Assembly (NCBI GenBank): GCA_964019335.1
Contig: OZ025742.1
Location: forward strand, 186,001 to 250,000
Origin: Diplonema japonicum
Lineage: Eukaryota > Protista > Euglenozoa: Diplonemea
Direction of reading: 5' to 3'
DNA length: 64,000 bases
Position 1 is the stretch's first letter. The number at the start of each line of letters is the position of its first letter. The notes under the pieces are model-generated. The model ran no database searches. It was not told the origin of the DNA and worked only from the letters and a program-made list of their open reading frames with translations. This document shows positions 1 to 64,000 of this stretch, in pieces. The position numbers and the translations under genes were made by a program.

Positions 1-429
1 AACCTTTTTCGACGTAGCTTCTGTGAGCCCCGTCAGCCCTGATAGTTTTGTCACCATTTCAGGTTTATGGTCGATGTGTCTCTTTAAGATCCCCACGCCT
101 TGTAGCATGCCCTGCAGGTCGCACCCGGTGTGGAATGTGTAGTGCGAGCCCTGCTCTTCCCACCCCAGGCACAGTATCAGCTGCTCTCCTCCCTCCAGCC
201 TCAACACTTTGTCCTTCAAGGAGGCGTTCTCCTTGCGAACCTTTCTGTACTTCCCGTCTGTGGATGCCTCGATGTTCTCTGCCATCTTCTTCACCGTCTC
301 GTACAAAACTTTCACATCTGCAGCGGGGTTGCGCTGCATTAGGACAGTGGTGACCTTTTCTTGCAAGGCAGCTAAGTCATGCCGCATCTCTTGCTCTCCA
401 TAGTACCCGCTTGCAGGCAGAGTGGGCAT
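1..429 (-). CDS. PUB-domain protein (p97 cofactor-like), runs off the window start
   Basis: Own translation, absent from the ORF track: MPTLPASGYYGEQEMRHD...ETVKKMAENIEASTDGKYRKVRKENASLKDKVLRLEGGEQLILCLGWEE fits the PUB pattern KYRxIRxxN...GGxxxLxxxGF/W. The frame is open to position 1. Confidence 0.7.
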   Translation of the reverse strand, partial: MPTLPASGYYGEQEMRHDLAALQEKVTTVLMQRNPAADVKVLYETVKKMAENIEASTDGKYRKVRKENASLKDKVLRLEGGEQLILCLGWEEQGSHYTFHTGCDLQGMLQGVGILKRHIDHKPEMVTKLSGLTGLTEATSKKV

Positions 430-544
430 GCCTTGTTGAGGGGGGGGGGGGGGGGGGGGGGGGATAAGCTTGCCTTACAAACTGTAATAACTAAAGAAGA
501 AAATGTTCGCAACGGGCGACGGTTCCGGAAGAAACCGTTCCCAT

Positions 545-3500
545 CTACGCGAGGATATGGTCTGTAGCTTCGGGCGGGAGGATGTTCCACACCCCGGGCT
601 GTGCCCTTGCGTCTGAGGGGAGGAGCACGCCGTCGGCGAAGCGTACTTTTCGCTTCGAAGTAGGCTGGGGGTACGAAGGCTTCTTCGGTGGCAGTGTGTC
701 GTCCGCTTTTCTGGACTCACCGTCACGTATTGCCCGAAGCATTTTTGCACGGTCCCACGCTGTGATGCCGCTCAGACGTGTCTCCACGTTGACGGTGGCG
801 TACTGCTTCACCTCCATGTATTCCTCCCACCCCACGCTCCCTGCGGTAGGGGTCCGCACCTTACGTGACGGGTTGATGCACAATGGATACGCAGGTCTAC
901 CCCTCGGGCTGGGGTGGTGCAGGTTCTTGTTATTCGGCAGCACTGTGAACCTGTAGTCCACCTCTTCGTTCGCACACGTCTCGAGCATTTTTTCCAGCAG
1001 CTCACATCGTTGGCGCATCATCCCTGCTTGCCGGTACCCTGTGTCTTGAAACTTCTTCGCCAGAGTAACTAACTGCATCTCTGAGTAGCTGTTTGCTCTT
1101 GTGCCCTTGCACAGCACGTTCAACCTCGCCCTGAGCACCACCCTCCTCATCACTTCGGCCACAGTATCTTTCATAAGTGCGGAAACCTTTTTCTTCTGCT
1201 CCCGGACAACACGCAGTCCGTCGAAGGTGCTGTCCCTTGCATCGACGATGTCCCGCACCTCTTGGATGTCGTCGTTGAGGGCGCTCCGCACGTGCCAGTT
1301 GGAAAGGATGTCGGGCAGCTTCAGGATGTCGATCACATGGGACACTTGTTCTGCCGCCATCACGGCAGCATCTGCACACACGATGAGGTCCAGTGTGCCC
1401 AGCGGAGGACCCTTTTGGCAGCCCCACTCCTGCGTGGCAACCGTTGCTTGCACATCACGATCTTCGACACAGACCGTGTGTGCGTCGTTGTACAGCGACT
1501 CCACCAAGCTCTTCCGTGTGGAGCTCCTCTTGCGGGGTACAGTCGACTTGCGGCCCTCGGGCAGCAAGTTCCTGAAGATCTCCTGCTCTGGGCTGTAGTC
1601 GCTATGTGAAGGGGTGAACTCCAGCCCAGCGAGGTTCTCCGACCACGGTGTGCCCTGCTGGCTGCTTTGCCCCGCATCAAAAACGGTGCTTGCACGTCTG
1701 CTCGCAATCGATGGCCGTGCGGACGTGACGGGTAGCGCCGACTGGTCATCGTTCTGGTTGATGGAGATGTTGTCCATAGATAAGGAGTGGGAGTGGGAGT
1801 GGGAGCGGGAGTAGACTTGAGAGCGTGAGGAGTACACATCCTGCTCCATGAAAGCAGTGAGCAAGAGGTACGATTCCGGGATGGGGTGTTGCCACTCCGC
1901 AAGCTTCATGAGTTCTGAATACACCTCCTGGAAGGCGGGGTGCTCTGTCTGGCAGTAGAGGAACAGCGAATGGCTGGGTTTGTATTCCTGCAGTATGGTC
2001 GCGAGGTACTGCAGGGTGGACTTGACTCTTACGGAGAGCTTTGTGCTGAGGGTCTTCAGTGTGCGGCTGGTGAGCTGCAACAGCTCCACATCCTTGATTG
2101 AGTTCATCCATGTGGCCAGCTCTTGCTGTGTTTGGCGGAGTTGCGTGGCAACCTCCGTCACCGCCATGCCCCACAAGCCCATCACCTCTGTTACGGTGCT
2201 GACGCTCACTTTCGTCCTGCGTACCTCGGCAAGCTCCACGACAAGGTCCTGCTTCTTTTGCTTCTGCTTGTCCACCTCAACAGTCAGTTCGGCGTTCTGC
2301 TGCCGCACCACCTCGCTGGGCCCCCCTGATGCGATCATTGTCTTCATCTCTTTCAGCGTACTGTTCGTGGCGCACAGCTGTGCCTGCAGCGACGTTACCT
2401 TTGCGCTCAGCATGGCGTTCTGCCTTGCTGTGAAGCGCAAGCGGAACCTGAAGGACAGGGCGAGAAGGTAGTTTGTAACTAAACGTTTCTTCCGCACCTC
2501 GTTCTGGTGCGTGTATATGACCCGCAAGCACTTCAGCGAGCCGTGCAGCGTGCTGTTTGCAGCTGATAGCTTCTTAACAGCCTCGAGGCTCTCCTTGTCG
2601 GGCTTGATGATAAGCGTGTTGGCAATCTTGTCTGTTTGCGCTTGTTGTTCGCACGTCTCCACCTTTTCCACGATGGGATCTTCCGTCTGCACGGCAGCTG
2701 TCTGACAGGGCACCGCCTCAGGCGCCACCACCAGAGGTACCACGGCAGCTGCTGCAGCGAGCTCTGCTTGCACCGTTTCTTTGTACTCCGCGTGGGCGAC
2801 AGCGGCAGCCTCGCATTCTTCCCTGTAGCGCGCGCATTCTTTTTTGGTGGTGATGAGCTCTCTACGTAGCTCGTTGACAGCCTTCTTGGCCTCTTGCAGC
2901 TCTTTGTAAGAAGGGTTTTGCTCTGCCTCTGCATCGCATAAAGCGTTTTGCAGGATGCGGACACGATGCTCGTGGATGTGTTCCTTGTGCCTGAGGATGG
3001 TGATGAGCTTTTCTTTGCTGTTGATGAGCTCACGAAGCTCGTACTCGGGGTTCGTGCGGACAAGCTGCATGAGGGTTTCCATTTTCCGGCGCAGGACGAT
3101 GAGCTCAGCTTGGGCTTCTGCTTTGTCGTTGGCGGTGGTGGCGAGGAGCTCGGAGGTCCCTTTGCTGAGAGCCGTCAGCTCGGATAGCTTGTTCTCAATG
3201 TTCTTCGATATGAAGGTGGTGTCGAGGTTGTGGGTTTCGCGCTGGATCTCCCGTAGACGAGCTTGTGCGTTGTCTGTGTCGCTGGTGAGGGTTTTGGAGG
3301 CCCACATGTCAAGTTCTCTGTTGAGGCTTCTTCGCTCTCTGGCACCGAGGGTTGCCTGGGTGCTGAGGTGGACGTCTCGCTCTGTTACAGTGCCGTCTGA
3401 GGGCTCCCCTATTCCCTGCATTTCGTCAAGACAGGTGTCTAATCGAATGCTCAGTTCTGCCAGCCCGTCCCTCACGCCCAAGCTGGCGTTTTCCATTCTC

Positions 3501-3631
3501 TTCATCTCCTCCACTCGTTTTTTGTTCATTTTCTCTGCCCGCAACCCTTTCTCGTTAAACCCTTTCAGCATCACATTCAGTCCAGCATCTTCATCTTTGG
3601 TCCCCAAACTGCCTTTCTTCCGAGCTGGCAT
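545..3631 (-). CDS. Large coiled-coil hypothetical protein (1028 aa)
   Basis: Long ORF with an E/K/L/Q-rich heptad N-terminal half and a Ser-rich middle. Confidence 0.8.
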   Translation of the reverse strand: MPARKKGSLGTKDEDAGLNVMLKGFNEKGLRAEKMNKKRVEEMKRMENASLGVRDGLAELSIRLDTCLDEMQGIGEPSDGTVTERDVHLSTQATLGARERRSLNRELDMWASKTLTSDTDNAQARLREIQRETHNLDTTFISKNIENKLSELTALSKGTSELLATTANDKAEAQAELIVLRRKMETLMQLVRTNPEYELRELINSKEKLITILRHKEHIHEHRVRILQNALCDAEAEQNPSYKELQEAKKAVNELRRELITTKKECARYREECEAAAVAHAEYKETVQAELAAAAAVVPLVVAPEAVPCQTAAVQTEDPIVEKVETCEQQAQTDKIANTLIIKPDKESLEAVKKLSAANSTLHGSLKCLRVIYTHQNEVRKKRLVTNYLLALSFRFRLRFTARQNAMLSAKVTSLQAQLCATNSTLKEMKTMIASGGPSEVVRQQNAELTVEVDKQKQKKQDLVVELAEVRRTKVSVSTVTEVMGLWGMAVTEVATQLRQTQQELATWMNSIKDVELLQLTSRTLKTLSTKLSVRVKSTLQYLATILQEYKPSHSLFLYCQTEHPAFQEVYSELMKLAEWQHPIPESYLLLTAFMEQDVYSSRSQVYSRSHSHSHSLSMDNISINQNDDQSALPVTSARPSIASRRASTVFDAGQSSQQGTPWSENLAGLEFTPSHSDYSPEQEIFRNLLPEGRKSTVPRKRSSTRKSLVESLYNDAHTVCVEDRDVQATVATQEWGCQKGPPLGTLDLIVCADAAVMAAEQVSHVIDILKLPDILSNWHVRSALNDDIQEVRDIVDARDSTFDGLRVVREQKKKVSALMKDTVAEVMRRVVLRARLNVLCKGTRANSYSEMQLVTLAKKFQDTGYRQAGMMRQRCELLEKMLETCANEEVDYRFTVLPNNKNLHHPSPRGRPAYPLCINPSRKVRTPTAGSVGWEEYMEVKQYATVNVETRLSGITAWDRAKMLRAIRDGESRKADDTLPPKKPSYPQPTSKRKVRFADGVLLPSDARAQPGVWNILPPEATDHILA

Positions 3632-3760
3632 TCTTTTTTTGGTTTCCTTTTTTTGTATACCATTTTACCCTGTTGGAGGGTGGATTTGGAAATAATGTTT
3701 TCTTTTTTTATAAAAAAAGAAAAAAAAGTTGTTGTTTTTTTTTTTTCTCTCTTTTCCATC

Positions 3761-3791
<31 letters not shown>

Positions 3792-4436
3792 CCTCTTTAT
3801 AAAAAAAGAAAAGAAAAAGAAGAATTCAAAAACTCAGTACTAAGGGGGGAGATTAGGAGTAAGAAAGGAAGAAGGAAGAAAAAGGAATAAGGTGGACACC
3901 TTACGTGTTTTTTTTCCCCCTTTTTTTTTTCTTTTTCTTGTTTTAGAAAGTTATTTTTTTTATTTTTCTTTTTGCAGGGGAGGAGGAACGAGAAAGTGTG
4001 AAAGAGGGCATCTTACAATTGACATAAGAAGCAAGTCGTTTGTTTGAAAGAGATGGCACGTGCCGAAAAATTTGTAAAAAGGAGAAGGGGGGGTGGTTGC
4101 TGCTATTTTCTTTTTTTTTTCCTTGAGAAAATCGTAACCAAGTCGAAGAAAATATGTTTTTTTTTTTTTTTAAATATTTGCATCGCTTTGCTATTTTTTT
4201 ATAGCTTAATGCGCGAAGTGAAAATATTATTTTTTTTTCCCCCTCGAAACCCTTTCATAACAACTACTAAACTACAAAAAAAAAAAAAATCGTAAATAAA
4301 CGGTAGCCCCTTCCGTAGGTTATGTTTCACCTTCCTTTTCTTTTTTAAATATTGTTTATATATATATATATATATATTTTTTTTTTTTGAACTCGTAATT
4401 AAAAGCTATCTCACATTTTTTTTTTTTTTCCCCACT

Positions 4437-5924
4437 TCATCCTGTTTTCAAGAAGGTCAGAAGCTCGTCTGCTGAAGGCCGCGTGGCTACATTTCGGTGA
4501 AAGCATTTCAGCAACACTTTCCTAATAACAGGATTGCAGGTCTCCGGGACACCAGGAGGGGGCCCGGCACTGTTGGCAATATGATACACAGCAGCCCACG
4601 GGGTGTCAAAATCAGGCCAAGGTTGGTTTCCAAGCATTTCTATAATGGTGCAGCCCACAGACCAAATATCAGCCTTTGTGCCATACCCACTGTCATCCTT
4701 GAGCGCGATGACCTCTGGGGCCATCCAGTACGGGGTGCCCTGGTTTTTTTTTTTTTTTTTTTTTTTTTTTCTTCTTTTTTTTTCTCTCTCTCCATACCAC
4801 CATCGTCATGCATCCAAAAGATGATGAAATGCAACTGTCGATTTTTTTGCTGCAACCGAAATCGGCGACTTTGACCTCTCCCTCAGCCCCGATCAGGATA
4901 TTGCCTCCCTTGATATCTGTGGACGTTTCATTTCTTTTTTTTTTTCTCTTTTTTTCCCCCGCGTTCATACCGCGATGCACCACCCCATTGGAGTGCAGGT
5001 ATGCCATCGCCGAGAGAATCTGATTTGTGTACTGAAGAATGGTCGTGTCTTGAAGCGCACCGAAACGCTGTTATTTTTTTTTTTTGCCCCCCTTTTGTCA
5101 CGGTATACTTTTATCAACGAGGCCAAGCTCCCTCCAGGCGCGAGCTCCATGAAAATCATCATCGAGTTTGGCGTGGTGCAAAATTTCTCAAGCTGTATTT
5201 TTTTTTTTTCCCCGCCATTGCGGGCCCACACCTTGATTATATTAGGGTGGTGTAATGTCTTCATGAGCTCCAGCTCTGCTGTCAGAGCTTCAATGTCTTC
5301 TTTCTTCGCACCTTCGCTGCCGATGTCGATGATCTTAACAGCAACAATTTTCCCCCCAGACGTGAGCCCCTCGTACACTGAGGCAAAGGAACCCTTGCCC
5401 AGGAGTTTGCCCTTTTGCCAGGACTGTGCTGTGACGGGGGATGTTGGTGTTGCGACTGAATTCTGAGAATGCTGCGAACCAAAGCTCTGGCTGAGGTTCA
5501 GGTTTGCAGAGCCGCTAGGAGGCATCAGACCGCCTTTCTTTTTAACATAAACCCGGAGATACTCATCTTCGTTGTCATCCCAATACCATTTTTTAGTCAC
5601 ATCCCAAGCGCTTGGGCTGTATATTACCATGCGGTCTGTTCCGTCTTCATAGCTCAGCTCCACTTCCACTCCCTCTCCGACTCCAAACTCTGTTTTCACG
5701 ATAGCTTGCATCTGCTCCCAGTCGGCCTCCCAGTGCACGTATTGTCGGCTTATCTTCTCTGCCCACTCCCCTTCCCCGACAAATTTCATTTTTATTTTCG
5801 CGCCTTCCTCTTCCTCCTCTTCTTCTTCCTCCTCTTCCTGGTCTTCCTCTTCTTCTTCCTCCTCCTCTTCCTCTTCTTCTTCCTCTTCTTCCTCCTCCTG
5901 CTTTTTACTTCTTGCGATCACCAT
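4437..5924 (-). CDS. STE11/MEKK-type MAP3K with poly-Glu tract and PB1-like domain; 4 introns
   Basis: Removing GT-AG introns 5193-5231, 5068-5108, 4917-4970 and 4740-4797 restores GKGSFASVY, VAVK, HPNIIK|LEKF, HR|DIKGGN, DFG, MV|GTPYWMAPE and DIWSVGC. The N-terminal ELSYEDGTDRMVIYS resembles a PB1 OPCA motif. Confidence 0.9.
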
Positions 5925-5975
5925 GGTTACTTGTTGCGGTCCCTTCTCTTCACCACCACCTTTTGATTAGATTGA

Positions 5976-6011
5976 CTGTTAAATAAAAACAGGGGAGGGA
6001 AGGGGGAATAA
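5976..6011 (-). promoter_or_regulatory. Putative trans-splice acceptor (polypyrimidine tract + ACAG) for the MAP3K gene
   Basis: Minus strand TTTATTCCCCTTCCCTCCCCTGTTTTTATTTAACAG lies between the upstream stop (6042) and the ATG (5924). Confidence 0.55.
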
Positions 6012-6041
6012 ACTGACTTCTCCTTATTATTTTTTTCCCCC

Positions 6042-7090
6042 CTAACTCTTGGGTGTTGGGATCTTCGGTGAAGTGGGTGCGAGGTCAGGCTGCTCAGGGC
6101 TAGGGATCAGCTCGTCTCCGTAGGCAGGGGAGCAGATGGTGGCTTGGGGTACAGATTTGTTAGGACTAGGGCTCGGAAGATAGTTCCCATAGGCAGGGGA
6201 AGGTGCGTAGATGGGGGAGGGCGCTGTGAGGCTGTTGTGCGCGTCTTTGTCAAAGGAGTCGAGGCCGTCGCCGTTCATGTACCAAGAATTGAGGGCAGTG
6301 TTGATGCTTAAGTTGCTCACGATGCCCGCATCTGTGACCTCGTCCTGTAGTGCCTCACGTCGTTGCCGGACGTGCGTCTGTATGTCTAAGGCTTCTCGCT
6401 GTTTCTGCTCTGCCTCTGCTGCTGCATTTGCTTCCCTCTGGCGTTCTGCCACGTCTTGCGCGTCTTTCACCTCCTCCTGCCTTCGTTTCACTTCTTCCTT
6501 AAACTCTCCGAAGCTTGCGTCCACCTTCCCTGCAGCGTCTTCGTCTTCGAGGCCTTCCCCTAGGATGTCTTCCCAGTCCCCGTTCTCGTCCTCCTTTTCA
6601 TCATGCGCCCCGTTGTCCACTGCTATGCCTATGTCGTCGTGGGCCTCGTGCACCTGCATCGACGGCTCCTGTGTGTCCTCTGGTGGCATCGGGTCCACGC
6701 TGGGGTGTGGTCCGGAGACCATGATCTGAGGGACAGCTGTTTCCATCGGCTTGTTGTCCTCTTCGTGTTGTTGCTGCTGCTGCCCCGTTACTGCCTGCTG
6801 CCGCTTCTCGTTCTCAAACTCCTCGGTCCACTGGTCCACGTTGTACCACAGCGCCCACTGCGTCTTGTTATCCAGATCACCCACGTTCATCTCCTCTTCC
6901 TCTGAACCCACAATCTCCGCTATCTTGTCGTTGATGGCCGCACTATCCTGTGAGTGGGCGTGCGTGGTATGGTTTTTTCCCTCTTTTTGTATTGCAAGCA
7001 TACCAATATATGTTCGAGCTTGTCTGTGAGCTCCACTGCCATCTCGTGCAGCAAGGGCAGCGCATCACCGTTCAGGCGGTGCTCTTTGAC

Positions 7091-7125
<35 letters not shown>

Positions 7126-7713
7126 CCCCCTTTTTTTTTCCCCGTCCTGCTATACCGCATCTTGCATCTGTATCGCAGTGGCCTGCAAGTACTCCATAGG
7201 ATCCGGGTGCTGAAGGATATCATGCACTGCAGCCTCCAGCTGTGTTCCAGAGTACCTGTCTATCAACTCCAGTATTTTTTCGTTAAAGATCTGTTGAAGG
7301 TGGTGTGCTGCTTTCCAAACATCTACGACAGTAGGATGGAAGGACATGGCGTTCCTGAAGACCAAGCTCACATCGCTGTAAGCCTGTTCAAGGGAAGTGT
7401 AGAAGCTCTGCTTGGCCCATATGGTCTGGAAGTCCATCGGGATTGCGATCTTCACCCAGTACTCGCTGTCCACTTCGTTGTGGGTCACTGGACGCATGAA
7501 GTAATGCCCTTGAGGTGTGTTCTCCAGCTCCTTCATGATGTCCAAGCAATCCTGTACAACTTTGCCCTGCTTGTCATCCACGCTTTCAATTTTCCGTTTT
7601 TTCGTACTATGCACCCGGTCATTCGACAGTTCCGCAACACTGTCTGATATTTTGCCAATCAATAAGTCGATCCTTTCACGGATCCCATCTGGTGAGAGTT
7701 CCACCAGTACCAT
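6042..7713 (-). CDS. Bromodomain protein with acidic, Pro-rich C-terminus; 2 introns
   Basis: Motifs YFMRPV, YWVKIAIPMDFQTI and DVSLVFRNAMSFH. Introns 7094-7155 (AAG acceptor after poly-A; the nearby CAG gives a stop) and 6948-7003 join the two ORFs in frame. Confidence 0.85.
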
Positions 7714-7772
7714 CTGGAAGAGGCGATATGTTAAAAAAGAAGATTGGGGGATGGGGGGGGGGGGGGGGGGGG
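7714..7772 (-). promoter_or_regulatory. Putative trans-splice acceptor: poly(C) and pyrimidine tract ending CAG directly at the ATG
   Basis: Minus strand C20-ATCCCCCAATCTTCTTTTTTAACATATCGCCTCTTCCAG|ATG. Confidence 0.55.
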
Positions 7773-7827
7773 AAACACTTTTGTTTTCTTTTGCTGATTT
7801 TTTTTTTTCTTTCTCTCGCCATTTCAC

Positions 7828-8488
7828 CTAAATTGCAACATCATCCCACGACTCGTCTTCCAGTGCTGCAGTGAGCTCGTCGATGCTGTTGGGAAGCTGC
7901 CCTGTGTAGAGGGACTTTACGGAAGGGGTGGAGTTGTTGAAGATGCACAGGGAGGTGTTGTTGAGGATGAGGGTGCCGTCGTGCACACCTGTGCCGTAGT
8001 CTCCTCTTTTATAAGTGATTGAAATGCCAGATCTGTCGCGTTCTATTTTGACGCCGCCTTCGGGTTGCATAAAGCCCACCACTGCGGCTGTCAGCGTCTT
8101 ATCGTTGTTGAACTCGTGTTGCCAGCCGTCGCTGCTGTCTACTATTTCTTGCCATGCGCCGACCTCGTCTTTCTCATTCACGCCTAGCCACACGCAGCCC
8201 CGCAGGACTCCCAGCATTGCCTGGAAGTCCACCACATCAACCTCGCTCTCGGTCCCGCTGTTCCAGGTCCCAAGCATGCTTCGGCATGTTTTGAACACTT
8301 TGCTGGAATCAAATTCTTCCCCCAAATCCTCCGCCTTGGTTTTCCATATTTTCACCAGGGTTTCCGTCTTTTTTTTTTTTTTTTTTTTTTTCTTTTTTTT
8401 TTTTCCCCTGTTGCTCACCGAAACTACATACCATCTGCACAATGTCTTTTGTTTTGAATGATGCATCGTAGTTTAGCTCATCCGCCAT
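7828..8488 (-). CDS. Hypothetical protein; 1 intron
   Basis: MADELNYDASFKTKDIVQM|TETLVKIW after removing intron 8368-8431 (GTATGT...poly-A...AAG). Confidence 0.7.
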
Positions 8489-8768
8489 TGTTTTTCTTTT
8501 TTTTTTCCCCACCGTGGGTACTTTTTTTATTTATTTTTTTTTCCCCCTCCAACACGGAAAGAAAGAAAAAAAAAATGGGGGAAGAATAGGGAGGGTAAAA
8601 ATCTAAAAATAAAAAAAATTCGATTTTTTTTTTCTCAGCTGTAATTGGGCTGGGAAAAAAAAAAGGGGGAAAAAAAAAAAAAGAACAAGGTAATGTATAC
8701 CGCTGACCGGAAGATTTTTTTTTTTTTTTTCCAGTCAAGGCGGGAAAAAAAGAAAGTTCCGTTTCCTC

Positions 8769-10776
8769 CTATTCATCATCGACAGCAATGTACTCGCCGT
8801 CCTCGTCGGCGAACTTCTGCTCTTCCTCTTGTCGCTTCTGTGCCGCTTCCCTCATCATCTCCCTTCTCTTCCTCCTTTCTTCTTGCTTTTGCTTTTCTTC
8901 CTGTTCCTTTTGCTCCTTTTCCCATTGCTTTCTGGCCTCACGGAACTGCTTGTTGTGCTTTGCCTTCTCCCTTTCCTTCTTACTCATGAACTTCCTAAGT
9001 TCGTCGGGGGTCAGTTTGCTCAGCTATTTTGTTTTAACAAAAAGAAAATTTCCAACATACATCTACTGTCTCCCCGTTGTCCCCCATCTTCTTGTCCGCC
9101 ATGTCGTCTGCCTTTTGAAGATCTTCTTCTTGCCACTTCTTTTTGGCATCGTCCTTCTTCTTCTTCTTTTCTACTCTCTCCTTCTTAATCTCCTCCATTT
9201 TCTTCTTTTTCTCATTGAGCTTCTTCTTCCTCTCCTCCTGTTTCTTTCTTCTTTCTTCCTTCTTTTTTTCCTTTTCAGTCAGTTTCTTCTTCTTGGGATC
9301 CCCGTCTGTTGGCTTTTTGTTCTTCTTTGCTTCCTCCTTCTTACGCTTTTTCTCCTCCTTAGCAGCTGCTTCTTTTTCCTTCTTCTCTTTCAGACGCTTC
9401 TCCCTCGCAAGTTTCTTCGCTTCGAGTTCTTCTTTAGCTGCATCAGCTTTTTTTTGGTCTTTTTCGATTTGCTTCTTTGATTTTTTCTTGCTCTTCTGCT
9501 CCTGTTTTACCTTCTTGCGCTCCTCTGCAATGGCCTCCATTGTCTTGGCAAGGGACAGGGGTTGTGCAATGTCTTCAATGCGAGCAACGTCGCCGTCGCC
9601 CGAGAAGCCTGTGATGTGGTCATGGACAATGGGGGCCAGGCCTTCGCCCTTCATGAGCTGCGTGTCGATGAAGGCGCTGATGGCCTCTGTCTTGAAGGGT
9701 CCCGTGTAGGGGAGCGCAGCACGGGTCATGACCTCAGGGCCGTCGGCAGAGGTCTTTGTCTTGGCAGAGATGAGGAAAACGAGGGTGGGCGCCTTCCTGT
9801 GCACAGACAGGCCACCGGCAATGAGCGTCTTGGACTCGACGGCTGCGTCGATCCACCAGAAGCCGAAGGGGATCTGCTTGGACATCCCACCGCCGCCTTT
9901 GGTCGTCACGTTGATGGCAACCTCCTTCCCAGGGCCGAACTTCTTCGCGTCGGAGGAGTCCAACACAAACACCAGGTCGAAGTACGCCCTGTCCTCTGCC
10001 ATCAGCTTGTTCCACTGGCGCGAGGTGCGGATCTGCGGCATCAGCGATTCGTGCACGTTCATCAGTGCATGCTCACGCTTGTTCTGCAGCACTGCGTCTC
10101 GGTGCACCCCTGTGCGCTTCCTTGCCTTCCCCAACGCTGAGGTGATGTCGCTGTACTCGTAAAGAAGAGAGTGCTCCTGTTCCATGCCGTCGCACTTGAG
10201 GGTCACCTGGTGCTGGTTTGTGAACAGGATGCTGACAGTCATGTCGCCCCAGTACCGCATGGCCGAGGCACGGAGGAGCGCAAGCTGCGTGGTGGTGAGG
10301 TCATCAGGGGCCATGAAGGTGCACTGTGTAGGGTGGTCCATGTCATTGTCGGGGAGGATGTGCTTCAGGACGGTGTATGTAGGGTGCGGCAGGCGGTTGG
10401 GCAGCCACTTCTCAACCGCGTTCTTCAGAGTAAGCTGTTCAGGCTTGCTGATGTCGAATGTGTCACGGCCGTTGAAGACCTTCACGTGGGGGAAGCTGTT
10501 GATGCCGTGCATCTCAGCGATCATCCTGGCTTCAAGGGACTCGGAGACATCGAACCAGCCGGTGCGAACCCAGCCGCCGAGCACGCCCTTTGCAAAGTCC
10601 TTCACTTTGACGTACTCCTCGCTGTCTCCTTGGATGTCAAAGACCACAATCCACACACTCTTCCCGTTGCTCACCGAGTCGTAGAAGAATCCAGGCGTCA
10701 TCCCCTCGTCTGCCTTTGTGCTGACCACGCACAGCAGCAGAAGCACCGCCGCGAGCGTAGGCATCTTTATGTTCAT
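8769..10776 (-). CDS. Secretory-pathway thioredoxin-fold (PDI-like, no CxxC) protein with Lys/Glu-rich tail; 1 intron
   Basis: Signal peptide MPTLAAVLLLLCVVSTKA. Motifs VWIVVF...IAEMHGINSFPHVKVF and APTLVF...YTGPF. An intron near 9024-9060 joins GETVD|LSKLTPDELRKF; the protein ends VDDE. Confidence 0.7.
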
Positions 10777-10856
10777 AAATCAATCAAAAAAAAACTTTTC
10801 CCCCCTGTAAGATGTGGTTTTCCTCTTTTTTTCTTTTTTTTATTTCACTCTTCAGA

Positions 10857-11140
10857 AATTACTTCACGCACTAGGTGGCCCATTACTTCACGGTAAAGTA
10901 ATGGCCTATTTCCGTGAAATAATAGGGTTTCCGGTGTAAATAATGTGCCTCAGTGGGCCAAATTTTGCCTCAGTTCAGTTTCCAGTGTGGCAACTTTTTC
11001 GGTTTGCCAATTTCCCCCCAGGTTCAGCTCTATTGGCCGACCTTTGCCTAGGCTCAGTTCCAAGTTGGGCAACGTTTCCTCCCAGTTTGCCCACTTTTGC
11101 CTAGGTTTAGTTGACAAACTTCTAAGGGTCATTAAGGTAC
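10857..11140. repeat. Short element with nested inverted repeats and 3 subrepeats (possible non-autonomous DNA transposon relic)
   Basis: GGCCCATTACTT/AAGTAATGGCC (10877-10906) and ATTACTTCACGG/CCGTGAAATAAT inverted pairs. TTTGCCTnnGnTnAGTT recurs at about 10964, 11043 and 11096. Confidence 0.4.
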
Positions 11141-11765
11141 CCCCCGCCTCCTGCTACTTGCGGTGCACAACATGTAGGCTTACTTTTTTCCCCCCAATTT
11201 AAAAAAGAAAAAATACAGCAAGAGGAAAAAAAAAAACTATAGATTCTTGGTTATCTGAGAGCTTCTTTTTTTGGGGGGAGAAAAAGAAGTCCCCACTTAG
11301 TACTCCAGTATATTCCCCCTTTTGCTGCAGAAAAGAAAAGAAGATGAAGAAAGAAAGAAAGAAAGAAAAAGTTGCCCGCAGAAGGAAATGGGGAATAGGT
11401 TTATTCCCGGTACCTCTTTTCGTTTTTTTTAACCAATGCATAAAAGAAAAAAAAAGGGGGGGAGGGGAAGTTACTTTTTTACTGCGCCCTTAGAAAGGGG
11501 GGAGAGCAATGCATTAGGAAGAATCAATTTATATTACCAGACCACCCAATTCGGACACAAACTCTAAAAAAAGGGGAGGCATAAAGGGAAACAAGCAACA
11601 GCACACACAAAAAAGAAAAAAAGAAACAGGGAGGGGTGGCAACAACATCTAAAAAAAGCCAGGGGAATGGGGTGTGTAAAAAAGAAATTTATTGTGGCTC
11701 TGCAAGCAGTCTATGGTCAGTTCGTGGTTAGGTGGCGACGGCTAAGGGCTAGAATACTAGGCCAC

Positions 11766-13923
11766 TTACATGCCCAGTTGCGAGAAAACATTTTGCGAAG
11801 GTGCTTTAGGGGCACCGAAGTCCATCCCAAGGGAAGAGAAAGGATCGGGACCGGCAGGTGCAGCGAAAGGGTTCATCTCTTGCTGTGCCTGACCACCCAT
11901 CTGACCACCCATCTGCGCACCTTGCCCTTGTTGGGCCATGCCCATCTGTTGGCCGTTCATCCCACTCATCTGCCCCATGCCCGCCTGCCCTTGTTGCATG
12001 CCCATCCCCATCTGATTTTGGTTTTGGTTTTGCTGGCCCATTCCCATTCCCATCTGGTTCTGCATGGCCTGGCCCTGTCCGTTCATCCCCATCCCTTGAC
12101 CTTGTTGCTGGACCATCCCTTGCTGTCCCATTCCTTGTTGGACCATCCCTTGCTGTCCCATCATGTTTTGCTGGCCCATCCCGACTCCTTGTTGACCCAT
12201 CCCCATTCCTTGCTGCTGGCCCATTCCCATTCCCATGCCTTGCTGGCCCATTCCTTGCATGTTTTGATTCTGCTGTCCCATGTTCATGCCCTGCATGCCT
12301 TGTTGTATTCCTTGCATCCCTTGATTCATTCCTTGCATGCCTTGTCCTTGTTGGCCCATTCCCATCCCTTGCCCTTGCTGTCCCATTCCCATCCCTTGCT
12401 GGCCCATTCCTTGTTGCATGCCTTGCCCCTGCTGGCCCATTCCTTGCATGCCTTGCCCTTGTTGCCCCATTCCCATGCCTTGCTGGCCCATTCCTTGTTG
12501 CATGCCTTGCCCTTGCTGGCCCATGCCCATGCCCATCTGCTGGCCACCGAACCCGGTCATGCCTTGCTGCATGCCTTGCCCCTGCTGGTTCATGCCAAAA
12601 CCCTGCTGGCCCATGTTGCCTCCTGCAGGAGGCGTGGGGCCGAACAGGTCGTCCATGTCGAGCTCTGTGTGTTGTGCTGCAGTGTGCTGTGCATACTTTT
12701 GTTCTTGGGCTCTTCTTTAGGTTTGTTGGCGGCGACCACGGCAGGGGCGAACATGTCGTCCAGCTGTGCAGTGCGTGCTGCATGTTGTGCGACATACCTC
12801 GCTGCTTGGCTTTTGGGGTGGCTGCGCGAAGAGGTCGGGCTGCGCCTGCGCCTGCTGCTGCTGCTTCTGCGAGAAGAGATCATTGGAAGCAAAGAGATCC
12901 TGCTCCTGCTTGGCGGCAACAGGGGCAGCAGGAGTCGAGAAGAGGTCAGCAGTGGGTGCAGGCGTGGGAGCTGGAGCTGAGGTGGTAGAGGCGGTCGTCT
13001 GGAAGAGACTTTGCGAAGATGCAGGGGGGGGGAAGAGGCTCTGTGATGGGGGGGTGCGCTGCGGCACAGCAGCCGCAGGAGTAGGGGTAGGAGTAGGAGT
13101 AGGGTCAGCAGCTGGGGCTGTTGGTGTGGGAGCGGCTGCTGAAGCAGGAGGCTTGGGTGCCTCGCACACAGTACATGTCCTGTCGCTGGTTCCGTTGACC
13201 AACGTGCATCTTGGACACTGCCATTGCCCTGCCGCCAACTGCACAGTACCAGAGCTGGGGTCGGAGTGCAGAGTGCTGTGCGTCTGCTGCTGTGGTTGCT
13301 GGGAAGGCGCTGCTGCTGCAGCCGCGGGCGCCGCTTCTTGCCCACTCTTCTTGTACCATCTCTTGGCTTCGTAGGTGTTTCTGTAAAGGAGCATTGTCCC
13401 TCCCCATCTTTTGTGTTTCCGCATACACAATAAAAGTCTTGATCCTCATAGTCTCGCCAGGCTTCGGCACGTCGTAGGAGGTCCTGTCAAGGGTGGCCCG
13501 CCAGATGGAGGCTGCAACCTGTGTGTGTATGTGTGTCCTGTGTGACAAAGCATTCTACCTGGTTGCCGCCGTTCTTGAGATTCGCCATTTCACTGTCTGA
13601 AAACTCAGAGAGACCAATCCCCTTCACGTGGTGCTGTTTGTCACGGCTGTGCGTGTGTTTTTTTTTTTTTTTTTTCTTTTTTTTTTCTTCTTTCTTGCAT
13701 CACATACTGGATAGCGGAACAATGCTCACACACAAACACACTAAAGTCAGTGACAACGTATGTTGGGTTCTATAAGAATGCAAGCTTAAAAGGACCAAAA
13801 AAGAAAATCAGTACATACATTCCTGGAACAATCCATGCACCTCTTGTTGTCGCCTGTACTGGTCATCGTCCGCAGCGTTGTTTTGTTTTGTTCATTCTTC
13901 TTCCTTTGCTTTGCAGTCGACAT
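11766..13923 (-). CDS. ArfGAP (AGFG-like) with RanBP2/NZF zinc finger and Q/G/M-rich low-complexity tail; at least 6 introns
   Basis: Spliced: NKRCMDCSRN|NPTYVVTDFSVFVCEHCSAIH|RDKQHHVKGI...GGNQ|VAASIW...FIV|NTYEAKRW. Then WQCPRCTLVN...CTVC, DLF, NPF and DPF motifs and QQGMGMG repeats. The last exon is uncertain. Confidence 0.88.
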
Positions 13924-14065
13924 CCTTCTTTCTTTTTTTTTCTTGGTTTTCTTTTTTTTCTCCCCCCTTTTTTTTTTCTTTACGAACAATCGACTGGCTC
14001 AATAAAAGAGAGAGAAGAAGAAAAAAGAAAACTCTACTACACAAAAAAAAACCCCCCTCCTCCCT

Positions 14066-14643
14066 TCATGTTTTTTTCTGGTCTGCTGTTTTCTTTCTTT
14101 TTGCCTTCGGTTCTGCATCCTCATCACCCCGGGGCTCATTTGTGGTTTTGGCCATGGCCTCAACTCCTTTCAAATCTTCTTCCTCCTTAATAGAGGCAAG
14201 TACCATAGTTTGGGCGATGTCCGTCCTAAGGGGCACGTTTTGGATACTGTGTTTATTTAATTTTTTTTTTTCTTTTTTAAAGCATACGGAGTGCTTTTAC
14301 TAGTTTGTGCATTCAGAATATTTGTAGACTCAGACACAATAATGGGGTGGTTTTTTGTGTTGTCCGTGTGAGCTGCAAGAACACGTTTGAAGGTTATTTT
14401 CTTCTGCGCTGTGGCGCAGTGATTCATCTCAACATCATACACGAGCCCCGACCCCACGAATTCATTCCATGTCCCTTCATACACCTTCTCCCCTATTCTC
14501 AGAATCGGTTTGCTGGAGTCCGCCCCGATCAGCTGGCATTCCAACCCTTGCACGTCTATTTCCCCACCATCGTAGTCGGGAATCTCCAGCACTACGTCCT
14601 GCTCCACTACTGACTCGGAGTCACTGTCCTCAATCCCTGCCAT
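14066..14643 (-). CDS. TFIIIC subunit 6 (triple-barrel domain)-like protein; 3' exon structure uncertain
   Basis: CQLIGADSSKPILRIGEKVYEGTWNEFVGSGLVY fits the TFIIIC_sub6 pattern. A downstream exon YPKRALRTD...KKT* follows an ACAG acceptor. Confidence 0.65.
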
Positions 14644-14753
14644 CTCTCCCTCCTCCCCCCCAGCTGTTCTGACCATACCAATGGAAAGGCTGATATATAT
14701 AAAAGGTCATAAAAGGTCCCAGGGGAAAAAAAAAAGGGGGGTGAGGGGGAATC

Positions 14754-15593
14754 TTACACTTCAGCCATTGTGCTCAGTACCTCATATCCTATGTACCCAT
14801 ACAGAGCGTACACCATCACCCTGAAGTAGGTGTCGATACCCTTTAGAAGGCTTTTTTTAAGGTTCGGTGCCTTGGCGATTTCGGCGAGGGTGTCGAGGTG
14901 GATTTTGGTGTGCTCTTCAATTCGTTTGAAGTGCGCTTTTTGCGCCACCTCTTCGTCAGCTGTGAAGGTGGAGATTTCCTGTTCGTGTCCTTCTTGCGCC
15001 CTGGACTCGATCACCTTGATCTCCCTCAGAGCTTCTTCCGACTGTTTTAATAGAAGTTGGAGTTCCAGTTTATCGGCTTTTGCTTTAGCTATCTCGTCGC
15101 TGTTTCGCTGCTGCAGTTCAGCAACGGCGCGAGCTGTTTTGTGTTCCTCCTGTCTGAGCGCAAGGAGGTTGCGTTGCATTACTAAGTTATCCCGTTCTTG
15201 TGCGATGGCTGCAGCTTTCTTGGAGAAGCGAATTTTTATGGGTTTGATTCCCTTCCTTCCCGTGTACTTTACTGTGGAGAATTTCTCGCTAGCTTCGCCG
15301 AGACTGGTAGATGCAGCTACCTTCTGTTCCCTTCTCTTCCGGCGTGCCTCGTCATATACTGAGTCGTCCAGCGATTCCACGTTGCGGATCTCCTTCAGGA
15401 TAGCCGAGTGAGTGGCCATTCCCTCTTCCATCATCTTTTTGTGTGCCGCTTCTTGTGCCATCATCAGCTTCTTGTGCTCCAAATACACCAGCGACCCCTT
15501 CCCCATAAGCTCCAGTTGCAGGTCCTGCAAAGGTTTGGCAACATCAACATTCATCTTGGAAAGCATCGACAGGAACACCCCACGGGACGACAT
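14754..15593 (-). CDS. Coiled-coil protein with C-terminal hydrophobic (tail-anchor-like) segment
   Basis: Probable start MSSRGVFLS; the upstream in-frame part is homopolymeric spacer. C-terminus YFRVMVYALYGYIGYEVL. Confidence 0.7.
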   Translation of the reverse strand: MSSRGVFLSMLSKMNVDVAKPLQDLQLELMGKGSLVYLEHKKLMMAQEAAHKKMMEEGMATHSAILKEIRNVESLDDSVYDEARRKRREQKVAASTSLGEASEKFSTVKYTGRKGIKPIKIRFSKKAAAIAQERDNLVMQRNLLALRQEEHKTARAVAELQQRNSDEIAKAKADKLELQLLLKQSEEALREIKVIESRAQEGHEQEISTFTADEEVAQKAHFKRIEEHTKIHLDTLAEIAKAPNLKKSLLKGIDTYFRVMVYALYGYIGYEVLSTMAEV

Positions 15594-15841
15594 ACTTTCT
15601 TGTCTTTTTGATAGTTTTTTTTTTCTTTCCCTATAATACTGCATGCAATTGAAAGGAGGTGGTGGTGGGGGGGAGGTGGTGGTGTATACAAACAAACAAC
15701 TTTCTTTCATTTTTTTTTCTTCTTGTTTCTTTTTTTTTTGTTTTCTTCCTTTTCTATTTTTTTTCATTTCAAGCACATAAAAGGAGGGGGGGGGGGGGGG
15801 GGGGGTGAACACAGTTCCTCTCCAAAACCTTTTGTCCACCC

Positions 15842-16971
15842 CTACATTCTGATGTACCCCACACGTGGCAATATCTCACCGTCGCTTCTATCCCACTGTA
15901 TATATTTGTTTTTGTTTCTTCTTCTTTTTTTTTTTTTTTTTTCCATCCAAATTCGTCCCTTAATACCTCATCCACAAAGGACTCCCAAAAACCTTTCTTC
16001 TTCTTTGAAGAAACAGGCTTCGAAACCGACTTCACGACGCTGTTCACAGGGTTGATGGGGGCGACACGCGGTTTGTCATGCAAGCCTTTGGCCAGCCGGT
16101 TAACTAACTCACGCTTGTCAAGAGTAGTGCATCGTTGCTGCCGCTCCCAGTTCTCGACGATGTTGTTCCACTCCACAGGCGTGGTGTTGAGGCTACCCGA
16201 CGCGCATGAAGAGGATACCCTGAGGGTGTAGCTATCGTGCGGGAGGTGCCTTCTCAGGTCGTGCACAATGAACTCCCAGAACGCAGGTGCCGCACGGAAG
16301 GACACTTCATCGCCCCCACATCCCCGAGTCGGGGTGACTGTGATAACATGTCTATTCGCCTCCTTCCACGCCTCGGTGTAGGAGAAAAGAAAGTCCTTGT
16401 TCACCCTGATGCTTTCGCCGGTATGGCTAGCGGTAACTAAGTAGTATGGTGGATCGTCGGAGTAATCACACAACTGCGTGGAGAGCCGGAAGAACATCCA
16501 GAAGTCTGTGTCGGCTGGCACCACGAACTCTTTCTCGCTCAACCCCAACGCCGTGTTCTTCTCACGTTGTTTGATCATAAGACGCGACTGGTGGAGGTAC
16601 AGGAACGGGAGGAACGGAGGCATCGAGGGGACCACCACATCCATCACGTTGGAGGTGATGGCTGGCGAGGGGGGTTGTGGTGTGCGAGGTGGGGAGGCTT
16701 TCACTTTGCTGTTTTGCATCTCAACACGTAACGCTACTTCTGCTTTATACACAACTTCGCTGTTTTCCCCTCTTAGCGACACCAAGCCACCATGTGTCTC
16801 CAGCATCAAAACCTCCTCCCCCTCCGGTCTGGCTATCCGTAAGATATCCTTCACGTCATGCAGCACACCCTCCCCAGACCCAACGTCACAGATGTGCAAA
16901 ACACCATCATATAAACTGACTCCTCTCTGCAGCCCTTCACACCAAAACGTGCCTAGCCATTGCTGCGTCAT
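15842..16971 (-). CDS. Hypothetical protein; 1 poly(A) intron
   Basis: Starts MTQQWLGTF. Removing GTATTA...poly-A...TACAG gives FVDE|WDRSDGEILPRVGYIRM*. Confidence 0.65.
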
Positions 16972-17552
16972 TCATTCATTATTTTCCGCCTTTTTTTTTT
17001 CTCTTCTTCTTTTTTCCCCCTTCTTCGTATTTTAATAAAAGGAAGAAGAGCAGGAAAAGGGGGGGGAAGAAAAAAAGGGGTGCACAAAAAAAAAGAGGGG
17101 AACAACAGGGAAGAACATGGGTCGGGGTGGGAAGGGGAGAGGAAGGGGGCGCAGGTACAAAAAAAAAGGAAGAATTCTTTTTCAGTTTCTTTCTTTCTTT
17201 TATTTTTGTTATAAAAATAAACTTTTTTATCTAAGAGAGCACAAAGGTGGGGGAAGGTGAAGCTCGGTGGGGGGCCTCTTTTTCATTGGCTCTACAGCAG
17301 ATTCTTTTGTTAAAAAATGGGGGGGGGAGGCTTAAGGAAAAAAAAGAAGAGGAGAGGAGGTATAAAAAAGGGGGGGGAGAAAAAAACGCACACTTTCCTT
17401 CCCCTCTCCTTTTGTCTCCACCCACTACCCCCCCCCCCCCCCCCCCTTGAAAAGAAAAAATTCCCCGAATTTTGAAACGGTCGTTCAACAAAAGAAAAAT
17501 CTAAAAATCTACAAACAAAAGAAGAAGAAAAAAAAAAAATACCCCTCCTCCC

Positions 17553-19964
17553 TCAATAGTACTTCCCAGGAGTGTCCGTAAAAGTAGGAGAGGTGCCTCT
17601 GGGCATAGAAGCGGTGAAATGAGAGGCCCGCTCCATTTGCTGTTCCAGTCGTTTAATCTGCATATCAGCTGCCTCCACACACTGGTCAAGCTCGGCTTCC
17701 TTGCGATTGAGTGACGAGGTCTCATCTAGGATGGTGTCGAGGCGTGTCTGCATGGTGTCCCGCTCCTTTCTGAGCTCGTCCAGTTCTGCCTCCGTTCTTG
17801 CGATTACTTCTTTGGCATCTTGCAGCTCGTCGCCCTGCTGTTCCATCATGGTTAGCTGCCTTTGGTACATTTGAATCTGGTCTTGGAGGATCTGCATGTT
17901 CCCTGCCTTGTCCCTCATGCGCGAGAGCTCGCCGAGTAGTCGTGTGTTCTGCTCGTTCACTTCTTCGTATTGTTTCAGTATACGCTGGTTCTCTGCAGAC
18001 AGCAGTTCCTTGTCCTTCTCCAGCTCCTCCTTCGACCTTCTCCCGCCCCTGCCCGCGGCCAACGCGAGGCTCCTGTTCTCCCTTTCCATCGAGAGCCTGT
18101 GAGTGTCGAGCTCATCGATTCTTTGCTGGTTGACCTTCACAATTGACTTCACCTTCTTGTTCTCTTCTTCCAGCCTTCTCACCTCGTCCATCTTGTCCTT
18201 GACCGTCCTTTCGTGGTCTAATGTTATCGCGCGCAGTTGTCCTTCGTATTCTAGCAGCTCGCTTCTCTTCATGTCCAGTTCTCTTGTCCTCTCTTGGTTC
18301 TTTTCCATCAGTCTCTTCATCTCGTCGTGGAGTGCTTGGTTCTCCGCCCGCAGTTCCACCACTTGCTTCGAGAGAGCCCCGAACTCCATCCGCATGGAGG
18401 TTCCGTCGAGCCTCTCCTTGTCCGCCACCTTTTGCAGGTTCGACAGCTCTTGCGTCGTGTTGTTCAGATCCCTCCGCAGGTCGTCGATCTCCCTCTCGTA
18501 CATATTCTTGCTCAGGGACAGCTCTTCCTTCAGCTGGTGCACTGCTAGGTTTCTGTCCTCCTCTACCGACCGCTTGAGATGTGTCATCTGCTCTGCACCC
18601 CTTGCCAGCTCTTTTGTCGCTCGGTCCCTGTCGTCCTGCACCTCTGTCATTCTGCGTGTCATTACTTTCAGTTCGTCACTTAGTCTGCTGCACTCCCTGT
18701 CCGTCTCGACCCTCATCTGCACCACTACTGACTGGTGTTCTTCGTTCTTCGCGTGCATCGTTTCCTTGTGCGTGTTTATCTCTGTCTGCAGCGTGTTTCT
18801 TATACGCGAGAAGTCCTGTATGTCGATCTCAAGTACGCGTATCTTGTTCTGCATTTCCTTGTTGCTCCTCACCGCCTCTGTCGCCTGGTCCTGGTACCTC
18901 ACCTTCTCCGACTCCGCATGCTGCAGGTTGTCCATAAGCTGCTGCAGCGTCTTCTCATGTTCCTTGGTCTTCTCCATATTGTTGCGGATGGCAGCAGATC
19001 CCTTCCTCAGCTTGTCCTCGAGCTGCTTGTTTTCGAGTTGCAGGCTGTCGATCTGGTCTTGCAGTTGTCCTTCTGTGTGCTTCGATAGCTTCGACTTGTC
19101 GTTATCCGAGTACCTAGCAAGCTCAGACCTTGTAGTGTTGAGTTGCGCCCAGACTTCCTTGTTTTCTCTCAGCAACGTGAGCACGAGCGCATTGCTCTCC
19201 TCCTCCACTTCCTTGATCAGGAACTTGAGGCTGTCCTTCATGCCCTCGTTTTCAAAGGTAAGCCTCTGCAACATCTGCTGCTGTTCCGTGATGGTGCTCG
19301 TCAGCTCCGACGTGATGACAGTGAACTGCGCATCCTTGCTCTCCCTGTCCTCCCCTATCCTGTCCAGCGAGTCGCTGAGCAGACTCCTGAAGTAGTCCAT
19401 AAACTGATGCTGCTTTTCGCGGAGGGCGTCTGCAGAACCAGATGTTCTGACGAGGTTTTCCTTCCAGTCTTTAACCTCTTCTTCTCTGTCCATCTGCTGC
19501 TTTCTGATCGCTTCTTGCTGTTGATCAATGATCTCCTGTCTAGCCCGAAGCTGATCCCTCAGGTTGTCTGTGGCCCTCTGCTGGTCCCTGTGCATTTGTC
19601 TTTCGTTCTTAATAATCTCCTCTGCCTCCTTCATTCTGTCATCGAACTCCTTCACGCGCGCCACAACTGTTGAGTACTTGTTTGTCAGTGCCACCTTTGA
19701 CACTTTCTCCTCGTTCAGTTTCAAACTCATCTGCAGCACCTTTTCGTTGGCTGTTTTAAGGTCCCTCTTCACCCTACCTAGTTCGCTTTGACTGCTGCTC
19801 AACCTGTTTCTCAGCAGGTTGCTCTGTACCCCGACCACGTTCCCCTCGTCAGGTGTGTGCGGTGCGCTGTCCAATCCGAAGGGCGATGCCATCCCCAGCC
19901 CACCCCTCTGCCCCAGGGGAGTAGTCGGCGGCGGCCTTGCTGGTTTAAAGGCGCCTTGGGACAT
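17553..19964 (-). CDS. Long coiled-coil protein (803 aa)
   Basis: Uninterrupted ORF with heptad composition, preceded by a pyrimidine tract and TACAG at 19971. Confidence 0.85.
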   Translation of the reverse strand: MSQGAFKPARPPPTTPLGQRGGLGMASPFGLDSAPHTPDEGNVVGVQSNLLRNRLSSSQSELGRVKRDLKTANEKVLQMSLKLNEEKVSKVALTNKYSTVVARVKEFDDRMKEAEEIIKNERQMHRDQQRATDNLRDQLRARQEIIDQQQEAIRKQQMDREEEVKDWKENLVRTSGSADALREKQHQFMDYFRSLLSDSLDRIGEDRESKDAQFTVITSELTSTITEQQQMLQRLTFENEGMKDSLKFLIKEVEEESNALVLTLLRENKEVWAQLNTTRSELARYSDNDKSKLSKHTEGQLQDQIDSLQLENKQLEDKLRKGSAAIRNNMEKTKEHEKTLQQLMDNLQHAESEKVRYQDQATEAVRSNKEMQNKIRVLEIDIQDFSRIRNTLQTEINTHKETMHAKNEEHQSVVVQMRVETDRECSRLSDELKVMTRRMTEVQDDRDRATKELARGAEQMTHLKRSVEEDRNLAVHQLKEELSLSKNMYEREIDDLRRDLNNTTQELSNLQKVADKERLDGTSMRMEFGALSKQVVELRAENQALHDEMKRLMEKNQERTRELDMKRSELLEYEGQLRAITLDHERTVKDKMDEVRRLEEENKKVKSIVKVNQQRIDELDTHRLSMERENRSLALAAGRGGRRSKEELEKDKELLSAENQRILKQYEEVNEQNTRLLGELSRMRDKAGNMQILQDQIQMYQRQLTMMEQQGDELQDAKEVIARTEAELDELRKERDTMQTRLDTILDETSSLNRKEAELDQCVEAADMQIKRLEQQMERASHFTASMPRGTSPTFTDTPGKYY

Positions 19965-19970
19965 AATTAC

Positions 19971-20011
19971 CTGTAAAAAGTAGCGGTGGCCACAGAATGG
20001 AAAAAAGGAAA
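19971..20011 (-). promoter_or_regulatory. Putative trans-splice acceptor
   Basis: Minus strand TTTCCTTTTTTCCATTCTGTGGCCACCGCTACTTTTTACAG, 6 nt before the ATG. Confidence 0.5.
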
Positions 20012-20098
20012 TCTCTTAAGGGATAGGTTCCGAAACTAATGAATGAGGTGGGTCGGTGAGGGCGTCTATTCTTCGAAGCAGCAGAGAAATGTCAAGGG

Positions 20099-21346
20099 CT
20101 ACTCAAGGGCTATGGGGACTGAGTAAGCCACATTCTTGACTCGCTCAAGGGGGGTGTTTTCTGAGTATTGTTCCGTTTGCTGGGAGTTCGGTTCACACGG
20201 GATTGTTCCAAGAGAGTAGCGTTCGCTTATGCGAGAGTTAGAGTTGGCGCAAGGGCTGGAACAAGGGTCATCATCGTGGTAGGTCTCGAAGCCTGTCGCA
20301 CGGTCGACGAGGTTCCAGTCGTCAGTGTCCTTGCGCGTCACAGCACAGGTCTCAGTTTTGTACATAGCGGCAGCGAGGCCCTTCCCGAAACCCTTCACAG
20401 TGCGTGCCAGCATAACAAGCATCACCACCCTCGCCAACACGCAGAGCCCAATAGTCGTGTTGATTAGAATTAAGGCGGCGGTGGTCTCTTCGTTAGCAGT
20501 GATGTTGTTGCTCTCGACGGTGTTTATGCTCTCATGACGGACGACGTCTGTCTTCAGCTTCTCGTAGTTGCTGTTCAAGTGCACGATACCAACGACAGAC
20601 AACACCGGTTGTGCAAACGAGAACACTGCAAAGATCGTCAGGTAACTCGAGTCTTCAAGAGACACCCATCGTAATGTCGCAATGTACAGCAGCACGAGTG
20701 CTACAAGATACACAGCAAGCGACAATTGAGCCACGAGCGTGAGGTCGAAGTAAAAGCCTGCGATGATCAGTGTGAGCGCAGTGGTCTGGATATCCGTCTT
20801 CAGCGAACTTAGCCAGTATTGAAATGTTTTGTAAAGCCTGACGATGTGGAGCTTTGCCCCGACTGTGACGTAGATATGTCTGCCGTAGTCGTTGAACATG
20901 GTCTTTGAAAGAGCTAGGTAGCCTATCTGGCAGATGGTGACAGCTGCGAGGATGAGGGACTCGGTGATCTCGTGGGCGTAACCGCTGGTCATGAACCGCG
21001 AAACGAAGAGGAACCACAGTCTGACTGTGATGAGACCGCACCCCAAGTTGAAGACAACCAGCAGCATGGCGTTCTCTTTGAACACCGCATCGCATCCAAA
21101 GTACAACAAAAAGATCGCTCCCACCACCGTCATCATCCACAAGAACTTCCCATACCTATCCTCTGGCTGCTCTATCATCATATATATTGCCCCCGTTGAC
21201 ACCAGCGTAGCTTCCAGCACCGTTAGTGCAATGAACACTTTCGGCACCCATGCCCGCTCCCTCAGATCCAGCTCCTTCCACCCCTGTCTGAAGATACGGA
21301 CATCATCCATAATCTTTTGCTTCATATCTATCAGCAACGCACACAT
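20099..21346 (-). CDS. Multi-pass membrane protein (about 8 TM)
   Basis: Repeated hydrophobic segments. The ATG follows a TTTTTAACCTATTGCAG acceptor and lies only about 60 bp after the upstream stop. Confidence 0.8.
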   Translation of the reverse strand: MCALLIDMKQKIMDDVRIFRQGWKELDLRERAWVPKVFIALTVLEATLVSTGAIYMMIEQPEDRYGKFLWMMTVVGAIFLLYFGCDAVFKENAMLLVVFNLGCGLITVRLWFLFVSRFMTSGYAHEITESLILAAVTICQIGYLALSKTMFNDYGRHIYVTVGAKLHIVRLYKTFQYWLSSLKTDIQTTALTLIIAGFYFDLTLVAQLSLAVYLVALVLLYIATLRWVSLEDSSYLTIFAVFSFAQPVLSVVGIVHLNSNYEKLKTDVVRHESINTVESNNITANEETTAALILINTTIGLCVLARVVMLVMLARTVKGFGKGLAAAMYKTETCAVTRKDTDDWNLVDRATGFETYHDDDPCSSPCANSNSRISERYSLGTIPCEPNSQQTEQYSENTPLERVKNVAYSVPIALE

Positions 21347-21406
21347 TGTTGTAGAGCAGGGGTGCTGCAATAGGTTAAAAATGGGGTGCGATCAAAAACA
21401 GTCAAA

Positions 21407-22120
21407 TCACTGGAAAGCTTTTATATACTGCCCTTTGCTGAAAGAAATGAGACAATCTGTGGAACAGAGCGCGTACAGGAAAGGTATGTAGACCAGGCTC
21501 TCCGGGAGGATGGTGGGGATAGTTTGCTCGGCAGTCTTTTCAAATGAGAAGCAGGAGAAAGGTTTAGGAGGAAGGGGCTCAGTACAGCGGCATGTGTCGG
21601 GAGTGGAGTGGGGGAGGGATGGGGCGGGGTCGGACGGCCTGAGGAGTGGGTTGTTTAGGAGGTTGAGGTAGGTGAGCGATGTGACGAGGGGGTGCAGGGC
21701 CTCTGTGAAGAGTGTGATGCGGTTGTCTTCTAGAGACAGTGTTCTAAGTGAGCGCAGCTGTGCGAGGGACTCCGGGAGCGAACGCAGCTCGTTGCCGCCA
21801 AGGTACAACTCTTCGATGTACTTCAGCCCACACAAAACACTGGGCACTTCACCAAGACAGCACTGGGTGAGGTCCACCCTTGTAAGCCTCAGCCCCGTCA
21901 GTGTGTTTGGAATGCATCGTAGCCTCTTGTTCTGCTTCAACATAAGGTTCTTCAGCCCTTTCACATCTCCAATAGTGTACGGCACTTCTGTAAGCCACTC
22001 CCTGCCCTCCAGCCAGAGGCTGAGGCACCCACTGTCCTTCACAGTTTCGATGTCCTGTCGGGCCAGTTCATACGCAGCGTGCTCCATGGCAATGGACGCA
22101 ACCCGACGTGTCGACTGCAT
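21407..22120 (-). CDS. Leucine-rich repeat protein (typical LxxLxLxxN) with Cys-rich C-terminus
   Basis: LKYIEELYLGGNELRSLPESL, LRSLRTLSLEDNRI and LTYLNLLNNPL. Confidence 0.8.
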   Translation of the reverse strand: MQSTRRVASIAMEHAAYELARQDIETVKDSGCLSLWLEGREWLTEVPYTIGDVKGLKNLMLKQNKRLRCIPNTLTGLRLTRVDLTQCCLGEVPSVLCGLKYIEELYLGGNELRSLPESLAQLRSLRTLSLEDNRITLFTEALHPLVTSLTYLNLLNNPLLRPSDPAPSLPHSTPDTCRCTEPLPPKPFSCFSFEKTAEQTIPTILPESLVYIPFLYALCSTDCLISFSKGQYIKAFQ

Positions 22121-22454
22121 TGTGAGCTCAAAGGGATTACGCCGAAGAACAAGAGAAAAAAAAAATAATGAAGTAAAGGGTGCAATTTTAGGAAAACAGA
22201 ACCACATGGAAGATGAAATAGTATAAAAGATAAAGGAGGCCCGTGTTGGTTACAGGTACACCTCGGCCGAGCTGTAGCTAATTGTTCTGTTCCAGCCAGG
22301 CCCCGGGTAGCTAAGATTCCGTGTTCGTGCAGGTTGCTGCCTGTTCGTCAAACCGATGGGAGGAAGCTGCGAACGACACATCCGATGTACTTCTTTACAT
22401 CCCCATGTTATCCCTCCTCCTTTTTTTAATAAAGAGGGTTCACCCCTTACCCCC

Positions 22455-23297
22455 TCACCCCCTTCCAAACGACGTCTCGATGTCGTTGACGAGGTACTGC
22501 AGCGTGCGGTCTGTGTGGGTGTGTGTGTTTCTTCTTTTTCTCTCTCTTTCGTTTGTCCTATTCCCTCAACACACCGTATCGTTCGTTCAAACTATTGCCT
22601 GCTTCGATCTCTCGCTTTTGTGTCATTGTGTACCCCTTGTTCTCTAGTATCTCCGCTGTCAAAGGTGCGAACCTATGGTGGAACAGCGTCACTGCATTCT
22701 GTGAATTGTACAACTCGCCAATAGAGTCCATCCTCTTGCAGAGATGCTGCACCCTTTCTAGATCATTTGTTGCGTCTTTCTTTGGACGGTAAGCCGGGAA
22801 GAGCCTCTGCAGGCTGCCGTAGTCTTCGGTGTCACCGCCATGAAGACAAGCGGGGTGCACCACATGCCACGGCCAAGGGGCCCGTTGCTTCCTCCACCTC
22901 TCCCAAGGGAGCAGAGCGGTGGGCTTTGCCTTTATATAGCTTCTTCTTATGTACTCCTTGCTGAAACCCTCACAGTACACGCTGTCTGCCATGCTCTCTT
23001 CGACGAACTTGCATACATTGTCCCAAAACGTAGGGAATGCGTAATCGTACAGTGGTATCACCACTACTTGCATCGGCTTCGTTGGGATGCTGCCCTTCCT
23101 GTCCATGTCCTTGATCTCTTCCATGTTCAACTGGAACACGTGTGCTGCTGCTACCACTGACGTGTCTGTTAGAAGGTGATTTGTTTCTTCCGTTTTAAGG
23201 TTCCCAACATACAGGTCCCCGAACTATGATCCAGATTTTTCTTGTACACAAACTCTTGAGGGAGATACTTCCGCAGAACCACTCTACTGGCTCGCAT
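22455..23297 (-). CDS. Hypothetical protein with short mitochondrial-type presequence; at least 2 introns, 3' end uncertain
   Basis: MRASRVVLRKYLPQEF...SSGT|YTSVVAAAH via intron 23166-23212. A second intron near 22512-22573 gives ERY|DRTLQYLVND. Confidence 0.6.
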
Positions 23298-23428
23298 TTT
23301 TTTCTTTTTTCTTGCTGCGAAAATAAAACTCAAAACTTCCCCCTCTGTGATATTTATCAGATTGCAAAATTCAAACACATAACGTACCATCTAAAGGGGG
23401 GGGGGGGGGGGGGGGGGGGGGAGGTCGG

Positions 23429-24721
23429 TCAGCCGCTGAAGGAGACAGAGCGTGATGTGGTAGAGTCTCCTTTGCTGGAGGCGACGGAGCGTGTGTCATC
23501 CGTGATGACAGCCTGCTCTTCTGTGTAAGCGGAGAGGGTGCTGATGACCCAGTTGGAGGAGCCGTTGCAGAGGTCGAAGACGGCGTAGGTGATCCACTCA
23601 TGCGAGAAGGCGATGAGCAAGGACACCACCGCACAGTCAAGGATGAGAGCTGTCCAGTAAGGCAGTGCCATGGTCACTGCAGTGCGCAGCTGGATGTAGG
23701 CCTGCATGGTAGGCTGTGCCCACGTGGTCAACAAGTACAGTGCCACCAGCACGGACACCCCCCAGAAGAGAACCCCTCTCGTGAGCGTGCTCCGCGATGT
23801 CCTGTTCTTCTCCAAATGCAGCAGGCCCATCAATCTGGTGTGCAGTGCCTGTGTGTACACCTGCTCTTCCACAAGTCCTTTCATCCTCTCTCTGCTCTCA
23901 TTCACTTCCACCAACGCACGTTCCAGCCGCAGGTTCTCTTGCTCCATGACCATCAGCTTCTGCAGCACGTCGTGTTCTCTTTCTGTCGAGAACTGCAGCT
24001 TGTACTTCAACGCTTCCTCGCGTGTCTTGAGCTGCTGCAGGTACATCTCCATCCTGCCGTCACCATCGGCGCCAGAAGGGTGCGACCCGTTGGTGAGGGG
24101 CGTGATGACCTGCCGCACGTCTACGATGCTATCGTTGCCTTCGTCTTGCAGGAAGCTAGAGGCAGCGTTCGGGTTGAGGGCGCTGTTGGGAGACTGGGAG
24201 TATGAACGCTTGCGGGGCGTGGTGGGGGAACGACGGAAGCTGGAGGAGGGGTTGAGGTTCACGGGGGCAACGGTAGGCTGGTTGGCGTTGCACATGAAGG
24301 AGACACTCCCTGAGCGCAGTCTGTTCTTTGCGCCGGCCATGGCAGAAACAACCGCAGCACTCTTATCGCCCAGCACCACAGAGGACGGCTCGGGGAGGGA
24401 CTGTGAGGAGTTAGGTCCCGAGACGACTTCCTTCTCTATGCCAATGCCTTCGTGTGCTAGCATCACCGTTAGTGCACGGGCAGCTGCCATCAGCTTGTCG
24501 TTCCTGCAGTTCGGGTGCGCGTCGACGTAGGAGGTGATGATGTCTAGCCGCAAGGACGCCGACTTCAGCATTTGCTGGATGCGCCTCTCCGTCGCCTCCA
24601 CCATGTCCGGTGAGGGGATGCTGCCACTTAGCATCCTGAAACTTTCCACAAACTCATTTACCTGCGCAAGAACATTAGAACTGTTCTCCGCAGTCACTGG
24701 TGCCCACCTGCCGATAGACAT
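23429..24721 (-). CDS. Hypothetical protein with coiled coil and two C-terminal TM segments
   Basis: 430-aa ORF with hydrophobic GVLFWGVSVLVALYLL and TALILDCAVVSLLIAF segments. Confidence 0.75.
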   Translation of the reverse strand: MSIGRWAPVTAENSSNVLAQVNEFVESFRMLSGSIPSPDMVEATERRIQQMLKSASLRLDIITSYVDAHPNCRNDKLMAAARALTVMLAHEGIGIEKEVVSGPNSSQSLPEPSSVVLGDKSAAVVSAMAGAKNRLRSGSVSFMCNANQPTVAPVNLNPSSSFRRSPTTPRKRSYSQSPNSALNPNAASSFLQDEGNDSIVDVRQVITPLTNGSHPSGADGDGRMEMYLQQLKTREEALKYKLQFSTEREHDVLQKLMVMEQENLRLERALVEVNESRERMKGLVEEQVYTQALHTRLMGLLHLEKNRTSRSTLTRGVLFWGVSVLVALYLLTTWAQPTMQAYIQLRTAVTMALPYWTALILDCAVVSLLIAFSHEWITYAVFDLCNGSSNWVISTLSAYTEEQAVITDDTRSVASSKGDSTTSRSVSFSG

Positions 24722-24827
24722 CTACGGCAATCCTGAGGTGGGGTGCTTGTGCTGGGAAGAAGAAATAAAAAAAAAGAAAAATAAAATTTAGCTGTTTGGA
24801 AAAACGGTGCTTTCAAAAGGGGTGCGC

Positions 24828-24974
24828 TTACTCCCTTTTCTCCTTTGCGTATGCCTCGATGTAACTCAAAATATCCTCTGGCCTATCTTTTATCATGCTG
24901 CTGATCAAGGCATCAATCACACTAGGCACCTGCTTCATCACGAGCCACTCTCTGTCCGCTGCCTCCGTCGACAT
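24828..24974 (-). CDS. 48-aa Dpy-30/RIIa-type dimerisation-docking domain microprotein
   Basis: Own translation: MSTEAADREWLVMKQVPSVIDALISSMIKDRPEDILSYIEAYAKEKRE*, matching vPxllxxl...RPeD.l.yi. It is below the ORF-track cutoff; an upstream exon cannot be excluded. Confidence 0.6.
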   Translation of the reverse strand: MSTEAADREWLVMKQVPSVIDALISSMIKDRPEDILSYIEAYAKEKRE

Positions 24975-25595
24975 ATCTTCTTCTTTCTTCTTCTTGGCTT
25001 TTACCTATATTACAGTGTTGTGTTTGCATTCCCCTTTCCCCCCCCCCTTTTTTTTTGAAAACCAATGCACAAAATAGTAATTGGCAAGAAGCACATAAGT
25101 CTAAAAAGAAAATGGTTGGGTAAAGGCAGTTTTTTTTTTTTTTTTTCTTCTTCTTTTTGTTCTCCTCTTTTTTTTTTTTCTGTCATAAAAAGGAAAGTCA
25201 ATGACAGTGGTGACAAGCGCACGAAGAGAGAGCATTGCTTCTTTTAGTTGTTATTTCTCTTTCCCCCCCCCCTCTTTTTTTTTCTCTTTTGGAGAAAAAA
25301 AAGATGGTTTTATGAGACAATATATAAAAAAAGAGAAAATGAATAAGAAGGAGTGCTTCGCTGGTGACATGGGGTCTAAAAGAAAAAGGGGGCGGGCAAA
25401 CAAAGTAAAAGGACCCCTGAAGATCAAAAAAAAGAGAAAAGATAAAAAAGAAGAGGCCGGGGGGGGGGGGGGGATAAACATACCTCGGGCGTGAGGTAGA
25501 CTCTAACAGATCAAATAATCAAAAAAAAGGGGGGTATTATTTTTTCTTTTCTTTTTTTTTTCTTTTTCTTCTTCCTCTTCTCTATTTCCCTTCTT

Positions 25596-26734
25596 TCACC
25601 GGATCAGCAATGCGTCGCGCTTTGCAGCAGGCTTACGCTTTTTCGTGGTTTTTTTCTTCTCCTTAGGTTCCTGTTTAGGTTCTGCTTGCCCTGGAGAGGA
25701 GGCTTTGGGGGGTGTGGACTTTTGCTTCTTCGGCTTTGGCTCTTCTGCAGGGGGCTTCGTGACCTTCTTCTTGATGATAGGTTTCACAGCACCCTCAGGG
25801 GCCACTTCAACGGAACAAACAGGACATTTCTTAGACTCGGAAAGCCATTTATCGATGCAATCCAGGTGGAAGACGTGGGGGCAGGACAGATGGCGCATGA
25901 CATCACCTTCTTCAAGCTCGCACATGCACACAGCACACTTCTTGTCAAGAACATCTAAATCCTCAGAGAAGGTCATTTTGACGGTCCTCTTTTCGATCTC
26001 GCCTGGTGCCAGACCAACGTTGACCTTCCCAACAGTGTCGCACAGCTCCTGGAGCTCCTCGTAGCTCATGCTGTCAACGTCCACCTGTGGCGCCAGCACC
26101 CCCAGGCCCATCTCGCTCAGGTGTTCTTGTATCAGTGCGAATGACTGCAGGCTCGACATGCCCTGCGACTGTGCTGTCCTCAAGATGTCCATCACCCGCA
26201 TCATTCCTTGCATGTCCATCTCCTCGTCCTCCTCTGTCCCCTCCTCGCCGGAGAGCTCGCTCTCGTCTTCCATCCTCCCCCCGAATAGCTCCTCGTCGCC
26301 ACCCTCAAATCCATCCATCAGCGCCTGTTTTGTTTCGGGGTATTTTTTATTTTTTTATTTTTTTATTTTTGTTTCAATACCTGCATCCCGTCCTGCTGCT
26401 GCATGTAATACTGCTGCTGTGCAATATCCCTTAGCAGTGCTAACCGTGCCTTTTTTTTTTTTTTTTTTTTCTTCTTCTTTTTTTACCGCCTTTTATCCCC
26501 CCTTCACACCTCCAGATCATTCTCATCCGGCCTCAGATCAGCGGGGAGCGAGTTCTCCAGCTCTTCGTATTCTAGCAGCTGCAGTCGCAGCGCGTAGTTG
26601 TTGTCGTCCCCTGCCCCGTCCTCCGTCGCCTCCTCCTTCGCTGTCTCAGGCCTCTTCTCTTCCTTATCAGCTTCGGGGCTCAGCACCGACCCCAAAAGGT
26701 CTGAGGCACTTCCATTATCACCCAAACCCGCCAT
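25596..26734 (-). CDS. RING-H2 E3 ubiquitin ligase; 2 introns
   Basis: DVDSMSYEELQEL...CAVCMCE...LSCPHVFHLDCIDKWL...CPVC. Introns 26450-26509 and 26325-26380 join three exons in frame. Confidence 0.88.
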
Positions 26735-26812
26735 GTTCCTAGGCTAGTGTGGGACAAAGTAAGTGGAAATAGGGGGGAATGGGGGGGATACAGCAACAAA
26801 GAGAGGTGTAAA

Positions 26813-29800
26813 CTATCTCTTGTTCCTGTCGCGCACACCCACCAGAGGTCGCGAGGACAGCCCTACGTACGAGCTCATGTCTTGGAGGTCTGCGATGGGT
26901 ATCTCGTTCTGCACGGGGAACCAGTAGCTCAGCTGCGTGGCAGCATTGGGAAGGTGCTTGATGGGCTGCTGTTTGGGCTTCAGCATGCTGGAGGGCATCA
27001 GGGATTCCAGACTAACACTGGAGATTACGGGCATGGCAGGGGGGAGCTTCCGCGGGCGAGGCGGGGATATCCTGTACCTGTGGCCGTTCTGGAAGGTGAT
27101 AGGACGGTCCATCTCACGCTGGTAACTAACAACTGCATTTTCGAACACTGACGCTGTCTCGGGTGCTAAGGTCATCTGCGACGTATGCGCCTGAGGCGAC
27201 GGCCTGTCCGAAAGCTGCTGCACATGCACCGGGACGGGAAGGGGGCTCTTCACGTGCAGGTCTAAGACCTTCGGTGGGTGTGTCCCGTAGCTAGTTGGCC
27301 CTGTGCCCTGCGTACCTATGCCACTTGTTCTATAAGCTGCCTCAGGTCCTGGCACTGTGCTTCCTCCTCCCATAGCTGCCACAATAGCTCCTATCTGCCC
27401 TTCTTGTGCTGCGGCTGCTGCGGCTTGCTCATCACGGACAAACGTAGAGGGCTGCATGTGCCTGTCGTGCCGGATGGCAATGACACCTTGCAGTTCTTTG
27501 GCACTGTGGCTTGTTGTTTCTTGTTCTCCAGTAACTGGGGACCCCCTCACAGTGGCTGCGGTGGTAGGCGGGTCCCTCGCGACACGGTCTGCTGCCTGAA
27601 GCGGCATGTTTACCGGATGAAAGGAAACCTGTCGCAGCTGACTCTGTGGGACGTACTCTATCTGACGTGGCTGCGATGTGCCCGCAAGTTGTGCGGGAGG
27701 CACCCTGTGCAGCACGGGGTCGGTGGGAACAGGGGCATGGACAGGTACAGGAGAATAATATGGATGCTGCGCAGCGGTTCTGTGGTTCTCCTCTATAATC
27801 GCCTTGGAGCTCTTTCGAATGATCTTCACGACGCGTTCCATGTACATCTCACGTTGCGTTAAGAGTGATGCCTTTTTTTTAGCCCACTTGTCCTCCCACT
27901 TCTTCATCCACTTCTCCATCCTGTCCCATACTGTTTCCTTCATGTTATCTTTCATCTCTTTCATGATGCGCTTCTCGATGGCCAGCGATGCCTCCGCCAC
28001 GATGGCCTTGCGAATGTCTTGCTTCTCTTCTGGAGTCATGTTGTTCAAAGCTTCTACCTCCATGCTGAGTGCCTTGTTGGCATCTAGTTCGTGTTCGTAT
28101 TTCTGCTTTGTAGTTGTATATGTCTCGATCAATGTGTTCAGATTCTTTATGATAACTTCAAAGCCCTGCTGCAGCTGTTCCTCGTTCGGCATCCGCACAG
28201 AGTCATCCACAAGTGCTGCTTGCAACATGTCTGCAATGCGTAACATGTATGACCACACGAACTCCTCTCGGTCTCTTTGGGCCATATCGTTAGAGAGAGC
28301 TGCCGCCTTCAGTTCTTCGAGCTGTGCTTCGGTTCGCTTCAGGGACAGCAGCGTCTGCGGGTCAGGCTCTACCTTCACTTCTTGCGCTGGGGGTGTCGGG
28401 GGCCTTGGTGGAGTAGGCGGCCTTGCGTCGACAGCAGCGTCTCTTTCTGCCACTGCTTGCATCAGCTCTGCGGTCTTGCGCTCTAGTAGTTGGCTGTTGT
28501 AGTCGAGCCTCTCAGTGGCTTTGTCAAGCTTGGCCTGCAGCTCTGACACTTCATTGTGCGCTGCTTTCAGCCTGCTTTCATTTTTGTTAAGCACTTGCTG
28601 TTTCTCTAGCTCAGCGCAAGTCTTTTCATGCTTGGCTTTTAGCTTCTGGTGTTCCCGCTCATGCTGTGTCACCTGTGCAGTAAGTGTGGCGATCGTCACT
28701 TCTGCTGAGGCGAGATTTTTCTTCATGATAAGAAGCTCACCTTCTGCAGCAGTGCACTTCTCCTGCATCTCTATTAAACCGTCCTGAGCCGAAAGATTCT
28801 GCCTTAGAATGGTGTCCTCCAAATTGTCGATTTTCGACTTCAGTGTCATAGCGTGCATCTTGAAAGCCATCATATCTATTTTGTTTTGGCTTGCCTGCTT
28901 CATCAGCGCTTCGTTGACAGCCTTCTCGATCTCTTTCTTGTCCTTCCTTTCATTCTCTGCGGTATCGATCATCCCTTGTTGGTTCATGGACGCGATTTTT
29001 AACACTTCGATGGTCGCCTTATAGTCCTCAATAAGGCACTCGTAGGCTTCTATCGCTTTGCGATGCTTTTCTTCGGCTTCTTCCATCTTCGATTGGTTCT
29101 CCGATACAATTGTGTTCATCTTGTTCTGGATCACATGGTTCTTGTCGCGAGTTCCTTGCAGCAAGCGGAATACCTTGTCCTCCCTCCCCTTCAGCGATTC
29201 CAGTGCTTGCTTATATTGTTCTTGATCGGTTTCTCGCACCTGCTGCAACGACCTCCTTACCATTTTTTCGTAGTTCCCTTGTTCGATGGGGCTTCTCTTG
29301 TCGGGTTTCTTGTTTTTTTTCTTCTTTATGGTTTCTTTCCCGTGTGGCTTCTTCACTCCCTTGCCGTCTTTCTTCCCTGCTGTGGCCTTCTTCTTATCCG
29401 TTTCTGTTTTCTTTTTATCGTCGTCGCTACTCCCGTCGCCTATCTTTGTCGGCATGTAAACCATGTCCTGCTGTTCTTGTTCTTTCCCCCTGTCTGCTTC
29501 CTCTTCAAGTATCGTTACGCGGTGCTTGCCCCCTTTCACTTTTTCCTGGGTTCTGTCCGTGGAACGCTCTGCTTCATTCGTGACTTCCTCCTCTTCTTCT
29601 TCTTCTTCTTCTTCTTCTTCTTCTTCTTCGAAGGACAAGTCCCTTATAATTGCCTTGGGATTGGTTGACTGCATTGCTTTCTCTTTCTCTTTCGGTCCGT
29701 GTGCGGTTGCGTCCTCTTCCTCTTCTTCTTCTTCTTCTTCGTCGCCAAAGTCGAGCTGCTTGTCATGTCCCTTTCTGAAGAGCTGTCCGAAGGCCGTTGC

Positions 29801-30031
29801 ATAACCCTTGCGGTACGACGCTTTTTCCTTCTTGAAGTCTTCGGGCTTTCGGTCTGCACCCAGAACAAGCTCCATGCACTTCTGGTCATCGCTGACAGTA
29901 CTCTCTTTGTCAGACTCTGTGCCACTCTGGCCCTGCTCCACCACTTTGCTCAGCACCGGCCCCAAGTACCGCTTCCCAGTGGGCACATTATTTGCAGTCT
30001 GCCTGGGTGACTTCAGTTGCCCCTCATCCAT
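26813..30031 (-). CDS. Large acidic, coiled-coil hypothetical protein (1072 aa)
   Basis: Uninterrupted ORF with poly-Glu tracts, coiled coil and a Pro-rich tail. Confidence 0.8.
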   Translation of the reverse strand: MDEGQLKSPRQTANNVPTGKRYLGPVLSKVVEQGQSGTESDKESTVSDDQKCMELVLGADRKPEDFKKEKASYRKGYATAFGQLFRKGHDKQLDFGDEEEEEEEEEDATAHGPKEKEKAMQSTNPKAIIRDLSFEEEEEEEEEEEEEEEVTNEAERSTDRTQEKVKGGKHRVTILEEEADRGKEQEQQDMVYMPTKIGDGSSDDDKKKTETDKKKATAGKKDGKGVKKPHGKETIKKKKNKKPDKRSPIEQGNYEKMVRRSLQQVRETDQEQYKQALESLKGREDKVFRLLQGTRDKNHVIQNKMNTIVSENQSKMEEAEEKHRKAIEAYECLIEDYKATIEVLKIASMNQQGMIDTAENERKDKKEIEKAVNEALMKQASQNKIDMMAFKMHAMTLKSKIDNLEDTILRQNLSAQDGLIEMQEKCTAAEGELLIMKKNLASAEVTIATLTAQVTQHEREHQKLKAKHEKTCAELEKQQVLNKNESRLKAAHNEVSELQAKLDKATERLDYNSQLLERKTAELMQAVAERDAAVDARPPTPPRPPTPPAQEVKVEPDPQTLLSLKRTEAQLEELKAAALSNDMAQRDREEFVWSYMLRIADMLQAALVDDSVRMPNEEQLQQGFEVIIKNLNTLIETYTTTKQKYEHELDANKALSMEVEALNNMTPEEKQDIRKAIVAEASLAIEKRIMKEMKDNMKETVWDRMEKWMKKWEDKWAKKKASLLTQREMYMERVVKIIRKSSKAIIEENHRTAAQHPYYSPVPVHAPVPTDPVLHRVPPAQLAGTSQPRQIEYVPQSQLRQVSFHPVNMPLQAADRVARDPPTTAATVRGSPVTGEQETTSHSAKELQGVIAIRHDRHMQPSTFVRDEQAAAAAAQEGQIGAIVAAMGGGSTVPGPEAAYRTSGIGTQGTGPTSYGTHPPKVLDLHVKSPLPVPVHVQQLSDRPSPQAHTSQMTLAPETASVFENAVVSYQREMDRPITFQNGHRYRISPPRPRKLPPAMPVISSVSLESLMPSSMLKPKQQPIKHLPNAATQLSYWFPVQNEIPIADLQDMSSYVGLSSRPLVGVRDRNKR

Positions 30032-30168
30032 AACATGGCACCTGGTTGTGATGGATGTGATGCTGCGTCAGGTGAAGAAACTTTGAAAAACTCTTATACA
30101 ATATACAGGTGTGTGGACAATGTCCAGGGTTTCTAACTAATGGGTTCTAAGTGAAAGCAAAGAAGTTA

Positions 30169-30549
30169 TTAACAAATGATGCAGCTTGCACGACGCTGCC
30201 GGGCTGAAAAGGCGGACGAGGATGTTGAAGAAGTAGGGGAGGAAAGGGAAGGTTTCTTGGACGTGAAGTTGATTTTACTCAGGACACAGATGGTTGCCTT
30301 GCAGACCCAACACGGCGCGTCCCACGGCAGGGCGAAGAGGTCGGAGCTGCAGCAGACATCGCGGCCATCTTCTAGAACCTTTGCTTGGTAGGCCAGCTTT
30401 CGCCTGAAGTCCTTTTCGAGTGCATCCTTCAAGCAGAACATGCACACACTTGTCTTGCAACACTTCAATACAAATATCTTCTGATACCGCAGCTTGCAAC
30501 CACCGCAGGTATATTTCTCCCCATCAGCTAGCGGGTGTACCTTCACCAT
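30169..30549 (-). CDS. Small RING-like zinc-finger protein
   Basis: CGGC...CCKTSVCMFC...CWVC cysteine spacing. Confidence 0.55.
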   Translation of the reverse strand: MVKVHPLADGEKYTCGGCKLRYQKIFVLKCCKTSVCMFCLKDALEKDFRRKLAYQAKVLEDGRDVCCSSDLFALPWDAPCWVCKATICVLSKINFTSKKPSLSSPTSSTSSSAFSARQRRASCIIC

Positions 30550-30710
30550 GTGGCGCAGTGCATCCCCGTCACCTGAGTGTGTAGATTAGCTTATCGTTGC
30601 ATCAGACGAGTATACTACAACATCAAAGGGTGGGACACAGGGTAGTGAGAGAAAGAAATAAAGGTAGGGCTTATCAACAACAGGGGGTATCTATGGTCTG
30701 GGGTGCGGCT

Positions 30711-31856
30711 CTACCCTATCCGGTGTGCCGCAGCAAGATCGATCCAGTAGTCCCTTATAAGGGTGAGGATGTTCGTCTGGACCTGTGGTGGGTGTAATGT
30801 AGTGTGTGTCAGTACCTCAGTAGGCAAATTAAGCCCTTGCATGTCCTTCCCTGTCTGCTTGTACAGCTGGGCGGCAGTCACAATATTGTTTGCAGCGAAA
30901 TCAGATGCATATTCCCTGTGGTTTTCTGCAGTCTTAGTTGATGCATACCCCAGTCCTGCTTTGTTTAGGACATCTTCAGTGGACTGAACAGCCTGCTGTG
31001 CGGGTGCCTGTGGCGTTGTTCCACGCGACTGCCGCGACAGTGAATGCTGCTGTGGTGGCATAGCAGGAGGTACCGCAGGGGTCCTTTGCGGTGTGGCGGC
31101 TCGTGGTGGTACCTCGGGTGTGTCACTTGGAACGCGCGGAGGGAAGTCAATGGGCAGCCCTGCTGCGGGCACAGGTGCACTCACGGCAGGTGAGTTCACT
31201 GGTGCGTAACTATGTTTTGCATAGCCACTACCGCTGCGTGCGTCGTAGCTACTAGCAGGCACCATAGGGCTCGACACCCTTGCGGGGAGGGGGGAATCGG
31301 GCCCTCGCCTGTGCGGTGTCCCGTTCCCGTTGAGAAGCGTAACGGCTGCTTTGGGCGACTCGAGACTGGAGGAGGAAAGCGGTGGGGGTGACACGACACC
31401 CGCCACCCGACTGTACCCACTAGGCCCGCTTCCCGAAGGTATGGAACCCGAAGGCACGGGACCTGGTGAGATCAACATCTTGTAACTATGCCTTGGGGAC
31501 ATGGCTGTTCTGGGGGGTGGGATGGAGGAGAGCGAAGGTGCAGCGGTAGGAACAGGCCTGGTTTGTACAGGGGACTGATAACGTGGGCTGCCGAGACCGA
31601 CGGCACTCATGAAATCGTGCTGTGCCCTGCTCCGCGTGAGCGCGGCCGCCTGCTTGGTATCTTTGTCGTATTCCTTTTTGTAGTTCTCCAGCAGAACCAC
31701 CGCCTTTGTAACATGCAGCGAGAGCAGCTCATCAAACTGCGACAGTACACCCCGCCACTCGATGCCTTCGTACTTTTGTGCCGCGAGAGTCTCGTGCAAG
31801 AGCCCTAGCTTCTTCGTCAGCTGTTGGATGGACTCCGGAGGTGGCACAGCCGTCAT
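30711..31856 (-). CDS. Pro/Ser-rich protein with C-terminal SAM-like domain; in-frame 33-nt intron
   Basis: VLNKAGLG...EYASDFAANNI...LYK.T.KDMQGLNL. The segment GTACTGACACACACTACATTACACCCACCACAG near 30783-30815 has the local intron signature. Confidence 0.6.
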   Translation of the reverse strand: MTAVPPPESIQQLTKKLGLLHETLAAQKYEGIEWRGVLSQFDELLSLHVTKAVVLLENYKKEYDKDTKQAAALTRSRAQHDFMSAVGLGSPRYQSPVQTRPVPTAAPSLSSIPPPRTAMSPRHSYKMLISPGPVPSGSIPSGSGPSGYSRVAGVVSPPPLSSSSLESPKAAVTLLNGNGTPHRRGPDSPLPARVSSPMVPASSYDARSGSGYAKHSYAPVNSPAVSAPVPAAGLPIDFPPRVPSDTPEVPPRAATPQRTPAVPPAMPPQQHSLSRQSRGTTPQAPAQQAVQSTEDVLNKAGLGYASTKTAENHREYASDFAANNIVTAAQLYKQTGKDMQGLNLPTEVLTHTTLHPPQVQTNILTLIRDYWIDLAAAHRIG

Positions 31857-33133
31857 CTTGACCGCCCCCTTGCTGGGTAAAATATTAAGTCGCCAGAAGA
31901 GAAGCAATAAGTTGTCATGCATGTGTGGGGTGGAAATGGAATAGAAGGTAAAACATCTTTTTCTTTTCTTTTTTTTTTTTTTTTTTTTTTTGACTCTTTC
32001 TTCTTTATTCTTTTCATTCGCTCTTATTTTTCTTTCGTTTCCTCCCTTTTCCCGCTAGGCCGTGTGTCTTATCTCAAGTGGTTGAAACTCACAATAGAAA
32101 AGTGCGCTTTTTCTTCTTTCTTTTTTTTTTTTCAGCCTTCCCTTCTTTCATCCTTTTTCCCCCCTTCGTTTCCTCGTTATCAGTCATTCTCTTTCACATT
32201 AAAAATAGAATAAATTGGGACCCTTTTATATACAGCATTACACATGGACTATGGGTCGTGTTTTGGGTGCCCTGTTGCCCCCCCCCCCCCCCCCCCGTCC
32301 CCGACTCACCATATCCCAGGTGTTTTTTTTTTTCCCTTTTTTTTCTTTTTCGCTACTTTGGTTTTCCATCAAGGTTGCAAAATAGTAGTAAGGGGAAGGG
32401 GGGGGGGGGGGGGGGGTAACCAAACAGATAAGGGGAGGGGCATGAGGCCACAGATCAGGGTGGTAGTGCAGCAGGCTTACTCCTTCCTCACCTCTCCCTT
32501 CCATCTTTTTTTGTCACCTTTGCTCTCATTCAGTAGGAGGAACACCCACGAGAGAAAGAGAGAATAGAGCGATCCAAACCTCCCCTTTCTATCTGTATTA
32601 ACACCTTGGTATTTTCTTTTTCCTTCTTTTTTTCTCTCTTCTTTCTTCTTCTTCTATCTCTTCTCTCTGGTTACAGAGGAGCATAAAGAGGGGAAAGGGG
32701 TGGGAAGAAGACGGGGGGGGGGGGGGGGGGGGGGGATTAGGGGCGAAAGGGAAATAGCAAAAAAGAAAAAAAGAAAAAGCCATTCTTTTTTTTTTCTTTT
32801 TTTCTTCTTTCTTTTTCTTTGAGTGTTTGCAAACATGAACAAGCGACCAATTCGGGGGCGTGGGGGCGTGGCCTAGTATCGTGCATTCTTTTGGCCTTTG
32901 TGAAAGGGATGGGAAAGAACAAGAAAGCAGAAAATAATTAAAGAAACACACACAAGCGCACCTTATGCGCATGGTGTAGCCTATAGCCGTTACCAGTCAT
33001 GGCGCACCCACGAAAGAGGCAGCCCCGACTGCGACAAAGAGATCCCAATCACGATACCTCTTTTTTTTTTTGCGGCCCCCTTGTCTTTTCTATTTCTTTC
33101 ATCACCCCCCCCCCCCCCCCCCCCTGTTCTTTT

Positions 33134-36100
33134 TTACTGTGGCTTTGCCCCTGGTGGCAATGGCGATGGCGTTCGTGAAGTCCTGTTGAAGGGAATAATA
33201 ATATCATTAAATAAGCCCGCCCCCTCCATACTTCCTGCCCCCCGCTGACAAGCTGCGTGTCTCTCTAGCCTTTTGCTCCGGATGCTGTGGTGTGATGCTT
33301 CCCTCTACCATGTACTCATACCGGTGACACAGGCGTATCGTCTATAACTGTGTTTTCAATCTCCATCTGGTCCACGTCTGTGTAGATGCCCTGCGGTGGT
33401 TTATGTCTTAGGTATGTTAATACCTGTTTCAACTTCTCGATGGCGGCCTTCAAGCGTTTGATCTCAGAGGTCTCGATAGCTTTCTGTGGTGGGTTGCTTT
33501 ACGTGTTTATCGCATACGGCAGGACTGTTGGTGATGAGCTTCACGCGTGATGCGTACTTAAGGGAGTTGACCGTCTCCTCAGTGTTGTAGGAGGCAGGCG
33601 AGATGTTGACAAACATAAGGGTCTTGGCGTTGCCGCCGATCGAGTCGGACATCAGCATCGTCAGCTTGTTGTCACGGTACGGGATGTGCCCCTTCCCACT
33701 GGACAGTGCGGAGATCACGTTCCCCAGCGCCGTGAGGCTCAGGTTGATGGACTGCGCCTCTGCTACGGCAGTCGGGTCCTCGACACCTGTCTTGGCCAGC
33801 CTCTCGCTCCCCGCAAGGTCGACGATGCTGAGCTTCCCGATGCTCGTCTGCTTCGTCTCCTTGTTTGTTGTTTCGATGATGATAGAGAAGATTAGGTGCG
33901 ACCTACTGCTCAAGTCGTTCATCTTCGTCGCTCTTGTGTGTCTGTTCAACTGCCCGCTGTGGTAGTAGCGCTCTAGTTCGCTTAGGTTCTCGACACCCTG
34001 GCTCACCACGCCGTTGATGGTGACGGTTCCTCGTGCGTCCTTCTTGATATCCAAACGCACAGGGTCGAGGCTCTGGTCCCTGAGCAGGTCGTACAGCTTG
34101 TCGTTGTAGAGCTCCACCATGCTGCATGTCATGCTCACGTCGAAGGTGCCAGATATCGAGTTCAGCAAGTTCCACAGTTCTGACATGGACCTGGGGGCCA
34201 CACCGGGCTGCTCGTCGGTGCCCGCGAGGGTGAAGGTCTTGCCGCTGCCTGTCTGTCCGTAAGCAAAGATGCACACATTGTACCCATCGACAGCAGACTG
34301 CACAAGGTGCTTGCAGTCTTCAAAGATGGCTTCTTGGGTGCTGTCTTCAGGGAAAGTGCTATCGTAAATAAACTCTTTTTTCTCTTTCATCTTCTCATCT
34401 GCGACCACCACAGACATCTCGTCAGGGAACTGCAGCACTTTCCTGTCCTTTCGCTGTACCTCCGACGTCACCAGAGGGCGGGTCCTGGCGTACACACGGA
34501 TCTTGCCCTTCATGTCCTCGATGGTGTTGAAGTACTTCCTGGCCTTAATTTTCTCTTGCTTGTACTGGTCTTCCATCTCTGAGGCCTTTCTCACAGCTTC
34601 TGTCTGTGCGTTCTGCATGGCATCCATCTGTTTGTAGTGTTGCACGTGTTTTCTGCACATACCTTTTGACGCGACACCTCGCCCTCTTCTGTCAGCTGCT
34701 CGAAGGAAACCTGTGTGTTAATCTCCCTCACCCCGTACCTGTGCACATACCTTCAGTGCTGTCAGCTCTTGTTCGCTTTCTTGCAGCTTGCTCGACGCAT
34801 CTTGCAGCGCTCCCATCTCCTTCCGGAGTTTCTGCAGTTCCTCTGTCTCAGCCTCTTTCCGCTGAAGGAGCTCATCCTGGTTCTTTGACTTGATCTCGAA
34901 CTCTTTCTGTCGCTTCTTCAGCTTTTTATATTTCTCATCATTCTCCTTTAGCTTCGCTTCCTTTTCATCGAGCTTCTGTTGCAAGTCGGCTGCTGTGCTG
35001 TCCACTTCCTCCACATGTTGCGCCTATGGCCTTTATACGCTTGTTGTTATTCATACCTGAGTCGCCTCCAGTCTTTCGGACGCTTTGAGTAGCTTCTCCT
35101 TCAGGTCTTTAATCTCCTTGACAAGGTCGGACTCTCTTTCCTTCCAGGCAGCACTTTGCTCCTTCAGGGCCGTGTGCTTGTGTTGCAGGTCGTTACGTTC
35201 TGCTGTGATGCTATCCACATGCCCTGCTGCCCCCTCGGCGAGCTCCAACTTAGCCTGTTTGTGGTGGTAGCGTGGTCTCCGTAGTGTCATACCTGAAGTT
35301 CCAGAATATCGGTGCCCTGCATGGAATGGATTTTGTTCTTAGCCTCAGCGAGTTCTTTTTGAAGAGCTTTCACTTTAGCTGAGTCTGCACCAGCAGTGTC
35401 TGATTTGCCTGTTTGCCGCATGGTGCCTATCTCGCTGCGCAGGGTCTCGACTTCAATGCTGCTCTCCGTAAGCTGCTGCTTTGTAAAGTTGAGTTCTTGC
35501 AGTGAGGCCTTCATGCTTTCCTCTCTGGATTGATACTCTTTGATCTTCCTCTCGTCGACGGCTATTTGGTGCATCAGCTGGCCCACTTTGTCCTGCAAGG
35601 ATTTGTCCTTCACCTTCTTTTTCTCGCCGTCCTCCTCTTCCTCTTCTTCGTCCTCCTCTTCTTCCTCCCCTACAATCCCGTTAGTGTCGATGTTGCTCTT
35701 TGCTGTAAGCATGTCGTTATACTTTCGCTCCAGAATTTCTTTTTCCATCTTCAACTTCGCCACTTCAGAGGACGCGTTAGTCGTGCTCTGCTCTGTGTCC
35801 TCCTTCGTGGCATTGCTCAGCTTCTTCTGGTGCATCTCTGCCAGCTGCCACACAGCTGCCCAGTCAGGGTCGGGCTCACCGTCGGCAGGTATATTGCTGA
35901 TCATGTACCCGCTGATGTGCTCCACGAGGTGTCGTGTGCCCGATTTATCGATTAGCACACCCTTACCGTCCATCTGCCCCAGCTTCCATTCCCCACAATA
36001 GTGATTACCATTCACGTACGAGAGCACTCCGTGGCCTTCCTCCTTCCCGCGGACCCAGTGACCCTCATATCTATCCCCGTTGCCCGAGATCAACACACCG

Positions 36101-36996
36101 TATCCGTGCCGGTAGCTGTCCTCCCACTCCCCTTCGTACCGGTTCCCGTTCCGCACAATAAGGAACACCCCATAGCCGTGGATCCTGTCCGCTTTCCACG
36201 ATCCGACGTACTCGTCGCCGCTTGCGAATGTGTAGTTCCCTTTCCCGTGCTTCTTCCCGTACCGCCACTCCCCTACGTACTTGTCCCCCGATTCGTAAGT
36301 GTACGAGCCGTGCCCGTGCTTCATATCGTTCCACCATTCCCCTTCGTACTCGTCGCCTGAAGGGTAGTATGTGTACTTCCCGTAGCCGTGCAGCTTGCCG
36401 TCTTTGAACCCTCCGGTGTACTTGCTGCCGCTGGGGTACAGGAATTCGATGTTGGGGCCGTTGAGAAGCTTGCGTTTCCTTTGCTTGTCCGACTTCTTGG
36501 TGGACGAGTTTGAGGTATCTGGTGGTGGCGGCGGCGGCGGCGTAACAGGTGTGTCATCATCGTCACTGTCGGGATCGTTGTCGGTGGCGTTGGTAGCTGC
36601 TGCTGCGCTTGAGTTTGCGTTAGCTGCAGGTGGCGCAGGTGGTGCAGGTGCGGCAGTGCTAGTGCCAGTGCCAGTACCAGTGCCAAGGTTGCTAGCTCCC
36701 ACATTGCTGTTGCTCCTCGTGCCCGTCCCTGTTTCGTCCCCATCCTTGTCATCTCTGTCCTCGCTGGTGTTTGTTATGTACTGCACCTCCTCCACTACAG
36801 ATGTTCCCTCTTGCACGTCCTTCTCAGACGGGTTCTTTTCAGAGATTTCAGCATGGGACCTCCGTCTTTCAGGTATCTCTCTCGGATTAGCTTCCTCAGC
36901 TTTTACTTCATTCGATCTTTTCTCAGGAGGTGCCTCGGGAGGCTTCTCTGGCTTCGCATCCTCCTTCGGCTTAGATTTACTGCTTCCACCACCCAT
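33134..36996 (-). CDS. Kinesin-14 (C-terminal motor) with N-myristoylation-type start, MORN repeats and coiled coil; about 8 introns
   Basis: MGGGSSK start, about 7 YxGxWxxxxxHGxG MORN repeats, and motor motifs KGKIRVYARTRP, AYGQTGSGKT, SSRSH, DLAGSE and HIPYRD. Introns 35255-35292, 35024-35056, 34711-34750, 34628-34662, 33484-33517 and 33391-33423 all preserve frame; the last two exons are tentative. Confidence 0.88.
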
Positions 36997-37165
36997 GTAG
37001 TTGTTTAAAATGCATAGTTAGAGGCGGGTGTGTGTTGTGTGTGTTGCCCCCTCCACGGTGCTGAAGGTGGTGGTTGTGACAAACATAAGTTAAAAAAACG
37101 AAAAGAACGAAGCAAAAGAGAAAACTGTATTGTTGTTTTTTTTTTCTTCTTCTCTTTTTCTTTTC

Positions 37166-37654
37166 TCATTCATAACCCCCCCAATCTTTTCTTAGGGACT
37201 CATCTCTTTCTGTCTTACTTTTGTATGCCTTGTGGAGCTCGAGAGTGTACTCCGAGTAGAGCTGCCTGGCCTCCAGGTTGGGAACATTCTTTATTTGATA
37301 GAGGTGTGCTGAAAGGGTTTCGGTGGAACCCTTGGGGGTTACTGAGATGAGCTCACGGCAGTACCTTCCTGGGACACCTTCAAGCTCGTCGAGTGCCTGC
37401 AGTCCCTCATCCGTGACCTGGTATAGCTCGCCTGAGATGCAATGCCCCATTCCGCTCTTCCTCACAAGGTAAGGCACTGCGTATACATCCAGCAGTAGGG
37501 GATACTTCTCAGATGTCGTCGCGTCCCCTATGTACTCGTAGCACTCAGCACGCTTTTTCATAACATTCTCGTGGTTGTAGAACCCCTTCTTTAACGTGCC
37601 GTATACAAACACAAGTGGCCTATCGGCCCTCAGGTTCGGGAAGTGTGGGTGCAT
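37166..37654 (-). CDS. Gamma-glutamylcyclotransferase (GGACT/AIG2-like)
   Basis: VFVYGTLKKGFYNH...ISGELYQV...LDELEG...Y.R. Confidence 0.88.
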   Translation of the reverse strand: MHPHFPNLRADRPLVFVYGTLKKGFYNHENVMKKRAECYEYIGDATTSEKYPLLLDVYAVPYLVRKSGMGHCISGELYQVTDEGLQALDELEGVPGRYCRELISVTPKGSTETLSAHLYQIKNVPNLEARQLYSEYTLELHKAYKSKTERDESLRKDWGGYE

Positions 37655-37827
37655 TATTCTTGGTATTGCCTTACAAAGAATACTGCGTAGGCATGCTTGG
37701 CACAATAAGAGGTTAACTGAGGTACGATGTGTCAAGAATAAGATGATTTCAAACGGAAAGAAGTGAAAAATAAAGAAAGCTGGCTTGACATCGCCCAGCG
37801 AAGCTTTAGGTAACCCATGACGGGTTT

Positions 37828-39294
37828 TTAGATAAGTTGCAGAGTGACCACATGACACAAGGGAAGGATGAGGTTGTCTACCTGATCCGTGACGGCTTCA
37901 AGCAGCACCACTCCGAGGTCGGCAAGGATGAGCTTGCACCACGAGGCGCCTGAGAGGTTGTGGAAGCCGTTGAACCAAAGGGCCCAGTACTGGAAGGCTA
38001 TGATAGAGAGGATCATTGCCAGGCTGCCTTCGATAGTCTTGCGTGAACTGCCCCACTTGTGCCGTCCAAAGAGAACCCCCATCACAGAAGCACACGCATC
38101 ACCCAACCCAGTGACTGTCACACCTCCTATGGCGCACAAGAGCGATTTAGCTGAAAACACCCCACCATGATGGCACACAAACACGTACCACACAGGCAAC
38201 GCACACCCGATCAGTAAATACATGTGTGTGAGGACTGCCGTTCCTTCGTCCTTCTCATCGATGTACACTCCAAACATCTCATCCACAGTAGAGGCCAGCG
38301 GCTCCACTTTGGCTACCCTTAAGCACTCCACAACGATGAATATGGCGAAGGCCACAGAAAAAGCCAGCGCCAGGAACCTGACGTGCAGCAAAATGGTAGG
38401 AACGAACATAATGATGGCCAGCAGATGGAAGTACTTTCGAGCGATGGTTCTGTTCTTTCTGAAGAAATTCCTCGGTGCGAAGGGAAGCCCCACCATGAGC
38501 ACAGCGCAGTAGTATTGTATGAAGCTGAAGGGGACAGCCTTCTTTTCAAAGACGTACATGTACAACCACACTAAGCTGTTCTGGTCCAAGGCAAGGCTCA
38601 TGACAAGCAGTACAGCAGCAGCACCACACAGCAGGGCGAAGTAGTAGACAGCAGGATTTCTGACAGAACGTGCCTTCAGGGCGAGCATGGAGCCGCCAAC
38701 ACACACAGCACCCACGACACCAAACACCATGGCGATTCTCAACTTGGTGAGATACACAGTGCCCACACCAAAGCCGAAGATAGCATAGCACAGCAGTGCC
38801 CACAACTGCGCACAGATAAGTGTCTCGCCCTCTGTGAGGGACCTGGGGATAGCACTGATGAGAGTGATGTACATGAGGCATCCAATGGATGCGAAGGGGA
38901 TGACATAGAAGGCAGGTGCGGGGGGGCGCAGCAACCCAAGCAGTGCAACGACAGCCGTCAAGGAAGAAGCCTTGAGACTCTTGCTTCCCATGCCTACGTG
39001 CTGCGCGGATACAAACACCGCGACCAACCAGCTGATGAGGAAACCTGTGTTTTGGTAATCCGGCTGGCCAAGGAACGCCAGAGGGATCAGCGACCCACAC
39101 ACTACCAAGCCAGAACTGGCTGCTCTAGCGTTGCTGTTGCGTGCGATGGCGCTTTGCGCTGCCGTAAGGCAAAGAGCGAGCAGCAACATAGGACGGAGGG
39201 GGACATTCCCCACACCTTTGCCCAGCAAAGTTACTGCATACAACGCATAGCAGAGAAAGGTCTCGGCAGTGATGATGCGGGCGGTGACGAACAT
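37828..39294 (-). CDS. DOLK: Dolichol kinase
   Basis: ARKYFHLL, DEKDEG..VLTHMYLLIGCALP and GLGDACAS..G..FG..KW..S.KTIEGS motifs in a multi-TM protein. Confidence 0.9.
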   Translation of the reverse strand: MFVTARIITAETFLCYALYAVTLLGKGVGNVPLRPMLLLALCLTAAQSAIARNSNARAASSGLVVCGSLIPLAFLGQPDYQNTGFLISWLVAVFVSAQHVGMGSKSLKASSLTAVVALLGLLRPPAPAFYVIPFASIGCLMYITLISAIPRSLTEGETLICAQLWALLCYAIFGFGVGTVYLTKLRIAMVFGVVGAVCVGGSMLALKARSVRNPAVYYFALLCGAAAVLLVMSLALDQNSLVWLYMYVFEKKAVPFSFIQYYCAVLMVGLPFAPRNFFRKNRTIARKYFHLLAIIMFVPTILLHVRFLALAFSVAFAIFIVVECLRVAKVEPLASTVDEMFGVYIDEKDEGTAVLTHMYLLIGCALPVWYVFVCHHGGVFSAKSLLCAIGGVTVTGLGDACASVMGVLFGRHKWGSSRKTIEGSLAMILSIIAFQYWALWFNGFHNLSGASWCKLILADLGVVLLEAVTDQVDNLILPLCHVVTLQLI

Positions 39295-39884
39295 CTTTTC
39301 CTGTGGTGCTGGCAAGCAGGGCATCAAAACCAGAAAAAGGCCTGAAGAGGTAAAAAGGCGGAGAAAGAGGCAGCAACAAGCAGTCGGGCTTGCCGTAGAA
39401 GGGGCCGTAAAGGCACTCAAAACGGCAAGACAAGGGCGGAGAACTAGGGGTGGTGACAAATAATCAAAAGGAAAAAAAAAAGAGAAAAAAAAACAGCCTG
39501 ACACCAAAACGACACCTTAGGGAGAGAAAGAAAAAAAAAAAAGAAATAACACTAGCAGAAAAAGAAAAAGACAATCATTTGCACGAGCACAATAGGGGGA
39601 AAGATCCCGGTCCCATCCATGGAAAATGGTTGCGCTTTCCACTTGTGGGTCAGGATGAGATGGCAGCAAAAAGAATAAGAGGGGAGGGAAAGTGGGGGCA
39701 TGATTGTATCTCTTAAAAGACGCGAATCGCCTTCCATCCCGCCTATCCCCCTCCTTGTTTTATTTCTCTTTTATCTTTCATTTCCACCTCCCTTCCTCAT
39801 CAATCTTTTTTTGGTTTCTTCATTCTGACTGAGAAATAAAAATAAAAATTTATAAAAAGAAAAAGTTATTTTCTCTCTCTAGTG

Positions 39885-39915
<31 letters not shown>

Positions 39916-40847
39916 GTGTATTAAAGGAAGGGAGTGAAGAAAAGGTGCAGGTAGGTAACATTTTGCTTTTCTCCTTCTCATTACTTAACCTTAACCGGTT
40001 TGCAAGGGCGATGATGAATGGTGTAGAGGGACTCTCCCACCTATTTGTTGCCCAACCTTGAAAGAAAAAGGTATAAGTGGCCTCTCTGCCCTTTCAAAAT
40101 AAGCTTTGTTAAAATTTTTAAACATTAAAACTAAGCAATTTATGGAATGGAGAAGAAAAAGATGATATGGCAGAATACAAGTTTTTGTGGGCAGCACGCG
40201 CTTTACCTTCTCCTCACTCCCCCTGCTTTCTTTTCTTTTCTTTTTTTTCTCTCTTTTTTTTTTTTTTTTTTTTTTTTTGAATGCAGGTGATACTAGGCAG
40301 GGTGACTGGGGGTCATGAATCCAGGTAGCGGGAGAGAGCCAGTAAATGGCATGCAAAAGAAGGCGCAAGGACTGCCCATTTTTAGCATTTGATAAATAAA
40401 TAAATAAATAAAAAATTTAAAGAAGAGAGAGAGAGAGAAAGAGAGAGAGAAAATCACCACCAGTTTTATTTATTCATTTTATTTATTTTATGCACACGGC
40501 ACAAGCGTGCTTGTTAAACATAAAAAATAAAGAGGGGAAGGGGTTGATAGAGACTTCAGCCTCCTGGTGATGTGTGCATTCTAGTTGGAAGCACACAACG
40601 GTGCAAACGTAAGTCTTTTGAGAATAGAGAGAAGGGGGTCTGTTCTTCTACTTAAAAAAAAAGAGAAAAAAAAAAAGAGCACTGTATTGTATACACAATT
40701 CCAAACTAAAAGTTACTTCTTTAAATGTCATGCGGGGAAGGGGAAATGGGAAAAATATTTAAAAAAAAAAAAAGGTACCTTTTTTTTTTTTCTTCCCCCT
40801 ATCATTTTCATTTTTCTTTGTGCTTTTCCAGCAGGCAGTAAAAAAAA

Positions 40848-40885
<38 letters not shown>

Positions 40886-41387
40886 CTCAAGAGAAGAATT
40901 TTAGAAAAAACCTCAAGCAGAATCTATTCGTGGACCGCAAGAGAAAGAAAAGGCAACACGCGCTAAACAACGGACAGGCTTTAAAGAGAAAAAAAAGGGG
41001 GGGAGGTAAACTACCTAGTTACCTTGTATTGGGGAGGGAGGGGACCATGCCTATCCCTTCCATTGATCATGGCACCTTTTCCTTGCTTTCCTTCCTACTT
41101 CTTCCCTTCACGTGTTTAGGAGCAAAAGGGGAGTGGCAGCGATGTCTTTGCTCCGTCGCGAGAAAAAAAAAAAAAACTGACATCCGTATCAACACAAAAA
41201 GAAGAGGGGGAAAAAAAAAAGAAAAGAAAAACCTACACGAATACACGAAGAGGGAAGGGGTATGAGAGAGATATGCGTTACAAAACAAGCGGGTAGGAAT
41301 AAACACCCTGTGACGTTAAAAATAGGGGGGGGGAAGAAAAAAAGAACACGAAATGAACACACAGGCACATGACAGAGGTGCAGCTGC

Positions 41388-42332
41388 TCACCACTTGAGC
41401 TTCCCATCGATGCCGTATTTCTTGAGGAGCCCTTGGTAGTACGGCTTCAGGGCCTCGCAGTCGGGGACCTCGTCGCCTTTGGAGTAGAGATCAAACTTGT
41501 TGAACTCAATAACCCAATTCTTCAGCACCTTGTCGGAGGGGGCCTCCAGGTGGGTGTATGCATTCCCCGTGTGCCAGGGGTAAAACGAGTGGTACCTTAT
41601 CACCGCCAGTGCTTCCAGAGGCAGTGTGCAGTTGTTCTCTTTCAGGACCCAGTACATGTATTCATCGTGGCCCCACGCCATGCACAGGTTTGTGATCCCA
41701 CACCCCTTCTCGTAGATCCCGTTTTCTGTGCTGTACACTGGGTGGGTTGAGTCGGGGTTGTACTTGAAGAACTGTGGGAAGACGATCTGGTCGGAGTGCT
41801 TGCAACCCACGGGATAGGTGTCCCCGACCACGCACCACTGGGGCTCGCCCCAAAGGGCCAGCACTTTGCCAAGGTCGTGCAGCAGGCCAGCAAGGTGGAA
41901 CCAGTCGTACTCTTCACCGGGGAAGGCAGCCCGAATCCTCTCTGCGGTTTGGAAGTCGTGGATGGAGTTAGGCAGCTCGTTGTCGGGGTCGCTTTCGTCG
42001 ATGAGTTCATCCAGTACCTCAATGACCTCCATCACCGTGTGCTCGCCATGGTTGAACTTCAGCCATTTGTCCATCTTCTCCTTCACAACTGCCACAGTCA
42101 TGTTTGTGTGGTCCTCACGGTAGTTCCTCTCAACATCGCTTTGCCGCTTCGAGTCATCGTAGTTCCTAAACTCGTCCCCAAAGGCGTTCTTCCCCACGTC
42201 ATCTGCACCAGGTGTGCTCGGCGCACTATTCGCAAACGGGACATCACTCAGACAGTCAAGGTCCCCCTTCACCCTCAGCCTGTTGGTCTCTGTAGGGCCG
42301 ACGGAGCTGGTAGAGCTGGTTGGTGTGATCAT
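41388..42332 (-). CDS. MIOX: Myo-inositol oxygenase
   Basis: FRNY, DESDPD, HDFQTAE, GLLHDLGK, QWCVVGDTYPVGC, WGHDEY, RYHSFYPWH and FNKFDLYSK. Confidence 0.95.
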   Translation of the reverse strand: MITPTSSTSSVGPTETNRLRVKGDLDCLSDVPFANSAPSTPGADDVGKNAFGDEFRNYDDSKRQSDVERNYREDHTNMTVAVVKEKMDKWLKFNHGEHTVMEVIEVLDELIDESDPDNELPNSIHDFQTAERIRAAFPGEEYDWFHLAGLLHDLGKVLALWGEPQWCVVGDTYPVGCKHSDQIVFPQFFKYNPDSTHPVYSTENGIYEKGCGITNLCMAWGHDEYMYWVLKENNCTLPLEALAVIRYHSFYPWHTGNAYTHLEAPSDKVLKNWVIEFNKFDLYSKGDEVPDCEALKPYYQGLLKKYGIDGKLKW

Positions 42333-43147
42333 TTTTTTTTCTTTTTTTTTTTTTAGTAGTTCGTTTTACGTTGTACGTTCTTTTTTGTGATAGCTGTTGT
42401 AGCTGTGAATAAGCGAAGGGGTTAAAAAATGGGGGGAGGGGTGCCTGCTTGGAGGAGAGAAAACACGTCAGCCACATTATCAATGTGTGCATACAGTCCC
42501 GAGCTGTGGGTCGAGCTTTTACAGTTCCATGACCTTTAGCCTCAAAACGTCTACCTAAAGAATACCCAACCCTTTGTGATACAGTAAACAACTAAACAAA
42601 ACCTGCTAAACGCCCCGCGCACCCCAGAAATCTGCGCCCCGCGCCCCACAGCCCTTCTGGGGCGCTGTAACAACACTGTTCTGTGCAAGGGTAAGGGTCT
42701 ATGGTACTTAAAATGCCTATACAAAATTTTTAATTTTTTGATCGCTAGATATCTAGCGCTTCGTCCTTTAATGGTTAAAAAAAATGTCTGGGGGTTTGGA
42801 GACCTGCTTTGAAAAAAAAATATTAAAAAGAGGCCTTTGCAAGAAAAGTACAATGCAAAAAAAAAAAAAAAAAAAAAAAAAAAGGGATGGGCAGTGTTGG
42901 CCAGACTGGTGGGTCCGGCCCACAAACCACCCCAACACCGCAAATTTTCGACCACACCATGTGGTGTGTTGTGACATATTTTACACCATATTTCGCATAC
43001 CTGACGTTCCACATGATGTATGCAACACAGTGCACAACACGGCACGTGTTTTATAACATGTACCACTATGCTGCACAGGGAAAAGCAGGTGTCACAACGT
43101 GCACCTCCTGGCACAATATACGAAAAAAAAAAAAAAAAAAAAAAAAA

Positions 43148-46100
43148 GAGACATTTAAGGGTACCTGCGGTATGTGGCAGGACGCCTGAAGAGTCTCAAT
43201 CTATCTCTTGATCGAACCTTTCTGCTGTGGTGTGGCCTTCGGCCCCTCGTTCACCCTCCTCGGTACCTTAGGTATAAAACCCTCAACCGAGTTGGTAAGG
43301 ACACAATAGTTGTACAGTTGTTTCTCAAGGATGTGGCGGGTCACCGGGGAGGCAAGGGTGCGCAGGGAGTGGACAGAAACTACTGACGCAGCTGGGATGA
43401 GGGGCGCTATGCCCTTACTGGTGTGGATGCGTTCTAGTGCCGTTATCACCCGGCCTAATACACGCGCGCTCACTTGGATGTCCTCACCCTCTTCACAAGG
43501 CGAGAGTCCCACCGTGGCAATGAAGTCTATGGCCAGCTCAAGCCTGGAGACCTGTCCACCTGTCGTGCCCCAGTGAAGGGCAGAGAGCCATCGGATGACG
43601 TGCGGGATGAGCCGTGGGGAGGTACTGTTGCCTCAAACCATTGTCGTAGTACCACCTCAGTGACCGTGGCTTAAGCAAACTCCCCTTCTCGAAAGGTCTG
43701 TTCCACAAGTGAACGCTGAAGTCCATCGTCTTTTTCCGTGCGAAGGTGAGTTGTAAGCTACCAGTAATCTCCGCCATCATCAGCTGCAACTCGGCAGTGT
43801 CCAGCCCGAGTCCCACTGTCGCGATGCCGTGCAGTTGCGTGCACCGGGGCCACTGGTTACGTTGTGTGCACAGCGCTGCCCGCGTCTCGGAAGCTGTCCT
43901 GATGTGCTCGTGCGCCTGACAGTCCCAGAAGGTGTGCTCCAGGAGTCTCGCCGTGTGTTCCGAAATGTCGAAAGTAGCGTCGCAGCCCATGCATTTCGTC
44001 CGCCCCCCGACCGTGTCATTGATGATCTTGGGGTGGAACGGGAAAACAGCCCCAGGCACACCGTACACCCCAGCATAGTTACGCTTTTCACCGTATCGAA
44101 TAAGGTGCCCCTCATCGCCAGCCTGCTTCTGTACCCCTTCTTGGTGCTAAAGGCCTTAGTTTTCCCCGGGTGTACCGACATGTTCGTCAAGCGGCAGAGC
44201 TCGTCCAGCAAGAGTATGGAACTCTGGACCGCCTTCTCCGAGATCCTAGAGAAGAGGTATAGGTCGTCCGCGTAGGAGATGGGTAGGACTTCTGGACTAG
44301 ACTTCAGGAAGTGTTTCGACTCCGTCCCTGTCACGTTAACGTTCGACCTTGCGGAGAGACTGGGCATGTCCGAGAATATCCTAAGGCCACTGAGATCCAT
44401 GTACGCCAACCTCGACCGGCGTTTGCGCTTCCAGGCGGGGGTAGGGGAGGTGTTTCGCACCACAAACGGAATCCTCCAGGGCTGCCCTATCTCACCCGTC
44501 TTCATCAACGCCATCCTCGCTTACTACACCAGGCGATGCGTCACCACATTCCTGTCGAGCATTTTCCACCTGCGCACACACTTTGAAGAGTAGGTCATCG
44601 ACGCCGTGTTTTGGTCTAAAGCCGTGCTGCGTCGGGGTGATTCAACGTTCCTGCCACTCGAGAATAGCGGGGAGCCTGGCACATGCCCATAGGCGGTAGA
44701 AGGCACTGGAGACCGTGATCGGGCGATGATCTAAGGGCTCTTCCGACTCAGACTTCGGGATCATCGTGATCAAGGCAGTCAGGATTGCTTGTGGCCGCAC
44801 GCCGGTCGTCTCAATCCAGTCAAAGAGGAACAGGAAGCCATCGAGGAGTTCTGGGGGTAGGTGCGCTAGCTCACTCAGCCTCCATCCGTCTACCCCTGCA
44901 CAATGCTGCCGCTGTTTCTTGTTGAGGACCTTCTGAAGCTGCGCAGAGGTGAGCTCCGTGGAACAGGACTCCATGCCTCCCTGAACGCGCGGTCGATCTC
45001 GCCCAGATCGGTGCTGAGCCTCCCGTCAGCCGTCCGGACCGCCAGCAGCTCTCTCGACTGCTTCCCCTGCACTAGTCCCGCTATGGTTTGGCGATGCTTC
45101 GCGAAGTGGTACTCCATCTCCCTCTTGTGCTTAGCACCCCGCGATACTTTGCTAGCGAGGTCCATTGTTCTCTGCACTTGGAGCACCTTCGCCTGCAGCT
45201 CCGCAGCGTCCTTGGCCATATCAACCGTCGGCGCCGCGCTCTCAGGGATGACACGCTGGTTCACTGCTCGTCGTACCACGTTGTCCCATCCCCTACAGAT
45301 CTCATGCGGGGGGGCTCCACATACAGGCTTCAGCCGTTTGACTACAGCAGCACAACCCACGCGGATTTTCTCGAGCGCTAGATATCTCTTTGAGACCGCA
45401 CCCACGCTGTGCGCTGTAGCAGGCGCTGTTATGCGTTTGAGAGTCGGCTCGCCCAAGCTCCCTCGCCCCAGGTAGCTCGGATTAAAACTCTCCCTTGACG
45501 TTCCCAGTAGGTGCCGTTCGCATATCGAGGAAAGGAACTGGTAAGCACTGTCCATGTCCCCCAGCTCCTTAAAAGAAGTCAGAGTCTGAAGGAGGTCCGC
45601 GGGCGGGGGGCGTCTATGTCCGGCTGGAGTCGGGGTAATCTGCCTGGGGATGGAGAACCGGTAGGTCACCTGCTTGAGCGCTGTCACCCCTAGCCTAAGT
45701 CTAAGGGCATGGTGTGAGGGAACCCCGATGTCGACCGTCTCGCAGTCCTTCAGCGTGTGTGCCGCAACCTTGTTGAGCAGGATGTAGTCCGGCCTGGTCC
45801 TTGCCACTGCAGTGACAAAGGTCGGGGGGGTCTCCTCGTTCTTGCGCCTGGCAATTGTGGCGGCCGCGTCCACCCACTGGTTCGCAAGCGCTTCAGCTAG
45901 TACGGGGGACTCCCCTACCGACGTGTTGAAGTCGCCTGTGATCGCCACTGGGACTTCCCCTAGTTCACACGCCGCTAACGGTTTCGTGCAGCAGCCTCTC
46001 CCTTTCCTGTCTGGCGTTTGCTGTGCCGTCTTTCACTGGACAATAGAGGGTGATCACATGCAGCCATGAGTTGGTCCCAATCGCGATCCTTGCGTGCATC

Positions 46101-48020
46101 CTCCGCGACGTCGACATGTCTCCACTGAACACCGCGTTGTCCTTCAGCGCCAGGAGCCGTTTCTTCACCAGGATGCCAACCCCTCCTCGTTCTGCAACAT
46201 CTGGAGCCGCAAGCCCGTGAATCACTTTGCACTCTTGAGGCGGACCCCACAACGTTCTGTGCGCTTAGAGGAATGAGTCAGTCTTCGTCTCCAGCTCGAC
46301 CCTTAGTTGACCTGCCTTCGTGAGGGCCGTCTCCTGCAGACGGGCGATGTCGAAGTACTGCGTCCTAATCCTGGATTCATGATTCCTGTAGTTAGTCATG
46401 TTTGCAGAAAGCAGCACCAGTTCGTCCGGGTCGGCGGGCCCCGGGTTGGGGTGAATGTCACCATGTGTGAGGAGCCTCCTTCGGGCTTCGCCTGCAATCG
46501 ATTTCCTCGAGTGCTTGGCAATGTATCGGCAGCTTCGTGGCAACGCCATCGGCCGGCAGTGGGAGTATAACGCACCGTTGGAGGGAGCACCAAACCAGTC
46601 GGAGGGTATGCAGCGTGGGCTGAGGAGTGAGAGAGCGTCGAGGGTCATCCCATCCAGCGTGATCAGTGTGACAAGCGCGAAAAGGAAAAGGAGCAGGGGA
46701 CGGAGCAGGGAGCCTGACCATGCAGATAGTCAGTTGAATTCATCCTGCGTGATCACCGCTACATCCATAAGTGCTGCCTGGTCAGCATCCCTCTTACACG
46801 TGGGGAGACGGATTCGGCAGCCGTGCGTTCCGCTTCAGCCTCTGCTCTTTGTGAGCGGGGACAGTGGAAATTCGGCCTCTGTAAGCTTCACCCGGGACCT
46901 CCCTTTGGGATGGAACGCGCACCCAACGTGGTTCGGCTTGTCCTCGACCGTCCATTCTCTGATTGAAATGGAGGTCAGGTTGTCTGCACGGTGGATGATG
47001 GGGTTGGAGGGAGCCTCCTCTGCCCTTGCCAGCCATCTCCTCCCCAGCAACCGGCTGAGCTTCTTCACAACCCATCCCTGCATCCTGCAGTCGTCGATGA
47101 TGTCGCACTGCTCGCAGTGCCCAGCCCCCTCGATAACAAATTTCCTCCCCACCTGGTCCTCTGGCAGGAAAACAGCGCCTAGGGACTGCATCACCACGTG
47201 TTGAGCAGTGCCTGGTGGGAGCATGATCGCCAGGCCGATGGGAGTGACCGTGAGGGCTACGCGGAAGTTAGAAGAGGTCCCGGTGAAGGTACGGGGGACA
47301 TCTTGCAGATGGATCGAATCTTTGAGCTGGATGACTTCCAATCACTCTTTGGGGAGTGCGTGTGTCCAATACACATCATTGTCTCTGCTGCCACTGAGGA
47401 GGCGGGCAGTGTGTTGCCAGTCCATGCACACCCTTGCCATCGCACGCTGTGCTGTCCTCTCCACCCGCCAGACGTTGCTCCTCACGACCTCGTACACCCC
47501 CTGCTTGTCCCTTGCTGCTAGCATGGCCATCCTGGCTCCCATCTGACGTCTTCACCCATTGTGTGGTGGTGCAGAACTTCTTGGCGATAATCACCACGAG
47601 GACAACGGACCTGTTAGTCCTCATTTGGGGCTTGTCGCCGTCGGCCATCACCAGGTCGTAGTGCTCACCAGCAGTCCAGAGGGCCTTGATGCCTCTGCTG
47701 GTGGGGGTTGCAACTTCCCTAGTGGCCTCAAACCGGGTTTTCAAGACGACACAATAGTCGAGCTTGAGACTTGCCAGGACTGCAGGTTCAGGGCGAGGAG
47801 TCGAAGTAGATCCCTTTGACGAGTGGCTCAGGGACCTTGTAGCTTGTCAGCCCATGAAGAGGTTTCAGGCTGCTTCTGTGGGTTCGTCCTGGGTTTGATA
47901 GGCCCACTGACCATCTTCCACTTCCCAGCCTTCTGTCACTGCGGTTGCTTTCTGAAGTGGGGTCTTTTTTCCTTAGCGATACCTGCAAGCCAGTCTTCAA
48001 CACTCCCGAAGTGTCCTGTA
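43148..48020 (-). mobile_element. Decayed non-LTR retrotransposon: ORF1-like region, 2A-like peptide, APE endonuclease, RT, CCHC knuckle
   Basis: APE motifs LLSAN, DIARLQET, GGVGIL, GDFN, RPDYIL and PSHH. RT motifs LITMIPK..DHRPIT, QHGFR, LDFRKCFDSV, GILQGCPISP, YADD and MLG. Knuckle CMGC...H...C. Contains frameshifts, stops, an internal inversion and an apparent deletion after RT; ends are approximate. Confidence 0.88.
46436..46474 (-). other. 2A-like ribosome-skipping motif LLTHGDIHPNPGP
   Basis: Variant of D(V/I)ExNPGP immediately upstream of the APE domain. Confidence 0.7.
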
Positions 48021-48134
48021 TGTGATTGGGAAAATTGAAGGGGGGAAAAATCTCTTTTTTTTCCATTACAGCAAGCACCCTCCAGAAGAAAAGGAGCTCT
48101 TCATTCCGCAGAACCTACAAGAGGTAAGAACGGA

Positions 48135-48177
<43 letters not shown>

Positions 48178-48847
48178 TCTCTCCGCCCCTTCTCTTCTGC
48201 CCCCACTTCCTGTGTTGATGTTTTTTTTTTTTTTTTTTTTTTTTTTTTTCCTTTTTTTTTTTCCTCTTTCCTTTTTTTTTCTTCCAGTCGAGGCGTCCCC
48301 TTTCTTTTTTTATACTTTTCATGTGCAATAGAGGGGTGAGTTTAAAAAAAAAAAAAAGCAATTTTTTTATTTCTAAAAGAAAAGTTTGGAGAACGAGAAG
48401 GGAAGAAAAAGAGAAAAACAAATCAATGACAGTGGAAGAGTGCGGGAGAGTTCGGCGGAAAAAGGGGAGATAAATGGGGAGGGGAAAGGGAACCCTGGTG
48501 GTCCGTTGCAATTTCCCCCGTGATCCCCCCACTGTAGTTATGTTTTTTTTTTTTTTTTTTTTTTTTTTTTTCTCTTCTTTTTTGACTGGTGCTACCTTCT
48601 CCCCGTAGCGAAAATGATCTCTCTACGTTGCCCTTGAGATTGTATAGTGCTTTTCATCTTTTCTTTAGTCTCTTCCTTTTATAGAATAAAGGCGCTGTGC
48701 TCCGGGGTGTGATCTGCAGTTCTGGCTGTGGCTCCCTTCTATCCCCCCTCCTCCCATAATAGTCGAAATTTCCCCCTTTTCTTGTTCCCCTTTGTTGTGT
48801 GAGTGTTGTATAAAATTCCGTTTTGAGCTTCACCCATCCCTTTCTCC

Positions 48848-48886
<39 letters not shown>

Positions 48887-49093
48887 CCTTCCGTAATTTT
48901 ACCCCTTTGTGACCTGTCCCACTGCCCGCAAAAGGGAACGAGAGAGAAGAAAAATAATAAGAAGAAAAAGAAAAGGATTTTATTTCTATTTTTTCTCCTT
49001 AAAAGCGGATGGGGAAAAAAAAAAGAGGTTAGAAGAAGAAGAGTCGGCAGACTTCAAACAAGCCCTGCAGGGAAAGAAAAAAAATACTGACAC

Positions 49094-49868
49094 ATGAACA
49101 GCGACGAGGTGTCCAGCTGTGAGTACCAAAAGTTCAAAGATGATTTTGATAAATATGTGTCTGGTAACCTAAGAACTTCAAAGGAGGCAGAGTACATGCA
49201 AACCCACGAGGATGAGGAGGCGATTCTCACCGAGAAATTGGAGAACCTCCGGAAAAGATGGTGTTTGGACAAAACGTGCGAAAGGAGAGAGATATGACAA
49301 GTTCGATGTCAACAATGTCAGTACGGGGTTCACACATAAATGGATAGCAGAAGGTGTGAAAGAAGGGAGAGTAAAACACGTAATCAGCACTAACGTCGAC
49401 AACCTCCACGTGAAGAGCGGTCTGGTTCGAAAGGAGAACCTCTCAGAGCTCCATGGCAACTTGTTCATCGGGGAGTGTAGGGGTTGTGGGAAGGAATTCA
49501 AGCTTCCGAACCCTTTACAGCTTGACGACACGACACGCCTGGAACACACTATCACCCCACCCATCCCGTGCTCTGTTTGCTCCAAGCCGCTTTGTGACAA
49601 TGTCGTCTCGTTCCATAGCACCTTCGAAGATGTGCCGTCTATGGAAGCCATCCATGACGCAGCGTGCGTTCAATGCATCAAAGCAGACCTTTTGCTTGTT
49701 TTGGGTTCATCCCTCTCTGTCCCGTCTGCGTGCGACCTTATCGATACCACGCATGAGAAAGGTGGTAAAGTTGTTATTGTGAATCGGCAAAGAACGCCCA
49801 AGGACAGATTCGCTGTCATGAATGTGTTTGCAGATTGCGCTGATGTTGTCAGACAGCTGCCTTGGTGA
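49094..49868 (+). pseudogene. Sirtuin (SIRT6/7-like) with the NAD-binding GAGIS motif deleted and a frameshift
   Basis: GVWT, STNVDNLH, ELHGN, CxxC pairs, LGSSL and VN.Q.TP.D are present. The N-terminal frame joins out of frame at about 49247, and GAGIST..GIPDFR is absent. Confidence 0.72.
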
Positions 49869-50267
49869 TTTGTTTTCTCTTTTCCTCCCCGCCTTCTTTT
49901 CCCTCTTTCTCTTTCCTTACATATCCAAATGAGGAAACGACAGCTTATTTGCGAGACTTTCGGCTAGTCCAAAGTGGGTAACAACACCTCCCTCAAGCGA
50001 GTTGTTTTACTGACCCGTGGGAACACACCCACGGAGAATCCTTATGGGTCCTGTACAGCAAGACATTTTGTCCTCATTAACAAAAAAAAAAAAAAAAGTG
50101 GTATCTACTTTTTTCTTTGGGTGCCTCTGCCATGGGGGCTCTTGCTAACCTCTCATTCTTGACGTCCCCTCGCGGAAGTTGGTATTTTTCTCTTTTTTTT
50201 TTTTTTTTATTACAGCAATCTTTTCCATCTTCATGCCAGGTGCTTCAAGACCAAATACACAAAAAAA

Positions 50268-50304
<37 letters not shown>

Positions 50305-51948
50305 GTGTGATTGACATCGAACTCTGAGTGTGACATGTATTTCAAAGTGCAGTACTTGGGAATAATACCCCAAAGTGACTGTGAGGCTCCCCTGAGCAAT
50401 ACAGAGACGGAGACAGAAGAAGAACCAGAGACCAGACCTTGGAAGGCAAAGAAACTGAGGAAGACCCGGGCATCATCTGCTGCAAGAACAAGCAGGTGCA
50501 TGAACTGCGTTGAGGAGGATGTGTGTTCTATTAATTCCAGTGATAGTGAAGGGTACTTCAGCACTTACTAAAGTACCCTGCCAAGTGAACTGTCCAGCTA
50601 CAATAGCTGGGTAACTGCGAGGAGGGATCAAGGAAGGTGGCAATGGAGGGAGGGACAACTTGTTTCTTTTTTATTTATTTTTTCCTTCTCGTTGTCTCCC
50701 CCCACTCCCTTCTTCCCCCTTTTTTTATTTTTTTTTTTATTTTTTTACAATATGACTCCTCCAGCTAAAAGTGATACCTTAATTTCTGGTTAAAAACCTG
50801 GTTTTGATTTACTAATCCCAATTTTCTAAAAATTTCTAAATTATGTTGATGTTCGCTCTCAAAAAATCACCAAAATCTCATTTTGTGAACAACAGTTGGA
50901 GAGGACCGACGATTTGTGTTTGCTTGTGTCAAACAACATCCCCTTTTTAGCTGGATGGGGTCATATAATTTTCTCTTTAAGAATAATGATTTAAAAAAAA
51001 AAAGAATGGGAGGTGGGGGGATAGCTCCTTTTGTGTTTCTCTTTCCCTCCTGCTTTATACCCCCCGTTTTTCTTTGTTAACTACTATCCAAGGTCTAAGG
51101 TTCTCTTTTTTTTCATTCCAAACAAAAATTCCGGTCCTTTTTACAAGAAAGGAAGAGAACGGCCCAGAGAAGAAAAAAAAAAGAAGGGAAAAAAAAAAAA
51201 CTGAAAAAAAAAGGGGGGCAACACTTCAACATTACGCTGCTCTGGTTGAAGGAAACCCCCCTGGCCAACTGAAAGAAGAAAAAAAAAATTGTCATACTAT
51301 TTCTTTATTTTAGTTACAAAATTCCTATTTTTTTTTTTTTCTATATTGAGATTCCCCTAACAGAACTTTTATTTCCTCTCTTGTTCATCCCTTTCTGCAT
51401 TATTATCCTCCCCCACTCATATCCCCCCCTCTTTTTTTCTGCTAACTTTCTGCTTCCTCTCTCCTTGTAAAAGTGAAAAAATGTCTTTCTTTCTCTCTTT
51501 GATCTTAAGATGCATGATGAACGAAGGGTGTACAAATCTTCTATTTTCCTCATTTGGCATTTTGCATGTATCCTTGTTATTTTACGAAAATTCTGGGAAA
51601 CAAGAAAAAAAAAAGAAAAAGAATTAAACACTCAGTTTGCTTCTATCGTTGGCACAGGTCAAGAAGAAAGAAATCAGAGATAATAATGTGATCAGCAAAA
51701 AAAAAAAAAAAAATCAGCCCTCCCCCTCCCCTTTCTTTTTTTGTTTTTCTTACACTTGAAACTGCAAGGAAGGAAAGGGGGAAAAGGAACAGTTTTTTTT
51801 TTTTTTCTCTCTCTTTGTCTCCCTCTGCTTGGTTTTTATTAGATAATAAAATGAAAGGGGAGGGGAGGGAATAGAAAAATAAAAAGAATGGAAAAATCAA
51901 AAAAAAGTTAAAAAAGAGAAATAAAAAGCAACATACGTTTTTTTTCTT

Positions 51949-51979
<31 letters not shown>

Positions 51980-52084
51980 CGTTTCTCCCTCCCTCAATTC
52001 TTTTTATTAAACAAATTCTCAACAACAAATAAAAAAATAATAATAAAAAGTGGGAGGGGAAAAAAGACAAAAAAAAAAAAAAGA

Positions 52085-53250
52085 ATGACCAAGTGCTCCT
52101 TAGAAGAAGTGCTTTCAGAAGCCAGAAACTGGACCACAGAATTCAGCAATGTGTGTTTCAAGGTAATGTACATGGACTACCTTGTTGCTCCACTTATACA
52201 ACAAAACACTAAAGAAGTCAAGCAAACTGTTGATGACCAGTTACATCACTGTTTTGCAGATGACATGGCTGTGGTGGCAAGTGGAAACAGTATGGAAGAA
52301 GTGGAGGCACAAGCAAGAAGTCAAGAAGACATGGAAGGTGTGTGGGTGGTCAGAAAAGTGGGGCCTAAATCTGTCAAAGATGAAGACATGCATGATGGCA
52401 TCAGGGCCAAATAAGAAGACAGAATGCAGACCAGTCATGTATCACAAGGATGCAGCAGGGCAGCAAACACTGTTAACATACCAAGAAGAGCCAGTGTTCC
52501 TTGGGTGAAATTCAATGAGAAGATGAACTTCAGGGCACACTTTGTATTCATGATCAAACACTTCTGGTGATGCACAGCAGTCATGAAGGCACTTGCAGGC
52601 ACCAAGTGGGGGTGCAAAGCATCAACCCTCCACACTGTCTACCTCACCTATGTCTTACCTGTGGCAATACGCCCAGAGTCCTGGAGTGTACAGACCCACC
52701 CTGACAGCCAGAGACATTGCAATGTTGGAAGTAGCACACAACACAGCAGCATGCATCATAACAGGCTGCTCCTATGACACTATCCAAGACCTCCTGAAAA
52801 TAGCAAGACTGATCTGTGGATGCAGAACAAGGTGGTGCAGGAGCCTATGTCCAGACTGTCACAGGGAGTGAGGTGTATCTGATCAGAGACTCATGCCTGG
52901 TGACAGCTGCCAGGCAGAGCTGACAGCCCTGGAGATGGCACTCGAGCACTGTGAGACAACAGCAAAACCAGGGGCCCTCCTCACCAACTCACTTTCAGCC
53001 TTGCAAAAACTTCAAGGGCCAACAAGGCAGAGAGAGTCACATGATATGCCTTGGAGAGGCATGGGGTTCAACCCCTTTTCAATATGGCAAAGTGAAGACA
53101 GGATGCTACAAGGTGTTCAAGAGGGTCACCACCATTGAGGTAGCAGGCAAAGACATTAACAGGAAAGTAAAAGAAGTGCAGAAGTAGCAAAGTGTGTCAG
53201 TGGTGGCACCTTCTTCACCTCAATCCTGGGACCTTTCAACCCCAATATTG
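52085..53250 (+). mobile_element. Highly decayed Ingi/I-group-like non-LTR retrotransposon fragment (RT thumb and RNase H)
   Basis: FADDMAV, WGLNLS..KT, PVFLG, ALAGTKWGC...L..VY, AACIITG, S.QAELTAL and TNSLSAL occur in broken frames. Confidence 0.75.
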
Positions 53251-53342
53251 CCAGCCATGCCCCCATTCCACCCAAGGTAGGCTATCAGGTAGTCTTTGTG
53301 CTATTGGGGTGTCTTGTTGGGTTATTTTTTAAAACAACCTGC

Positions 53343-54046
53343 CAATAAAGTACAGTAAAAACAGGGGGGGGGGGGGGGGGGGGAAATACAAAGAATGAGA
53401 AGGGTAAGTTATAAAGGAAAGAAAAATGACAGATGGACCATTACTAGGCCAAGTACAGGTGCCCTTCATGAAAAAAATCTTTTTTTCTGAGGTAAAATAT
53501 CACTATTCAGGTGTTTTTGACTATTTTTTTTGTGAGGAAAAAAATTCTTTGGGCACTTTTTTTTTTTGACCCATGACCATCTCACTTTCACTATTAGCCT
53601 CATTAAGGTCTAGAATAGGTATTTTTGAGGGAAAAAAAATTTTTTTTTGAGCAAAAATCAATTTAAGGGTGTTTTTGGCCACTTTTTTTTGGGAGGAAAA
53701 GCAATTTTTTTGGCTACTATTTTTTTTTCTTTCAGCACACCATGCACCCAATAAAGTACAGTAAAAAAAAAGGGGGGGAAATACAAAGAATGAGAAGGGT
53801 AAGTCAAAGGAGAGAAAACCAACAGATAGACCATTACTAGGCCTGATATAGGCACCCTTATGGAAAAAAATCAATTTTTCTGAGGTAAAAAACCACTTTT
53901 CAGGTGTTTTTGACCACTTGTTCATGTGAAAAATAGTTTTTTTTGGGCACCTTTTTTTTGACCCCCCAAACTTCTCACTTTCACCCCACTTCACTAAATG
54001 CCTCTATTGAGGCCTAGGATAGGTACTTTTGAGAAAAAAAAAATTA
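53343..54046. repeat. Degenerate tandem repeat of about 400 bp (about 1.7 copies), CpG-free
   Basis: CAATAAAGTACAGTAAAAA..GGGAAATACAAAGAATGAGAAGGGTAAGT at 53343 and 53749, and AGG.CTAG.ATAGGTA.TTTTGAG near 53606 and 54010. Confidence 0.7.
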
Positions 54047-54998
54047 GAGAACCGTTCAGCTGGAGGAGCTTGAGAGCTCAGAAGTGGTTTCAGAGCTTGA
54101 GGAGCTTGTGACAGCTGACCCTGAGCTGGTTCTGGTGGTGGAGGTGGGGAACTCGCCAGCTGTCGAAGTCTTGTCCATGAAGACGACGGTCCTTCCTTCC
54201 GGACTTCGGTTCCTCGTTGTCACCGACTCCACAGGCTGTGTTACAAGGATAGGCTCTTGGTTTCTTGAAGAGTGCGACCACCTGACGTCTGTTGATCTCA
54301 TCCTCCCCAATGTTTCCACCATTGATGAAAATCTTTTATATGGGTGCAACAATCTAGAAACCATCAACTTGAATGCGATGACCAATCTTTCTTCCATTGG
54401 TGATGGCTTCTTGGAAGGGTGCGTAAAACTAGAAACCATCGACTTGAATGCGATGACCAATCTTTCTTCTATTGGTCATTACTTCTTGTCTGAGTGCATA
54501 AAACTAGAAACCATCAACTTGAATGCGATGACCAATCTTTCTTCCATTGGTAATCGCTTCTTGTTTAGGTGCGTAAAACTAGAAACCATCAACTTGAATG
54601 CGATGACCAATCTTTCTTCCATTGGTAATGGCTTCTTGTTTAGGTGCGTAAAACTAGAAACCATCGACTTGAATGCGATGACCAATCTTTCTTCTATTGG
54701 TGATTACTTCTTGGAGGGGTGCAAAAAACTAGAAACCATCGACTTGAATGCGATGACCAATCTTTCTTCTACTGGTGATAGCTTCTTGGAAGGGTGCGAA
54801 GAACTAGAAACCATCGACTTGAATGTGATGACCAATCTTTCTTCCATTGGTCATTGCTTCTTGTTAGGGTGCGAAAAACTAGAAACCATCGACTTGAATA
54901 CGTTGACCAATCTTTCTTCCATTGGTGATGGCTTCTTGTCTGGGTGCGTAAAACTAGAATCTGTCGACTTGAATTTAAAAAGAAAAGTCGGTGTTTAG
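54047..54998 (+). pseudogene. 5'-truncated copy 1 of the UBL/BspA-type LRR gene (8 units plus cap)
   Basis: Identity to copies 2 and 3 starts abruptly at GAGAACCGTTCAG. The UBL domain and ATG are missing; the remaining frame is open. Confidence 0.75.
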
Positions 54999-55798
54999 AA
55001 GAAGAAGAAAAAAAGAGGGGAAAAAAAAGAAGAAAAAAGAACACCCTGGCGCTGAGAAACATCTTTGTGGAAAAACCAACGAAAAGCAATCCAATACCTC
55101 GAAGACACCGGGGACCTGCCCCCCTCCGCAACAACTCCACAACAACCATCTAACCTGCTGAAGTAGCATGCCGATCAGAAGGCGGCTGAGGCACTTGTCA
55201 TTTAATCAGAATCCCGAGATCCCATCCCTGATCCCCAAATAGAGAGTGTACCATCCTGTTTCTCGAGGAAACAGAGAACCTACCCCCTCCCCACCACAGC
55301 ACCCGACCAATCAGATGCAGCAGTGTGAAAAAAAAAAGCCCCCCTCTCCCCAAACAAAACAAACAAACAAACATTAGTAGCCAAAAAAAAAAAAAAAAAA
55401 AAAAAAAAAGTGTAAAGTGTTAAACAGCCAGAAAAGCTTGTGGAAATAGAACACCAAGAAAAAAAAAGAGAGAAAAAAAGACCAGGACACCCCCTCCCCG
55501 GTCGTGAGAGGCCTATGGGTGTGGCACGCCATGTCTGAAACGTTTAGCTCCCTTGAAGCTCACACCAGTGTGCGAGTTTGGCCCATTTTATTTTGGCACG
55601 TTGGCGATGGCTGTGGTGGTCGTCGCAAGAGCGCCTGCAGGAAGTATTGGACGATAACAGTTAATGGGTCAGTAATGGGAGTAGGTTTTTTTATTTTCTA
55701 GAGGTTCTTCTTCTTCATTTGACTCCTGCAGCCTTCGAGACAAAGCACACAGGGAAAATACATTAGAAAAAAAGAATAAAATACGAACCCAAAAGAAC

Positions 55799-57596
55799 AT
55801 GAATGGAACAAGAGAGGTGAACGATATGACAGTGTTCGTGAAGACGGGAGGCGGGGTTCACGATGTGGAAGTGTCGGGGAAGGAGACGGTGGGGATCCTG
55901 TACAAGAAGGCAGGGTGTGCTGCTGGTTTACTCGAAGGCAAGTTCGAACTGGTTTGGGAGGGAGAGGTCCTGGACAGGAACGGGGGTGAAGATATCCAGG
56001 AACTCGGGCTCGTGGAGGGCAGCGTGGTCCATGTGGAGGCGAAGATGAGAACCGTTCAGTTGGAGGAGCTTGAGAGCTCAGAAGTGGTTTCAGAGCTTGA
56101 GGAGCTTGTGACAGCTGTCCCTGAGCTGGTTCTGGTGGTGGAGGTGGGGAACTCGCCAGCTGTCGAAGTCTTGTCCATGAAGACGACGGTCCTTCCTTCC
56201 GGACTTCGGTTCCTCGTTGTCACCGACTCCACAGGCTGTGTTACAAGGATAGGCTCTTGGTTTCTTGAAGAGTGCGACCACCTGACGTCTGTTGATCTCA
56301 TCCTCCCCAATGTTTCCACCATTGATGAAAATCTTTTATATGGGTGCAAAAATCTAGAAACCATCAACTTGAATGCGATGACCAATCTTTCTTCTATTGG
56401 TCATTACTTCTTGTCTGAGTGCATAAAACTAGAAACCATCAACTTGAATGCGATGACCAATCTTTCTTCCATTGGTGATGGCTTCTTGGAAGGGTGCGAA
56501 AAACTAGAAACCATCGACTTGAATGCGATGACCAATCTTTCTTCTATTGGTGATTACTTCTTGTCTGAGTGCATAAAACTAGAAACCATCAACTTGAATG
56601 CGATGACCAATCTTTCTTCTATTGGTGATCGCTTCTTGGAAGAGTGCGTAAAACTAGAAACCATCAACTTGAATGCGATGACCAATCTTTCTTCTATTGG
56701 TCATTACTTCTTGTCTGAGTGCATAAAACTAGAAACCATCAACTTGAATGCGATGACCAATCTTTCTTCCATTGGTGATCGCTTCTTGTTTGGGTGCGAA
56801 AAACTAGAAACCATCAACTTGAATGCGATGACCAATCTTTCTTCTATTGGTCATTACTTCTTGGAGGTGCAAAAAACTAGAAACCATCGACTTGAATGCG
56901 ATGGCCAATCTTTCTTCCATTGGTGATAGCTTCTTGTTTAGGTGCGTAAAACTAGAAACCATCAACTTGAATGCGATGACCAATCTTTCTTCTACTGGTG
57001 ATGGCTTCTTGTCTGGGTGCGTAAAACTAGAAACCATCGACTTGAATGCGATGACCAATCTTTCTTCCATTGGTGATTACTTCTTGTCTGAGTGCATAAA
57101 ACTAGAAACCATCAACTTGAATGCGATGACCAATCTTTCTTCTACTGGTGATGGCTTCTTGTTTTGGTGCGTAAAACTAGAAACCATCAACTTGAATGCG
57201 ATGACCAATCTTTCTTCCATTGGTGATAGCTTCTTGTTTGGGTGCGAAAAACTAGAAACCATCGACGTGAATGCGATGACCAATCTTTCTTCCATTGGTG
57301 ATGGCTTCTTGGGAGGGTGCGTAAAACTAGAAACCATCGACTTGAATGCGATGACCAATCTTTCTTCCATTGGTGATGGCTTCTTGGAAGGGTGCGTAAA
57401 ACTAGAAACCATCAACTTGAATGCGATGACCAATCTTTCTTCCATTGGTGATCGCTTCTTGTTTGGGTGCGAAAAACTAGAAACCATCGACTTGAATACG
57501 TTGACCAATCTTTCTTCCATTGGTGATGGCTTCTTGTCTGGGTGCGTAAAACTAGAATCTGTCGACTTGAATTTAAAAAGAAAAGTCGGTGTTTAG
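55799..57596 (+). CDS. Copy 2: ubiquitin-like domain plus 16 BspA/TpLRR-type 25-aa repeats; 2-nt frameshift at about 56866
   Basis: MTVFVKTGGGVHDVEV...ETVG.L...FELVWEGEVL...IQELGLVEGSVVHV aligns with ubiquitin. The unit is LETI(N/D)LNAMTNLSSIGxxFLxxCxK. GGAGGTGC replaces GGAGGGGTGC, a real lesion or a homopolymer error. Confidence 0.8.
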
Positions 57597-59109
57597 AAGA
57601 AGAAGAAAAAAAGAGGGGAAAAAAAAGAAGAAAAAAGAACACCCTGGCGCTGAGAAACATCTTTGTGGAAAAACCAACGAAAAGCAATCCAATACCTCGA
57701 AGACACTGGGGACCTGCCCCCCTCCGCAACAACTCCACAACAACCATCTAACCTGCTGAAGTAGCATGCCGATCAGAAGGCGGCTGAGGCACTTGTCATT
57801 TAATCAGAATCCCGAGATCCCATCCCTGATCCCCAAATAGAGAGTGTACCATCCTGTTTCTCGCAGAAACAGAGAACCTACCCCCTCCCCACCACAGCAC
57901 CCGACCAATCAGATGCAGCAGTGTGAAAAACCGGCACCCTTAGTAGCCAAGAAAAAAAAAAAAAAAGAAAAAAAAAAAGTGTAAAGTGTTAAACAGCCAG
58001 CAAAGCTTGTGGAAAGAGAACACCAAGAAAAAAAAAGAGAGAGAAAAAAAGACCAGGACACCCCTCCCCGGTCGTGAGAGGCCTATGGGTGTGGCATGCC
58101 ATGTCTGAAACCTTTAGCTCCCTTGAAACTCACACCAGTGTGCGAGTTTGGCCCATTTTATTTTGGCACGTTGGCGATGGCTGTGGTGGTCGTCGCAAGA
58201 GCTCCTGTAGGAAGTATTGGACGATAACAGTTAATGGTTTTCGTTTTTCTTCTTTTTTTCTTGTTTTTCTTCTTTTTCTTCTTTTTCTTCTTTTTCTTCT
58301 TAGTTTATCACCGTTCTTACTGAGCGCCATTTGACTTGTCACCTTGATGTTAAAAGATCGACCTTTTTTTTTTAATTTTTATTTATTTATTTTTTTTTTT
58401 TTTTTTGCGGGCCGTTGCTAACCACTTCGTTCTGTTATTTTCATTATTCTTTCCGGCGATAGACTGATACGGGCCATGAAAGCAACCTCTGCTTAATTCC
58501 TGGTACGTGGGAGGCTCCTCTTAAGAAGGGTCGCGACCAGCTGGACGTAAGAGAGTCGGGCCTGGCCGCTGGCATGCGCGTGCTGTTCGGAGCGGTTCCG
58601 CCCCCTTCCCTGACCCCCTTGGCCGTGGGTAGCAGGCCGCCGCAGGAGGAAGGTGAAACGGCGCAATCCCCCATTCCGGGGGCGAGCGGTGCGAGGCTCT
58701 ACTCTGTTCCCGGAGGCGCCCATGGTGCCCATGGCCGCGGACCTGTGCGAGTCGGACGGGATGGAGTCACATTCGGCCTCCTCCGGTGTAGACGGAGAGC
58801 CGTCGCCCGCTCGTCCGTCGCAGTCTCCCGTGCTGGGGGCTGAAGGCGGGGGGCGCATCTCTCCGGAGGTCAGTACCCCAGAAACCTCCAACCCCGATGT
58901 CCGGGTAGGGGGCGGGGAAAAGGTCGCCAGAAAAAGGGTACCTTCCCACGAGACCCAGTCGGCCCAACGCGCCGCCAAGGTCGGGAAGGGCCCTGTCCAA
59001 CGAGATGTGAGGGGGTCCCAGGGTGGTCGATCCACCCCCCTGGGCTCGCAAGGGCCCAGGGCTTGAGCAGCCAACATTAAGGGTTCCTGAGGGAGCCCAC
59101 TTTAGAATT

Positions 59110-59143
<34 letters not shown>

Positions 59144-59168
59144 CCCTTACAACAAATTGACAATGGGG

Positions 59169-59203
<35 letters not shown>

Positions 59204-59270
59204 ACCGGGAGTTTTCCCCCTGAAGTTCCTTTGTTAAAACATGTTTGCTGTTGGGTTTCCGTTTCTTTTT

Positions 59271-59467
59271 GGTTTAACTAGAAGTTTTCCTTCTACAGCT
59301 TGTTTGCTGATGGTTTTGAGTTGATTCTTTTTTATTTTTTATCTTATGGTTTAACTAGAAGTTTTCCTTCTACAGTTTGCTTGCTGATGGTTTTAAGTTG
59401 ATTCTTATTTATTTACTTACACTTTTTGGCTTAACTAGAAGTTTTCCTTCTACAGCTTGTTTGCTGA
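59271..59467 (+). repeat. Three tandem copies (period about 78 bp) of TTAACTAGAAGTTTTCCTTCTACAG(C/T)TTG(T/C)TTGCTGA
   Basis: Copies at about 59273, 59351 and 59431, separated by T-rich spacers. Confidence 0.85.
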
Positions 59468-60497
59468 CGGGTGGGTTTATCGGGCGGGCTTCCATAGCTG
59501 GTGATCTATGGAAGCCTTCCCTATTTTTTCTTTTTTCACGCCGGGCTGGGGGGAAGGACGGCAAGACCACCAACGGAGGAGAAACCGCTGCAGAAAGGGG
59601 AAAGGTGCAGAAAGACGAAGAGTACGAGAAGGCGTCTCACAAAGACTCCCTTTAATTCATATATCTTTTATTTTCTTTTTATTTTTCTTTTCTTCTTTAT
59701 TTTCTTTCTCCTAACCCAACCCCCTTCCTTGACCCCCCCGAAAAAAAAAGAAAAGAAAAGAAAAGATTCATTCCTCCCTAGTTTATTATATTTTGCATCA
59801 GGTCCGCCGAGAAAATAAAAGGAAAAATAAAGAAAGAGAACGGCAACCAAATTTTAAATTCTTATTTATCATCAAAGGAGGTTTGAAAAAGAGAAAAATT
59901 AAAGAGAAGAAAGAGACCTTTTTCTCCTCTATCAATAAGTGATTCACGAACTCGAATCTTTATCACCACTTTTTTGTGCATGCCAGATTTTTTTTTTCTC
60001 CCGCCTTGTTAAAGAAGTTTTAATTTACTAATAATAAAAAAAAAGTGAAAAGAGGAGTAGAAGACGATCCGGTGGGGGGCATGGGAACCATAAACCGTGT
60101 CTTCCATCGCGATCGGCAAGGCGGGGGCTTTTCCGTCCCATGGGTGAAAAGAGGCGGATAAAATCACTGTTCCGGACCCCCCCCCAACACTGAGCTTGCA
60201 CTTTTTCTCCCACACATACCTCTCTTGTTTATCGAAATATCACCATTTTTACGGCGGACGCCAAGAAAAAAAAAAGCCAAGGAGAAGGAGTTTAGGGAGT
60301 TAATGAAAGACCTACGGCCCCAAAGAAGGCGGTGAAAACAGCCATGGTGGGCCAGCCCTGGCAGACAGGGAGCCTGAACACCAAAAACACCGCGGAGCCG
60401 AATTTGCATCCGGAATTTTCGGTTTTCAAACTTACAAAAACCCCCTGTAGGCATCTGCGTCCGTCCAGCCCCATTTTGGCACCCCTTTTGGGTGTGG

Positions 60498-60532
<35 letters not shown>

Positions 60533-60945
60533 AATTGTTTATCTTTCTTCTCCTTTCTCCTTCTCCCCCCCCCCCCCCCCCCCCTTTGGGTATCAAAAAA
60601 AGATTTTCAGAAAGCAGGGGTGAGAAGACCACATGGTATTGGAAGTCCTGTAAAGTAAGTCCTGACCATCCTGGCTCCCCCGTAGTTTCATCCCCACCCT
60701 CTCCTTTCCTTCCCACATCATGGTTTTAATAGTTTCACGAGTGGCGCTCCTTTTGTCGTTGTTGGACTTTAGGGTGAGCTGCTCACTTTCTTTCCTCCCA
60801 AGCTACGCCGTCAAAAGCGTTTCCTTCCTCTCGAGTTTCAGCCTTGAACTGAAATCTACATCAAGTTAAATATGGCGTCCGGGAGTTTTTCCGTCCGGGA
60901 ATTTTTTTTTAGGTAAGGCCGTCAGGGGGCCTGGTCCACTACCAC

Positions 60946-61330
60946 CTAACTACTGGCCTGGGCTGCAAACGGCAACCGCGCGAAGAAACCCCCCAGGGTT
61001 CCCTTTCTGCATCTTTGTCCTCCCTTGCTGCCCCTGAGGCAATCAGCTTGTCGAGCCTTCGTGTGGCCTACTACCTTTCTTAATAGATGCTTTACAGCTG
61101 CGTTCAACCCAATATCCATCGGTTGAACCATGTAGGTGAACCGCTGCGCGACAGGACGGGATGGCCCCCCTGTGTCTTGAGCTACACGCAATATTGCCGA
61201 GAGGACATGCCTTTGCATACCTGGAAAAACTGCAACGATACTCGGCTGTGGTGGTTGCTACCCAGTCCACGCACAACCAAGCTGATGGATTTGAAGGCCG
61301 CCTACACTTTCTTGAAGATGTTCGTTTCAC
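60946..61330 (-). mobile_element. Pogo/Tigger-type DDE transposase remnant
   Basis: FTYMVQPMDIGLNAAVKHLLRK matches the DDE_1 motif T..lQPlD.g.n..fK; WLCVDW lies upstream in another frame. Confidence 0.6.
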
Positions 61331-61417
61331 AGTAGGTTTTTTTATTTTCTAGAGGTTCTTCTTCTTCATTTGACTCCTGCAGCCTTCGAGACAAAGCACA
61401 CAGGGAAAATACATTAG

Positions 61418-61451
<34 letters not shown>

Positions 61452-61465
61452 AATATTAAAAGAAC

Positions 61466-64000
61466 ATGAATGGAAAGAGAGAGAGATCAGGTGAAGAGGT
61501 GAACGATATGACAGTGTTCGTGAAGACGGGAGGCGGGGTTCACGATGTGGAAGTGTCGGGGAAGGAGACGGTGGGGATCCTGTACAAGAAGGCGGGGTGT
61601 GCTGCTGGTTTACTCGAAGGCAAGTTCGAACTGGTTTGGGAGGGAGAGGTCCTGGACAAGAACGGGGGTGAAGATATCCAGGAACTCGGGCTCGTGGAGG
61701 GCAGCGTGGTCCATGTGGAGGCGAAGATGAGAACCGTTCAGTTGGAGGAGCTTGAGAGCTCAGAAGTGGTTTCAGAGCTTGAGGAGCTTGTGACAGCTGA
61801 CCCTGAGCTGGTTCTGGTGGTGGAGGTGGGGAACTCGCCAGCTGTCGAAGTCTTGTCCATGAAGACGACGGTCCTTCCTTCCGGACTTCGGTTCCTCGTT
61901 GTCACCGACTCCACAGGCTGTGTTACAAGGATAGGCTCTTGGTTTCTTGAAGAGTGCGACCACCTGACGTCTGTTGATCTCATCCTCCCCAATGTTTCCA
62001 CCATTGATGAAAATCTTTTATATGGGTGCAACAATCTAGAAACCATCAACTTGAATGCGATGACCAATCTTTCTTCCATTGGTGATGGCTTCTTGGAAGG
62101 GTGCGTAAAACTAGAAACCATCGACTTGAATGCGATGACCAATCTTTCTTCTATTGGTCATTACTTCTTGTCTGAGTGCATAAAACTAGAAACCATCAAC
62201 TTGAATGCGATGACCAATCTTTCTTCCATTGGTGATGGCTTCTTGGAAGGGTGCGTAAAACTAGAAACCATCGACTTGAATGCGATGACCAATCTTTCTT
62301 CTATTGGTCATTACTTCTTGTCTGAGTGCATAAAACTAGAAACCATCAACTTGAATGCGATGACCAATCTTTCTTCCATTGGTAATCGCTTCTTGTTTAG
62401 GTGCGTAAAACTAGAAACCATCGACTTGAATGCGATGACCAATCTTTCTTCTATTCGTAATTACTTCTTGTCTGAGTGCATAAAACTAGAAACCATCAAC
62501 TTGAATGCGATGACCAATCTTTCCTCTATTGGTGATTACTTCTTGTCTGAGTGCGAAAAACTAGAAACCATCAACTTGAATGCGATGACCAATCTTTCTT
62601 CTATTGGTGATCGCTTCTTGGAAGAGTGCGTAAAACTAGAAACCATCAACTTGAATGCGATGACCAATCTTTCTTCCATTGGTAATCGCTTCTTGTTTAG
62701 GTGCGTAAAACTAGAAACCATCGACTTGAATGCGATGACCAATCTTTCTTCTATTCGTAATTACTTCTTGTCTGAGTGCATAAAACTAGAAACCATCAAC
62801 TTGAATGCGATGACCAATCTTTCCTCTATTGGTGATTACTTCTTGTCTGAGTGCGAAAAACTAGAAACCATCAACTTGAATGCGATGACCAATCTTTCTT
62901 CCATTGGTGATCACTTCTTGTTTAGGTGCGTAAAACTAGAAACCATCAACTTGAATGCGATGACCAATCTTTCTTCTATTGGTGATTGCTTCTTGTTTGG
63001 GTGCGTAAAACTAGAAACCATCAACTTGAATGCGATGACCAATCTTTCTTCTATTGGTAATTACTTCTTGTCTGGGTGCAAAAAACTAGAAACCATCAAC
63101 TTGAATGCGATGACCAATCTTTCTTCTATTGGTGATCGCTTCTTGTTTGGGTGCAAAAAACTAGAAACCATCGACTTGAATGCGATGACCAATCTTTCTT
63201 CTATTGGTGATTGCTTCTTGTTTGGGTGCGAAAAACTAGAAACCATCAACTTGAATGCGATGACCAATCTTTCTTCTATTGGTAATTACTTCTTGTCTGG
63301 GTGCAAAAAACTAGAAACCATCAACTTGAATGCGATGACCAATCTTTCTTCTACTGGTTATGGCTTCTTGTTTAGGTGCGTAAAACTAGAAACCATCGAC
63401 TTGAATGCGATGACCAATCTTTCTTCCATTGGTGATTGCTTCTTGTCTGGGTGCGTAAAACTAGAAACCATCAACTTGAATGCGATGACCAATCTTTCTT
63501 CCATTGGTGATTGCTTCTTGTCTGGGTGCGTAAAACTAGAAACCATCAACTTGAATGCGATGACCAATCTTTCTTCCATTGGTAATCGCTTCTTGTTTAG
63601 GTGCGTAAAACTAGAAACCATCAACTTGAATGCGATGACCAATCTTTCTTCCATTGGTGATCGCTTCTTGTTAGGGTGCGTAAAACTAGAAACCATCAAC
63701 TTGAATGCGATGACCAATCTTTCTTCTATTGGTGATTACTTCTTGGAGGGGTGCAAAAAACTAGAAACCATCGACTTGAATGCGATGACCAATCTTTCTT
63801 CCATTGGTAATCGCTTCTTGTTTAGGTGCGTAAAACTAGAAACCATCGACTTGAATGCGATGACCAATCTTTCTTCCATTGGTCATTGCTTCTTGTTAGG
63901 GTGCGAAAAACTAGAAACCATCAACTTGAATGCGATGACCAATCTTTCTTCCATTGGTGATCGCTTCTTGTTTGGGTGCGAAAAACTAGAAACCATCGAC
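61466..64000 (+). CDS. Copy 3: ubiquitin-like domain plus at least 26 LRR units, open to the window end
   Basis: ATG at 61466 (MNGKRERSGEEVNDMTVFVKT...) stays in frame with the last codon for at least 845 codons. It is missing from the ORF track because it has no stop. Confidence 0.88.
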   Translation, partial: MNGKRERSGEEVNDMTVFVKTGGGVHDVEVSGKETVGILYKKAGCAAGLLEGKFELVWEGEVLDKNGGEDIQELGLVEGSVVHVEAKMRTVQLEELESSEVVSELEELVTADPELVLVVEVGNSPAVEVLSMKTTVLPSGLRFLVVTDSTGCVTRIGSWFLEECDHLTSVDLILPNVSTIDENLLYGCNNLETINLNAMTNLSSIGDGFLEGCVKLETIDLNAMTNLSSIGHYFLSECIKLETINLNAMTNLSSIGDGFLEGCVKLETIDLNAMTNLSSIGHYFLSECIKLETINLNAMTNLSSIGNRFLFRCVKLETIDLNAMTNLSSIRNYFLSECIKLETINLNAMTNLSSIGDYFLSECEKLETINLNAMTNLSSIGDRFLEECVKLETINLNAMTNLSSIGNRFLFRCVKLETIDLNAMTNLSSIRNYFLSECIKLETINLNAMTNLSSIGDYFLSECEKLETINLNAMTNLSSIGDHFLFRCVKLETINLNAMTNLSSIGDCFLFGCVKLETINLNAMTNLSSIGNYFLSGCKKLETINLNAMTNLSSIGDRFLFGCKKLETIDLNAMTNLSSIGDCFLFGCEKLETINLNAMTNLSSIGNYFLSGCKKLETINLNAMTNLSSTGYGFLFRCVKLETIDLNAMTNLSSIGDCFLSGCVKLETINLNAMTNLSSIGDCFLSGCVKLETINLNAMTNLSSIGNRFLFRCVKLETINLNAMTNLSSIGDRFLLGCVKLETINLNAMTNLSSIGDYFLEGCKKLETIDLNAMTNLSSIGNRFLFRCVKLETIDLNAMTNLSSIGHCFLLGCEKLETINLNAMTNLSSIGDRFLFGCEKLETID

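Follow-up and report, generated by a model that had tools for sequence, protein, structure and literature searches.

A putative intracellular binder repertoire in Diplonema japonicum: ubiquitin-like heads joined to diversified LRR arrays

One end of the 64,000-nucleotide stretch of DNA analyzed here from the marine protist Diplonema japonicum (the window; contig OZ025742.1, positions 186,001 to 250,000) carries three tandem UBL-LRR paralogues, raising the questions of what proteins with a ubiquitin-like (UBL) head and an LRR array might do, and whether the variation among their repeats reflects selection. The initial annotation read them as a rapidly diversifying library of cytosolic binders, conceptually like lamprey VLRs, that routes bound targets to degradation. 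No published account of this UBL-LRR family was found in the literature.

Gene layout at the locus

The 75-bp units first counted as 8, 16 and at least 26 in the three paralogues are recovered by both TRF, with 8.5 copies (54339-54974), 16.5 copies (56341-57572) and 26.2 copies (62036-63997), and a unit-by-unit parse that gives 8, 16 and 26 full units, with a partial closing unit ending each array (Table 1). The non-repeat portions were likewise correctly described as near-identical, and are 96-100% identical among the three copies. Copy 1 lacks the UBL, as had been noted, because it begins at a codon that is the counterpart of copy 2 residue 84; its homology with copy 2 starts exactly at 54047, directly past an in-frame TAG and adjoining a repeat block at 52085-54046. 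Copy 1 is thus 5'-truncated, with both the UBL and the original start missing, and is probably a pseudogene or an LRR-only remnant. Copy 2 has the full-length layout, but the loss of 2 bp in its seventh unit breaks the frame and splits the open reading frame into 55799-56926 and 56847-57596. Copy 3 is an intact gene of 882 amino acids and 27 full units that ends 114 bp outside the window, and contains an internal block duplication in which units 5-7 recur as units 9-11. The linker and cap stretch between the head and the array is conserved across the family.

Table 1. Coordinates of the UBL-LRR paralogues and their parts within the window
Feature	Position	Strand	Description
Copy 1	54047..54998	+	Linker/cap, 8 full units and closing unit; tail LNLKRKVGV
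Copy 1 array	54354..54953	+	8 units of 75 bp
Copy 2	55799..57596	+	UBL, linker/cap, 16 units and tail; frameshifted
Copy 2 ubiquitin-like beta-grasp domain	55826..56050	+	No C-terminal GG; runs on into linker
Copy 2 helical linker, then two degenerate capping LRRs	56051..56353	+	From DSSP of the predicted models
Copy 2 array	56354..57551	+	16 units
Copy 2 unit 7	56804..56876	+	73 bp; 2-bp loss (GGGG to GG)
Copy 2 closing partial unit and polybasic tail	57552..57596	+	LESVDLNLKRKVGV, then stop
Copy 3	61466..64000	+	Intact gene crossing the window edge; tail LNLKRKKRKVGV
Copy 3 ubiquitin-like domain	61508..61732	+	
Copy 3 array	62036..64000	+	26 full units and the beginning of the 27th

The ubiquitin-like head, the repeat solenoid and the tails

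The N-terminus adopts a genuine ubiquitin fold that is non-conjugatable. With the window copy alone the Pfam ubiquitin match falls slightly below the cut-off (23.5 bits versus 25.4; E-value of 4.8e-5 for copy 2), and family member P0032 clears it (26.2 bits). A profile of the family matches ubiquitin variants, the parkin UBL and ISG15 over profile positions 2-75, with E-values of 4e-6 to 8e-6. The predicted model (pLDDT 90.5) has the order beta-beta-alpha-beta-beta-3(10)-beta, and Foldseek aligns it with ubiquitin, NEDD8, ISG15 and the Dsk2 UBL at TM-scores of 0.82-0.88 and rmsd of 1.3-2.0 Å; a proteasome-midnolin entry is also among the fold matches. Family profile and fold thus bear out the ubiquitin-like head proposed at the outset. 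We considered whether the head could be a conjugatable modifier and rejected this, because the sequence runs past the domain, into ...HVEAKMRTVQLEEL... and the linker helix, without an exposed C-terminal Gly-Gly; the head is therefore an integral UBL. Two of the three residues of ubiquitin's hydrophobic patch are changed in the UBL alignment (L8 to G and V70 to E), which leaves binding to ubiquitin receptors uncertain.

The repeats are BspA/TpLRR-type LRRs by Pfam, consensus and fold, as the initial annotation had supposed. The 25-residue unit, LETI(N/D)LNAMTNLSSIG-xx-FL-xx-C-x-K, fits the LRR_5 consensus L-x-x-I-x-L-(P/N)...I-G-x-x-(A/F)-(F/L)-x-x-C, in which the usual unit is 23 residues, and all three window copies match PF13306 (LRR_5) at 100-334 bits against a cut-off of 27.7, with E-values of 1e-29 to 1e-101 (9e-29 for the match in copy 2). 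The predicted model of the repeat region (pLDDT 80.7 overall, 80-95 in the repeats) is an all-beta solenoid with three short strands per unit and an invariant ladder of free cysteines. Its top Foldseek matches are 4fs7, 4gt6, 6mlx (TpLRR), 4h09 and 4cp6; 6mlx superimposes with a TM-score of 0.66 and an rmsd of 2.8 Å over 180 columns, and the repeats of the family align to those of 4fs7.

The window copies belong to a subfamily whose tails, LNLKRK(KRK)VGV or VSV, are polybasic, resemble nuclear localization signals and contain no Cys. Hydropathy agrees with the earlier statement that neither a signal peptide nor a TM segment is present: the highest Kyte-Doolittle mean over 19 residues is 1.2-1.5, and the N-terminus is hydrophilic. 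The cytosolic location first suggested is too simple a description, given the NLS-like tail here and the ends of many divergent Diplonema relatives, which have either a polybasic stretch followed by CaaX or a tail anchor. A C-terminal CaaX, which the subfamily of the window copies does not have, is carried by divergent paralogues P0012, P0015, P0025, P0034, P0037 and P0105. Transcripts of divergent paralogues are on record in EukProt for D. japonicum and D. ambulator, and relatives were found only in Diplonema transcriptomes.

Diversifying selection at the variable codons and turnover of the arrays

Five codons of each unit are variable, codons 17, 18, 21, 22 and 24 (x1 to x5), and codon 5 toggles between N and D. 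Every residue originally listed at x1 to x5 was found, as were this toggle, the silent TCT/TCC site at codon 14, and each of the reported combinations of half-modules (DY with SE or EG; DR with EE, FG or LG; DG with EG, SG, FW or GG). Among 353 units from 28 genes nearly all variation sits in the same five codons, which is far beyond chance. There are 131 distinct five-residue signatures, with half-modules that are partly linked, and most units are built from 10 common x1x2 pairs and 6 common x3x4 pairs.

The per-codon comparison over these 353 units confirms rapid diversification. At the hypervariable codons pN is 0.379 and pS 0.070 (pN/pS 5.4), as against 0.015 and 0.062 in the scaffold (pN/pS 0.25). 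A minimum spanning tree gives 180 nonsynonymous and 9 synonymous events at the hypervariable codons versus 86 and 48 elsewhere (Fisher p 4e-13), counts to be read with the caution that units are not independent samples and that recombination may inflate them; per site, the rates are 15.0 for hypervariable nonsynonymous and 3.6 for scaffold synonymous changes. Third bases within the hypervariable codons are fixed (NAT, NNC, NNG and NNA), and first and second bases reach four states. At codons 17, 18, 21, 22 and 24 and at the N/D codon 5 amino acid change thus far outpaces silent change, demonstrating diversifying selection. The scaffold is nearly letter-identical even at silent sites, a uniformity that reflects concerted evolution.

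Apart from N/D, the concave strand LETI(N/D)L does not vary, and in the predicted model the variable residues lie between and after the second and third short strands of the unit, off the canonical concave strand. From secondary structure, the variable residues of successive turns would line one side of the solenoid, formed by the third short strand and two corners. Strong diversifying selection on five or six residues of every repeat suggests a putative repertoire of binding proteins.

Genome-wide, D. japonicum has at least 151 matches to the N-terminal module of the family. Many of them lie in tandem arrays or next to telomere repeats; in three cases a family member is the terminal gene ahead of a (GCAAACCC)n chromosome end, and one array breaks off about 120 bp from the telomere repeat. 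Of the 28 genes read, nineteen have a complete open frame, the longest being 882 amino acids, with head, array and canonical tail. The remaining nine are truncated or have aberrant ends, as do two of the three copies in the window (truncated or frameshifted). Arrays contain 2 to 27 units whose order is partly inherited (31 shared bigrams versus 9.5 when shuffled), and the block repeats and unit order shared between arrays show that arrays grow, shrink and reorder through tandem block duplication and unequal exchange. The genes themselves are born and lost within tandem and subtelomeric arrays. Copies share about 98% identity in their intergenic DNA, and apart from truncated gene copies no orphan LRR cassettes were found in it.

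Known systems, alternatives and a possible function

Plant NLR and RLP LRRs, and lamprey VLRs as the somatic extreme, present a customizable LRR surface, with positive selection confined to solvent-exposed repeat positions, tandem birth-and-death and unequal crossing-over. The Diplonema family shares the position-specific positive selection and the array exchange, but differs in having no NB-ARC/NACHT, TIR, kinase or stalk by Pfam, and in that its variable sites lie off the concave strand. The likeness to VLRs is loose: an LRR solenoid is diversified in both, whereas here 19 of 28 genes are already complete in the germline, the concave strand is invariant, and diversity arises by block duplication and unequal exchange. 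We see no sign of somatic assembly of the lamprey or hagfish VLR type, there being no incomplete germline gene with flanking donor cassettes. An NLR/STAND assignment is rejected, since Pfam finds no NACHT or NB-ARC and the gap of about 100 residues between UBL and LRR leaves no room for one, and so is an F-box/LRR (FBXL) protein, for which there is no F-box match by Pfam and FBXL2 is only a weak LRR match.

UBL shuttles such as Rad23, Dsk2/ubiquilin and midnolin join a UBL to a substrate-binding module, and the Diplonema proteins resemble them in architecture, with a non-conjugatable N-terminal UBL and a separate module. The cargo module of the shuttles is a UBA or 'Catch' and not an LRR, however, and they are single-copy housekeeping genes; with the hydrophobic patch partly changed in Diplonema, a shuttle role there is putative. 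Proteins of marine metagenomes and giant viruses with ubiquitin and DUF285 also fuse a UBL to a BspA-related solenoid. The nearest Atlas neighbors of the N-terminal part are PF00240 plus PF03382 clusters (scores of 0.80-0.83), which we take as a lead only, and both algae and giant viruses carry expanded DUF285 families; the window proteins, however, have no Pfam DUF285 match. The best sequence and fold matches to the repeats are the bacterial BspA/TpLRR proteins (4fs7, 4gt6, 4h09, 6mlx and 4cp6, PcpA), which differ in being secreted or on the surface, in having heterogeneous repeats with a unit of 23 rather than 25 residues, and in lacking a UBL. Among protists the closest parallels are TvBspA of Trichomonas vaginalis, with 911 genes (PMC2843621), and EhBspA, which have the same LRR_5/TpLRR repeat class and form very large, clustered, pseudogene-rich families, most of whose members have no signal peptide or TM segment. 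They lack an N-terminal UBL (the word 'ubiquitin' is absent from PMC2843621), are thought to act on the parasite cell surface, and have not been reported to combine an unvarying scaffold with five hypervariable codons in each unit.

This parallel raises the alternative, which we regard as improbable, that the Diplonema proteins too are adhesin-type surface proteins, exported unconventionally or lipid-anchored and contacting prey, bacteria or other cells, with the variation representing extracellular ligand or antigen diversity. Protist BspA-like families are regarded as surface proteins, and most TvBspA members have neither signal peptide nor TM segment. A CaaX is shared by some Entamoeba BspA members and divergent Diplonema paralogues, and one CaaX-bearing Entamoeba BspA has been shown on the cell surface (PMC2843621); other divergent paralogues have hydrophobic C-terminal tails. 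However, a tail anchor with the LRR N-terminal of it would leave the LRR cytosolic, and the subfamily studied here has no signal peptide, TM segment or CaaX. Moreover, N-terminal UBLs are modules typical of the cytosol or nucleus, and the free-cysteine ladder and NLS-like tail better suit the cell interior. We give equally little credence to a mostly non-functional, selfish subtelomeric repeat family, spread by segmental duplication and ectopic exchange, in which the five-codon pattern reflects reshuffling of older unit types and not ongoing selection. About one-third of the genes read are broken, copies adjoin telomere repeats (one array being cut close to them), intergenic DNA is near-identical, and no transcript-derived protein with more than 70% identity to the subfamily (itself 93-100% identical) was found; the partial linkage of half-modules and inheritance of unit order also fit. 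Yet relaxed constraint predicts a pN/pS no greater than 1, far from the ratio observed at the hypervariable codons, and old divergence cannot explain the five-codon pattern because third bases within the variable codons stay constant and the first two positions show up to four states. Purifying selection acts on the UBL and linker (0.31), and long open frames with the canonical tail persist in most of the genes read.

The limited alphabet of common di-residues, the invariance of the scaffold with its highly variable unit number, and the resemblance of the tail KRKKRKV to a nuclear import signal could also describe a modular reader similar to TALE, PUF or PPR proteins, in which each turn would use its two di-residues to recognize a single element along a linear polymer (nucleic acid, extended peptide or glycan), the tail directing the protein to the nucleus. 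We consider this very unlikely, because the number of signatures is far above the need of a four- to seven-letter code and no basic stripe is predicted, D, E, Y, G and S being as frequent at the variable sites as R and K. We know of no LRR with a code of one unit to one monomer. Mis-assembly of the arrays or their unit order from near-identical repeats is more improbable still: units share about 90% identity and copy 2 lost its 2 bp within a G run, but the published assembly is from 102x PacBio HiFi data with hifiasm (PMC13598402), the arrays (at most 2.1 kb) are far below HiFi read length, the same architecture with intact frames is present at dozens of independent loci, and words of the stretch are present in sequencing runs from several studies.

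The reading that we favor, and regard as reasonably probable, is a diversified intracellular binder repertoire under positive selection: a large, germline-encoded and fast-evolving family with a UBL head, a helical linker, a BspA/TpLRR solenoid and a short polybasic tail. The variable residues would form a customizable binding surface such that each paralogue binds a different ligand. The UBL would act as an unchanging adaptor or output end, by docking, for instance, to ubiquitin receptors of the proteasome or p97. Localization to the nucleus or to the cytosolic side of membranes may be conferred by the polybasic tail, or by the CaaX or tail anchor of other subfamilies. As the setting we consider conflict with fast-changing partners most likely, for example viruses, intracellular bacteria or prey. 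The routing of bound targets to degradation that the initial annotation envisaged is, as a putative step taken alone, rather unlikely. D. japonicum houses two Holosporaceae endosymbionts that secrete LRR and T6SS proteins, and a more specific proposal ties expansion of the family to these residents: an innate-immune or 'restriction' repertoire whose LRR face captures a viral, intracellular-bacterial or endosymbiont-effector protein and whose UBL docks to the proteasome, p97 or the autophagy machinery for ubiquitin-independent, midnolin-like disposal. We judge this more specific proposal to be distinctly improbable.

Diplonemids rank with the ocean's most abundant and diverse heterotrophic eukaryotes, and to our knowledge nothing is known of how they recognize viruses, bacteria or prey. 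The family couples a binding scaffold familiar from immune receptors and adhesins with a ubiquitin-like head at 150 or more loci, and its unvarying framework, with five to six hypervariable codons in each turn, is an exceptionally clean signature of per-site diversifying selection. A variable face off the classical concave surface would broaden views of how LRRs bind ligands. If expressed, these proteins would be both a natural analogue of engineered repeat-protein binder libraries and a candidate recognition repertoire that arose independently of the animal and plant systems.

The variable codons and the three window copies

The repeat units of the UBL-LRR genes, which encode an N-terminal ubiquitin-like head (UBL) followed by leucine-rich repeats, combine a nearly invariant scaffold with five variable residues, x1 to x5 (codons 17, 18, 21, 22 and 24 of each 25-codon unit). 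We analyzed 353 in-frame units representing 217 distinct DNA sequences, without the subfamilies of about 80% identity carried on contigs C85, C91 and C93. Nineteen codons are almost fixed, silent sites included, the exception being codon 14 (TCC in 193 units and TCT in 152). The five variable codons have entropies of 1.3–2.5 bits and codon 5 toggles between N and D. At each variable codon only bases 1 and 2 vary, in up to four states, and the third does not change (NAT, NNC, NNG or NNA). All of the variation described in the initial annotation was recovered, including the residues at x1 to x5, the silent TCT/TCC site, the N/D toggle and the combinations of half-modules (x1x2, x3x4 and x5).

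The five variable codons have pN 0.379 and pS 0.070, a ratio of 5.4, versus pN 0.015 and pS 0.062, a ratio of 0.25, at the 19 scaffold codons, in agreement with the diversification proposed earlier for x1 to x5; these figures are Nei-Gojobori counts over the 353 units, which are related and recombine, rather than the output of a phylogenetic codon model. A minimum spanning tree of the same related units places 180 nonsynonymous and 9 synonymous steps at the five codons versus 86 and 48 elsewhere (Fisher p 4e-13), with codon 5 supplying 34 of the 86, and there are 15.0 nonsynonymous steps per site at the variable codons versus 3.6 synonymous steps per site in the scaffold. This pattern is beyond the reach of relaxed constraint or old divergence, and diversifying selection at the variable codons on a homogenised scaffold is therefore its best reading. 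The UBL and linker are under purifying selection (pN/pS 0.31, pS 0.025).

There are 131 distinct five-residue signatures, and linkage among the half-modules is significant yet incomplete, with 92 x1x2-x3x4 combinations seen. Tandem blocks occur within arrays, as in L033, a gene further along the window's contig (C95) in which a very recent expansion with a 225-bp period has left four consecutive copies of HCYGE NRFEK NRSWE. Closing units are common to arrays, and some paralogues share unit order (31 bigrams versus 9.5 when shuffled). Together these features show that the arrays change by germline unequal exchange and block duplication, plus point changes at variable codons, and this is what underlies the shuffling originally proposed. 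The likeness to VLRs is loose; membership in the VLRs was rejected, as there is nothing like VLR-type cassette assembly and the arrays are explained by unequal exchange and block duplication.

Coordinates of UBL-LRR genes and associated features (positions without a contig name are those of the window)
Feature	Position	Strand	Description
Repeat block	52085-54046		degenerate T-rich interspersed repeats
Copy 1	54047-54998	same as copies 2, 3	8 full 75-bp units
Copy 2	55799-57596	same as copies 1, 3	16 full 75-bp units
Hairpin	59112-59200		32 T, 25 bp, 32 A
Tandem repeat	59265-59467		77-bp unit, 2.6 copies
Copy 3	61466 to beyond 64000	same as copies 1, 2	26 full units inside window
L033	C95:260607-262886		three-unit block repeated
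L037	C18:729800-733931		last gene before chromosome-end (GCAAACCC)n
L044	C43:551700-553867		last gene before chromosome-end (GCAAACCC)n
L049	C67:493500-497900		last gene before chromosome-end (GCAAACCC)n
Gene pair	C18:729185		truncated UBL-less copy + full-length gene
Gene pair	C21:687338		truncated UBL-less copy + full-length gene
Gene pair	C43:551077		truncated UBL-less copy + full-length gene
Gene pair	C67:492866		truncated UBL-less copy + full-length gene
Gene pair	C92:9648		truncated UBL-less copy + full-length gene
Gene pair	C61:115549		truncated UBL-less copy + full-length gene

The unit counts annotated for the three window copies (at least 26 in copy 3) are confirmed both by TRF, which reports 8.5, 16.5 and 26.2 copies, and by unit-by-unit parsing, in which the full units of each array are followed by a partial closing unit and the tail LESVDLNLKRKVGV. 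Copy 1 does lack the UBL as annotated, but it is a 5'-truncated remnant, since it starts directly 3' of an in-frame TAG, at the codon corresponding to residue 84 of copy 2, with a repeat block adjoining. This block lies directly against the truncation point, and may be a trace of how the UBL exon was lost. In copy 2, unit 7 (56804-56876) has only 73 bp, with GGGG changed to GG, and the ORF is split as a result. Copy 3 is intact when traced into the next contig stretch, and its product of 882 aa has 27 full units before the tail LNLKRKKRKVGV.

Pieces of the 3.8-kb spacer between copies 2 and 3 recur elsewhere in the array at 94–99% identity. The spacer also contains a perfect long T32/A32 hairpin adjoined by a 77-bp tandem repeat, and an Rfam search of 57700-61460 found nothing above threshold, with sub-threshold matches only, on the palindrome. 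Within window positions 1-50000 the AT skew is negative for the most part, and up to ~48 kb the minus strand carries most of the long ORFs. The plus-strand array begins after that, and thus seems to start where the coding strand changes.

Fold and position of the variable residues

The repeats are of the BspA/TpLRR type, scoring 100–334 bits with Pfam LRR_5 (cut-off 27.7), and their nearest solved relatives, by sequence and by fold, are 4fs7, 4gt6, 4h09, 6mlx (TpLRR) and 4cp6. The AlphaFold prediction for one 403-aa member (mean pLDDT 80.7; repeats 80–95) starts with a beta-grasp head and continues through a helical linker and two degenerate cap repeats into an all-beta solenoid. The head of a window copy scores just below the Pfam ubiquitin cut-off (23.5 versus 25.4 bits), and a 25-member family profile matches ubiquitin variants, parkin UBL and ISG15 at ~1e-5 over positions 2-75. 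The head model (pLDDT 90.5) superimposes on ubiquitin, NEDD8, ISG15 and the Dsk2 UBL with TM 0.82–0.88 and rmsd 1.3–2.0 Å, and the head is a true ubiquitin fold. The terminal Gly-Gly is absent from the head, which is thus an integral UBL rather than a modifier; when aligned to ubiquitin, I44 and H68 are matched by counterparts and L8 and V70 are not. Membership in the NLR and FBXL families was rejected, as Pfam finds neither NACHT/NB-ARC nor F-box domains.

Each modelled unit has strands at positions 25-5, 14-15 and 20-21. The concave-face LRR strand, LETI(N/D)L, is invariant except for the N/D toggle. Residues 17-18 lie in the turn preceding the third short strand, residues 21-22 within and just past it, and residue 24 just ahead of the next concave strand, and we infer from the model that the variable residues line one side of a triangular solenoid, off the concave face. 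A helical convex face, as suggested by the i, i+1, i+4, i+5 spacing, was rejected because the model has short strands and no helix there.

Relatives, predicted location and chromosome ends

The N-terminal module matches 416 proteins in an exhaustive HMMER search, and those covering the whole module are Diplonema transcriptome proteins with 28–72% identity; 18 of 20 matches whose source was looked up are from D. japonicum and two are from D. ambulator. The family is therefore old within Diplonema, very diverse and transcribed at least in part. The closest database proteins are D. japonicum transcripts. No transcripts of the window's own subfamily were found, the search retrieving only paralogues at 51–68% identity. 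A search started from a D. ambulator member matched only itself.

Subfamily proteins have neither a signal peptide nor a TM segment, as first annotated. Their C-terminus is KRKVGV or KRKKRKVGV, and it resembles a classical nuclear import signal or a polybasic patch that binds membranes. In many divergent members the C-terminus is instead a polybasic stretch with CaaX (CIVC, CLLM, CVVS, CSIL or CCIS) or a hydrophobic tail anchor, and these sequence signals point to the cytosolic face of membranes.

P0018, a database protein of 1087 aa and bacterial-looking architecture (LRR_5 repeats and a subtilase domain, with a start resembling a signal peptide), contains two copies of the Diplonema pre-LRR linker/cap module (28% identity, 112 residues, E 3e-8). 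It has no match in scans of the genome and metagenome collections and retrieves only bacterial architectures from the ESM Atlas, at low scores; it may hint that the LRR module came from bacteria. The nearest Atlas neighbours of residues 1-190 of another member (L038:99-1307) are clusters with ubiquitin (PF00240) and DUF285, an LRR-like repeat that algae and giant viruses often carry, and some of these clusters are labelled viral. UBL-solenoid fusions may thus be more widespread in marine plankton, which at scores of 0.80–0.83 is only a lead.

A search of the 62.5-Mb genome (132 contigs) with the 177-residue N-terminal module gave at least 151 matches, and no gene annotation accompanies the genome note (PMC13598402). 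Tandem arrays are present on C95 (the window is C95:186001-250000), C85, C91, C93, C66 and C114, that on C95 having nine genes within 50 kb at spacings of roughly 3–7 kb, and matches also lie near many contig ends. A UBL-LRR member is the last gene before the (GCAAACCC)n terminal repeats on C18, C43 and C67. In the C43 member the LRR array is broken within a unit, with telomere repeat ~120 bp past the resulting stop, and this looks like a healed break inside a gene. At several chromosome ends, as in the window, a full-length gene is immediately preceded by a truncated copy that lacks the UBL, and the pair seems to have spread as a single segment. The canonical tail is present in 19 of 28 genes read and the ends of the other nine are aberrant; the family undergoes birth-and-death evolution.

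Readings of the family

The aberrant ends and the chromosome-end copies are what a subtelomeric family that spreads selfishly and is mostly dead would leave, an unlikely reading, and on the other side stand the purifying selection on the UBL and the excess of nonsynonymous change at the variable codons. It is very improbable that the arrays are assembly artefacts, as near-identical units might suggest; the published 62.3-Mb assembly is from HiFi reads (PMC13598402).

The repeat type is shared with BspA-like families, in which a surface adhesin role is assumed in Trichomonas and Entamoeba (PMC2843621), and a family of BspA-like surface adhesins is a further reading, against which weigh the missing signal peptide and the predicted intracellular tails. 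A TALE-like modular code reader, an improbable reading, would fit the invariant scaffold and the very variable number of units, and against it stand the 131 five-residue signatures, far more than such a code would need.

We prefer a repertoire of intracellular proteins. D. japonicum harbours two Holosporaceae endosymbionts that encode a T6SS and LRR proteins. Rad23, Dsk2 and midnolin are UBL-headed shuttles, and the fold matches of the Diplonema head include their UBLs. By analogy, the UBL would dock LRR-bound targets to the proteasome or p97, a proposed role that is plausible but to which we give a low probability. Neither a large BspA-like family nor a positively selected LRR repertoire is a new kind in itself. 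The Diplonema family differs from both by its UBL head and predicted intracellular targeting tails; also new are the variable face, off the concave side in the model, and the extreme degree to which scaffold and variable codons contrast. The diplonemid literature, searched for LRR, BspA and ubiquitin-like, yielded no description of such a family. What the data support is a set of intracellular UBL-LRR proteins, encoded as a repertoire in the germline, with diversifying selection acting on the face of the repeats.
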